DNA of 34,739 bases, taken from Bacilli bacterium (GTDB lineage Bacteria > Bacillota_I > Bacilli_A > RFN20 > CAG-288). A model generated the notes under the pieces. That model did not search any database and had not been told where the DNA came from. It saw nothing but the letters and a program-made list of their open reading frames with translations. Positions 1 to 34,739 of this stretch are shown piece by piece. Location of the stretch: contig CAAFJQ010000049.1 in NCBI GenBank assembly GCA_900763245.1, positions 1 to 34,739 on the forward strand, written 5' to 3'. Each line of letters starts with the position of its first letter. The stretch's first letter is position 1. Both the position numbers and the translations under genes were made by a program.

Positions 1-37
1 AAATATGCTAAATAGTTTACAATATTGAAGTCGGAGG

Positions 38-3000
38 ATGTCCATCATGAAATTCAAAAACAAGAAGAGCAAAATCATCTTCAAATCCCTGTTGGCATTA
101 GCGTATTTTGCCTGCTGTCTTGTCTTGATCATCGAAGCATCCCTTCCAGGAAAAATCTCTGCTGATCACAGCAATTCTATCGGTAGAGGAATCGCAGACA
201 TCATCAATAACGGAGCCGGGGATCAATCCGTTCTGATCAATCCTACCGGTCTGAAAATCAAAACACCTTCATCGGATACACTCTATGTTTCTAATACCTA
301 TCAATTAGAGACAACAATAAAACCTGAGAACTGCTCTTATAAATCAGTATCCTTCTCAAGCGATGATGAATCTGTTCTTTCCGTCGATGAAAACGGTCTT
401 GTCAAAGCGAATAAAGAAGGAAAAGCAACAGTCACTGCATGGTCTACAAGCTTCACTGAAATCAAAGATAGTTTCACTTTCAATGTCATCAACATCAAAG
501 AGACGGCAATCAAATCCAGATTATCCAATGTCAAGACTGATGATAACGGAGTTTACATATTAGAAGCAAACAGAAACTACAATATCGAAACGACATTCAC
601 ACCGAACAACACAACAGACAAATCGCTTCATTATTCATTTGAAATGGATGGTATTATTGAAAGCGAAATCAGCGATTATCTGACAATTGACGGTTCAACC
701 ATCTATACAAAAAAGAAGACTCCCGAAGGGAAGCAGATCATAATCACTTCTCACTCCAAACTGGATAAGACTTCTTCTTTCAAAGCAAAGATCATTGAAA
801 ACCCCGTTGAAGTCATCCCGCTTGAATCCATTTCCGTAAAAGCCAAAACAAATCCCCAGTACTATCTCGCGGTCAATGAAAGTGTTGACTTCACATCCAA
901 GTTCAGCATTGAATTCTCTCCAGCAAAGGCTACTTACAAGCAATATAAATTAGAGTCTTCTGACACTAGCATCATCAAAATATCCGGCAACAAAATCATC
1001 GGTGTCAAAGAAGGAGAAGCTGAAATCATCGTCTCTTCCACAACCTATGATATTTCTACTTCTATCCGTGTCCAGGTTGCCAAAAGAGAATTGAAAGATA
1101 TCAGAATATCTCTTAACTATCTCTCTGAAGCAAGACTTAAAAAAGGAACAACATCCTATATCAAATATTCATCACCGAATCCGGTCAATTCCGATTGTAT
1201 CTTACAGAGACTATACGACTATAAATCCAGTGATGAAAGCATTCTGAAAGTCGATAACAGCGGCAAGGTCACTGCTATCAATAAGGGAACTGCGACAGTC
1301 ACCATGAACTTCTATCAGACAAGGGAGAACATGGATAAGAGAATCATCGGATTCTCTAAAAGCATCAGCATCACAATATTCGAGCCTTCCACCATCTCCA
1401 ATGTTACATTCACCAACACTTTGGATGAAACCGATGATAATAGTCACATCCTCTATAATGGAAAAGACTATAACTTATCAAACTACATCAAGATCGATAA
1501 GATGTATGATGTATCCGGCAAAGAAATCAATTCTGTAAGAGAAGCCGTCTCCACTTCTTTGACCTATTCAATCACTTCCAAAACGTCAACTGCCGGAGAT
1601 CTAAGTGAAGTCAAGATCAACGGAACAACCCTCTCTACAAAAGGAAATCTCCTTCCTGGTGTCATCACCATCGAATACACCCATCCTGTCTCAATGATCT
1701 CCGACTCTGTGAAATACACCATACTCAACGAAGTCAAACCTACCATTCAAAGAGATGAGGATTCAAGATCCTTAACTGCCGCAAACAAACAAGGAAAAGT
1801 CGATTTCGATGGCAAAGGATATGATATGCTCAGCGATGAGCTTCTCATCTATGTCACATCAGGCGGAACCATATTCTTCGATGAAAATCAGAACTATTCC
1901 TTCCACACTGAGAACATTTCCGTAAACTATGCGACAGTCACCTCTACCACAGACAACTCCATCACATTCCGCGGTGTCGATGAAGGCGGATTCCATCTTC
2001 TCATCACGCCGATGTATGACAACAAAGAAATCACAAGTGCATCAAAACTCATGAACATCTCCGTCCGTCATAAGGTAGCAAAGAGTTTCTCCATTCATCT
2101 CTTCAAAGGAGAGGATGAGATGAACTTATCCGATAAGACAGATGAAGAGGGAAACATCGCATTATCCACGGATGTCGATTCCGTCTTAAAACTTCAGACA
2201 GTCTATAGTCCTTTCTCTATTCCGACCAATTACAGGCTCTCTGTCACCTCAACAGATAAGAAAATCGGTGAATACAAGAATGATAAGTTCCTCTTCCACA
2301 AGATCGGCAAAGTCAGCTTTGAAATCAAAGAAGAAGTATCCGGATACAAAAAGATTCTGACTTTCTATGTCGTCAATCGCATCGAAATCGATGAAGAAGC
2401 ACCGATCACATTGAAACAGGAAAAGGTCTCTTACGACAAAGAGAACAATGTCTATCACATCGAAAACGGCATGCCGGCAAAGATCATCACCAATTTCAAG
2501 AAATCATCCACCTATAAGACAGTCACATATAAGAGCTCGAACACCGAAATCCTAAAAGTCGGAAACGATGGAAATATCACTCCCTTAAAAGCGGGCAATG
2601 CAGATATCACCTGCAAAGTGAATGATAATAACACCATCAACTTCTCCCTTAAGATACATATAGTCGTCGATAAAAAGAGTCTGATCAACAACATGTCTTC
2701 CTTCTTATACAAAATCAGAAAAGGATTAGGTCACTTCGGTGCCTTCCTTATCACTGCAGTCTTCTCTTCTTTGTTCTATCTGTTCTTCTTCGATGATAAA
2801 ACAAACTGGTTCTTCTCCGTTCCATTCATCTTCTTACAAGGTTTCTTCTTAGCTGAACTGACAGAGTTCATTCAGTTATTCACACCGGGAAGAAGCGGAT
2901 TGTTCAGCGATGTCCTGATCGACTTTACCGGTTTTGCAATCGGTGCCGGCATCACGCTTCTCATCGTCCTTATCTACTATATTGTCATCTATCTATTGAA

Positions 3001-3040
3001 GAAATACGGAAAGAAAAAAGATACTGACGAAACCAAGTAA
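38..3040 (+). CDS. Large membrane-anchored surface protein with an N-terminal signal anchor, several bacterial Ig-like (Big_2-type) repeats and a C-terminal VanZ-like polytopic membrane domain
   Basis: 1000-aa ORF. The SD GGAGG at 33-37 abuts the ATG at 38, so the in-frame ATG at 47 (MKFKNKKSK..., 9-nt spacing) is the more likely start. There is an N-terminal hydrophobic segment, LLALAYFACCLVLII. Four recognisable Big_2-like modules are SSDDESVLSVDENGLVKANKEGKATVTA, SSDTSIIKISGNKIIGVKEGEAEIIV, SSDESILKVDNSGKVTAINKGTATVTM and SSNTEILKVGNDGNITPLKAGNADITC. The last ~110 aa (LGHFGAFL...LAELTEFIQLFTPGRSGLFSDVLIDFTGFAIGAG) fit the VanZ-like family pattern and contain several TM helices. Confidence 0.7.
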   Translation: MSIMKFKNKKSKIIFKSLLALAYFACCLVLIIEASLPGKISADHSNSIGRGIADIINNGAGDQSVLINPTGLKIKTPSSDTLYVSNTYQLETTIKPENCSYKSVSFSSDDESVLSVDENGLVKANKEGKATVTAWSTSFTEIKDSFTFNVINIKETAIKSRLSNVKTDDNGVYILEANRNYNIETTFTPNNTTDKSLHYSFEMDGIIESEISDYLTIDGSTIYTKKKTPEGKQIIITSHSKLDKTSSFKAKIIENPVEVIPLESISVKAKTNPQYYLAVNESVDFTSKFSIEFSPAKATYKQYKLESSDTSIIKISGNKIIGVKEGEAEIIVSSTTYDISTSIRVQVAKRELKDIRISLNYLSEARLKKGTTSYIKYSSPNPVNSDCILQRLYDYKSSDESILKVDNSGKVTAINKGTATVTMNFYQTRENMDKRIIGFSKSISITIFEPSTISNVTFTNTLDETDDNSHILYNGKDYNLSNYIKIDKMYDVSGKEINSVREAVSTSLTYSITSKTSTAGDLSEVKINGTTLSTKGNLLPGVITIEYTHPVSMISDSVKYTILNEVKPTIQRDEDSRSLTAANKQGKVDFDGKGYDMLSDELLIYVTSGGTIFFDENQNYSFHTENISVNYATVTSTTDNSITFRGVDEGGFHLLITPMYDNKEITSASKLMNISVRHKVAKSFSIHLFKGEDEMNLSDKTDEEGNIALSTDVDSVLKLQTVYSPFSIPTNYRLSVTSTDKKIGEYKNDKFLFHKIGKVSFEIKEEVSGYKKILTFYVVNRIEIDEEAPITLKQEKVSYDKENNVYHIENGMPAKIITNFKKSSTYKTVTYKSSNTEILKVGNDGNITPLKAGNADITCKVNDNNTINFSLKIHIVVDKKSLINNMSSFLYKIRKGLGHFGAFLITAVFSSLFYLFFFDDKTNWFFSVPFIFLQGFFLAELTEFIQLFTPGRSGLFSDVLIDFTGFAIGAGITLLIVLIYYIVIYLLKKYGKKKDTDETK

Positions 3041-3044
3041 AACA

Positions 3045-3080
3045 AATCAGCAGCACTGAATACAGTGTTGCTGATTTTTG
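3045..3080. terminator. Bidirectional rho-independent terminator between the surface-protein gene and the rloB-like gene
   Basis: Stem AATCAGCAGCAC (3045-3056) pairs with GTGTTGCTGATT (3065-3076) with one G:U pair and an 8-nt loop. TTTTG follows on the + strand and TTTGTTTT on the - strand. Confidence 0.75.
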
Positions 3081-3149
3081 ATATGCAATCTACTTAAAAT
3101 CCAGTTATGTCAGTAAAGATGCTTTGTCCTGTAACTAAGAATTCATCTA

Positions 3150-3790
3150 TCATTTTCGATGTTTGACTACTTTTCCGACTAATTCATGTAATGTAGATGC
3201 CGGGCAATAATTGGACGGCTTTTTGACGTCGGACTTTTTGATAGATGAAATCAAAGTCTTTAATGACAACACAAGAGCCTTATCTTCATCTCCAGTAGTC
3301 AAAAGAATAGTGTAGATAGAAGAATCGTTTTTCTTATATTCTTTTCCAGTAATTCTTTTAAAATCCCTTTTGAATGCTTCTATGCATTTTATCGCCTCTT
3401 CATTATTGGGCATTTTTCCATAATAAGCATGGAAGAATATTTCAATGCACGGGTTAGACCATGCTACATGAATTCCCTTAGCAGTTGCTTTTGAAATAAT
3501 CATGTCAAAATCTTCAGGTCGGTTATCGCAATCAAAAACAATCCAAGGTTCCCTGATTGTTGCATCTTCACGCAATAAGCGAAGTGTTGTTTCTATCAAG
3601 TCCTGTGTATTGATTTTACCAACAACTTTTATGCTTATTTTTTCTGTAGTTCAGGTTCAAACGAACTCCTCAATCCATTGAAAAAGTTTGTTTCAGTTTC
3701 ATCGCCATCAGTGACAATCAAAAGGTTTTCGAATAATTGTCTTCTGACTCCGATGCGACGTTTGTTTTTTCCTGCTTTTCCAATAGACAT
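3150..3790 (-). pseudogene. RloB-like (AbiLii-like, Toprim-type) protein gene interrupted by a 1-nt frameshift in an A6 run
   Basis: The N-terminal piece starts at ATG 3790, 7 nt after the ATPase stop. It reads MSIGKAGKNKRRIGVRRQLFENLLIVTDGDETETNFFNGLRSSFEPELQKK and stops at TAA 3635-3637. The 149-aa ORF 3150-3599 continues in the -1 frame and is open back to 3650 (...TEKISIKVVGKINTQDLIETTLRLL...). It contains WIVFDCDN and WSNPCIEIFFHAYYG, which match the RloB hallmarks (CEGxxTE-like, DxD, SNPCFE). Adding one A to the A6 run (T6 on the + strand, 3638-3643) gives one continuous ORF of ~213 aa. Confidence 0.8.
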
Positions 3791-3796
3791 AGACAA

Positions 3797-5071
3797 TCAA
3801 TTCCCTTTCTTTGCAAAATCAATGACATCCAAGGAAGGAATGCCATCGTATTTTCCTAACAGATAATTTTTTTCAAAGTCTTCATCTTGTCGGATTTTCG
3901 AACCATTTTCATCCGTAAATTCAGCCAGTGAATAAAGAGAGGATATGCCTGTTTCATTATCTTTATTAGTGAAGTATATTTCATCTCTTCTCAATAATCT
4001 GGAACGAAGTATCCAAGGTTCATGACATGTAAAAACAAGTTGTGCATTATTCGGATTTCTGTCTTTGTCTAGGAAAAGAAGCATTATATTTCTTAAAAGC
4101 AATGGATGCAATCTTGCATTCAGCTCATCAATAAACAAAAACGCCCCTGTTTTAATGATCTGATACAAATCATTGAACAGCAAAAACATCTTTTGTGTGC
4201 CTGCTGATTCCTCTTCCATTTTAAATATGACCTCTTTACCTTGTGAAGTGACATGAACAGTATTCACACGATACTTTTTTGTCCCATCCTTTTCAGTCAT
4301 TATTTCTTCTATAATAAGATCTTTGATTGAAGGTTCAAATGTCTGTAAAAATGACACGCATTCATTTTTGACCTTGTCATTTTCGACAATGCAAGAGGGA
4401 ATCTTATGATCGTAGTAAATGATTTCGTAGAGATTTGCAAAATCATCAACTCTGGACAAAGAGAAAAAATCAAATATGATTTTAAATATATCGACATTCA
4501 GTTTTGCCCCAAGAGAAAGGACCAACGTCTGAGGCGATGTTGAAGTTTCAAGTGTCGCCTTCAGAGCCGGATCCATTTTAAGAATACCGATCTTAATCAT
4601 ATCTGAATCTCGATACAATAAAACTTTCGAGTTTGATTTCTCACTCTTCGGAAGCTGGTAAAGCCATTCATTTTCTATTTTATGATTCAAAACGGAGAAA
4701 CCATATTGGAGCATCACGCTTTTCCCATTGATAACTGCATTCAATACAATCTCAAATGATGATGGTTTCATTTTAGATTCATCATCTAATCTAAAAGATA
4801 CCGGATTTGCAAAAAAAGATTCGGAATCCGGCTCAGCATTAGAATCAAAATTGACAGAAGAACAAACTATATATCTCATATAACGAAAAGCACGATAAAC
4901 AAAAGACTTGCCGCTTCCATTGGCACCGAAAATGACATTGACCGGTAAAATCTTGTTGCCATCGATAACACGAACCTGCTCTTTATATTCAGAATAAGAA
5001 GTCGCTTCTAAATTCAAACTGGTTTCATTCTTAAATGGTCCGTAATTGCTGAAATTAAATTGTAAAAGCAT
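3797..5071 (-). CDS. ABC-type AAA ATPase (AAA_15/AAA_21-like), AbiLi-like partner of the RloB-like protein
   Basis: 424-aa ORF. Walker A is GANGSGKS, Walker B with the typical LHP is FLFIDELNARLHPLL, the signature-like stretch is ESAGTQKMF, and the H-loop region is VFTCHEPWIL. SD GGGAGG at 5076-5081. The rloB-like ORF follows 7 nt downstream. Confidence 0.8.
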   Translation of the reverse strand: MLLQFNFSNYGPFKNETSLNLEATSYSEYKEQVRVIDGNKILPVNVIFGANGSGKSFVYRAFRYMRYIVCSSVNFDSNAEPDSESFFANPVSFRLDDESKMKPSSFEIVLNAVINGKSVMLQYGFSVLNHKIENEWLYQLPKSEKSNSKVLLYRDSDMIKIGILKMDPALKATLETSTSPQTLVLSLGAKLNVDIFKIIFDFFSLSRVDDFANLYEIIYYDHKIPSCIVENDKVKNECVSFLQTFEPSIKDLIIEEIMTEKDGTKKYRVNTVHVTSQGKEVIFKMEEESAGTQKMFLLFNDLYQIIKTGAFLFIDELNARLHPLLLRNIMLLFLDKDRNPNNAQLVFTCHEPWILRSRLLRRDEIYFTNKDNETGISSLYSLAEFTDENGSKIRQDEDFEKNYLLGKYDGIPSLDVIDFAKKGN

Positions 5072-5091
5072 ACATCCTCCCTAGTGAGTAG

Positions 5092-5100
5092 ATTATATCA
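5092..5100 (-). promoter_or_regulatory. Extended -10 promoter element (TGATATAAT) for the ATPase/RloB pair
   Basis: The - strand reads AAATATGATATAATCTACTCACTAGGGAGGATGTATG. The TGnTATAAT box lies ~20 nt upstream of the start codon. No good -35 is visible. Confidence 0.55.
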
Positions 5101-5190
5101 TATTTTCCTAAAATTTGAGACATTTTCTCAAAAGCAAGGAAAGAAATTCGAGTTAACATGATTTTTTGCTCTGATTTTGATGAAAAACTG

Positions 5191-5234
5191 AAAAAAGCCA
5201 TCACAGCAATCAATTGTGAAAGTCAGTGATGGCT
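5191..5234 (-). terminator. Rho-independent terminator of the SPFH gene
   Basis: On the - strand AGCCATCAC, a 21-nt loop and GTGATGGCT are followed by TTTTTT (A-run 5191-5196 on +). The loop is long, so the terminator is of moderate quality. Confidence 0.6.
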
Positions 5235-5250
5235 ACGCTTGTTTTCTTAA

Positions 5251-6315
5251 TTACGGATGCGGTTCAAAGACATGAGGAACATTTTCAAGACGTTTGTCTT
5301 TCTTCTTCGTATCTTGGTTTTCTTCTTTGACTTCGACTTTTTCTTCTTTCTTCTCAACAGGCTTTTCTTCTACCGCCTTTTCTTCTCTTAAGCATTCTTT
5401 TCCGGCTACAAGGTAGCTGGAAAGATCCTGCAAAGAAGAAGGAACGATGATCTTTGTCGCTTTTCCGTCTGCGACCTTTTCCAAGGTTTCAAAGGAACGG
5501 AGTGACAAAGCTTCTTTAGAAGGCTCAGATTCATTGATCAGGCGAATACCTTTGGCTTCAGCCTCACGGATCATCAGTTCACCGTCAGCCTGAGCTTTCT
5601 TGACCTTAAGGATGGATTCCGCTTCTGCTTCAGCGGCTTTGATCTTCGCCTGTTTTTCAGCTTCTGCATTCAGAATCATCGACTCTTTCTTACCTTCGGC
5701 AATCGTGATGGCGGAAGTCTTTTCACCTTCTGCAATCAAAATCTTTTCTCTCTTTTCACGCTCTGCTCTCATCTGCTTTTCCATCGCTTCCTGGATGTCT
5801 CTGGGAGGAAGGATGTTCTTGACTTCGACACGGGTCACTTTGATTCCCCAAGGATCTGTCGCTTCATCAAGAATGTTTCTCATCTTGTTGTTGATGATGT
5901 CACGGCTGGTGAGCGTGTCATCAAGATCCAAATCACCGATGATATTTCTTAAAGTTGTAGAGGAGAGCGCCTGAATACCGGCGATAGGATCTTCGACACC
6001 GTATGCGTAAAGCTTTGCATCAGTGACATAGAAGAAGACAACCGTATCGATCTGCATTGTGACGTTATCTTTGGTGATGACAGGCTGCGGCGGAAAATCA
6101 TAGATCTGCTCTTTCAGAGAGACTCTCTTTGCAACGCGGTCAAAAACCGGAACAAGATAATGAATTCCGACATCCCATACAGCACGGAACGTACCTAATC
6201 TTTCGACGACGAACTGTTCGGTCTGTCTGACAATTCTGATTCCGCTTAAGCAGATGATCAGAAGGATAAAAGCAATGATGCCAAACACTAAACCGATAAT
6301 GGCTGGTGTATCCAT
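5251..6315 (-). CDS. SPFH/Band 7 (stomatin/prohibitin-like) membrane protein with a charged C-terminal extension
   Basis: 354-aa ORF with an N-terminal TM segment (GLVFGIIAFILLIICL). IRIVRQTEQFVVERLGTFRAVWDVGIHYLVPVFDRV follows, then an A/E/K-rich coiled region, both typical of SPFH proteins. SD AAGGGGG lies upstream. Confidence 0.8.
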   Translation of the reverse strand: MDTPAIIGLVFGIIAFILLIICLSGIRIVRQTEQFVVERLGTFRAVWDVGIHYLVPVFDRVAKRVSLKEQIYDFPPQPVITKDNVTMQIDTVVFFYVTDAKLYAYGVEDPIAGIQALSSTTLRNIIGDLDLDDTLTSRDIINNKMRNILDEATDPWGIKVTRVEVKNILPPRDIQEAMEKQMRAEREKREKILIAEGEKTSAITIAEGKKESMILNAEAEKQAKIKAAEAEAESILKVKKAQADGELMIREAEAKGIRLINESEPSKEALSLRSFETLEKVADGKATKIIVPSSLQDLSSYLVAGKECLREEKAVEEKPVEKKEEKVEVKEENQDTKKKDKRLENVPHVFEPHP

Positions 6316-6383
6316 AAAAATAGCCCCCTTAGTGAATTTATTTTATAACAGGACACATAGAAAAGTATAGAAAATTTATCGAT

Positions 6384-7904
6384 TCAGAAGGCGCGCTTTT
6401 CGATCTTTGCAAGTTTTGTCTTGCCTTTCTGACCGATTTCTTTTTCACTCATCAGGCTTGCCTTATCAAATAGGTTTTCACTGACTGAATAGGTTTCCAT
6501 GAATTCCGGCTGATATTTGGATTTGATCTCTTTGATTTCAGACATCGGTAAAGAAGAATAATCCCCTGTGTATTCGCTGTTGTCATTCAAAACAGAAATA
6601 GGAAGATGAGAAGAGGACAATGTATCATAGTCCGCTAAGGAATAAGAGAAAGGAGAAGAAGAATCTTTCTTTGTCTTATAACAGAGCATCAGGGACGGAT
6701 TCTCAATCTGATAGATCGAATTCAGTTTTGCAAACAATGATGTTGCTTCTTTAATGCTGTCTGTATTCATCAAAGCGGTCGTATACATATCAGCAAGAGC
6801 AGAATCATTGATAAGAACAGAGACCTGATCAAAGAAGGAAGAAGAATATCCGGTCTTTCCGTTCAGAATATGCATTCTTCTTAAAAACTGAGAAGAGGAA
6901 TCATCATATTCATAGAAGTACTGGTTGTAATAACCGGAGGTAGAGAGGTCAAAGTCTCCATCGATTTCAATCTTGACTTCGTTTCTATAATACGGGTTTT
7001 CCCTGCTTAAAGCTTTTTCATAATAGGACGGATTATCATATCTGATCTTCCACGCTTTTTTATCCGGTCTTGTTCCGATGGCTTTGATGGAAGAGAAGCC
7101 AGAATTGATTAGAAATGAAATATTCGGATATTTTTCTTTCAATGAATCTGCGATGTATTCGGTTGCAAATCCTTTAGCGTTTCCACCTAATGAAATCTTT
7201 AATATATCAGCTTTTTCATAGCGGTGGAAAATCACAGATTTTTTCCTGTCATCAAAGGTCAGAATATTTTCCATCTCTTGTTTTGTAGTCGGAATTGTCT
7301 TAACAATGGTATCAATTCTATTCTTTTCTTCATCATTGAAGGAAGAGAAGACCAAATCAGTAGAATACTGAAGGACAGCATCCAATGTCTTCTTGTTTTT
7401 CTCTTCTCTGACCTCTCCTAATTTTTCTTCATAGATGTCATTGAGAGTACCTAAAAAGATATTGAACTTCCCATCGCTGTTGATCATAAAATCATAGCTT
7501 GTCTTTAAAAGATCATATAAGAAGGGGTGAAGCAAAATCTCTTTCTCTTCTCCGTAGCTGTCGTTGATAGTCTTGATATTGTTTAAAAGCGCAGTCTCAT
7601 CATTTCCTTTATAGTAAGAATAATGACGGTCAGAAAGAGCATGATACAAAGTGAAATCATTCTTGAACGTATCTTCGATATCCTTGATCTGTTCTTCTGT
7701 ATAATCAGAAGAATGATAATAAAGACTTCCAGTTATCGAGGTATCAAAAGGAGAGACAAAATCAGATCCGATGACTCGGATTTCACCGGACCCCGCATAG
7801 ATCGAAGGCACCTGTATGGTATCTATCATCTCCTGATTTCCGCATGAGACAAGAGAAAGAAGCGGAAGAACAATCAATGGAACAATTCTTTTTTTATCTG
7901 TCAT
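6384..7904 (-). CDS. apbE: ApbE-family FAD:protein FMN transferase lipoprotein (unusually long form)
   Basis: 506-aa ORF with lipobox LLSLVSC|G. ApbE-like motifs appear in order: DGKFNIFLGTLNDIY, LGGNAKGFATEYIADSL, INSGFSSIKAIG, WKIRYDNP, LSTSGYYNQYF, HILNGKTGY and ADMYTTALM. SD GAGGTG lies upstream. Confidence 0.7.
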   Translation of the reverse strand: MTDKKRIVPLIVLPLLSLVSCGNQEMIDTIQVPSIYAGSGEIRVIGSDFVSPFDTSITGSLYYHSSDYTEEQIKDIEDTFKNDFTLYHALSDRHYSYYKGNDETALLNNIKTINDSYGEEKEILLHPFLYDLLKTSYDFMINSDGKFNIFLGTLNDIYEEKLGEVREEKNKKTLDAVLQYSTDLVFSSFNDEEKNRIDTIVKTIPTTKQEMENILTFDDRKKSVIFHRYEKADILKISLGGNAKGFATEYIADSLKEKYPNISFLINSGFSSIKAIGTRPDKKAWKIRYDNPSYYEKALSRENPYYRNEVKIEIDGDFDLSTSGYYNQYFYEYDDSSSQFLRRMHILNGKTGYSSSFFDQVSVLINDSALADMYTTALMNTDSIKEATSLFAKLNSIYQIENPSLMLCYKTKKDSSSPFSYSLADYDTLSSSHLPISVLNDNSEYTGDYSSLPMSEIKEIKSKYQPEFMETYSVSENLFDKASLMSEKEIGQKGKTKLAKIEKRAF

Positions 7905-7961
7905 GATTCACCTCAAAAGAAACACTATCAAGAATTATATCAATTTAATCATCTGAAAAGG

Positions 7962-7967
7962 TATAAT
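7962..7967 (+). promoter_or_regulatory. -10 box (TATAAT) 8 nt upstream of the ATG at 7976, candidate leaderless promoter
   Basis: AAAAGGTATAATATTTCAACATG. There is no SD between the box and the ATG. The -35 is poor. Confidence 0.45.
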
Positions 7968-7975
7968 ATTTCAAC

Positions 7976-8458
7976 ATGGAAAACGAAAAGAAAGAGAATG
8001 TCTTACCGCCTTTTCAGCCTAAAAAGGATATTCCGCTCCTTTCTTTTTTGCTGATTGTTGTCATATCAATCATCACTTCCACTTTTCTCCTTCTCCCAAA
8101 AGGAAATAAAAAGTATGTCAACATACAGTACAGCAATCAACTTTTATGGGAGAAGGAAGACAAAGACAAGAAGACTGAAATCTCTTTTCCCGACAAAGGA
8201 GAAAAAAGAATCACTTTCAGAAATGAGGACGGGAACCTCTATGGAATAGAAGAAGGCTTTTCTTTTATCGATGGCGAAATCACATTGACACTATATGCCG
8301 ACTATTCCATTCAGATCAAGAAAGAAGATGTCTTCTGCAACGATCACACCTGCAGCAAGTTAGGAAGAATCTATACCTCATATACCCCATTAGTCTGTCT
8401 TCCCAATCACTTCCAGGCCATGATTGTCACTGATCAATATCCGGAGTTTGACGCATGA
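7976..8458 (+). CDS. NusG domain II-containing membrane-anchored protein
   Basis: 160-aa ORF with an N-terminal TM segment (LLSFLLIVVISIITSTFLLL). The C-terminal part (ITLTLYADYSIQIKKEDVFCNDHTCSKLGRIYTSYTPLVCLPNHFQAMIV) matches the NusG_II pattern. Its stop overlaps the next start (ATGA), and the next gene is its usual partner, a Gx transporter. Confidence 0.7.
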   Translation: MENEKKENVLPPFQPKKDIPLLSFLLIVVISIITSTFLLLPKGNKKYVNIQYSNQLLWEKEDKDKKTEISFPDKGEKRITFRNEDGNLYGIEEGFSFIDGEITLTLYADYSIQIKKEDVFCNDHTCSKLGRIYTSYTPLVCLPNHFQAMIVTDQYPEFDA

Positions 8459-8979
8459 AAAAGATCACAACAAAAAAGCTAGTCACGCTAGCTCTTCTCA
8501 TCGCCATATCCTTCTCCCTTCATTACATCGATTCTCTTATTCCAAGCATCATACCGATACCTGGTTTCCGTCTTGGACTGAGCAACCTGATCACGCTCTT
8601 TGCCCTGTACTATTTCGGATGTTTTTCTTTTGTTTTTGTCGTGTTATCGAAAACCCTTCTCGTTGCAACATTGACTTCAGGCTTTGGAATCACATTCTTA
8701 ATGTCACTTTCAGGAAGTGTCATATCGATGCTTGTTTCCATCCTTCTTTACAAAGCATTCAAGCCATCCATCTATACCGTATCAATCTATTCAAGCGTCT
8801 TCCACACATTAGGTCAGCTTCTTGTCTATGCTCTTTTCTTCTCCTCTTTCTACATCTTCTTATACTTACTGTACTTAGGGCCTATCAGCATACTGACAGG
8901 ATACCTCATTGCACTTTTAGATAAGATTCTGATCAATAGACTTCCTGCTTCTTTGAAGATAGAAGAAAGAAGAAGATAA
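8455..8979 (+). CDS. Gx transporter family protein (heptaprenyl diphosphate synthase component I-like membrane protein)
   Basis: 174-aa polytopic ORF. Its start, KKLVTLALLIAISFSLHYIDSLIPSIIPIPGFRLGLSNLITLFALYYFG, is typical of the family. It is translationally coupled to the NusG_II gene. Confidence 0.7.
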   Translation: MKKITTKKLVTLALLIAISFSLHYIDSLIPSIIPIPGFRLGLSNLITLFALYYFGCFSFVFVVLSKTLLVATLTSGFGITFLMSLSGSVISMLVSILLYKAFKPSIYTVSIYSSVFHTLGQLLVYALFFSSFYIFLYLLYLGPISILTGYLIALLDKILINRLPASLKIEERRR

Positions 8980-9810
8980 CTAGATCATATTCGCTTTGAC
9001 AAAAGCGATTTCTTCTTTATAACCTTCATCCTCATTCGGTGTTTCCAGAATAAAAGGAAGCCCTTGAAGTTTAGGGTGTTGTATGATTCTCAAAATGGCC
9101 TCTTTTTTAAGATTTCCATATCCTAATCTTTCATGTCTGTCTTTGTGGGAAGACAAAACATTTTTTGTATCATTGAGGTGAATCGCTTTTAGTCTATCAA
9201 GCCCGATGATTCTATTAAATTCATCAAGAACATCATCAAGATGATCTTTGATATCATATCCGCTGTCAAAGACATGGCAGGTGTCAAGACAGACACCGAG
9301 CTTTTCATTGTCTTTCACTTTGTCAATGATTGCTTTCAGCTCTTGAAACTTTGATCCGACTTCACTTCCTTTACCTGCCATCGTCTCCAACAATACTGTT
9401 GTCTTATCCGCATAAGGGAGAGCTTCATTCAAAGCATAAGCAATCTCATCGATTGCTGTTGTCAAAGGCTGAGAAAGGCGGCTTCCCGGATGGAAGTTAA
9501 GGTAATTGGAAGGAAGCTCATTCATCAGAAGAATATCTTCTTTCAGAATTCGCAAAGACACTTCTCTCAGGTCCTCTTTCTCCGAGCAAAGATTGATCGT
9601 ATAAGGCATATGGGCAACAAGAGGTCCGAAGTTCTCTTCTTTCAGGCGCAAAGCAAGACGTCTGACATCTTCCATAGATACTTTTCTGTCCTTGAAAGAT
9701 CGAGGATTGCGGGTAAAGAAAGCAAACGTGTTTCCGCCTAGTTCCTTCTCCTTCTCTAACATTCCTTCATATCCTAACGATATGGATACATGGTTACCAA
9801 TATAAATCAT
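8980..9810 (-). CDS. nfo: Deoxyribonuclease IV (endonuclease IV)
   Basis: 276-aa ORF. MIYIGNHVSIS..., LETMAGKGSEVG, GVCLDTCHVFDSGYD and IHLNDTKNVLSSHKDRHERLGYG are the metal-binding motifs of the Nfo/AP endonuclease 2 family. SD AGGAG lies upstream. Confidence 0.9.
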   Translation of the reverse strand: MIYIGNHVSISLGYEGMLEKEKELGGNTFAFFTRNPRSFKDRKVSMEDVRRLALRLKEENFGPLVAHMPYTINLCSEKEDLREVSLRILKEDILLMNELPSNYLNFHPGSRLSQPLTTAIDEIAYALNEALPYADKTTVLLETMAGKGSEVGSKFQELKAIIDKVKDNEKLGVCLDTCHVFDSGYDIKDHLDDVLDEFNRIIGLDRLKAIHLNDTKNVLSSHKDRHERLGYGNLKKEAILRIIQHPKLQGLPFILETPNEDEGYKEEIAFVKANMI

Positions 9811-9820
9811 AAACGCTCCT

Positions 9821-9855
9821 AATTAAAATCAGGAAGAGTATAACCTCTTCCTGAT
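9821..9855 (-). terminator. Hairpin terminator or attenuator between the SDR gene and nfo
   Basis: A perfect 11-bp stem, ATCAGGAAGAG (9828-9838) with CTCTTCCTGAT (9845-9855), has a 6-nt loop. On the - strand only TTTAATT follows, and then the nfo SD, so termination may be partial. Confidence 0.55.
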
Positions 9856-9874
9856 AATCGATAAAGCTATTTGC

Positions 9875-10675
9875 TTATGGACGAAGTCCTAAACCGCCTT
9901 CAAGCGTCAAAGTCTCACCGGTGAGATATTTGAAATCAGGGGTGGAGATCATGACACAGACTCTTCCGATCTCAGTTTCGGAATCACCGAAATGGCCCAT
10001 CGGAGGAACGTGTACATTTGCCTTATAAGCTTCAGGATATGCTTTTTCAAAGTTTTCCAACTGACTGGTCCAGGCTAACGGACAGATAACATTGACATTG
10101 ATGCCATCCTTTGCCCATTCAGTAGCAGCAACGCGAGAGAGACCACGGATACCTTCCTTGGCTGCAGCATAGGAGCACTGACCATAATTGCCGAAGAGAC
10201 CGGCACCGCTGGCGAAGTTGATGACGCTGCCTTTTGTTTCCTTCAAGTAAGGATAGCAGGCCTTCATATAATAGAAAGCGGCATAAAGTCCAGAATACAT
10301 GGCAAGATTGAACTGCTCTGTTGTCTGTGTGGCAAGCGGAACACCGGAGGCGCTGGCCTGAGCATTGTTGATGAGAACATCGATTCTTCCGAATTTCTCG
10401 ATTGTTTTCTCAACGACGCTTTTCACCATGGCTTCATTGTCATTATTTTCACTGACATCGGCCTGAAGGATCAAGACAGAGACATGATACTTCTCTTCCA
10501 ACTCTTTCTTGGCTCCTTCGAGCTTGGAAAGATTTCTTCCGGTGATGACAAGATTAGCACCTTCTTTTGCAAAAGCAGTTGCAATGCCATAACCGATAGA
10601 GCCGCATCTTCCATCGCTTAAAACCGCACGACCGGCATCAGTCGCAAGAACTATTTTACCTTTGAATAAATCCAT
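9875..10675 (-). CDS. SDR-family oxidoreductase (classical Ser-Tyr-Lys short-chain dehydrogenase) of unknown substrate
   Basis: 266-aa ORF. The catalytic arrangement is NFASGAGLFGNYGQCSYAAAKEG (S-x12-Y-x3-K), plus NNAQ. The N-terminal dinucleotide-binding region is atypical, with an insertion (ATDAGRAVLSDGRCGSIGYGIATAFAKEGA). Confidence 0.8.
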   Translation of the reverse strand: MDLFKGKIVLATDAGRAVLSDGRCGSIGYGIATAFAKEGANLVITGRNLSKLEGAKKELEEKYHVSVLILQADVSENNDNEAMVKSVVEKTIEKFGRIDVLINNAQASASGVPLATQTTEQFNLAMYSGLYAAFYYMKACYPYLKETKGSVINFASGAGLFGNYGQCSYAAAKEGIRGLSRVAATEWAKDGINVNVICPLAWTSQLENFEKAYPEAYKANVHVPPMGHFGDSETEIGRVCVMISTPDFKYLTGETLTLEGGLGLRP

Positions 10676-10696
10676 ATTTTTTACCTCTTGAATAGG

Positions 10697-10725
10697 ATTA
10701 TAATCATTTGTAAGCGCTTTGTCAC
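10697..10725 (-). promoter_or_regulatory. Sigma-A type promoter for the SDR gene
   Basis: The - strand reads GTGACA-N17-TATAAT (-35 at 10720-10725, -10 at 10697-10702). The SD AGAGG and the ATG at 10675 follow. Confidence 0.55.
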
Positions 10726-10816
10726 TTGATTTTAGACATTTTTCATGCGATTTTTGAAGCCTATGATGTTTTCTTGGATAATTAGAGAATTTTTCTTCTT
10801 TTGATTTTGAACATTA

Positions 10817-11797
10817 TCAGTTCTGCCACCTGACTTCGCCTTGCTGAATTACAGGAAAACGAATCAAAGACTCTCCGTCTAAGTTCTCTTTATTCATATC
10901 GACCGCTGTGATTTGATGATTGTTATAGGTCGTATAGTAATAGATACCTTTTGTTAGATTGCAGCAGGAGGTATAGATTGTGATTTCATATTCATCATCT
11001 CTTACAAGACAGCATCCTTTCTGTTGATCGACAGAGCCTAGGATATGGAAAAACTGAGAAACGCTGTCTTTCTCGTCACTTTTGGAAACAGAATTCAGTT
11101 TTGTAAATGCGACTTTCACGAATCTGGATTGGCTGGATAAGTCTCCAGGAATCCCTAATCCACCCATTCCACGAGAATAGGAATCTAGCTTCAGGACATC
11201 AGCAAAGGTATTCTCAGGCTGTTTTCTTGAAACGGACGGATAATTGTTCAATGCGAACATCTGAAGAGGAAAGGGAGGATTGTTTGTCATCACACCGACA
11301 GGATTATCATAGACATGCATTCCGTCCTTCATCGATTCAATGACGATACATTCATCCTTATCCGCGACAATCCAGTGAAGCTGTGCACTAGGGAGCTTAT
11401 TGTTATAGGGTGTATTGACAAGGATCATCTTTTTAAGCAGTTCTTTAGCCTCTTTTACAGATGAGCACTGACTTAAGATATAAGGAATGAATTCAAACTG
11501 GGCGACTTGAACTTTATCGGATTTTTCATCATAATCCTGATAATACGCGTTGGAGTCAAAATTCAGACCTGCCATTCCTAATCCCTTTTCATTGATGGCA
11601 TCATAGTAAAGCGGAAAGCCATCGACGACAAAAGCCATTCCGATAAGCGCATAATGGCTTTTCAGCTCTTTTGAATGTCTGAAAACAAAGGGATGATTTC
11701 TTGGAGTAATTGTAATTTCTTCCCCATAGGAAAACTCATAATCAAGCGTCCTTCCGAAATAAAAGTCTTTGGTTTTATAAGTTGCTGCAGTACACAT
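10817..11797 (-). CDS. bsh: Choloylglycine hydrolase / bile salt hydrolase (Ntn hydrolase, C59 family)
   Basis: 326-aa ORF beginning MCTAATYKTKDFYFGRTLDYE, with the nucleophile Cys at position 2. NEKGLGMAGLNF and the overall length also fit BSH/penicillin V acylase. SD AGGAGG. The start lies 15 nt after the cls stop. Confidence 0.85.
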   Translation of the reverse strand: MCTAATYKTKDFYFGRTLDYEFSYGEEITITPRNHPFVFRHSKELKSHYALIGMAFVVDGFPLYYDAINEKGLGMAGLNFDSNAYYQDYDEKSDKVQVAQFEFIPYILSQCSSVKEAKELLKKMILVNTPYNNKLPSAQLHWIVADKDECIVIESMKDGMHVYDNPVGVMTNNPPFPLQMFALNNYPSVSRKQPENTFADVLKLDSYSRGMGGLGIPGDLSSQSRFVKVAFTKLNSVSKSDEKDSVSQFFHILGSVDQQKGCCLVRDDEYEITIYTSCCNLTKGIYYYTTYNNHQITAVDMNKENLDGESLIRFPVIQQGEVRWQN

Positions 11798-11812
11798 AAC
11801 GATTCATCCTCC

Positions 11813-13375
11813 TTAAAGCAATCCTGCAAATAGTCTCATAAAGAGCTGTCCCAATCTTAGATATGCGCTTCTTCCCGTCTTATATTTTTCACTGACTTCT
11901 CTGCTTTGGCCCATCGTCTTCTCCAAATCTTCTCTGATAGACAAGACAGCTGGGTTGTCGACCAGATAGCATCCGTTTTCAAAATGATGATAAAGGCTTC
12001 GATAATCAAGATTGATTGTTCCTATTGTTGCCATGCAGTCATCAGCAACACTCATCTTGGCATGGCAGAACCCTGGTGTCCACTCATAGATTCTGACACC
12101 ATTCTTCACTAATTCATGATAGAAAGATCTTGTCACCTGATAGATCATCTTCTTATCCGGTATGCCTGGTGTGATGATTCTGACATCGACACCTCTTTTT
12201 GCAGCAAGAGACAAAGCATGAGTCATCTCATCTGTGATGATGAGATAAGGGGTCATAAAATAGCAGTATTTTTCAGCCTTGTTTGCCATGCTGATATAAA
12301 CCTCTTCTCCGACCTGCTCTCCGTTCATCGGACCATCCGCATAAGGCTGAATATATCCTTTCTGCATCGAATGATAATCAGACTTGATCAGATACTGCAA
12401 AAAATCCGTATCATTTTCTTCTTTCTTTTTGACCGCATTCCACATCTCAAGGAAGGTAACAGTCAAAGAGAGGACTGCATCTCCTTCCAGTCTGATACCG
12501 GTATCCTTCCATTCTCCGTAAGGATGCGTATAGTTGAAATATTCGTTTGCAAGATTATATCCGCCTGTGAATCCTACCTTTCCGTCGATGACGGTGATTT
12601 TGCGGTGGTCTCGATTGTTCAGGAATACATTAAGGCCTGGCATAAAAGGATTGAACACTCTGCATTTTATTCCAAGTTTCTGAAGTTTTTTCACAAAATC
12701 TGTATTGATGAAACCGATAGAACCCATATCATCATAGAAGACTCTAACTTCTACTCCTTTTTTAACACGTTCAACCAACACATCCTGAATTCTTTTCCAC
12801 GCCTTATTGTCTTCGATTGCATGGTATTCCATAAAGATGAACTTCTCTGCTTTTGATAGATCAAGAAGCTGGGCTTCTAAACCTCTTACCGCTTCATCGT
12901 AATAGGTGATATCCGTGTTCTGATAAACCGGATATTTTGCATTGTTTGCAAGATAGGAGGAAATACTTCCGGTTTTCGGAAGTGTTTCCTTAATCTCATT
13001 CAGAGCATCTTTGTTTTCAGGAAGAAGCGGAAGAAGTTTTTCATCGATATCCTTATATCTCTTTTTCATCACATAGGTACTTCCGTTAAGGCCGATAAGA
13101 AGATATAAGGCAAGGCCCATAATCGGGAAGATGAGCATCAGAATGACCCATGGCATCTTCATCGTCGATGGCTTGTTTTTCGAATAAAGGATAAGAGCGA
13201 TGATACCCGCTAAGATACGTGTTGCAATATTCAAATATTCCACATAGTCATTGAGCCATAAGACAGCAAGGACAATGCTGATGACTTCTAGTAGAATACA
13301 GAAGAGACAGAAGCAGAGACGAAGCACACCGTTTCTTGTCTTTGCTTTTCCTTCTAAAGTGCTTTTCTTTTTCAT
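11813..13375 (-). CDS. cls: Cardiolipin synthase
   Basis: There are two HKD motifs (NNRDHRKITVIDGKVGFTGGYN and HAKMSVADDCMATIGTINLDYRS) and two N-terminal TM helices. I chose the start at ATG 13375 (MKKKSTLEG...) because SD AGGAGA lies 6 nt upstream. The longer ORF extending to 13456 has no SD. Confidence 0.9.
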   Translation of the reverse strand: MKKKSTLEGKAKTRNGVLRLCFCLFCILLEVISIVLAVLWLNDYVEYLNIATRILAGIIALILYSKNKPSTMKMPWVILMLIFPIMGLALYLLIGLNGSTYVMKKRYKDIDEKLLPLLPENKDALNEIKETLPKTGSISSYLANNAKYPVYQNTDITYYDEAVRGLEAQLLDLSKAEKFIFMEYHAIEDNKAWKRIQDVLVERVKKGVEVRVFYDDMGSIGFINTDFVKKLQKLGIKCRVFNPFMPGLNVFLNNRDHRKITVIDGKVGFTGGYNLANEYFNYTHPYGEWKDTGIRLEGDAVLSLTVTFLEMWNAVKKKEENDTDFLQYLIKSDYHSMQKGYIQPYADGPMNGEQVGEEVYISMANKAEKYCYFMTPYLIITDEMTHALSLAAKRGVDVRIITPGIPDKKMIYQVTRSFYHELVKNGVRIYEWTPGFCHAKMSVADDCMATIGTINLDYRSLYHHFENGCYLVDNPAVLSIREDLEKTMGQSREVSEKYKTGRSAYLRLGQLFMRLFAGLL

Positions 13376-13560
13376 CTCGTTTCTCCTATTTTTATATTGC
13401 TTTCCAATATTATATTTCATCGCAGCAAAAATCATATAGCATAATTTTAAAACCAACTACAAAACAATGGAAAACGTAATCGATTTTTTCCATAGGAGAG
13501 TTCAGATTTCTCTTTTTGCATCTCATACCCAATCAATATCCGAAAACTGTATTCAGGCAC

Positions 13561-13585
13561 AAAAAAACCTGACATTTCTGCCAGG
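13561..13585 (-). terminator. Rho-independent terminator of tRNA-Ser
   Basis: The - strand reads CCTGGCA-GAAA-TGTCAGG followed by TTTTTTT, starting 13 nt after the tRNA CCA end. Confidence 0.75.
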
Positions 13586-13597
13586 TAATTTTTTAGA

Positions 13598-13688
13598 TGG
13601 CGGAGCGAAAGAGATTTGAACTCTTGCACGGTTTTACCCGTCTATGAGCTTTCCAAGCCCACCTCTTCAGCCTCTTGAGTATCGCTCC
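13598..13688 (-). tRNA. tRNA-Ser (anticodon GGA), type II with a long variable arm and encoded CCA
   Basis: The manual cloverleaf has acceptor GGAGCGA/TCGCTCC and a 3-bp D stem (CTC/GAG). The anticodon stem is TGGGC/GCTCA with loop TTGGAAA (U33, anticodon GGA, A37). The variable arm is ACGG-GTAAAA-CCGT. The T arm is AAGAG-TTCAAAT-CTCTT, with discriminator G and CCA. Length is 91 nt. Confidence 0.9.
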
Positions 13689-13718
13689 ATTTGCAGTTCC
13701 GTTTTAACGGCAAGATAT

Positions 13719-13746
13719 ATTCTATAAAATTTTCAGCCTTTGTCAA
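13719..13746 (-). promoter_or_regulatory. Sigma-A promoter of tRNA-Ser
   Basis: The - strand reads TTGACA (13741-13746)-N16-TAGAAT (13719-13724), about 30 nt upstream of the mature tRNA 5' end. Confidence 0.65.
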
Positions 13747-13783
13747 GAAAAATCATCTCATATCTTAAAACTAACGCTGAAAA

Positions 13784-13792
13784 TGGTATAAT
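13784..13792 (+). promoter_or_regulatory. Extended -10 promoter (TGGTATAAT) 6 nt upstream of the ATG at 13799, candidate leaderless promoter
   Basis: AAATGGTATAATTTTAGTATG. There is no SD. TTAAAA lies 16 nt upstream as a weak -35. Confidence 0.55.
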
Positions 13793-13798
13793 TTTAGT

Positions 13799-14773
13799 AT
13801 GATTTACACAATAACCAATAAAGATTGCAATCAACGCATCGACAAATTCCTAAAAAGGATGCTAAAAGACGCTCCAGTTTCTTTTTTATACAAGATGTTC
13901 AGACAGAAAGATGTCAAAGTCAACGGAAAGAAAGCAAACATCGACTATATCCTGAAGGAAGGAGATGTTGTTGACATCTATCTGAAAGAAGATCTTCTCA
14001 ACCAGTTCCACAAGGAAGCTCTTTTGAGACCTGTCAAAGCAGATTTTCCGATTCTCTATGAGGATGACAACATCCTTGTCATCGATAAACCGAAAGGCCT
14101 TCTTGTCCACGGCGATGAAGGCGAGAAAAGAATCACCTTGCAAAACATGGTCCTCAACTATCTCAAAGACAAAAGAGAGTGGGCCCCTGATTCCTTGACC
14201 GGATTCATCCCTTCACCTGCTCATCGACTGGATAGAAACACTTCTGGTATTGTCATATTTGGAAAGAACCTTCCTGCACTTCAGGAACTTCTCACTCTTT
14301 TCAGAGAGCGCACACAGATTGAAAAGCGATATACCCTTTTAGTCAGAGGAACCACCTCCGAAAGAGGAGAGATCAATTATCCGCTCATCAAGGACAGCAA
14401 TAAGAAGATGGTCAAGGTCGGAACGATTCAGAAAGGTGCAAAGCCTGCTCTTACCCGTTTCCACCGCATCAAGTCCTATACCTGCGGATTCTCTTTGGTC
14501 GAAGCCGAACTTCTCACAGGAAGAACGCATCAGCTCCGCGTCCACTTTGCAGCCATCGGTCATCCTATCGTCGGAGACAGCAAATACGGCGACTTCAAAG
14601 TCAACGAGAATTTCGAAAAACTGTACGGCCTGAAGAACCAGTTCCTTCACGCCTCTTATTTCAAGTTCGATAAGATCGACGGTGTCTTATCTTACCTCTC
14701 CGGAAAAGAATTCAACTCTTCTCTTCCTGAAAAGGAACAGAAGATCCTTTCTTCGATTGCAAGGATTCAATAA
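13799..14773 (+). CDS. RluA-family 23S rRNA pseudouridine synthase (RluC/RluD-like) with an N-terminal S4 domain
   Basis: 324-aa ORF. It has an S4-like N-terminus (RIDKFLKRML...FRQKDVKVNGKK), the catalytic motif HRLDRNTSG, and GRTHQLRVH. Confidence 0.9.
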   Translation: MIYTITNKDCNQRIDKFLKRMLKDAPVSFLYKMFRQKDVKVNGKKANIDYILKEGDVVDIYLKEDLLNQFHKEALLRPVKADFPILYEDDNILVIDKPKGLLVHGDEGEKRITLQNMVLNYLKDKREWAPDSLTGFIPSPAHRLDRNTSGIVIFGKNLPALQELLTLFRERTQIEKRYTLLVRGTTSERGEINYPLIKDSNKKMVKVGTIQKGAKPALTRFHRIKSYTCGFSLVEAELLTGRTHQLRVHFAAIGHPIVGDSKYGDFKVNENFEKLYGLKNQFLHASYFKFDKIDGVLSYLSGKEFNSSLPEKEQKILSSIARIQ

Positions 14774-14774
14774 C

Positions 14775-15290
14775 ATGAGCCTTTCGATTCTGCTTTTGAT
14801 TCTTATCCCTGTTTTCCTCATTCCTGCCGTGCTTCTATCCAAGAACCGATTGCAGTTTTATCTTTTATGCGCTTTTCCTTCTGCTATTCTCATCCTTCTA
14901 TTGTTCTTCATCGATCTCTCCCTGCCTTTTCTTTCTCTGAACGAAAAGATCGGAGAGGCATTCCTTCCCATGTGGCACTGGTTATATGAAGGCCATAGCG
15001 AACTCAACAACAAGGAAATCATTCATCTATCCTGTTCTTTCACTTATCTCTTCTTTTATTTTATCTGTTATATACTCTTCTATATTCCGCTGAAGTTTGT
15101 CTTTATCGGAAGCAACCCTAACATCCATAAACCGATCAAGACCGTCACTAGAATCATCTACATCATCTTCTTCATGCTTTCCACCTATGGTGTCGCCTTT
15201 GTATTCCTAGCGCAGATCCGTCAGATTCTTCCTTTTCCGGACGGTTTCTTATCGTTCTTTTTCAACCTTCTTTATCAGATAGAGGTATAG
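14775..15290 (+). CDS. Hypothetical polytopic membrane protein (about 4 TM)
   Basis: ATG 14775 lies 1 nt after the rlu stop, with AAGGAT 8 nt upstream. The part of the ORF-track entry before 14775 overlaps rlu and is not needed. The 171-aa product is very hydrophobic, and I recognised no family motif. Confidence 0.6.
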   Translation: MSLSILLLILIPVFLIPAVLLSKNRLQFYLLCAFPSAILILLLFFIDLSLPFLSLNEKIGEAFLPMWHWLYEGHSELNNKEIIHLSCSFTYLFFYFICYILFYIPLKFVFIGSNPNIHKPIKTVTRIIYIIFFMLSTYGVAFVFLAQIRQILPFPDGFLSFFFNLLYQIEV

Positions 15291-15291
15291 C

Positions 15292-16362
15292 ATGGAAGAC
15301 TATCTCAAGTTTTATTTCTTAGCGGAAGAGAGCGGCTGGGACTGCACCAGCTACGCTTTTGCGTATCGAAACAAACTTCTCTCTTCCGGTACCTATCAAG
15401 TCGTCTCCATCAATGTCATGAGCGCAAAGAAGCATCTCGGAGAAAAGGCACAGCAGATCTGTGAGACTTTTGCCTCTTTGGATAAAGATGCAAAAACACT
15501 GAAAGATGTCTTCATTTTAGAAAACACATTGAACTATCTCGCTTTGAACTCCTTCCCGGAATATTACCTCAACCCCTTGGCCATCAATCCGCGATACAGC
15601 GGTGATGTCACAACAATCGGTGACCTCATCTTCGATATTCAGGGCCAGGAAAAGAGTCTCAACGAATGGATCGTGGACCAAAGCGTTCCCTTAGAGACAA
15701 AGAAGGAAGAGATTTCCGATCAGCTTGACTATTACCTCAACGACATGAACAGATTAGTCACAAAGTCCATGAGCATCATCAAAAACAGAGCTTTCTCAAC
15801 AGGAGACAACAAAAAGCAGACCATCAAGAAGACAGTAGAAGGCATCTTCTTTGTTCTTCTTCACATTGCTTTATTTACAATCCTGCTTTACCCCTTTGAG
15901 GAATTCCAGGCTTGTCTTTATGTACTTGATCCTGGCAAAGTCATGACTTACATCTGGTTTCTATTCCCGCTCTCAGTCTTTTTCTTCGATATTGCATTTA
16001 TGCTTTTCCACAGCTATAAGGCAAGAATTTCCGAGCCTTATAACTATGCCAGAAGATTTTTGAAAAAAAACGTCAGCAAAGTCTACGAGGATATCAAAGA
16101 CAGAAGAGATGAACTATATGACTACATCTGCGGCGCCATCAACAATCACATTCTCTTAAAGAACGATATTACAGATTTTTCAAAGCTATCTTCTAGCTAT
16201 GTCGATATTGAGAAAGTCATCTCTGTTGACGAACTGCAAGAAAAGAAAACCTACCAGTTTTTCCATTTCCTTCTCTTCCTCTTTGGAACCCTTGCTTATA
16301 TGATGGCCGCATTCACAATCATCATCTATGTCATCGGCATGGTATTCAGAACATCGATTTAA
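15292..16362 (+). CDS. Hypothetical membrane protein (soluble N-domain, two central TM helices, soluble linker, C-terminal TM)
   Basis: 356-aa ORF starting 1 nt after the previous stop, with SD AGAGG. The TM segments are GIFFVLLHIALFTILLY, MTYIWFLFPLSVFFFDIAFMLF and FFHFLLFLFGTLAYMMAAFTIIIYVIGMVF. I recognised no family. Confidence 0.6.
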   Translation: MEDYLKFYFLAEESGWDCTSYAFAYRNKLLSSGTYQVVSINVMSAKKHLGEKAQQICETFASLDKDAKTLKDVFILENTLNYLALNSFPEYYLNPLAINPRYSGDVTTIGDLIFDIQGQEKSLNEWIVDQSVPLETKKEEISDQLDYYLNDMNRLVTKSMSIIKNRAFSTGDNKKQTIKKTVEGIFFVLLHIALFTILLYPFEEFQACLYVLDPGKVMTYIWFLFPLSVFFFDIAFMLFHSYKARISEPYNYARRFLKKNVSKVYEDIKDRRDELYDYICGAINNHILLKNDITDFSKLSSSYVDIEKVISVDELQEKKTYQFFHFLLFLFGTLAYMMAAFTIIIYVIGMVFRTSI

Positions 16363-16365
16363 ATT

Positions 16366-17097
16366 ATGAACATCAACGGAAAAGATTATCAGGACATCTT
16401 CCATCTTGCGTCTGACATGTATTTGTCCAGCGACTATTTTGCCAAGGAATTAAGAAGGGACACTCTTCTTTCCTTCATCAAAAAAGAAGATGAAGAAAAA
16501 TATGAAAAAATCGTCAAACTCTCTCTCCTCTCACTTCCCGATGACGTCTTTGTCTTTAAAGCCAGTTACATACTGAATCCTTTCATGTCGCTGAGAATCA
16601 AAGGATTCTGTTTTAAGGATTTCAAAGAATTAGGAGAGACGATTTTGGCTTTCTCACCAAATCCTAACCCCGTCCTCTCCCAGTTATTAAGATACAGTCT
16701 TTTAAGCAAGCACATGGAGAACACTTATTTCCAAGAAACAAACAAAGAAACTTATGAAAAGGTCCTCCAATTGGAAAAGATATCGGAGACTCAGCTTCCC
16801 TATGCCTATTTTTCTCTTGGATATTATCTCAGCAGAAAGACAACAATCATCTATGAAGGAAAAGAATATCAGGACATCTTCGATCTGACCTATTTCTTAT
16901 GCAAACAGGAAAAGGATCTCGATTCAATCGGTGCCTATTTGTCGAAATCCCCGCTTTTGAAAGCATACTCCGAATATGGAAAAAACAGCAAAAAGATGGA
17001 AGAATATCTTCACATCTGCGAAGAAGTCGATAAGAGCGAAAGAAAGCTAGACGAATTCCTCAACAAGAAAAAGAGGCGGAAAATCAGCGAAGAATAA
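16366..17097 (+). CDS. Hypothetical soluble protein with an internal duplication (GK-D/E-YQDIF motif twice)
   Basis: 243-aa ORF starting 3 nt after the previous stop. Two modules begin INGKDYQDIFHLASDMYL and YEGKEYQDIFDLTYFLC, 160 aa apart. The C-terminal tail is basic (NKKKRRKISEE). I recognised no family. Confidence 0.6.
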   Translation: MNINGKDYQDIFHLASDMYLSSDYFAKELRRDTLLSFIKKEDEEKYEKIVKLSLLSLPDDVFVFKASYILNPFMSLRIKGFCFKDFKELGETILAFSPNPNPVLSQLLRYSLLSKHMENTYFQETNKETYEKVLQLEKISETQLPYAYFSLGYYLSRKTTIIYEGKEYQDIFDLTYFLCKQEKDLDSIGAYLSKSPLLKAYSEYGKNSKKMEEYLHICEEVDKSERKLDEFLNKKKRRKISEE

Positions 17098-17198
17098 GCC
17101 ATTCTTTTGTTCATTCGTTGTTTGTTAGTGCTTGCCTGTGTTAGCATACATCTGTCTCTTTTTAGAAAAAAACAGAGATTGCATTTATAATAGCGTTC

Positions 17199-18095
17199 AT
17201 GTCAATTACGACAAAAGGTGAAAACAAGCCAACCGATTCGCCTTCCTCAGAAGAGATCAAAGCGACTGTAACAGACAAAATCTTAGACATGATGATTGTC
17301 TCTCACCCGCATGGCGACCATACAGGTGGATTGAGCGACAGAAACACTTTCAGAGAAATCGATTCGGTTGGTACATTCATCGATTAAGGGTATCAATATG
17401 CTACGCCAACGAATTAAGGTTACAAGTCAAATAGAGAAAAATATATCACCAAAGGCACCACCTACTATCCTGTCTATGACATGTTCAACAAAAATGTCCG
17501 CTCTCCTATCTTTGATTTAGGAGATAGAGTCACACTTGAGGTGTTGGACACTGGTCTTTATCTTCCCACAGATACCATTATGAATTCAGGCTACAATCAC
17601 AATGACTCTTCTGTCGCCCGCGTTCTGACTTACGGAGAGAACAAATTCTTCTTTGCCGGAGATCTGGAGGCAAAAAGAGAAAGAAATCCGATTGGCAAAT
17701 ATCCGAATTATTTCACCGATTATCATGTCTCCATGAAGGCTTCCAATCACGGAAGCGAAACTTCAAGCAACAAAGAGTTCTTAGAATACATCAAGCCTGA
17801 AAACATCTTCATCTCCGCTGCTGTCATAGAGGAAAACATGACATCATCCGGTGTCAAAGTGCAGCAACACCCTTACGTTTCCACACTGAAAAAGTACAGC
17901 CAATACACTTCTTCCATCTATTGGAATGGAACAATGGGAACGATTAACGCCTTTTTTGATAAAGACAATATCGTTTTTGTCCATGGCGACGGTGCTACAA
18001 GAAACTATTATTACAATGGCATCAAGATGATCTCTGAAGAAGAAAAAGACTTGCCATTTCCTGAAACAAAGTGGTATTCCACCTATATCAAATAA
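17199..18095 (+). pseudogene. Decayed ComEC-type MBL-fold metallo-hydrolase gene (N-terminally truncated, two in-frame TAA stops)
   Basis: ORFs 17199-17387 and 17481-18095 are in the same frame and are separated by TAA at 17385-17387 and TAA at 17415-17417. The motifs MMIVSHPHGDHTGGL (HxHxDH), FFFAGDLE and MKASNHGSETSS parallel the C-terminal domain of ComEC in this window (ITHPDYDHNGAL, LIMGDA, KVGHHGSNTSS). The usual upstream DVGQGD strand and the signal peptide are missing. Confidence 0.75.
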
Positions 18096-18111
18096 TCGCT
18101 TTTGACAATTC

Positions 18112-18156
18112 AGCCAACTATTGTTTGCTCTTATCAAACGATTGTTGGCTTTTTGT
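18112..18156 (+). terminator. Rho-independent terminator downstream of the MBL pseudogene
   Basis: AGCCAACTATTGTTTG, loop CTCTTAT and CAAACGATTGTTGGCT form a stem with 14 of 16 positions paired, followed by TTTTTG. Confidence 0.8.
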
Positions 18157-18268
18157 TTGTGACACTGAAACAAAAGTATGGCAATCCTTCATTTACATTA
18201 TCTTTGATGTTGTCCTATAAAGATGAAATCTTTATAATAATCGTATGTGTTAATCAAGGAGAAAACCT

Positions 18269-20014
18269 ATGGACTACAAAATCAAAATGCAAGAATGGTT
18301 AGACAGCGATTTAGTCTCTGAAGAAGACAAAAAGCAGATTCGTCTTGCCAATGAAGATACACAAAAAGAGATGTTCTCCACTTATATTCATTTCGGAACC
18401 GCAGGCATGAGAGCTCTTCTCGGTCCTGGAACATCCAGACTCAACCTCATCACAGTCAGAAAAGCTGCTATCGGCTTAGCTGATTTCCTTTTGGCCACCT
18501 ATAAAGATGAAGTGAGAGAAAGAGGCATCGCCATCTCTTTTGACAACAGACATTACTCAAGAGAATTCCGTGATCTTTCAGCTAAGATCTTCAATGAGAT
18601 GGGAATCCCGGTCTTCACTTTCCGCGATCCGCATCCAACTCCGGAACTTTCCTACACCGTCCGTAAGCTTCACTGCATCGCCGGTGTCATGATCACAGCC
18701 AGCCACAACAACAGAGAATACAACGGATACAAAATCTATGACCAGAAAGGATGCCAGGCAGTCTATGATTTCATCGATGGCATCATCAAGACCATCTCTG
18801 AACTTCCCGATGAACTCCATGTCGATTATCAGAAAGTCGATGAGAAAGACTTTGCAAAGACAACCTTCCTCGATGATGACGATCAATTTGACATCGACTT
18901 CGTCAACAAAGAACTGACCACTTCTTTATACAAAGACTATTTCAAAGGTGAGAGACTGACAAAAATCGTCTTCACTCCGCAGTGCGGATGCGACTGCAAA
19001 GTCGGTCCGATGGCATTAAGAGGTGCAGGATACACAGTAGAGACCGTTCCTGGACAGGATTATTTCGATCCTGATTTCACCAACACCAAGAATCCGAACC
19101 CTGAAACAGATGATGCCTATGCTTTGGCCTTCGAACACTTGAAGAAGCTCAACAAAGAAGGCAACAAGTTCAATCTTGTCATCTGCACCGATCCTGACGC
19201 TGATCGCTGCGGCATCGCCTTCCTCAATAGCAAAGGCAAAATCCAGCGCTTCACTGGCAATCAGACAGGCGCTCTTCTTATCGACTTTGTTCTTTCCACC
19301 ATGCAGAGAAGAGGAACTCTTCCCAACAACGGTGTCATCTGCAACACCTTTGTCACCGGCGGACAGGGTGCAAAAGTCGCTTCCTTATTCAATGTCAAAG
19401 TCAGAACTACTGCCACTGGTTTCAAATACATCGGCAACATGGCCGATCAGATTGAAGAGAGCGGAGAAAAATATCTCTTCGGCTATGAGGAATCCTACGG
19501 ATATCTCTTTGCCGACTTCATCCGCGACAAAGATTCTCTTCAGAGCATTGTCGGCATTGCCGATATGTGTGAATACTACCTCAGACAAGGCAAGACACTC
19601 GATATGGCACTGAAAGACCTCGACAGAAAGACAGGCCATTATTTCAACACTCAGGTCTGTGTCATGTTCTCCGGAGCTGATTGCTTAGCCAGAATGAACG
19701 CTGAAGTCAACAACCTCAGAAAGAACCCGTTCTCCACTTTAGGCGGAATCAAAGTCAAGACCTTATCCGATTATCAGGAGAGAAAAATCATCCATATGGA
19801 TACCAATACCACAGAAGAGATGAATCTTCCTGATATCGATAAGACAAACTGCCTGCGCTTTGATTTTGAAAACGATGGTTTCTTGGCCATTCGTCCTTCC
19901 GGAACCGAACCGAAAGTCAAATTCTATATTGAGACAGTCGGTATGAATGACGAGGAAGGAAACAAGCTTGCAATGAAGCAGGCTGACGAGCTGAAAAAAA
20001 TCATGGGCTTATAA
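18269..20014 (+). CDS. pgcA: Phosphoglucomutase/phosphomannomutase-family phosphosugar mutase (PgcA-like)
   Basis: 581-aa ORF. The active-site loop is TASHNNREYNGYK, the metal loop is CTDPDADRCG, and there is GYEESYG and a C-terminal RPSGTEPKVKFY. SD AAGGAGA. A possible promoter is TTGTCC-N17-TATAAT (-10 at 18233-18238). Confidence 0.9.
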   Translation: MDYKIKMQEWLDSDLVSEEDKKQIRLANEDTQKEMFSTYIHFGTAGMRALLGPGTSRLNLITVRKAAIGLADFLLATYKDEVRERGIAISFDNRHYSREFRDLSAKIFNEMGIPVFTFRDPHPTPELSYTVRKLHCIAGVMITASHNNREYNGYKIYDQKGCQAVYDFIDGIIKTISELPDELHVDYQKVDEKDFAKTTFLDDDDQFDIDFVNKELTTSLYKDYFKGERLTKIVFTPQCGCDCKVGPMALRGAGYTVETVPGQDYFDPDFTNTKNPNPETDDAYALAFEHLKKLNKEGNKFNLVICTDPDADRCGIAFLNSKGKIQRFTGNQTGALLIDFVLSTMQRRGTLPNNGVICNTFVTGGQGAKVASLFNVKVRTTATGFKYIGNMADQIEESGEKYLFGYEESYGYLFADFIRDKDSLQSIVGIADMCEYYLRQGKTLDMALKDLDRKTGHYFNTQVCVMFSGADCLARMNAEVNNLRKNPFSTLGGIKVKTLSDYQERKIIHMDTNTTEEMNLPDIDKTNCLRFDFENDGFLAIRPSGTEPKVKFYIETVGMNDEEGNKLAMKQADELKKIMGL

Positions 20015-20020
20015 AAAATC

Positions 20021-20047
20021 GGGTTGCAGCCGAATCAGCTGCAACCC
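20021..20047. terminator. Bidirectional terminator shared by convergent pgcA and the HAD hydrolase gene
   Basis: A perfect 10-bp stem, GGGTTGCAGC with GCTGCAACCC, has a 7-nt loop. ATTTATTTT follows on + and GATTTTTTAT on -. Confidence 0.85.
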
Positions 20048-20049
20048 AT

Positions 20050-20865
20050 TTATTTTCCTTCGAAGAACGCCTTCAATGTCAGATAGATTCCCTCATGGTT
20101 GTTATCTTCCAAAGTGACGTTATGAACAATCTGTTTCAAATGCGGACTTGCGTTTTTCATCGCATAAGGAACACCGGCTGTCGAAAGCATCTCGACATCA
20201 TTCTCAGCATCGCCGAATGCAATCGTATGAATCCTATCAATATGATAATAACTCTGAAGCTTTGAGATTCCGCTTGCTTTATTTCTCTTCAAAGAACCGA
20301 ATTCTGCAATCTTGTCGGTCTCATACCAATGTCTAAGGAAGAGAGATGCATCAGAAAGCGGAGTCTGATTGACTTTATCCTCATAGCCTTCCTTGACCTG
20401 AAAGACAAAGGCATAGACATCTTCATCAAGAGTCTTCTCCAACGGTCCATAGACCAATTCCATCCCTTCATGATTGAACATGCGGTTGAATTCTTCGTCA
20501 TGGTCTGTGTAATAGACTTTTGTTTCGCTTTCAGCAAAGCAGCGCACAATCTCTCCATTCTTGAAATTAGAAAGAAAACTGAGGATTTCTTCCTTGCTGT
20601 AATACTCATCATAACGCGCAAACGAACTTTCATTCGGATCATAGACACAGGCTCCGTTATAAGAGACAAAAGGCCCCTTAAGACCTAATTCTTCATAATA
20701 CGGCAATATTGCTCTTGGCGGACGACCGCTAGCAAGGGCGACGACATTTCCGTCTCTCATCAGTTCCTTTAGATAGGAAACTGTCTTCTCCATGATATTT
20801 TTCTTGTCATCAAGGAGGGTACCGTCCAAATCGCAGACGATTAAAAATTTCTGTTTGTTATTCAT
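20050..20865 (-). CDS. Cof-type HAD-IIB family hydrolase (sugar phosphatase-like)
   Basis: 271-aa ORF with motif I LIVCDLDGTLLDD, ASGRPP, the lysine region KASGI, and motif IV AFGDAENDVEML. Confidence 0.9.
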   Translation of the reverse strand: MNNKQKFLIVCDLDGTLLDDKKNIMEKTVSYLKELMRDGNVVALASGRPPRAILPYYEELGLKGPFVSYNGACVYDPNESSFARYDEYYSKEEILSFLSNFKNGEIVRCFAESETKVYYTDHDEEFNRMFNHEGMELVYGPLEKTLDEDVYAFVFQVKEGYEDKVNQTPLSDASLFLRHWYETDKIAEFGSLKRNKASGISKLQSYYHIDRIHTIAFGDAENDVEMLSTAGVPYAMKNASPHLKQIVHNVTLEDNNHEGIYLTLKAFFEGK

Positions 20866-20871
20866 ACTTCA

Positions 20872-20880
20872 ATTGTAACA
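20872..20880 (-). promoter_or_regulatory. Extended -10 promoter (TGTTACAAT) 6 nt upstream of the ATG at 20865, candidate leaderless promoter
   Basis: The - strand reads TTTTTGTTACAATTGAAGTATG, with no SD between the box and the ATG. Confidence 0.5.
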
Positions 20881-20976
20881 AAAAGAAAACAAGTTTTCTT
20901 TATAAAGTGCTTTCGTTTACAATATTAAGGTACAACAATTACAATTACTACAACCAATAATACAAAGGAGAACAAT

Positions 20977-22890
20977 ATGAAATCCTATAAAACATTATCT
21001 CTTCTGTTTCTTCCGCTTCTTTTAGGCTCCTTCAGAAATGAAAAGCCCGTCTTAAACGCAGCAAAGAAAGAATTTGACGGAAGAGCTTATGATAGTTCCT
21101 TAATGATGGACTTCACTGACAACAGTGAAGACGAAATCAAAAAGTACTATGATTATTCCACTATGATCACCAAAAAAGGAGATGATCTGAAGAAGTATCT
21201 CTATGACATCATCAGTCAGGACAACTACTTCATCTCCTATGGCTCCTCCACGACTTCAGGAGTCGGCATGTGGTATGAGATCACCGATAGAAACTGGGAT
21301 ATATCAAATACTATCGATCCATCCACATTCCTCTTCAATCAGGAGAACCCCAAAGACTATTATTTAGTCAACTACTACTTTGAAAACACTGCCAATTACG
21401 ATAAGACAAAAGCGACAAACAATACCGTCAACTCCACTGCTTTGAAGGCAATAGACGGAGCCACAAAGATCGACTATGTCAATAAGACCAAACCGAAAGG
21501 CGTATCGACAGACAAAGAGCATCTTTGGGCCAAGAATCACGGATTCAAAGTCGTAACCAGCGGAAAAGACACCTTTGAAAACGGAGCACCGACTGACTTG
21601 CATCACCTTGTGGCAGCTGATGGAAACACCAATTCCGCCGGTCACAATGACAACTTCTTCGGCGAAGTCGCCGATAAGAGCGCCTCAAAGGCCATCTACT
21701 CCTATTATGCAGATGGAACGACCGGTCTTTCCGGATATAGAGGAAAAGACAAAAACGGAAACACGGTCTTTGAACCGACGGATGAATGGAAAGGAGATAT
21801 CGCAAGATCGCTCCTTTACATGGTCACACGTTACAGCAAAGACAACGGAGACAAACAGACACAGGCAGAGCCCTATCTTGTCTTCGATGACAATGGAAGC
21901 TACAAGGATGAATCAGAGAGCGGAAAATATGACAGAAGCAAATTCCACGGCTACCATCCTAATCTTTCCACCTATCTGAAATGGAACAAAGAAGATCCTG
22001 TCTCCAAATACGAATATCATCGAAACAATATCATCTATAAAAATGTTCAGAAGAACAGAAATCCATTTATCGATTTCCCGTCTTTGGCAGACTGGGTCTT
22101 TGCAACCACGACAGAAAGCGAACCTGCCATTGCTGTTCCTGTTGAAGACAACCCCTTTGCAATCATCGATTTCTCATCCCTGAAAAACAAATACCAGCTT
22201 CATGTCGAAGACAAAGTCACTTTCGATCTTAGTTTCGGAAGCATCTCCGACTTGAAAGTCGATTATGACGATTCCTTCTTGACAATGTCCAATGACAAAA
22301 AGTCATTCACTGCCAAAAAAGCAGGAACAACTTCAATCACTTACTCTTATACGGATAAAGAGGGAAAAGAAGTTTCTCATTCAACCACGCTTGAAATAAA
22401 AGACAAAATCATCCTCTTATCAGTAAAACCGGATACCGGCGTTGTCGATCACATGAATTTAGTCACAGGTCAGGAATACACATTCGAACTCGGTTTCAAA
22501 AGCAAAGACGCCTTCTTTCCGGATGAGAAGATCATCTATTCGACAGATGATCCTACAATCATCTCTGTCAACGATTCAGGCAAAGTGACTGCCTTAAAGA
22601 GTGGTGAATGCACACTCTATATCATCATCAAGAGCGATAAGGGCGAAAAGAATCTTCTGACTGTCAAAGTCAAAGTCACCCTATCTGAAGAAGAACAGAA
22701 AAAGAGAATGATCTATATCATCATCATCGCTGTAGCAGCTCTTCTTCTTGTCATCATCTTCTTGATCTTTGCAGGACTGATCAGGAAAACAAACAAAAAA
22801 GTCTCAGCTAAAGACTATACGAAAGTCTATAATAAAAAGAGCACCAAGAAGAAAACCTCTTCCGGCGCAAAGAAAAAAACGAGGAAATAA
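20977..22890 (+). CDS. Secreted, membrane-tethered Endonuclease I / Bsn-family nuclease with Big_2 domains and a C-terminal TM anchor
   Basis: 637-aa ORF with a signal peptide (LSLLFLPLLLGS). The nuclease motifs are EHLWAKNHGF, DLHHLVAADGNTNSAGHNDNFFGEV, KGDIARSLLYMVTRY and KNRNPFIDFPSLADWVF. Two Big_2-like modules are present (e.g. STDDPTIISVNDSGKVTALKSGECTLYI). The C-terminal TM is IYIIIIAVAALLLVIIFLIFAGL, followed by a lysine-rich tail. SD AAAGGAG. Confidence 0.8.
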   Translation: MKSYKTLSLLFLPLLLGSFRNEKPVLNAAKKEFDGRAYDSSLMMDFTDNSEDEIKKYYDYSTMITKKGDDLKKYLYDIISQDNYFISYGSSTTSGVGMWYEITDRNWDISNTIDPSTFLFNQENPKDYYLVNYYFENTANYDKTKATNNTVNSTALKAIDGATKIDYVNKTKPKGVSTDKEHLWAKNHGFKVVTSGKDTFENGAPTDLHHLVAADGNTNSAGHNDNFFGEVADKSASKAIYSYYADGTTGLSGYRGKDKNGNTVFEPTDEWKGDIARSLLYMVTRYSKDNGDKQTQAEPYLVFDDNGSYKDESESGKYDRSKFHGYHPNLSTYLKWNKEDPVSKYEYHRNNIIYKNVQKNRNPFIDFPSLADWVFATTTESEPAIAVPVEDNPFAIIDFSSLKNKYQLHVEDKVTFDLSFGSISDLKVDYDDSFLTMSNDKKSFTAKKAGTTSITYSYTDKEGKEVSHSTTLEIKDKIILLSVKPDTGVVDHMNLVTGQEYTFELGFKSKDAFFPDEKIIYSTDDPTIISVNDSGKVTALKSGECTLYIIIKSDKGEKNLLTVKVKVTLSEEEQKKRMIYIIIIAVAALLLVIIFLIFAGLIRKTNKKVSAKDYTKVYNKKSTKKKTSSGAKKKTRK

Positions 22891-22892
22891 CA

Positions 22893-23375
22893 ATGGCAGA
22901 TGAAAAGAAAGAAAACGGATTTTCAAAATTCTTCAAGAAGATAGGAAAATCCATCTCCGACAGCACAAGAGAAGATAAGTTATCAAGAGCATTCCGCAAT
23001 AAAGCGCATGTTCAGGATTTCACTATCTATACAGACGATTCCTCTTTCTTGTCTTTGAAAGAATACTTCGGTATCCTTGATGATGGAAAGAAGGAAGTCA
23101 CCTTATACGGCGATATCAATGACAATGATGTTCCCTATTCCAGTATTCTTTCTACTAAGACAGAGAGCAGCAACGAACTTCCAAGACGCTTCTATCTCTT
23201 AGAAAGAAGAGTCGAAAACATCGACATCGAATTGGAAGAGAAAGATGAGAATGACAATGTTGTCAAGAACACCTATTCCCGTCCTGTGACCATCTTCACC
23301 ATCGACGGTGACTTAAAAGAGGTCAAAGTCATCAAGGTAAAGAACACCTACTATCTGAAACAGGAACAGAAGTGA
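22893..23375 (+). CDS. Hypothetical small acidic cytoplasmic protein coupled to the nuclease gene
   Basis: 160-aa ORF starting 2 nt after the nuclease stop, with SD GAGGA. It has no signal peptide or TM and is D/E-rich. I recognised no family. Confidence 0.6.
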   Translation: MADEKKENGFSKFFKKIGKSISDSTREDKLSRAFRNKAHVQDFTIYTDDSSFLSLKEYFGILDDGKKEVTLYGDINDNDVPYSSILSTKTESSNELPRRFYLLERRVENIDIELEEKDENDNVVKNTYSRPVTIFTIDGDLKEVKVIKVKNTYYLKQEQK

Positions 23376-23385
23376 TCTGAAAGCA

Positions 23386-23423
23386 AAGAGACTGCCAAAG
23401 AAAAACAGGCAGTCTCTTTTTTA
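23386..23423 (+). terminator. Rho-independent terminator of the nuclease operon
   Basis: AAGAGACTGCC (23386-23396) pairs with GGCAGTCTCTT (23408-23418) across an 11-nt loop, followed by TTTTTA. Confidence 0.85.
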
Positions 23424-23431
23424 TGACATAC

Positions 23432-23462
23432 AAAAAGGCTACTGACGGATATATCAGCAGCC
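23432..23462 (-). terminator. Rho-independent terminator of the dnaK operon (after dnaJ)
   Basis: The - strand reads GGCTGCTGA-TATATCCG-TCAGTAGCC with one G:U pair, followed by TTTTTG. Confidence 0.75.
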
Positions 23463-23469
23463 AATTCAA

Positions 23470-24612
23470 TTATTTGTTTTTGAATTTTCTCTTTAACCAA
23501 GAGAAGACACCATTGGACTTCTTGCTTTCGATATCATCGAATTTGCTGATGAGCTCTTTCTGCTCGCTGTCCAACGATTTCGGGAACTTCACATTGACGG
23601 TGACGTACTGGTTTCCAGTCTTGCCACTAGGCAGTGTAATACCCTTGTTTGCCATACGAAGAATCGTACCAGGCTCTGTGCAACTAGGAATGACCAAGTC
23701 GCAGTCTCCAGTGACTGTCGGAACAGTGATCGTTGCGCCAAGAAGCGCATCGGAGATGGAAATCGGCACATTGATATAGACATCAGCACCTTTTCTGACA
23801 AAAGTCTGAGAAGGTTTGACATTGAAAGCAACAATCAAATTGCCGTTTTCGCCGCCATTGACACCTGGCTCACCTTTGCCACGGACATTCATTCTGTCGC
23901 CGGTATCGACGCCATGCGGAATGTTGAGTGTGATCGTTTCAGATTTTTTGACGCGGCCGTTACCTTTGCACTGAGTGCATTTATGGGTGACTTTCTTGCC
24001 GCTTCCGTGACAGTCTGGACAGGCATCCTCTGTCTCCATCATACCGAAGATCGTGGTCTTTCTTGTTCTGACACGTCCTGTTCCACGGCAGGTAGGACAG
24101 GTTGTCACATCACTAGGATTTTCTGCTCCTGTGCCATGACAATGCGGACAGGTATCGACATATTCAAGCGGAATATCGACCTTTGTTCCTTTGACTGCAT
24201 CATCGAAAGAAAGATTGACCTGAATGACTCTGTCTTCACCGTTTCTAGGCATATTGCTGCGTCTAGAACTGGTAGAGGCTCCTCCTCCGAAGAAGGACGA
24301 GAAGATATCTCCGATATCTCCGAAGTCACCGAAATCGGCACCTTGGAAGCCGTTGAATCCACCCTGGAAGCCATTCGTTCCGTTATTGTCAAATGCAGCA
24401 TGGCCGAATTGATCGTACTGCTTACGCTTGTCGGCATTGCCGAGAACTTCGTAAGCTTCCTGAACTTCCTTGAATTTCTCAGGAGCATCCGGAGACTTAT
24501 TCAGATCTGGATGGTACTGCTTGGCAAGTTTGCGATAAGCACTTTTGATTTCATCCTGGGTCGCATTCTTATCGACGCCAAGGACTTCATAATAATCTCT
24601 TTTTTCTGCCAT
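23470..24612 (-). CDS. dnaJ: Molecular chaperone DnaJ
   Basis: 380-aa ORF with a J domain (DYYEVLGV...YHPD), a G/F-rich region, and four CxxCxGxG zinc motifs ([32 protein letters not shown]). Confidence 0.97.
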
Positions 24613-24638
24613 CGAGGATGACCTCCTATTCTAAGAAG

Positions 24639-24662
24639 AAGCCCGGAATCTCTTCCGGGCTT
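24639..24662 (-). other. Intercistronic stem-loop between dnaK and dnaJ
   Basis: A perfect 10-bp stem, AAGCCCGGAA with TTCCGGGCTT, has a 4-nt loop. On the - strand it is followed by CTTCTTAG, with no U-run, and then the dnaJ SD AGGAGG. It is likely a processing, stability or partial-termination element. Confidence 0.6.
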
Positions 24663-24674
24663 ATCTTTGCATTT

Positions 24675-26540
24675 TTACTTATTGTCGTCTTTCTTTTCTT
24701 CGAAAGTAGCATCTACGACATGCGGATCGTTTCCGTTATCAGCAGAAGCGTTTCCGCCAGCATTGTTAGTGGATGCATTGGCCTGTGCCTGAGCCTGGGC
24801 CTGATACATCTGGTTAGCAGCCTGCTGGAGTTCAGCAATTCTGGCTCTGACAGCATCAAGATCGTTCTTATCCAAGTCAGCCTTGATGTCATCGCGGATC
24901 TTCTTGGCCTGAGCCTTAGTGTTCTCATCAATCGGATGCTGAGGATCATTCATAGAACGATCGATCTGGTCGATAAGAGACTGCGCTTCGTTTCTGGTAT
25001 CGGCATCACGTTTTCTCTTATCATCTTCAGCTTTGTGAGCTTCTGCTTCATGGACCATCTTATCGATTTCATCTTTGGAAAGTCCAGAAGAGTTGGAAAT
25101 AGTGATATGCTGTTCGGCATTCGTATCAAGGTCCTTAGCGGAGACAGAAACAATACCATTGACATCGATAGAGAATGTGACCTGAATTCTCGGTTCGCCA
25201 CGACGTGCAGGACGGATGCCTTCAAGCTTGAACTGGCCTAAGAACTTATTATCTGTGGCCATCGGTCTTTCGCCCTGGAAGACCTGAATTTCAACACCAG
25301 GCTGGTTATCTTCAGCAGTGGAGAAGACCTGACTCTTAGTGGTAGGAATTGTGGTATTTCTAGGAATCATGACGCTCATGACACCGCCTAAAACTTCAAT
25401 ACCCAAGGAAAGCGGAGTGACATCGAGAAGGACAACATCCTTGACATCGCCACGGATGACGCCGCCCTGAATAGCAGCACCGACAGAGACAGCTTCATCA
25501 GGGTTGACAGACTGATTCGGCTTTCTGCCATTGCATAATCTTGTGACAAGATCGACAACTGCGGGCATTCTTGTAGAACCACCGACCATGATGACATCGC
25601 TGATATCATTGATGGAGAGGTTGGCATCGGCAAGAGCCTTCTCGAAAGGAGTACGGCAACGATCGATAAGATCAGCAGTGAGATCCTGGAATTTAGCTCT
25701 GGTCAAAGTAGTTTCGAAGTTGACAGGTGCACCATCCTTGAAGCCGATATAAGGCAAGGAGATGATGGTCTGAGTCTGAGAAGAAAGGTTGATCTTTGCT
25801 TTTTCAGCTTCATCACGAAGTCTCTGGAGAGTAGGTCTGTCTTTGACATTGTCTCTGGAGAGATAGATGCCGCACTGTGTTCCGATTTCAGAGATCAGCC
25901 AATCGATGACATGGTTATCCCAATCATCGCCGCCGAGGGCTGTATCACCGGAAGTGGAGAGAACTTCGAAGGTTCCGTCACCGATATCAAGAATTGAGAC
26001 ATCGAGTGTACCACCGCCCAAATCGAAGACAAGAATCTTGCCGGACTTCTTGCTGTCCATACCATATGCCAAAGCGGCAGCGGTAGGTTCAGAAATGACA
26101 CGGACAACATCCAAACCGGCAATTGTACCAGCGTTCTTCGTTGCCTGTCTCTGATCATCGTTGAAGTATGCAGGGCAGGTGATGACAGCCTTCTTGACAG
26201 GGAAGCCAAGATACTTTTCAGCATAACCCTTCATATAGGAAAGAATCTTTGCAGAGATCTCTTCCGGTGTGAAGTCCTTATTGAGACATGCGATGTGAGT
26301 CATGGTTCTTGTACCCATGTGTCTCTTGATGGAGTGAACGGTGTCAGGGTTTGTCAAAAGCATACGCTTTGCAGCATTGCCGACGATCTCTTCGCCATCA
26401 GCCTTGAAAGAGACGACAGACGGACAGGTGTTTGTACCTTCCGGAGAAGGAATGACCTTAACAGTCTGGTCATCCTGCATGTAAGAAACAACAGAGTTTG
26501 TAGTACCTAAATCGATACCTAAGATTACTTCTTTAGCCAT
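24675..26540 (-). CDS. dnaK: Molecular chaperone DnaK (Hsp70)
   Basis: 621-aa ORF with [19 protein letters not shown], the full ATPase and substrate-binding domains, and a Q/A/N-rich C-terminal tail. Confidence 0.98.
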
Positions 26541-26563
26541 AAATAATATCCTCCTATATGTGG

Positions 26564-27199
26564 TTATTTATTTTCTGATTCTTTCGAATCTTCTTTTTTC
26601 GTATCTTCTTTCTTCTCGCTTGCCTTCATCGTAACGATGACTCCGGCAGGGCGAAGAAGATGTTCGTATAAAGCATAACCCTTACAATAGACTTCGGCGA
26701 TTCTGTTATCTTGCTCTCCATCGACTGTGGAGAAAGCCTGCATCTTATGAGGATCATACTCCGAACCGATTTCCGGTGCGATGACAGTGACACCCAACTG
26801 TGTAAGAGTGTTAAGCATCTTGGAATGAATCATTTCGAATCCTTGGACATATTGTTTGACCATCGGATCCTTGGGTTCGCTCTTCAATGCGTAATCGAAG
26901 CTGTCCAATGTCGGAATCAGTTCTTCAATGAATGATTTGCTTGCATATCGCTTTGCATCATCGCATTCTTTCTGAACCTGTTTACGAAGGTTAGCCATAT
27001 CGGCATAGGCTTCATAATACTTGTTCTTCCAATCATCTTTTTCATGATCGGCTTTTTCGTATTCTTTCTGGAACTCAAGAACCTTCTTTTTCAGTTCTTC
27101 GTTCTCTTTTTTCAGAAGGTCAGCTTCGGAAGGATTCTTTTCTTCTTTTTCTTTCTTTTTTTCTTCTTCGACCTTCACTTCTTTTTTCTCTTCACTCAT
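26564..27199 (-). CDS. grpE: Nucleotide exchange factor GrpE
   Basis: 211-aa ORF with a K/E-rich N-terminus, a coiled coil ([19 protein letters not shown]), and a C-terminal beta domain ([10 protein letters not shown]...[16 protein letters not shown]). Its start overlaps the hrcA stop (ATGA). Confidence 0.95.
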
Positions 27200-28323
27200 T
27201 TCTTCACTCCTTTCTTTGTCGTCGATTTTGTGGTTTTCTTAGGAATAACATCTTTCTTTTCATCATCGATCGCTGAGACAGGAACCAATGATGTGCTGTT
27301 TGAAGAAGAAGAGAAATAGTATTTATCCAGCATGTAGACAACATATTCCAAGGCTGAAAGAATTCTCTTGTAATCCATTCGTTTCGGCCCGACAACAGCA
27401 ATCTGATCTTTTCCGTTCACCGCCTTGGAGATGATTGCAAAGTCACCTTTGTTCTCATTGGTGAACCCAACATTGCAGAAGCCTAAGTTATCATTCTCAG
27501 ATAAGTTCTTCTCAAGCTTTGATGGATCTTCCAGCGTCTCGACTGCGGATAAGAAGGAATTGATATCGTTGCTGAATTCCGGCATGTTGAGAAGATTCTT
27601 CTGTCCATAGACCTGATAACGTTTCTTCGTGAAGGAGAGAAGCGTCTCCATAAAGGCCTGTATGACCAAGTCACCTTCTTTGCCGAACAGGGATATGGCA
27701 ATCGGTTTTAATAATCTTGCCTTATCCTCGAGTTCCGATATCGGTGTACCGCTAAGGCGGTCATTCAATAACGAAACAGCATTCTTCAACGTCTCATAAG
27801 CACCTGGATTCTTGTCATCGATGACAAACGTCTTCTTTTCGACATAACCGGAGTCTGTAATGAAGATTCCCATGGCTGAATTGTTGGAGAGCTTAAGCAA
27901 CTGAACAGAAACAAGTTTCTCATCGTTGGCTCTTGGCCCTAGAACAACCGTCGCCATCTTTGTCATCTCGGATAAGATCTCGCAAGACTGGGAAAGAACA
28001 TCTTCCACACTCTTGCTCTTGTTATTCAGGATGCGCTGGAATTCTCTTTGAAACTCCATATCGATTGTCGTCATCATAGAAGAATTATCAAGTTTTTCCA
28101 GATAATACTGGTAACCTTTGGAAGAGGGGACACGACCGGAAGAAACATGTGTCTTTTCGAGATACCCCTCTTTTTCCAGTGCTGCCATCGCATTGCGAAT
28201 GGTAGCAGAAGAACATTTGAGTTGATATTTCTTCAGCAGTGTTTCAGATCCGACCGGCTGAGCGGTTCGGATGAATTCTTCAACGATAGCTTTTAAGATT
28301 TCTTCTTTTCTTTCGAGCTTCAT
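27196..28323 (-). CDS. hrcA: Heat-inducible transcription repressor HrcA (with a ~30-aa Ser-rich/basic C-terminal tail)
   Basis: 375-aa ORF with an N-terminal winged helix (RKEEILKAIVEEFIRTAQPVGSETLLKKYQLKCSSATIRNAMAALEKEGYLEKTHVSSGRVPS). It is the first gene of hrcA-grpE-dnaK-dnaJ, and CIRCE elements lie upstream. Confidence 0.95.
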   Translation of the reverse strand: MKLERKEEILKAIVEEFIRTAQPVGSETLLKKYQLKCSSATIRNAMAALEKEGYLEKTHVSSGRVPSSKGYQYYLEKLDNSSMMTTIDMEFQREFQRILNNKSKSVEDVLSQSCEILSEMTKMATVVLGPRANDEKLVSVQLLKLSNNSAMGIFITDSGYVEKKTFVIDDKNPGAYETLKNAVSLLNDRLSGTPISELEDKARLLKPIAISLFGKEGDLVIQAFMETLLSFTKKRYQVYGQKNLLNMPEFSNDINSFLSAVETLEDPSKLEKNLSENDNLGFCNVGFTNENKGDFAIISKAVNGKDQIAVVGPKRMDYKRILSALEYVVYMLDKYYFSSSSNSTSLVPVSAIDDEKKDVIPKKTTKSTTKKGVKK

Positions 28324-28338
28324 CTAAGCCACCCTCCT

Positions 28339-28364
28339 TTAGCACTCTCTTCTTCAAGTGCCAT
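28339..28364 (-). promoter_or_regulatory. Degenerate CIRCE-like inverted repeat at the 5' end of the hrcA mRNA
   Basis: The hrcA strand reads ATGGCACTT-N8-GAGTGCTAA, immediately followed by SD AGGAGG. The right arm is perfect. The left arm matches 6 of 9 positions, and the spacer is 8 nt rather than 9. Confidence 0.5.
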
Positions 28365-28368
28365 TGAT

Positions 28369-28396
28369 ATTATAGATGACTTTTTAGCAATTTCAA
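28369..28396 (-). promoter_or_regulatory. Sigma-A promoter of the hrcA operon
   Basis: The - strand reads TTGAAA (28391-28396)-N16-TATAAT (28369-28374). The -35 lies inside the upstream CIRCE. Confidence 0.65.
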
Positions 28397-28410
28397 GCAT
28401 TGAGTGCTAA
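28384..28410 (-). promoter_or_regulatory. CIRCE operator (HrcA binding site)
   Basis: The hrcA strand reads TTAGCACTC-AATGCTTGA-AATTGCTAA, against the consensus TTAGCACTC-N9-GAGTGCTAA. The left arm is perfect and the right arm matches 7 of 9. Confidence 0.8.
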
Positions 28411-28460
28411 ATTTTATGATTTTTCTCTTTTTCGTCCGCCCATATATATAAATAAGGATG

Positions 28461-28485
28461 AAAAAAGGACAGATTTCTCTGCCCC
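28461..28485 (-). terminator. Rho-independent terminator after trmB
   Basis: The - strand reads GGGCAGA-GAAA-TCTGTCC with one G:U pair, followed by TTTTTT. Confidence 0.75.
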
Positions 28486-28494
28486 ATTTCAATC

Positions 28495-29127
28495 TTATTT
28501 CTTCTTCGGATGAGCGATAAGAAGATGAATATCGACGCCTTTTTCTCTGAACTTGGTTTCATATTCCGTCTTCGGAAGATAATCAACCTTTTCGGAATAG
28601 AAGGGCTCGATCACTTCAAAATCAAACAGATCGACCTCTTTGAAATACTCGACCGTATCCGCAAAGAGATCTGCATTATCGGTTCTGAAGTAAAGTGTTC
28701 CATCCTCTTTCAATAAGCGGATATATTCTTTCAGCATCGTCGGATAACTGAGACGGCGATGTTTTTGTTTCTTCTTCGGCCAGGGATCAGGGAAGTTGAT
28801 ATAGATATTCTCCAGCTGGTGATCTTCGACAAGGGGGAAGATTCTTTCAATCGGCGCATTCAGAAGAAGGAAGTTCTTCTTCTTGTCTTTGACTTCCGCT
28901 CCTTTTTTCACAGCGAGAGCAAAAGCGTTGCGATTGATTTCAACGCCGAGGTATCTGTTTTCAGGATGAAGCGCAGAAAGAGCAAGAATAAATCCTCCGC
29001 ATCCCGATCCTATTTCAAGATTCGGAAATTCTTTGACCTCTTCAGGAACGAAATCAGATAAGTTTCTGCTGATATCCTTATTTTCATTCAGGACTTCATC
29101 AGCCCATTTTCTGTGACGCAGTCTCAT
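28495..29127 (-). CDS. trmB: tRNA (guanine46-N7)-methyltransferase
   Basis: 210-aa ORF with the SAM motif LEIGSGCGGF and the family signature INFPDPWPKKKQKHRRL. Confidence 0.93.
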   Translation of the reverse strand: MRLRHRKWADEVLNENKDISRNLSDFVPEEVKEFPNLEIGSGCGGFILALSALHPENRYLGVEINRNAFALAVKKGAEVKDKKKNFLLLNAPIERIFPLVEDHQLENIYINFPDPWPKKKQKHRRLSYPTMLKEYIRLLKEDGTLYFRTDNADLFADTVEYFKEVDLFDFEVIEPFYSEKVDYLPKTEYETKFREKGVDIHLLIAHPKKK

Positions 29128-29128
29128 A

Positions 29129-30550
29129 TCAGAAAGGTTTCTTTCCTGCTCTCAGATATTCGCTGATATCAAAGATAGCATGTGCATAGATCTGCATGTT
29201 GTCATAGAAGTCAGAAAGCGGGAAGAACTCATCATGTCCGTGCATACGATAATCTCTTCCGACAAACTGAGCACCATAAGCGACAGAATTTCTGCTTTCT
29301 CTGGCATAGGTGCCGCCACCGATAGCAAGAGGAGCAGAGACAACATCGCCTGTCTCTTTCTGATAGGCGTTCAATAAGATGCGGATGAAATCAGAATCCT
29401 TGTCTGTGACAAAGCCATCGCTTCCGCCGAGCTTTGTGAGCTTCGCACCTGTTTTCTTTTCAATGAAGGAAAGAACATCATCGCTGGAAAGAGGAGCGGG
29501 GAAACGAAGGTTGACAAAGAGAGAAAGCTTGTTGCCGGCAAAAGAGATTCTTCCAATGTTATAGGATGTCTCGGAGAAATCTTTGTCTTTGAAGTTTCCG
29601 CCGAATGCTTCTCCCATACCGTCCTTATAGTTCTCGTAGATAGTAAGAAGTGTCTTTTCCTGATAAAGCTCACCTAAGAAGTGAAGCATATGAAGACCGG
29701 CATTGACACCGTTCCAAGGCATGGAACCATGGTAAGGCTTTCCTAAGAAAAGAAGTTTCCCGTTTTCAAAGCTGGCCTTGACTTCCTGATGCTTCTCCAA
29801 ATAAATGGCAAGAGCTTCTTTGACTTTGTTCTCATCGTCATCGATTTCACACGCAGCTTCGGCAAGAACGATGTTCAAAGCGGCTCCTAATTTGAAATCT
29901 TTGACATGAGGCAAAGAGATGTCATAATCCGCTTCATAAGCATAAATGGACTTTTCAGCATAGATAAGAGGATATTCAGCATCAGGAGAAATACCTAATG
30001 TCGGATATTCTTTCTTCATGGTGTGGAAATAATGTTCCAGGCAGAGTGAATCGTTCTCTTCATTGCCGCCAAAGAGGAAACGAAGCTTATAGCCGCCTAA
30101 GAGATGATTGTCCATCAATGCTTTTACGGCATAAAGACAGGCGATGGCCGGTCCTTTGTCATCGCTGGATCCTCTTCCGTACATCGTGTTGCCATCAACA
30201 AGTGTCAGTTCGAAAGGATCATGTGTCCATTTTTCTTTTTCGACAGGAACGACATCGCAGTGTCCGTAGATATCGAAGATCTTATCGCCTTCGCCATAAG
30301 TGAGCTCTGTTACATAGTTGTCGCAGCGGTTCACTTTAAATCCAAGTTTCTCGCCAAGGCGAGCAACATAGGCCAAAGATTCCTCAACGCCTTTTCCAAA
30401 AGGCATCTGTTCAGTCTTTGTTTCAGGATCAAGAACAGAAGGGATGCTGACTATTTCCTTCCATGTCTTCAAAGCTTCCTCTTTATAGGGAGCAACCATC
30501 TTCTTGAAATCCGTATTGTTCATTTTGATCGGTTCAGCATTTTCTTTCAT
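29129..30550 (-). CDS. pepV: M20-family dipeptidase (PepV/Sapep-like)
   Basis: 473-aa ORF with GHCDVVPV, YGRGSSDDKGP, GGNEENDS and a C-terminal GGGTYAR. SD AAGGAG. It ends 1 nt before the trmB start. Confidence 0.85.
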   Translation of the reverse strand: MKENAEPIKMNNTDFKKMVAPYKEEALKTWKEIVSIPSVLDPETKTEQMPFGKGVEESLAYVARLGEKLGFKVNRCDNYVTELTYGEGDKIFDIYGHCDVVPVEKEKWTHDPFELTLVDGNTMYGRGSSDDKGPAIACLYAVKALMDNHLLGGYKLRFLFGGNEENDSLCLEHYFHTMKKEYPTLGISPDAEYPLIYAEKSIYAYEADYDISLPHVKDFKLGAALNIVLAEAACEIDDDENKVKEALAIYLEKHQEVKASFENGKLLFLGKPYHGSMPWNGVNAGLHMLHFLGELYQEKTLLTIYENYKDGMGEAFGGNFKDKDFSETSYNIGRISFAGNKLSLFVNLRFPAPLSSDDVLSFIEKKTGAKLTKLGGSDGFVTDKDSDFIRILLNAYQKETGDVVSAPLAIGGGTYARESRNSVAYGAQFVGRDYRMHGHDEFFPLSDFYDNMQIYAHAIFDISEYLRAGKKPF

Positions 30551-30554
30551 TTTC

Positions 30555-31358
30555 TTATTCTCCTTTCAGAAAAGCAATATCATGTCCGCTGATTTTCACT
30601 AATCCTTTCAGCGTATGATAGACATCATAGATAAAATCATCCTTCATCCAAGCCTTCAACGTATCCTTGATCAGGTAGCTGTTTCCGCCTGTCAGTATGA
30701 CTTTGGCGTCTTTATTGTCATATTCTGTTTTGATGGCTTTTACCATTCCGGATATCAAAGAAGAGACACCATTGATTACACCAGAGGAGATACACTCTTC
30801 TGTTTTCAAGGAAACCAAAGGCGGATCAATAATAATCGGTGAATCCTTCAACAGATCTGTTTTTGCATGAAGAATCTCCGAGAAGGAAGAAAGGCCTGGG
30901 AAAATCTGACAGCCTTTGAAGCAGGAATCCTTATCGAGATAAAGAATCTTGCTGGCTGTTCCTAAATCGATGACGATCATTCCGGTTTTATTTTCTTCTG
31001 CAACGATATCACAGAAGAGATCGCTTCCCAAGATATCGATATTATCGACCTTGATTTTATGAGAAGAGGCATATTCTTTCATCGTTTCCCGATCGATGAA
31101 GCCGATTCTGCAATGGGGGAATTTATCAGCAAGAGCTTCTTTCAGACTTTGCAATCCTGATGAGTTCACCGAAGAGACATAAACCTCTTCAAGTATATCC
31201 ATCTTTCCGATATAGTCGAAGATATCGTCTTTGCTACGCGTCCGCACTTTTTCAACAGAAAAACTATTGTCGTTTACCAAGAGAAAATCAATAGTCGAGT
31301 TGCCGATATCCGCATAAAGAACAATATTGTTCTTTTCATTTGATTGATTGATACACAT
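30555..31358 (-). CDS. coaX: Type III pantothenate kinase
   Basis: 267-aa ORF with the ASKHA-fold motifs LYADIGNSTIDF, IVIDLGTASK and LTGGNS. Confidence 0.85.
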   Translation of the reverse strand: MCINQSNEKNNIVLYADIGNSTIDFLLVNDNSFSVEKVRTRSKDDIFDYIGKMDILEEVYVSSVNSSGLQSLKEALADKFPHCRIGFIDRETMKEYASSHKIKVDNIDILGSDLFCDIVAEENKTGMIVIDLGTASKILYLDKDSCFKGCQIFPGLSSFSEILHAKTDLLKDSPIIIDPPLVSLKTEECISSGVINGVSSLISGMVKAIKTEYDNKDAKVILTGGNSYLIKDTLKAWMKDDFIYDVYHTLKGLVKISGHDIAFLKGE

Positions 31359-31367
31359 AACTTCATC

Positions 31368-31376
31368 ATTATACCA
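31368..31376 (-). promoter_or_regulatory. Extended -10 promoter (TGGTATAAT) 9 nt upstream of the coaX ATG, candidate leaderless or near-leaderless promoter
   Basis: The - strand reads ACATGGTATAATGATGAAGTTATG, with no SD in the 9-nt gap. Confidence 0.5.
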
Positions 31377-31416
31377 TGTTCATAATTCAGACTGGCACAA
31401 TTTGATGGCCGCTTAT

Positions 31417-33435
31417 TCAAAAAGAAAGCGTGATGCTCCCTTCTATATCCGTCCTTCGATATGGGATATTCAATGCAGATAATACGGATAATGTCTCCTT
31501 ATGCGGATGACCATATTTGTTATTCTCTCCACAGGAGATAATCGCCAAAGAAGGAGATAGTGATTTCAAAAAAGAATAATCCGAGGAAGTATTCGAACCA
31601 TGATGCCCGACTTTGATAACATCGGCATGAAGCGATGGATTGTCTTTGATGATTTTCTTTTCAACAATCTTCGGTGCATCACCCATGATAAGAAAAGAAA
31701 CATCAGATACAGTAAAAGCATAAACGCCGGAAAAATAGTTATCATCTTCTGTTTTCGGAAAAGAATAAAAATTGTAATTTTTCACTGTCAGTTCTTTGAT
31801 ATCGATTGTGTTGTCTTTAGCCTCAAGGAAATCATCTCTTGTATAGACAGCGTTCACTGGAAAGCTGTTCTTCAAAGAGATCAATGCACCATTATGATCA
31901 TAGTCCGGATGCGTAATGATGACGGCATCAAGAGAGCTGATTTTCCTTTTATGAAAATAAGGAATGAGACATTCTTTTGCCAAATCGACATTCATCTTCC
32001 CACCCGTGTCGATCAATACATTTGTCCTTCCTTTTCTCACTAATGTGGCATCTCCCTGGTCCACATCGATGAAAGTGACTTCATTGTGTTTCAGAAAATC
32101 AGGTATGAAAACAAAGGAGACACTGATGGAAAAGACAAGCGCGATATATCGAGTATATCTTTTGAAATGATAGAATCTTAAAAACTCAACTATTGCATAT
32201 AGAATATAATAAATCAAAATAAAAAAGACAGAAACCTTTCCACTTACAAGAAGAAAATTGACATTCATGACAACATCTGCAAGTCTGATGATAAACCGAC
32301 AAAACAGATTGATCAGATAAGCTGTCTGAGGAGCGATAAGCAAAAGAAGAGATAACAGAAACAATAAGTGGCTATATGGAATCAGCAAAAAAGAAAAGAG
32401 AATCGAAAGCGGTGAAATATATCCATCAATAAATAGGTGATACGGAAGATAAAAAGACTGCATCCGAAAGAAAAAGGAAAATGGATTTCTGCTTTTCTTC
32501 TCTTTTCTCATCGGAAAGAGAGCAAAAAGAAAAAGAAGCGGAAAAGCATAATAAAAAGATGCACTGAAAAAAGAATAAGGTTCAAAGAACAATAGAATCA
32601 ATGCTGTTATTGAGACACGGGAGAGATAGTCGATCTTTCTTTTTCCATAATCCGAAATGAGTTTCAATATCGCTAATAGCAACAAGCGTCTCATCGTATA
32701 TGAAAAAGACGAAAAGAAAAGAAATAAAAACAAAAGAACAGTTTCAAGAATATCTCCTATTTTTTCTCTTTTCTTTCCTAATAATTTTTTCAGAACGTGA
32801 ATAACAAAGGACAGATGAAATCCAGATAGTGAAAACAGATTCAGAATTCCTAAGCCATTCAGTGAAGCAAGGCTCTTTTCCGAATACAGGCTTTCTTGAA
32901 AAAGAAAAGCTTCAATAAAAGGAGATGAATTCTCATCAGCATAAGATAAGAGATACTTTCTTATTGAATTCAAATTTCGAATACCAGAAAAAGATAATGC
33001 GATCTCTTTCACTTTCAGTTGTGAAAAGACACCTTGGCTTTTCAGATAATTCTGGAAAGAAAAGCCAGATTCATAATGAGAAAAAGAAAGAGATTCTGCT
33101 TCTCCTTTTACTTCAAGCACCGAAAACAGAGAGTAGGGATTGTTCTTTTCCGAAACATAGAACTTTCCCTTCAGAGTCAGTAACAGAAAGTAATTCTCTT
33201 TGCTTTTCACGACAATGCCGTAAGCATCAATCGCTCCATTTTCCTTTTTGGGATACAGAAGGATGAGAAAGAAAAACAAAAGGGAAAAGAAAAGATATAG
33301 AATGATGTCTTTTTTCTGTTTCTTATAAAGAAGCAGATAAAGAAGAAGAGGAACAAGAGACAGAAAAAAGAAATAAGAGACGGAGGCCGATAGCAAGCCA
33401 AGCAGCGCAAAGAGAAAGCAGAAGAAAAGAATCAT
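31417..33435 (-). CDS. comEC: DNA internalisation competence protein ComEC/Rec2
   Basis: 672-aa ORF with a polytopic competence domain. The C-terminal MBL domain has FIDVDQGDATLV, ITHPDYDHNGAL and KVGHHGSNTSS. Its start overlaps the comEA stop (ATGA). Confidence 0.9.
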   Translation of the reverse strand: MILFFCFLFALLGLLSASVSYFFFLSLVPLLLYLLLYKKQKKDIILYLFFSLLFFFLILLYPKKENGAIDAYGIVVKSKENYFLLLTLKGKFYVSEKNNPYSLFSVLEVKGEAESLSFSHYESGFSFQNYLKSQGVFSQLKVKEIALSFSGIRNLNSIRKYLLSYADENSSPFIEAFLFQESLYSEKSLASLNGLGILNLFSLSGFHLSFVIHVLKKLLGKKREKIGDILETVLLFLFLFFSSFSYTMRRLLLLAILKLISDYGKRKIDYLSRVSITALILLFFEPYSFFSASFYYAFPLLFLFALFPMRKEKKSRNPFSFFFRMQSFYLPYHLFIDGYISPLSILFSFLLIPYSHLLFLLSLLLLIAPQTAYLINLFCRFIIRLADVVMNVNFLLVSGKVSVFFILIYYILYAIVEFLRFYHFKRYTRYIALVFSISVSFVFIPDFLKHNEVTFIDVDQGDATLVRKGRTNVLIDTGGKMNVDLAKECLIPYFHKRKISSLDAVIITHPDYDHNGALISLKNSFPVNAVYTRDDFLEAKDNTIDIKELTVKNYNFYSFPKTEDDNYFSGVYAFTVSDVSFLIMGDAPKIVEKKIIKDNPSLHADVIKVGHHGSNTSSDYSFLKSLSPSLAIISCGENNKYGHPHKETLSVLSALNIPYRRTDIEGSITLSF

Positions 33436-33974
33436 GCAATCGAAATCTTGTTCTTTACCTTTTCAAAAGTCGCCTGACCGACTCCTTTCACTTTCATCAC
33501 GTCCTCGATAGCCTGATAATCGCCGTTTGCCAAACGATAATCTATCACATTAGGAGCCTGAGTCGAATTGAACCCGACTTCTAAAAGTTCGCTTTCCGAT
33601 GCGGTGTTGATGTTCACTTTGCTCAGTGTCGTATCGACACAAAGACCGCTTCCTGTCGAAATCGGAGCAATATAGAAAGCAGTTCTAGTCGAAATGATCA
33701 AAGATGCGTTATAGGCTGTCTCATCGGCATTTGTCGTAACTCCGCCTGCCATTGTGATCAAGTCACCCAAAGTCAAAGAAGAAGAAATCGAATACTCCCC
33801 TGGATGATTGATTTCTCCGCTGATTGTTACTTTGACGTTATTGGCATCCTCTACAAGAGTCGTTTTATCACCGTTGGAAGAACTGATGTTCCCTCCTCCG
33901 ACTTTGTGAACAGCAGACAACATAAAAAGACCTACTACTGTGACGACTATGCCAATGATAATTGTCTTCATCAT
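33432..33974 (-). CDS. comEA: Competence protein ComEA (membrane-anchored SLBB plus helix-hairpin-helix DNA receptor)
   Basis: 180-aa ORF with an N-terminal TM, an SLBB-like segment (VTISGEINHPGEYSISSSLTLGDLITMAGG), and a C-terminal HhH (VNINTASESELLEV...VKGVGQATFEKV). SD AAGGGGGA. Confidence 0.9.
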   Translation of the reverse strand: MMKTIIIGIVVTVVGLFMLSAVHKVGGGNISSSNGDKTTLVEDANNVKVTISGEINHPGEYSISSSLTLGDLITMAGGVTTNADETAYNASLIISTRTAFYIAPISTGSGLCVDTTLSKVNINTASESELLEVGFNSTQAPNVIDYRLANGDYQAIEDVMKVKGVGQATFEKVKNKISIA

Positions 33975-34060
33975 AATCGTTTTCCCCCTTCACTTAGATA
34001 TACAAGCGAAAGGAGAAAAAAACACAAAGTAGGTCTTAAATATTTTTTTAATACGATATA

Positions 34061-34534
34061 TTAGTTATCAATCTTAACGATCTCGACAGAGTAGGTGATC
34101 TTAGCATGGACTTCGACAATATCGCCGACTCTATGTCCGCTGATAGCCATTGCAATAGGAGAGTTGCTGTTGAGCAATCCCTTCAACGGATCTGTACCGA
34201 TGGTGCCTTTGATCTGAACAACAAATTCTTCACCGGTATCAACACGTCTAAGAGTGATCTTTCCGCCACCGATGCCGACAACATTCTTGTCGAGCTTGGA
34301 CTCATCGATGATTTCGGCGTGGTCCAATGTATAACGGATCTCAGCAATCTTGTTCTTGTTTTCTTCGAAACGTTCCTTAGCAGCATCATAATCAGCGTTT
34401 TCGCTTAAGTCGCCTAAAGCACGAGCGGCTTCCAATGCGGCATCGATCTGAGGTCTTTCAACATGTTCGAGCTGATATAATTCGTCTTCAAGCTGTTTCT
34501 TGACAGCAAGAGTCATTTTCTGTGTTTGTTCCAT
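34061..34534 (-). CDS. greA: Transcription elongation factor GreA
   Basis: 157-aa ORF with the coiled-coil N-domain signature ARALGDLSENADYDAAKE and a C-terminal FKBP-like domain (NSNSPIAMAISGHRVGDIVEV). SD AAGGAGA. Confidence 0.95.
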   Translation of the reverse strand: MEQTQKMTLAVKKQLEDELYQLEHVERPQIDAALEAARALGDLSENADYDAAKERFEENKNKIAEIRYTLDHAEIIDESKLDKNVVGIGGGKITLRRVDTGEEFVVQIKGTIGTDPLKGLLNSNSPIAMAISGHRVGDIVEVHAKITYSVEIVKIDN

Positions 34535-34549
34535 AATAAAAGTCTCCTT

Positions 34550-34650
34550 GGATGAAAATCTACAAGATTATACCATAAAACATAACAATCAAACTGAATT
34601 ATTCAATAGTTTTTCATATATGAAAAGAAGTTCTTTTAAGATTTTCATCC
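34550..34650. repeat. 12-bp inverted repeat bracketing the greA promoter, enclosing a perfect 16-bp palindrome
   Basis: GGATGAAAATCT at 34550-34561 has its exact reverse complement, AGATTTTCATCC, at 34639-34650. Between them lies TTTTCATATATGAAAA (34611-34626, a perfect palindrome), and next to it AAAAGAA-G-TTCTTTT (34622-34636). Confidence 0.7.
34567..34575 (-). promoter_or_regulatory. Extended -10 promoter (TGGTATAAT) of greA
   Basis: The - strand reads TTTATGGTATAATCTTGTAGATTTTCATCCAAGGAGACTTTTATTATG. This one has a normal leader and SD. Confidence 0.6.
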
Positions 34651-34739
34651 TTTTTTGAAACATTGACTTGTTTTTCTCATCCTTCAAGCGAGAAATCAAT
34701 CATTGAAAATTTCATTTGTTCATCGTTCGGAGTTAATAA

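Follow-up and report, generated by a model that had tools for sequence, protein, structure and literature searches.

A pair of genes on the minus strand of a Candidatus Enterosoma sp. chromosome, encoding an ABC-type ATPase and a RloB/AbiLii protein, is in our estimate (a probability of about 70%) a horizontally acquired anti-phage module of the AbiL/RloAB type, in which RloB is recurrently lost through homopolymer slippage while the ATPase is kept. Within the known AbiL/RloAB defence family the pair is unexceptional, and its defence role is predicted by homology. In the copy analysed here RloB is truncated before its DxD motif by a frameshift in a poly-A tract, so this copy is most likely a null allele and the system it encodes is probably inactive.

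The window, by which we mean the whole stretch of 34,739 nt that was analysed, comes from the chromosome of an uncultured gut member of the Bacilli. The pair stands alone as an islet, with an SPFH gene on one side and the gene of a Big_2 surface protein on the other, and the features of the locus are collected in Table 1. A first-pass annotation had placed the pair in housekeeping surroundings free of integrase and transposase genes. The gene content of the window agrees: a co-oriented two-gene unit is seen there, neither integrase nor transposase genes are present, and the remaining genes are housekeeping. The window also holds no restriction-modification genes, and a PADLOC search for further defence genes in it gave just partial domain-level matches, for 17481-18095 and 28495-29127. 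The two genes of the pair have G+C contents of 0.344 and 0.354, against 0.406 for the whole window, and the GC3 of the ATPase gene (0.32) is the lowest among the window's 29 genes (mean 0.45, sd 0.05). A search for direct or inverted repeats flanking the pair, of the kind that mark an insertion, returned short matches at chance level. A single other gene, comEC-like and located at 31417-33435, comes close to the low GC3 of the ATPase gene.

Table 1. Features of the ATPase-RloB locus, in window coordinates
Feature	Position	Strand	Basis
Hairpin common to the convergent Big_2 and RloB transcripts	3044..3077		Folding; inverted repeat I6
3' part of the RloB/AbiLii gene, shifted frame	3150..3637	-	Pfam RloB 6.6e-20, translation
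First 51 codons of the RloB/AbiLii gene (5' fragment) and premature TAA	3635..3790	-	Three-frame translation
Poly-A tract with frameshift, A6 here	3638..3643	- (T6 on +)	Species alignments
Intact gene of an ABC-type ATPase (Rad50/SMC/PtuA-like; AbiLi/RloA group), 424 aa	3797..5071	-	ORF, profiles, model
Ribosome-binding site GGGAGGA, 3 nt before the ATPase ATG	5075..5081	-	Sequence
Extended -10 box TGATATAAT, candidate promoter of the pair	5092..5100	-	Pattern search; function inferred
Terminator hairpin of the SPFH gene upstream, with its U6 tail	5190..5234	-	Folding

The two genes have the features of a single operon, with a 6-nt spacer between the ATPase TGA and the RloB ATG, one -10 box ahead of them and a hairpin at either end. 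The promoter of its own that had been proposed for the pair was recovered by pattern search as a candidate: the -10 box lies 21 nt 5' of the ATPase ATG, with no good -35 element. At the terminators proposed to bracket the pair, the hairpins fold strongly, although a scan for consensus terminators reported none. The hairpin on the RloB side has folding energies of -22.2 kcal/mol on the plus strand and -19.3 kcal/mol on the minus strand (z -5.7 and -4.4). Because a U-rich stretch follows it on each strand (UUGAUAUG on the plus strand, UUUGUUU on the minus strand), it could work both ways and is plausibly a bidirectional terminator. On the other side, the SPFH hairpin (5196-5234, minus strand; -17.2 kcal/mol, z -3.2) is predicted to shield the pair from read-through; its U-tract is T6 or T7 depending on the strain.

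The ATPase had been described as a 424-aa ABC-type protein carrying GANGSGKS, FLFIDELNARLHP and CHEPW, and all three strings were confirmed in the intact gene. The expected Pfam AAA_21 match scored 94.4 bits (1.7e-26; cut-off 27 bits), and the PADLOC AbiLi profile (1.1e-77) was the best of 71 families, the AriA profiles giving a far weaker match (3.6e-27). Across 47 homologues, the Walker A residues G49, N51, G54, K55 and S56, the signature residues E288, S289, G291 and T292, the Walker B residues D315 and E316, and H350 do not vary. A structure model with a mean pLDDT of 79.7 was matched by Foldseek to the retron-IA ATPase, Rad50, SMC and Septu PtuA at E values of about 1e-10, and to AriA (8v46) at 2.8e-4; a sequence search of the PDB found no solved structure with shared sequence. 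Walker A, signature, Walker B and H-loop are therefore accompanied, in the model, by a predicted ABC head fold. Among the 8,000 best word-sharing candidates scored, at least 5,120 are homologues at E <= 0.001, and many of these are about 42% identical over their full length. Such abundance, together with plasmid-borne pairs annotated as ATP-binding protein/RloA and RloB, shows that the pair is not the divergent subtype that had been considered possible, while the assignment to the AbiL/RloB family itself is borne out by the profiles.

The second gene is broken. The strings quoted for it earlier, LLIVTDGDETETNFF, VFDCDN and WSNPCIEIFFHAYYG, are all present, on the minus strand, but they do not share one frame: the RloB-like open reading frame said to follow the ATPase by 7 nt does adjoin it, at 6 nt, yet is interrupted by a frameshift at 3638-3643. 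The earlier description had hinted at a frame repair and had left the break itself and its population context undescribed. Translation begins at the ATG at 3790 and, owing to the A6 tract, meets a TAA stop at codon 52 (3635-3637), upstream of the DxD and WSNPCIE motifs. The 5' fragment is confined to beta-1 and the acidic TDGxxTE motif, with LLIVTDGDETETNFF, and gives weak RloB/AbiLii matches at profile positions 1-24. The 3' part, which ends at a stop at 3150-3152 and has a TTG at 3599 as its earliest possible start, carries the DxD motif (VFDCDN) and the WSNPCIE motif, with WSNPCIEIFFHAYYG, and on its own matches Pfam RloB at 72.5 bits over profile positions 62-193. Adding one A to the tract restores a 213-aa protein, and this repaired (A7) form scores 99.5 bits against Pfam RloB (cut-off 31.5 bits) and 6.3e-15 against PADLOC AbiLii. 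With the AbiLi match of its partner, these scores uphold the earlier reading of an AAA_15/AAA_21 ATPase plus RloB as the AbiL architecture; no NCBIfam family matched either protein.

The RloB model (mean pLDDT 88.9) consists of four beta-alpha units, with predicted strands at 21-27, 52-57, 81-87 and 108-113 and helices alternating between them. The conserved residues D28 and E33 come after beta-1 in the model and D87xD89 lies at the end of beta-3; D87, D89 and W111-C115 are unvarying across 49 homologues. After beta-1 this subfamily has an Asp (TDG) as its acidic residue, where RloB proteins usually have the catalytic Glu. A BFVD search with the model found a phage RloB-like protein at 7e-21 and, weakly, the TOPRIM domain of DnaG (E 2.9e-3), whereas Foldseek against the PDB returned nothing at E <= 0.001, OLD structures included, and PDB sequence searches with the RloB protein and the RloB profile gave no relatives. 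RloB has been assigned to the Toprim superfamily (PMC12065111).

The state of the tract was followed in three alignments, comprising 11, 13 and 30 contigs from the species, all of them from metagenome assemblies. Among the 30 distinct contigs the tract is A7 in 14, A6 in 14 and A8 in two; A7 corresponds to an intact RloB, and A8 is a second broken allele beside A6. The ATPase is intact in every one of the 30, so that both genes are intact in 14 contigs of the species though not in the window. A subset of 23 contigs sampled through the SPFH gene gave a similar picture (A7 12, A6 9, A8 2). Within 17 kb, compared across 13 sequences, the tract is the sole frame-breaking indel. Members of a clade share its state, which in six contigs is linked to an adjacent T>C SNP, and so it is heritable. 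At least four changes are seen on the 17-kb tree and the Fitch minimum on the 4.5-kb tree is seven, the number of independent changes being uncertain because strains recombine. Diversity in RloB is about nine-fold higher among A6 alleles than among A7 alleles (4.10 against 0.44 per kb; 4.14 against 0.26 in the SPFH-sampled subset, permutation p ~0.0005), while the diversity of the flanking genes is alike in the two groups. This excess, which includes the A6-private changes V57D, P128H, A198T and S199F, points to decay of the broken alleles. The A6 allele of the window, by contrast, is identical to intact alleles apart from the tract, and so could represent a recent or reversible OFF state instead of a dead gene. 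In look-ups of the ApbE variant, the contigs found stop inside the SPFH gene.

Given that homopolymers are error-prone and that all the data come from metagenome assemblies, the A6, A7 and A8 states might be sequencing or assembly errors. We reject this reading as scarcely credible: the states follow clades and a linked SNP, and each style of contig naming (k127/k141, NODE_, scaffold_, Logan, NCBI MAGs), which suggests a different assembler, includes more than one state. In addition, although the 17-kb locus of one contig (L001) has 25 A/T runs of length 6 and five of length 7, only two runs of 6 or longer vary in this locus, the tract itself and the intergenic T6/T7 of the SPFH terminator, and no other coding run does. 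The tract could be a contingency locus at which slipped-strand mispairing toggles RloB ON (A7) and OFF (A6, A8) reversibly and at a high rate, so that populations would keep both defended and cost-free cells in a form of phase-variable abortive infection. Tracts of A7 to A9 are known switches in Bacillota, for example in swrA of B. subtilis. The frame-changing polymorphism lies in a coding tract, with three lengths at one site in the 30 contigs, several changes on the strain tree and no other frame-changing indel in 17 kb; strains as close as about 22 SNPs in 17 kb differ in state (L006, A7, against L004 and L010, A8), the A6 allele of the window is otherwise free of defects, and in a second species, too, the frame is shifted at the homologous tract. 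We nevertheless regard such a locus as unlikely. The SNPs that mark A6 occur in none of the 14 A7 alleles, and the A7 alleles are nearly invariant, so reversion seems rare; the tract is short (6-8), other short intergenic homopolymers also vary among strains, and the closest relative has RRK codons in place of the tract. That the A7 tract is a true switch, by which a gut commensal would toggle a toxic nuclease through slippage while keeping its sensor ATPase, is somewhat more doubtful still; if it were, recurrence in the second species would imply selection for mutability beyond mutation bias.

A module that remains weakly functional, because the A6 allele still yields full-length RloB through -1 ribosomal or transcriptional slippage, is very improbable. 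In the ribosomal version tRNA-Lys would slip on AAA-AAA ahead of the TAA stop, and a -1 shift in the P site from AAA to the overlapping AAA, with the stop in the A site, does restore the correct frame exactly. No significant stimulatory structure for programmed frameshifting was found downstream (z -1.8 and +0.1), however, the A8 allele would require another shift, the conserved form of the gene is the intact A7 allele, and nonsynonymous changes pile up 3' of the tract in A6 alleles. It is also improbable, if less so, that the pair lacks an anti-phage role of its own and serves instead as a selfish toxin-antitoxin addiction module or as an accessory to other systems, in the manner of Campylobacter rloAB within type I restriction loci. 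Loss of the toxin with retention of the antitoxin is the asymmetry that an addiction module predicts, AAA-ATPase/TOPRIM pairs act as toxin-antitoxin systems in toxicity assays (PMC10440598), and rloAB was first described within restriction-modification loci with its function unassigned (PMC2928727). Against this, the system that defines the family, AbiL of Lactococcus, makes cells resistant to phage (Deng et al. 1999, reviewed in PMC13064643), the window lacks restriction-modification genes, and one homologue of the pair lies among other defence genes. Toxin-antitoxin and anti-phage roles are, moreover, mutually compatible.

The position of the pair bears on its origin in two ways. It is identical in all 30 species contigs examined, as in core genome, whereas the closest related pair elsewhere lies next to a pst operon with transposase genes beside it, indicating horizontal movement of the module and not membership of an ancient core genome. 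In that relative the ATPase and RloB genes overlap. Neither an empty site nor a strain or sister species lacking the pair was found, and we infer the insertion from composition and from the contexts of homologues; the tract flanks had no match in JGI metagenome contigs, and a contig scan with the SPFH protein listed matches of at most 73% identity, without synteny, the species itself not being among the matches listed. Related pairs elsewhere occupy differing contexts, and in several of them RloB is broken or absent: one locus has the ATPase without any RloB (L121), another combines an intact ATPase with an RloB that is frameshifted (L126), and in two (L124 and L125) RloB is frameshifted at the homologous A tract. 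The best listed plasmid-borne relatives are at most 37% identical, and no Lactococcus records are among them.

Under the horizontally acquired AbiL/RloAB reading, a lineage within Candidatus Enterosoma would have gained the module, which then became fixed between the SPFH and Big_2 genes. By analogy with PARIS, Septu and pairs of ATPase antitoxin and TOPRIM toxin, the ABC ATPase may act as both sensor and keeper and restrain a small Toprim-like RloB nuclease; a phage cue would free or activate RloB, which would cut nucleic acid, stop growth and abort the infection. In the window one A would have been lost from A7, leaving the ATPase made and a working nuclease absent. The A6 and A8 states would have arisen several times, with the older broken alleles decaying, and loss of RloB most probably amounts to the repeated shedding of a costly or toxic effector, the ATPase being harmless and so retained.

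The locus is thus one more AbiL/RloAB pair in a family of thousands, and its significance lies in the population pattern: roughly half of the strains sampled have an intact effector, in the rest it is broken at the same homopolymer, and the ATPase is always kept. This offers a clear illustration from nature of what abortive-infection effectors cost and how they turn over, and agrees with the toxin-antitoxin asymmetry of ATPase-plus-Toprim systems. For annotation pipelines it is a caution that matching both genes does not equal a working system, and the intact and broken natural alleles would be handy isogenic test material for the AbiL mechanism.

Among known systems, AbiL of Lactococcus lactis (AbiLi and AbiLii) and Campylobacter RloA/RloB likewise consist of two co-oriented, near-abutting genes, the first for an AAA_21/AAA_15 ABC ATPase and the second for a RloB-family protein of about 210 aa. 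The PADLOC AbiLi and AbiLii profiles are the top matches of both proteins here, and the comparison with AbiL is one with the profiles named after AbiLi and AbiLii. The present pair differs in its chromosomal place within a housekeeping region, AbiL/RloAB being plasmid-borne or part of a restriction-modification locus, in its frameshifted effector gene and in the Asp (TDG) after beta-1. Phase-variable genes such as the type III mod genes and B. subtilis swrA (A8/A9) are switched by homopolymers, and as in these a coding mononucleotide run sets the frame and several lengths coexist; here, however, the tract is short and the evidence favours rare, mostly one-way loss. AbiL has been grouped with systems of an ABC ATPase plus TOPRIM (PMC11464382, PMC13064643) and adjoins PARIS in published trees (PMC11464382), and AAA-ATPase antitoxins have been shown to neutralise TOPRIM toxins (PMC10440598). 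PARIS likewise splits an ABC ATPase (AriA) from a Toprim-type effector, but that effector, AriB, is a DUF4435 TOPRIM nuclease that targets tRNA-Lys; the effector here has no AriB/DUF4435 profile match and is matched by RloB and AbiLii alone. [quoted passage not shown] Septu PtuA and the type I-A retron ATPase, the best structural matches of the ATPase, have HNH nucleases or retron components as partners, whereas here the partner is RloB.

Two minus-strand genes, laid out as an operon, occupy the interval 3081-5190, with the ATG of the RloB gene placed six bases past the TGA stop of the ATPase gene. The ATPase reading frame is uninterrupted and the RloB gene is frameshifted at a poly-A tract, where one added A repairs the frame and yields a single 213-aa protein. 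The motif strings named in the first-pass annotation are all present on the minus strand, but those of RloB are split over two frames, LLIVTDGDETETNFF in one and VFDCDN and WSNPCIEIFFHAYYG in the other. The pair in the window is most likely inactive.

Features of the ATPase-RloB locus (forward-strand coordinates)
Feature	Position	Strand	Remarks
Hairpin between convergent Big_2 and RloB genes	3044-3077	both	-22.2 and -19.3 kcal/mol
RloB 3' part	to stop at 3150-3152	-	other frame; holds VFDCDN and WSNPCIEIFFHAYYG
A6 tract in RloB	3638-3643	- (T6 on +)	TAA stop directly after
RloB 5' fragment	ATG 3790 to TAA 3635-3637	-	51 codons; holds LLIVTDGDETETNFF
ATPase gene	3797-5071	-	uninterrupted ORF, 424 codons; GANGSGKS, FLFIDELNARLHP, CHEPW
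Extended -10 box TGATATAAT, candidate promoter	5092-5100	-	21 nt before ATPase ATG
Hairpin plus U6 tail, 3' end of upstream SPFH gene	5196-5234	-	from folding

The profile searches proposed earlier establish the family of both proteins. The ATPase matches Pfam AAA_21 (94.4 bits, cut-off 27) and, by a wide margin, PADLOC AbiLi (1.1e-77), the AriA, PtuA and GajA profiles matching far more weakly; the repaired RloB matches Pfam RloB (99.5 bits, cut-off 31.5) and PADLOC AbiLii (6.3e-15). The Walker A, signature, Walker B and H-loop residues show no variation across 47 aligned ATPase homologues. Among 49 RloB homologues T27, T32, D87, D89 and W111-C115 are unvarying, and D28, E33 and E117 are kept in at least 90%. 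Neither protein has detectable sequence relatives among solved structures. The AlphaFold model of the ATPase (mean pLDDT 79.7) resembles Septu PtuA, Rad50 and the retron type I-A ATPase, each at about 1e-10; its matches to SMC heads (1e-9 to 1e-7) and to AriA (2.8e-4) are weaker. The RloB model (mean pLDDT 88.9) consists of four strand-helix units; Foldseek returned no significant match in the PDB; in a viral library its matches were a phage RloB-like protein (E 7e-21) and, at the weak level of 2.9e-3, DnaG TOPRIM domains. Published work assigns RloB to the Toprim superfamily (PMC12065111). The family is large, with at least 5,120 ATPase homologues at E <= 0.001 among the best 8,000 word-sharing candidates, which alone were scored, and matches in 183 plasmid records, some labelled RloA or RloB. 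Judged by these matches, the pair is a regular member of the known AbiL/RloAB-type family, and the divergent subtype suggested in the first-pass annotation is not borne out.

AbiL is grouped with ABC-ATPase-plus-TOPRIM systems, next to PARIS (PMC11464382; review PMC13064643), and AAA-ATPase/TOPRIM pairs act as antitoxin/toxin pairs (PMC10440598). By analogy with related systems, the ATPase would sense infection and restrain RloB, which, once freed, would cut nucleic acid and abort the infection; the broken RloB alleles would be null.

The host is a Candidatus Enterosoma species (Bacilli) from gut metagenomes. The analysis covered 30 distinct contigs of it that span the pair, 10 recovered with the ATPase protein and the rest with SPFH protein variants. 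All 30 carry an intact ATPase, and the RloB tract is A7 (intact, 213 aa) in 14, A6 in 14 and A8 in two (12, nine and two in the SPFH-sampled subset of 23). Of seven indel sites in 17-kb alignments of 13 contigs, two are 3-bp changes that keep the frame and four alter an intergenic homopolymer by one base; the RloB tract is the sole frame-breaking indel and the sole site with three lengths. One 3-bp indel (window about 7880-7895) adds or removes a Lys/Arg codon in the ApbE signal-peptide region (506 vs 505 aa); the other, an AGA unit in the Big_2 gene (about 12008 in the conspecific contig L001), gives proteins of 997, 998 or 1000 aa.

Tract states are heritable: whole clades of contigs have one state in common, an adjacent T>C change is found in six A6 contigs, and about 22 SNPs over 17 kb separate the two A8 contigs from one A7 contig. 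A sequencing or assembly artefact is unlikely, because more than one tract state occurs within each contig naming style, and the styles point to different assemblers. The tract changed at least four times on the 17-kb tree, with a Fitch minimum of seven on the 4.5-kb tree, counts made less certain by recombination visible in the haplotype table.

RloB nucleotide diversity is 0.44 per kb in A7 and 4.10 per kb in A6 alleles (0.26 vs 4.14 in the SPFH-sampled subset; label permutation ignoring phylogeny, p about 0.0005), and that of SPFH, ATPase and Big_2 is alike in the two groups. Changes private to A6 alleles include V57D, P128H, A198T and S199F, and no SNP marking A6 was seen in any A7 allele. 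Mostly one-way breaks, followed by drift of the broken copies, would give this pattern; frequent reversible switching would not. The window's own A6 allele otherwise equals the intact consensus: either its break is recent or the gene is in an OFF state that can revert. True phase variation of this abortive-infection effector through the tract is improbable. A programmed -1 shift on A6 would bring RloB back in frame, but no downstream RNA structure in its support was found, the A8 allele would be left unexplained, and decay of RloB downstream of the tract is at odds with it. The natural series of intact and broken RloB alleles lends the locus modest added interest.

Loss of the effector extends beyond this species. 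In a second, gut species (L124:780-1438 and L125:755-1413), an RloB homologue about 56% identical is likewise shifted from A7 to A6 in the homologous Lys-Lys-Ile codons (AAG AAAAAA TCA, where A7 is needed) and the ATPase lacks residues 77-267 through an internal deletion, so the whole pair has decayed. A third species (L126:3495-4129) has an RloB homologue, 63% identical, frameshifted near residue 144 at a short T run, beside an intact ATPase. In a fourth (L121:4100-5383), an ATPase 68% identical to that of the window has no RloB partner and adjoins AbiEii, a STAND-like NTPase and a Schlafen/AlbA_2 plus HATPase_c_4 gene, in what looks like a defence island. RloB loss with ATPase retention thus recurs across species, in agreement with the toxin-antitoxin asymmetry described for pairs of this kind.

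Within the species the pair sits between SPFH and Big_2 in 30 of 30 contigs, so that comparison among its strains uncovered no absence at this site; a single genome scan with SPFH found no empty site in Enterosoma, the matches listed being distant and non-syntenic. Elsewhere, the most similar other pair (67% identity for RloB, 64% for the ATPase) adjoins a pst operon and has transposase genes on both sides, Transposase_mut (168 aa) on one and IS66 on the other; a further related pair adjoins housekeeping genes. Given these differing contexts, one of them transposase-flanked, the module moves between genomes. Diversity per kb is about 2 in the ATPase and 0.3-0.4 in intact RloB, lower than the 5-6 of SPFH and Big_2; a younger common ancestor of the islet, or tighter constraint, would be consistent with this. 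In Logan contigs L098-L100 of the species the sequence breaks off within SPFH, shortly upstream of the pair, where strain mixtures may have broken the assembly graph.

The window holds no integrase or transposase, as the first-pass annotation had noted, and no second defence system; its other genes are housekeeping (ApbE, AP endonuclease, pseudouridine synthase, phosphoglucomutase, hrcA-grpE-dnaK-dnaJ, comEC, pantothenate kinase). Partial PADLOC domain matches at 17481-18095(+) (LmuA, 1.6e-8 over about 80 residues) and 28495-29127(-) (mad2, 2.9e-14 over the C-terminal part) probably reflect shared generic domains, not defence genes. Pfam gave no match at E <= 1e-5 for three ORFs (15292-16362, 16366-17097 and 17481-18095). 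For several window proteins the longest contig in the cluster tables measures exactly 34739 bases, so the window appears to be a whole MAG contig; Big_2 begins 38 bases from one end of it. The two genes of the pair have a G+C of 0.344 and 0.354, below the window's 0.406; GC3 of the ATPase gene (0.32) is the lowest among 29 genes, about 2.6 sd under the mean, and that of the comEC-like gene is nearly as low.

The putative ribosome-binding site of the ATPase gene is GGGAGGA. Its candidate promoter box recurs at 7934-7942(-), upstream of the ApbE gene, and at 34473-34481(+), near the window end, so this promoter form may be a common one in the genome. A simple terminator scan of the window picked up neither tabulated hairpin; both are strong and fit the terminators claimed to bracket the pair, with Big_2 and SPFH genes as flanks. 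The U-tract of the SPFH terminator (5190-5195) is T6 or T7 by strain, T7 being common to one contig group.
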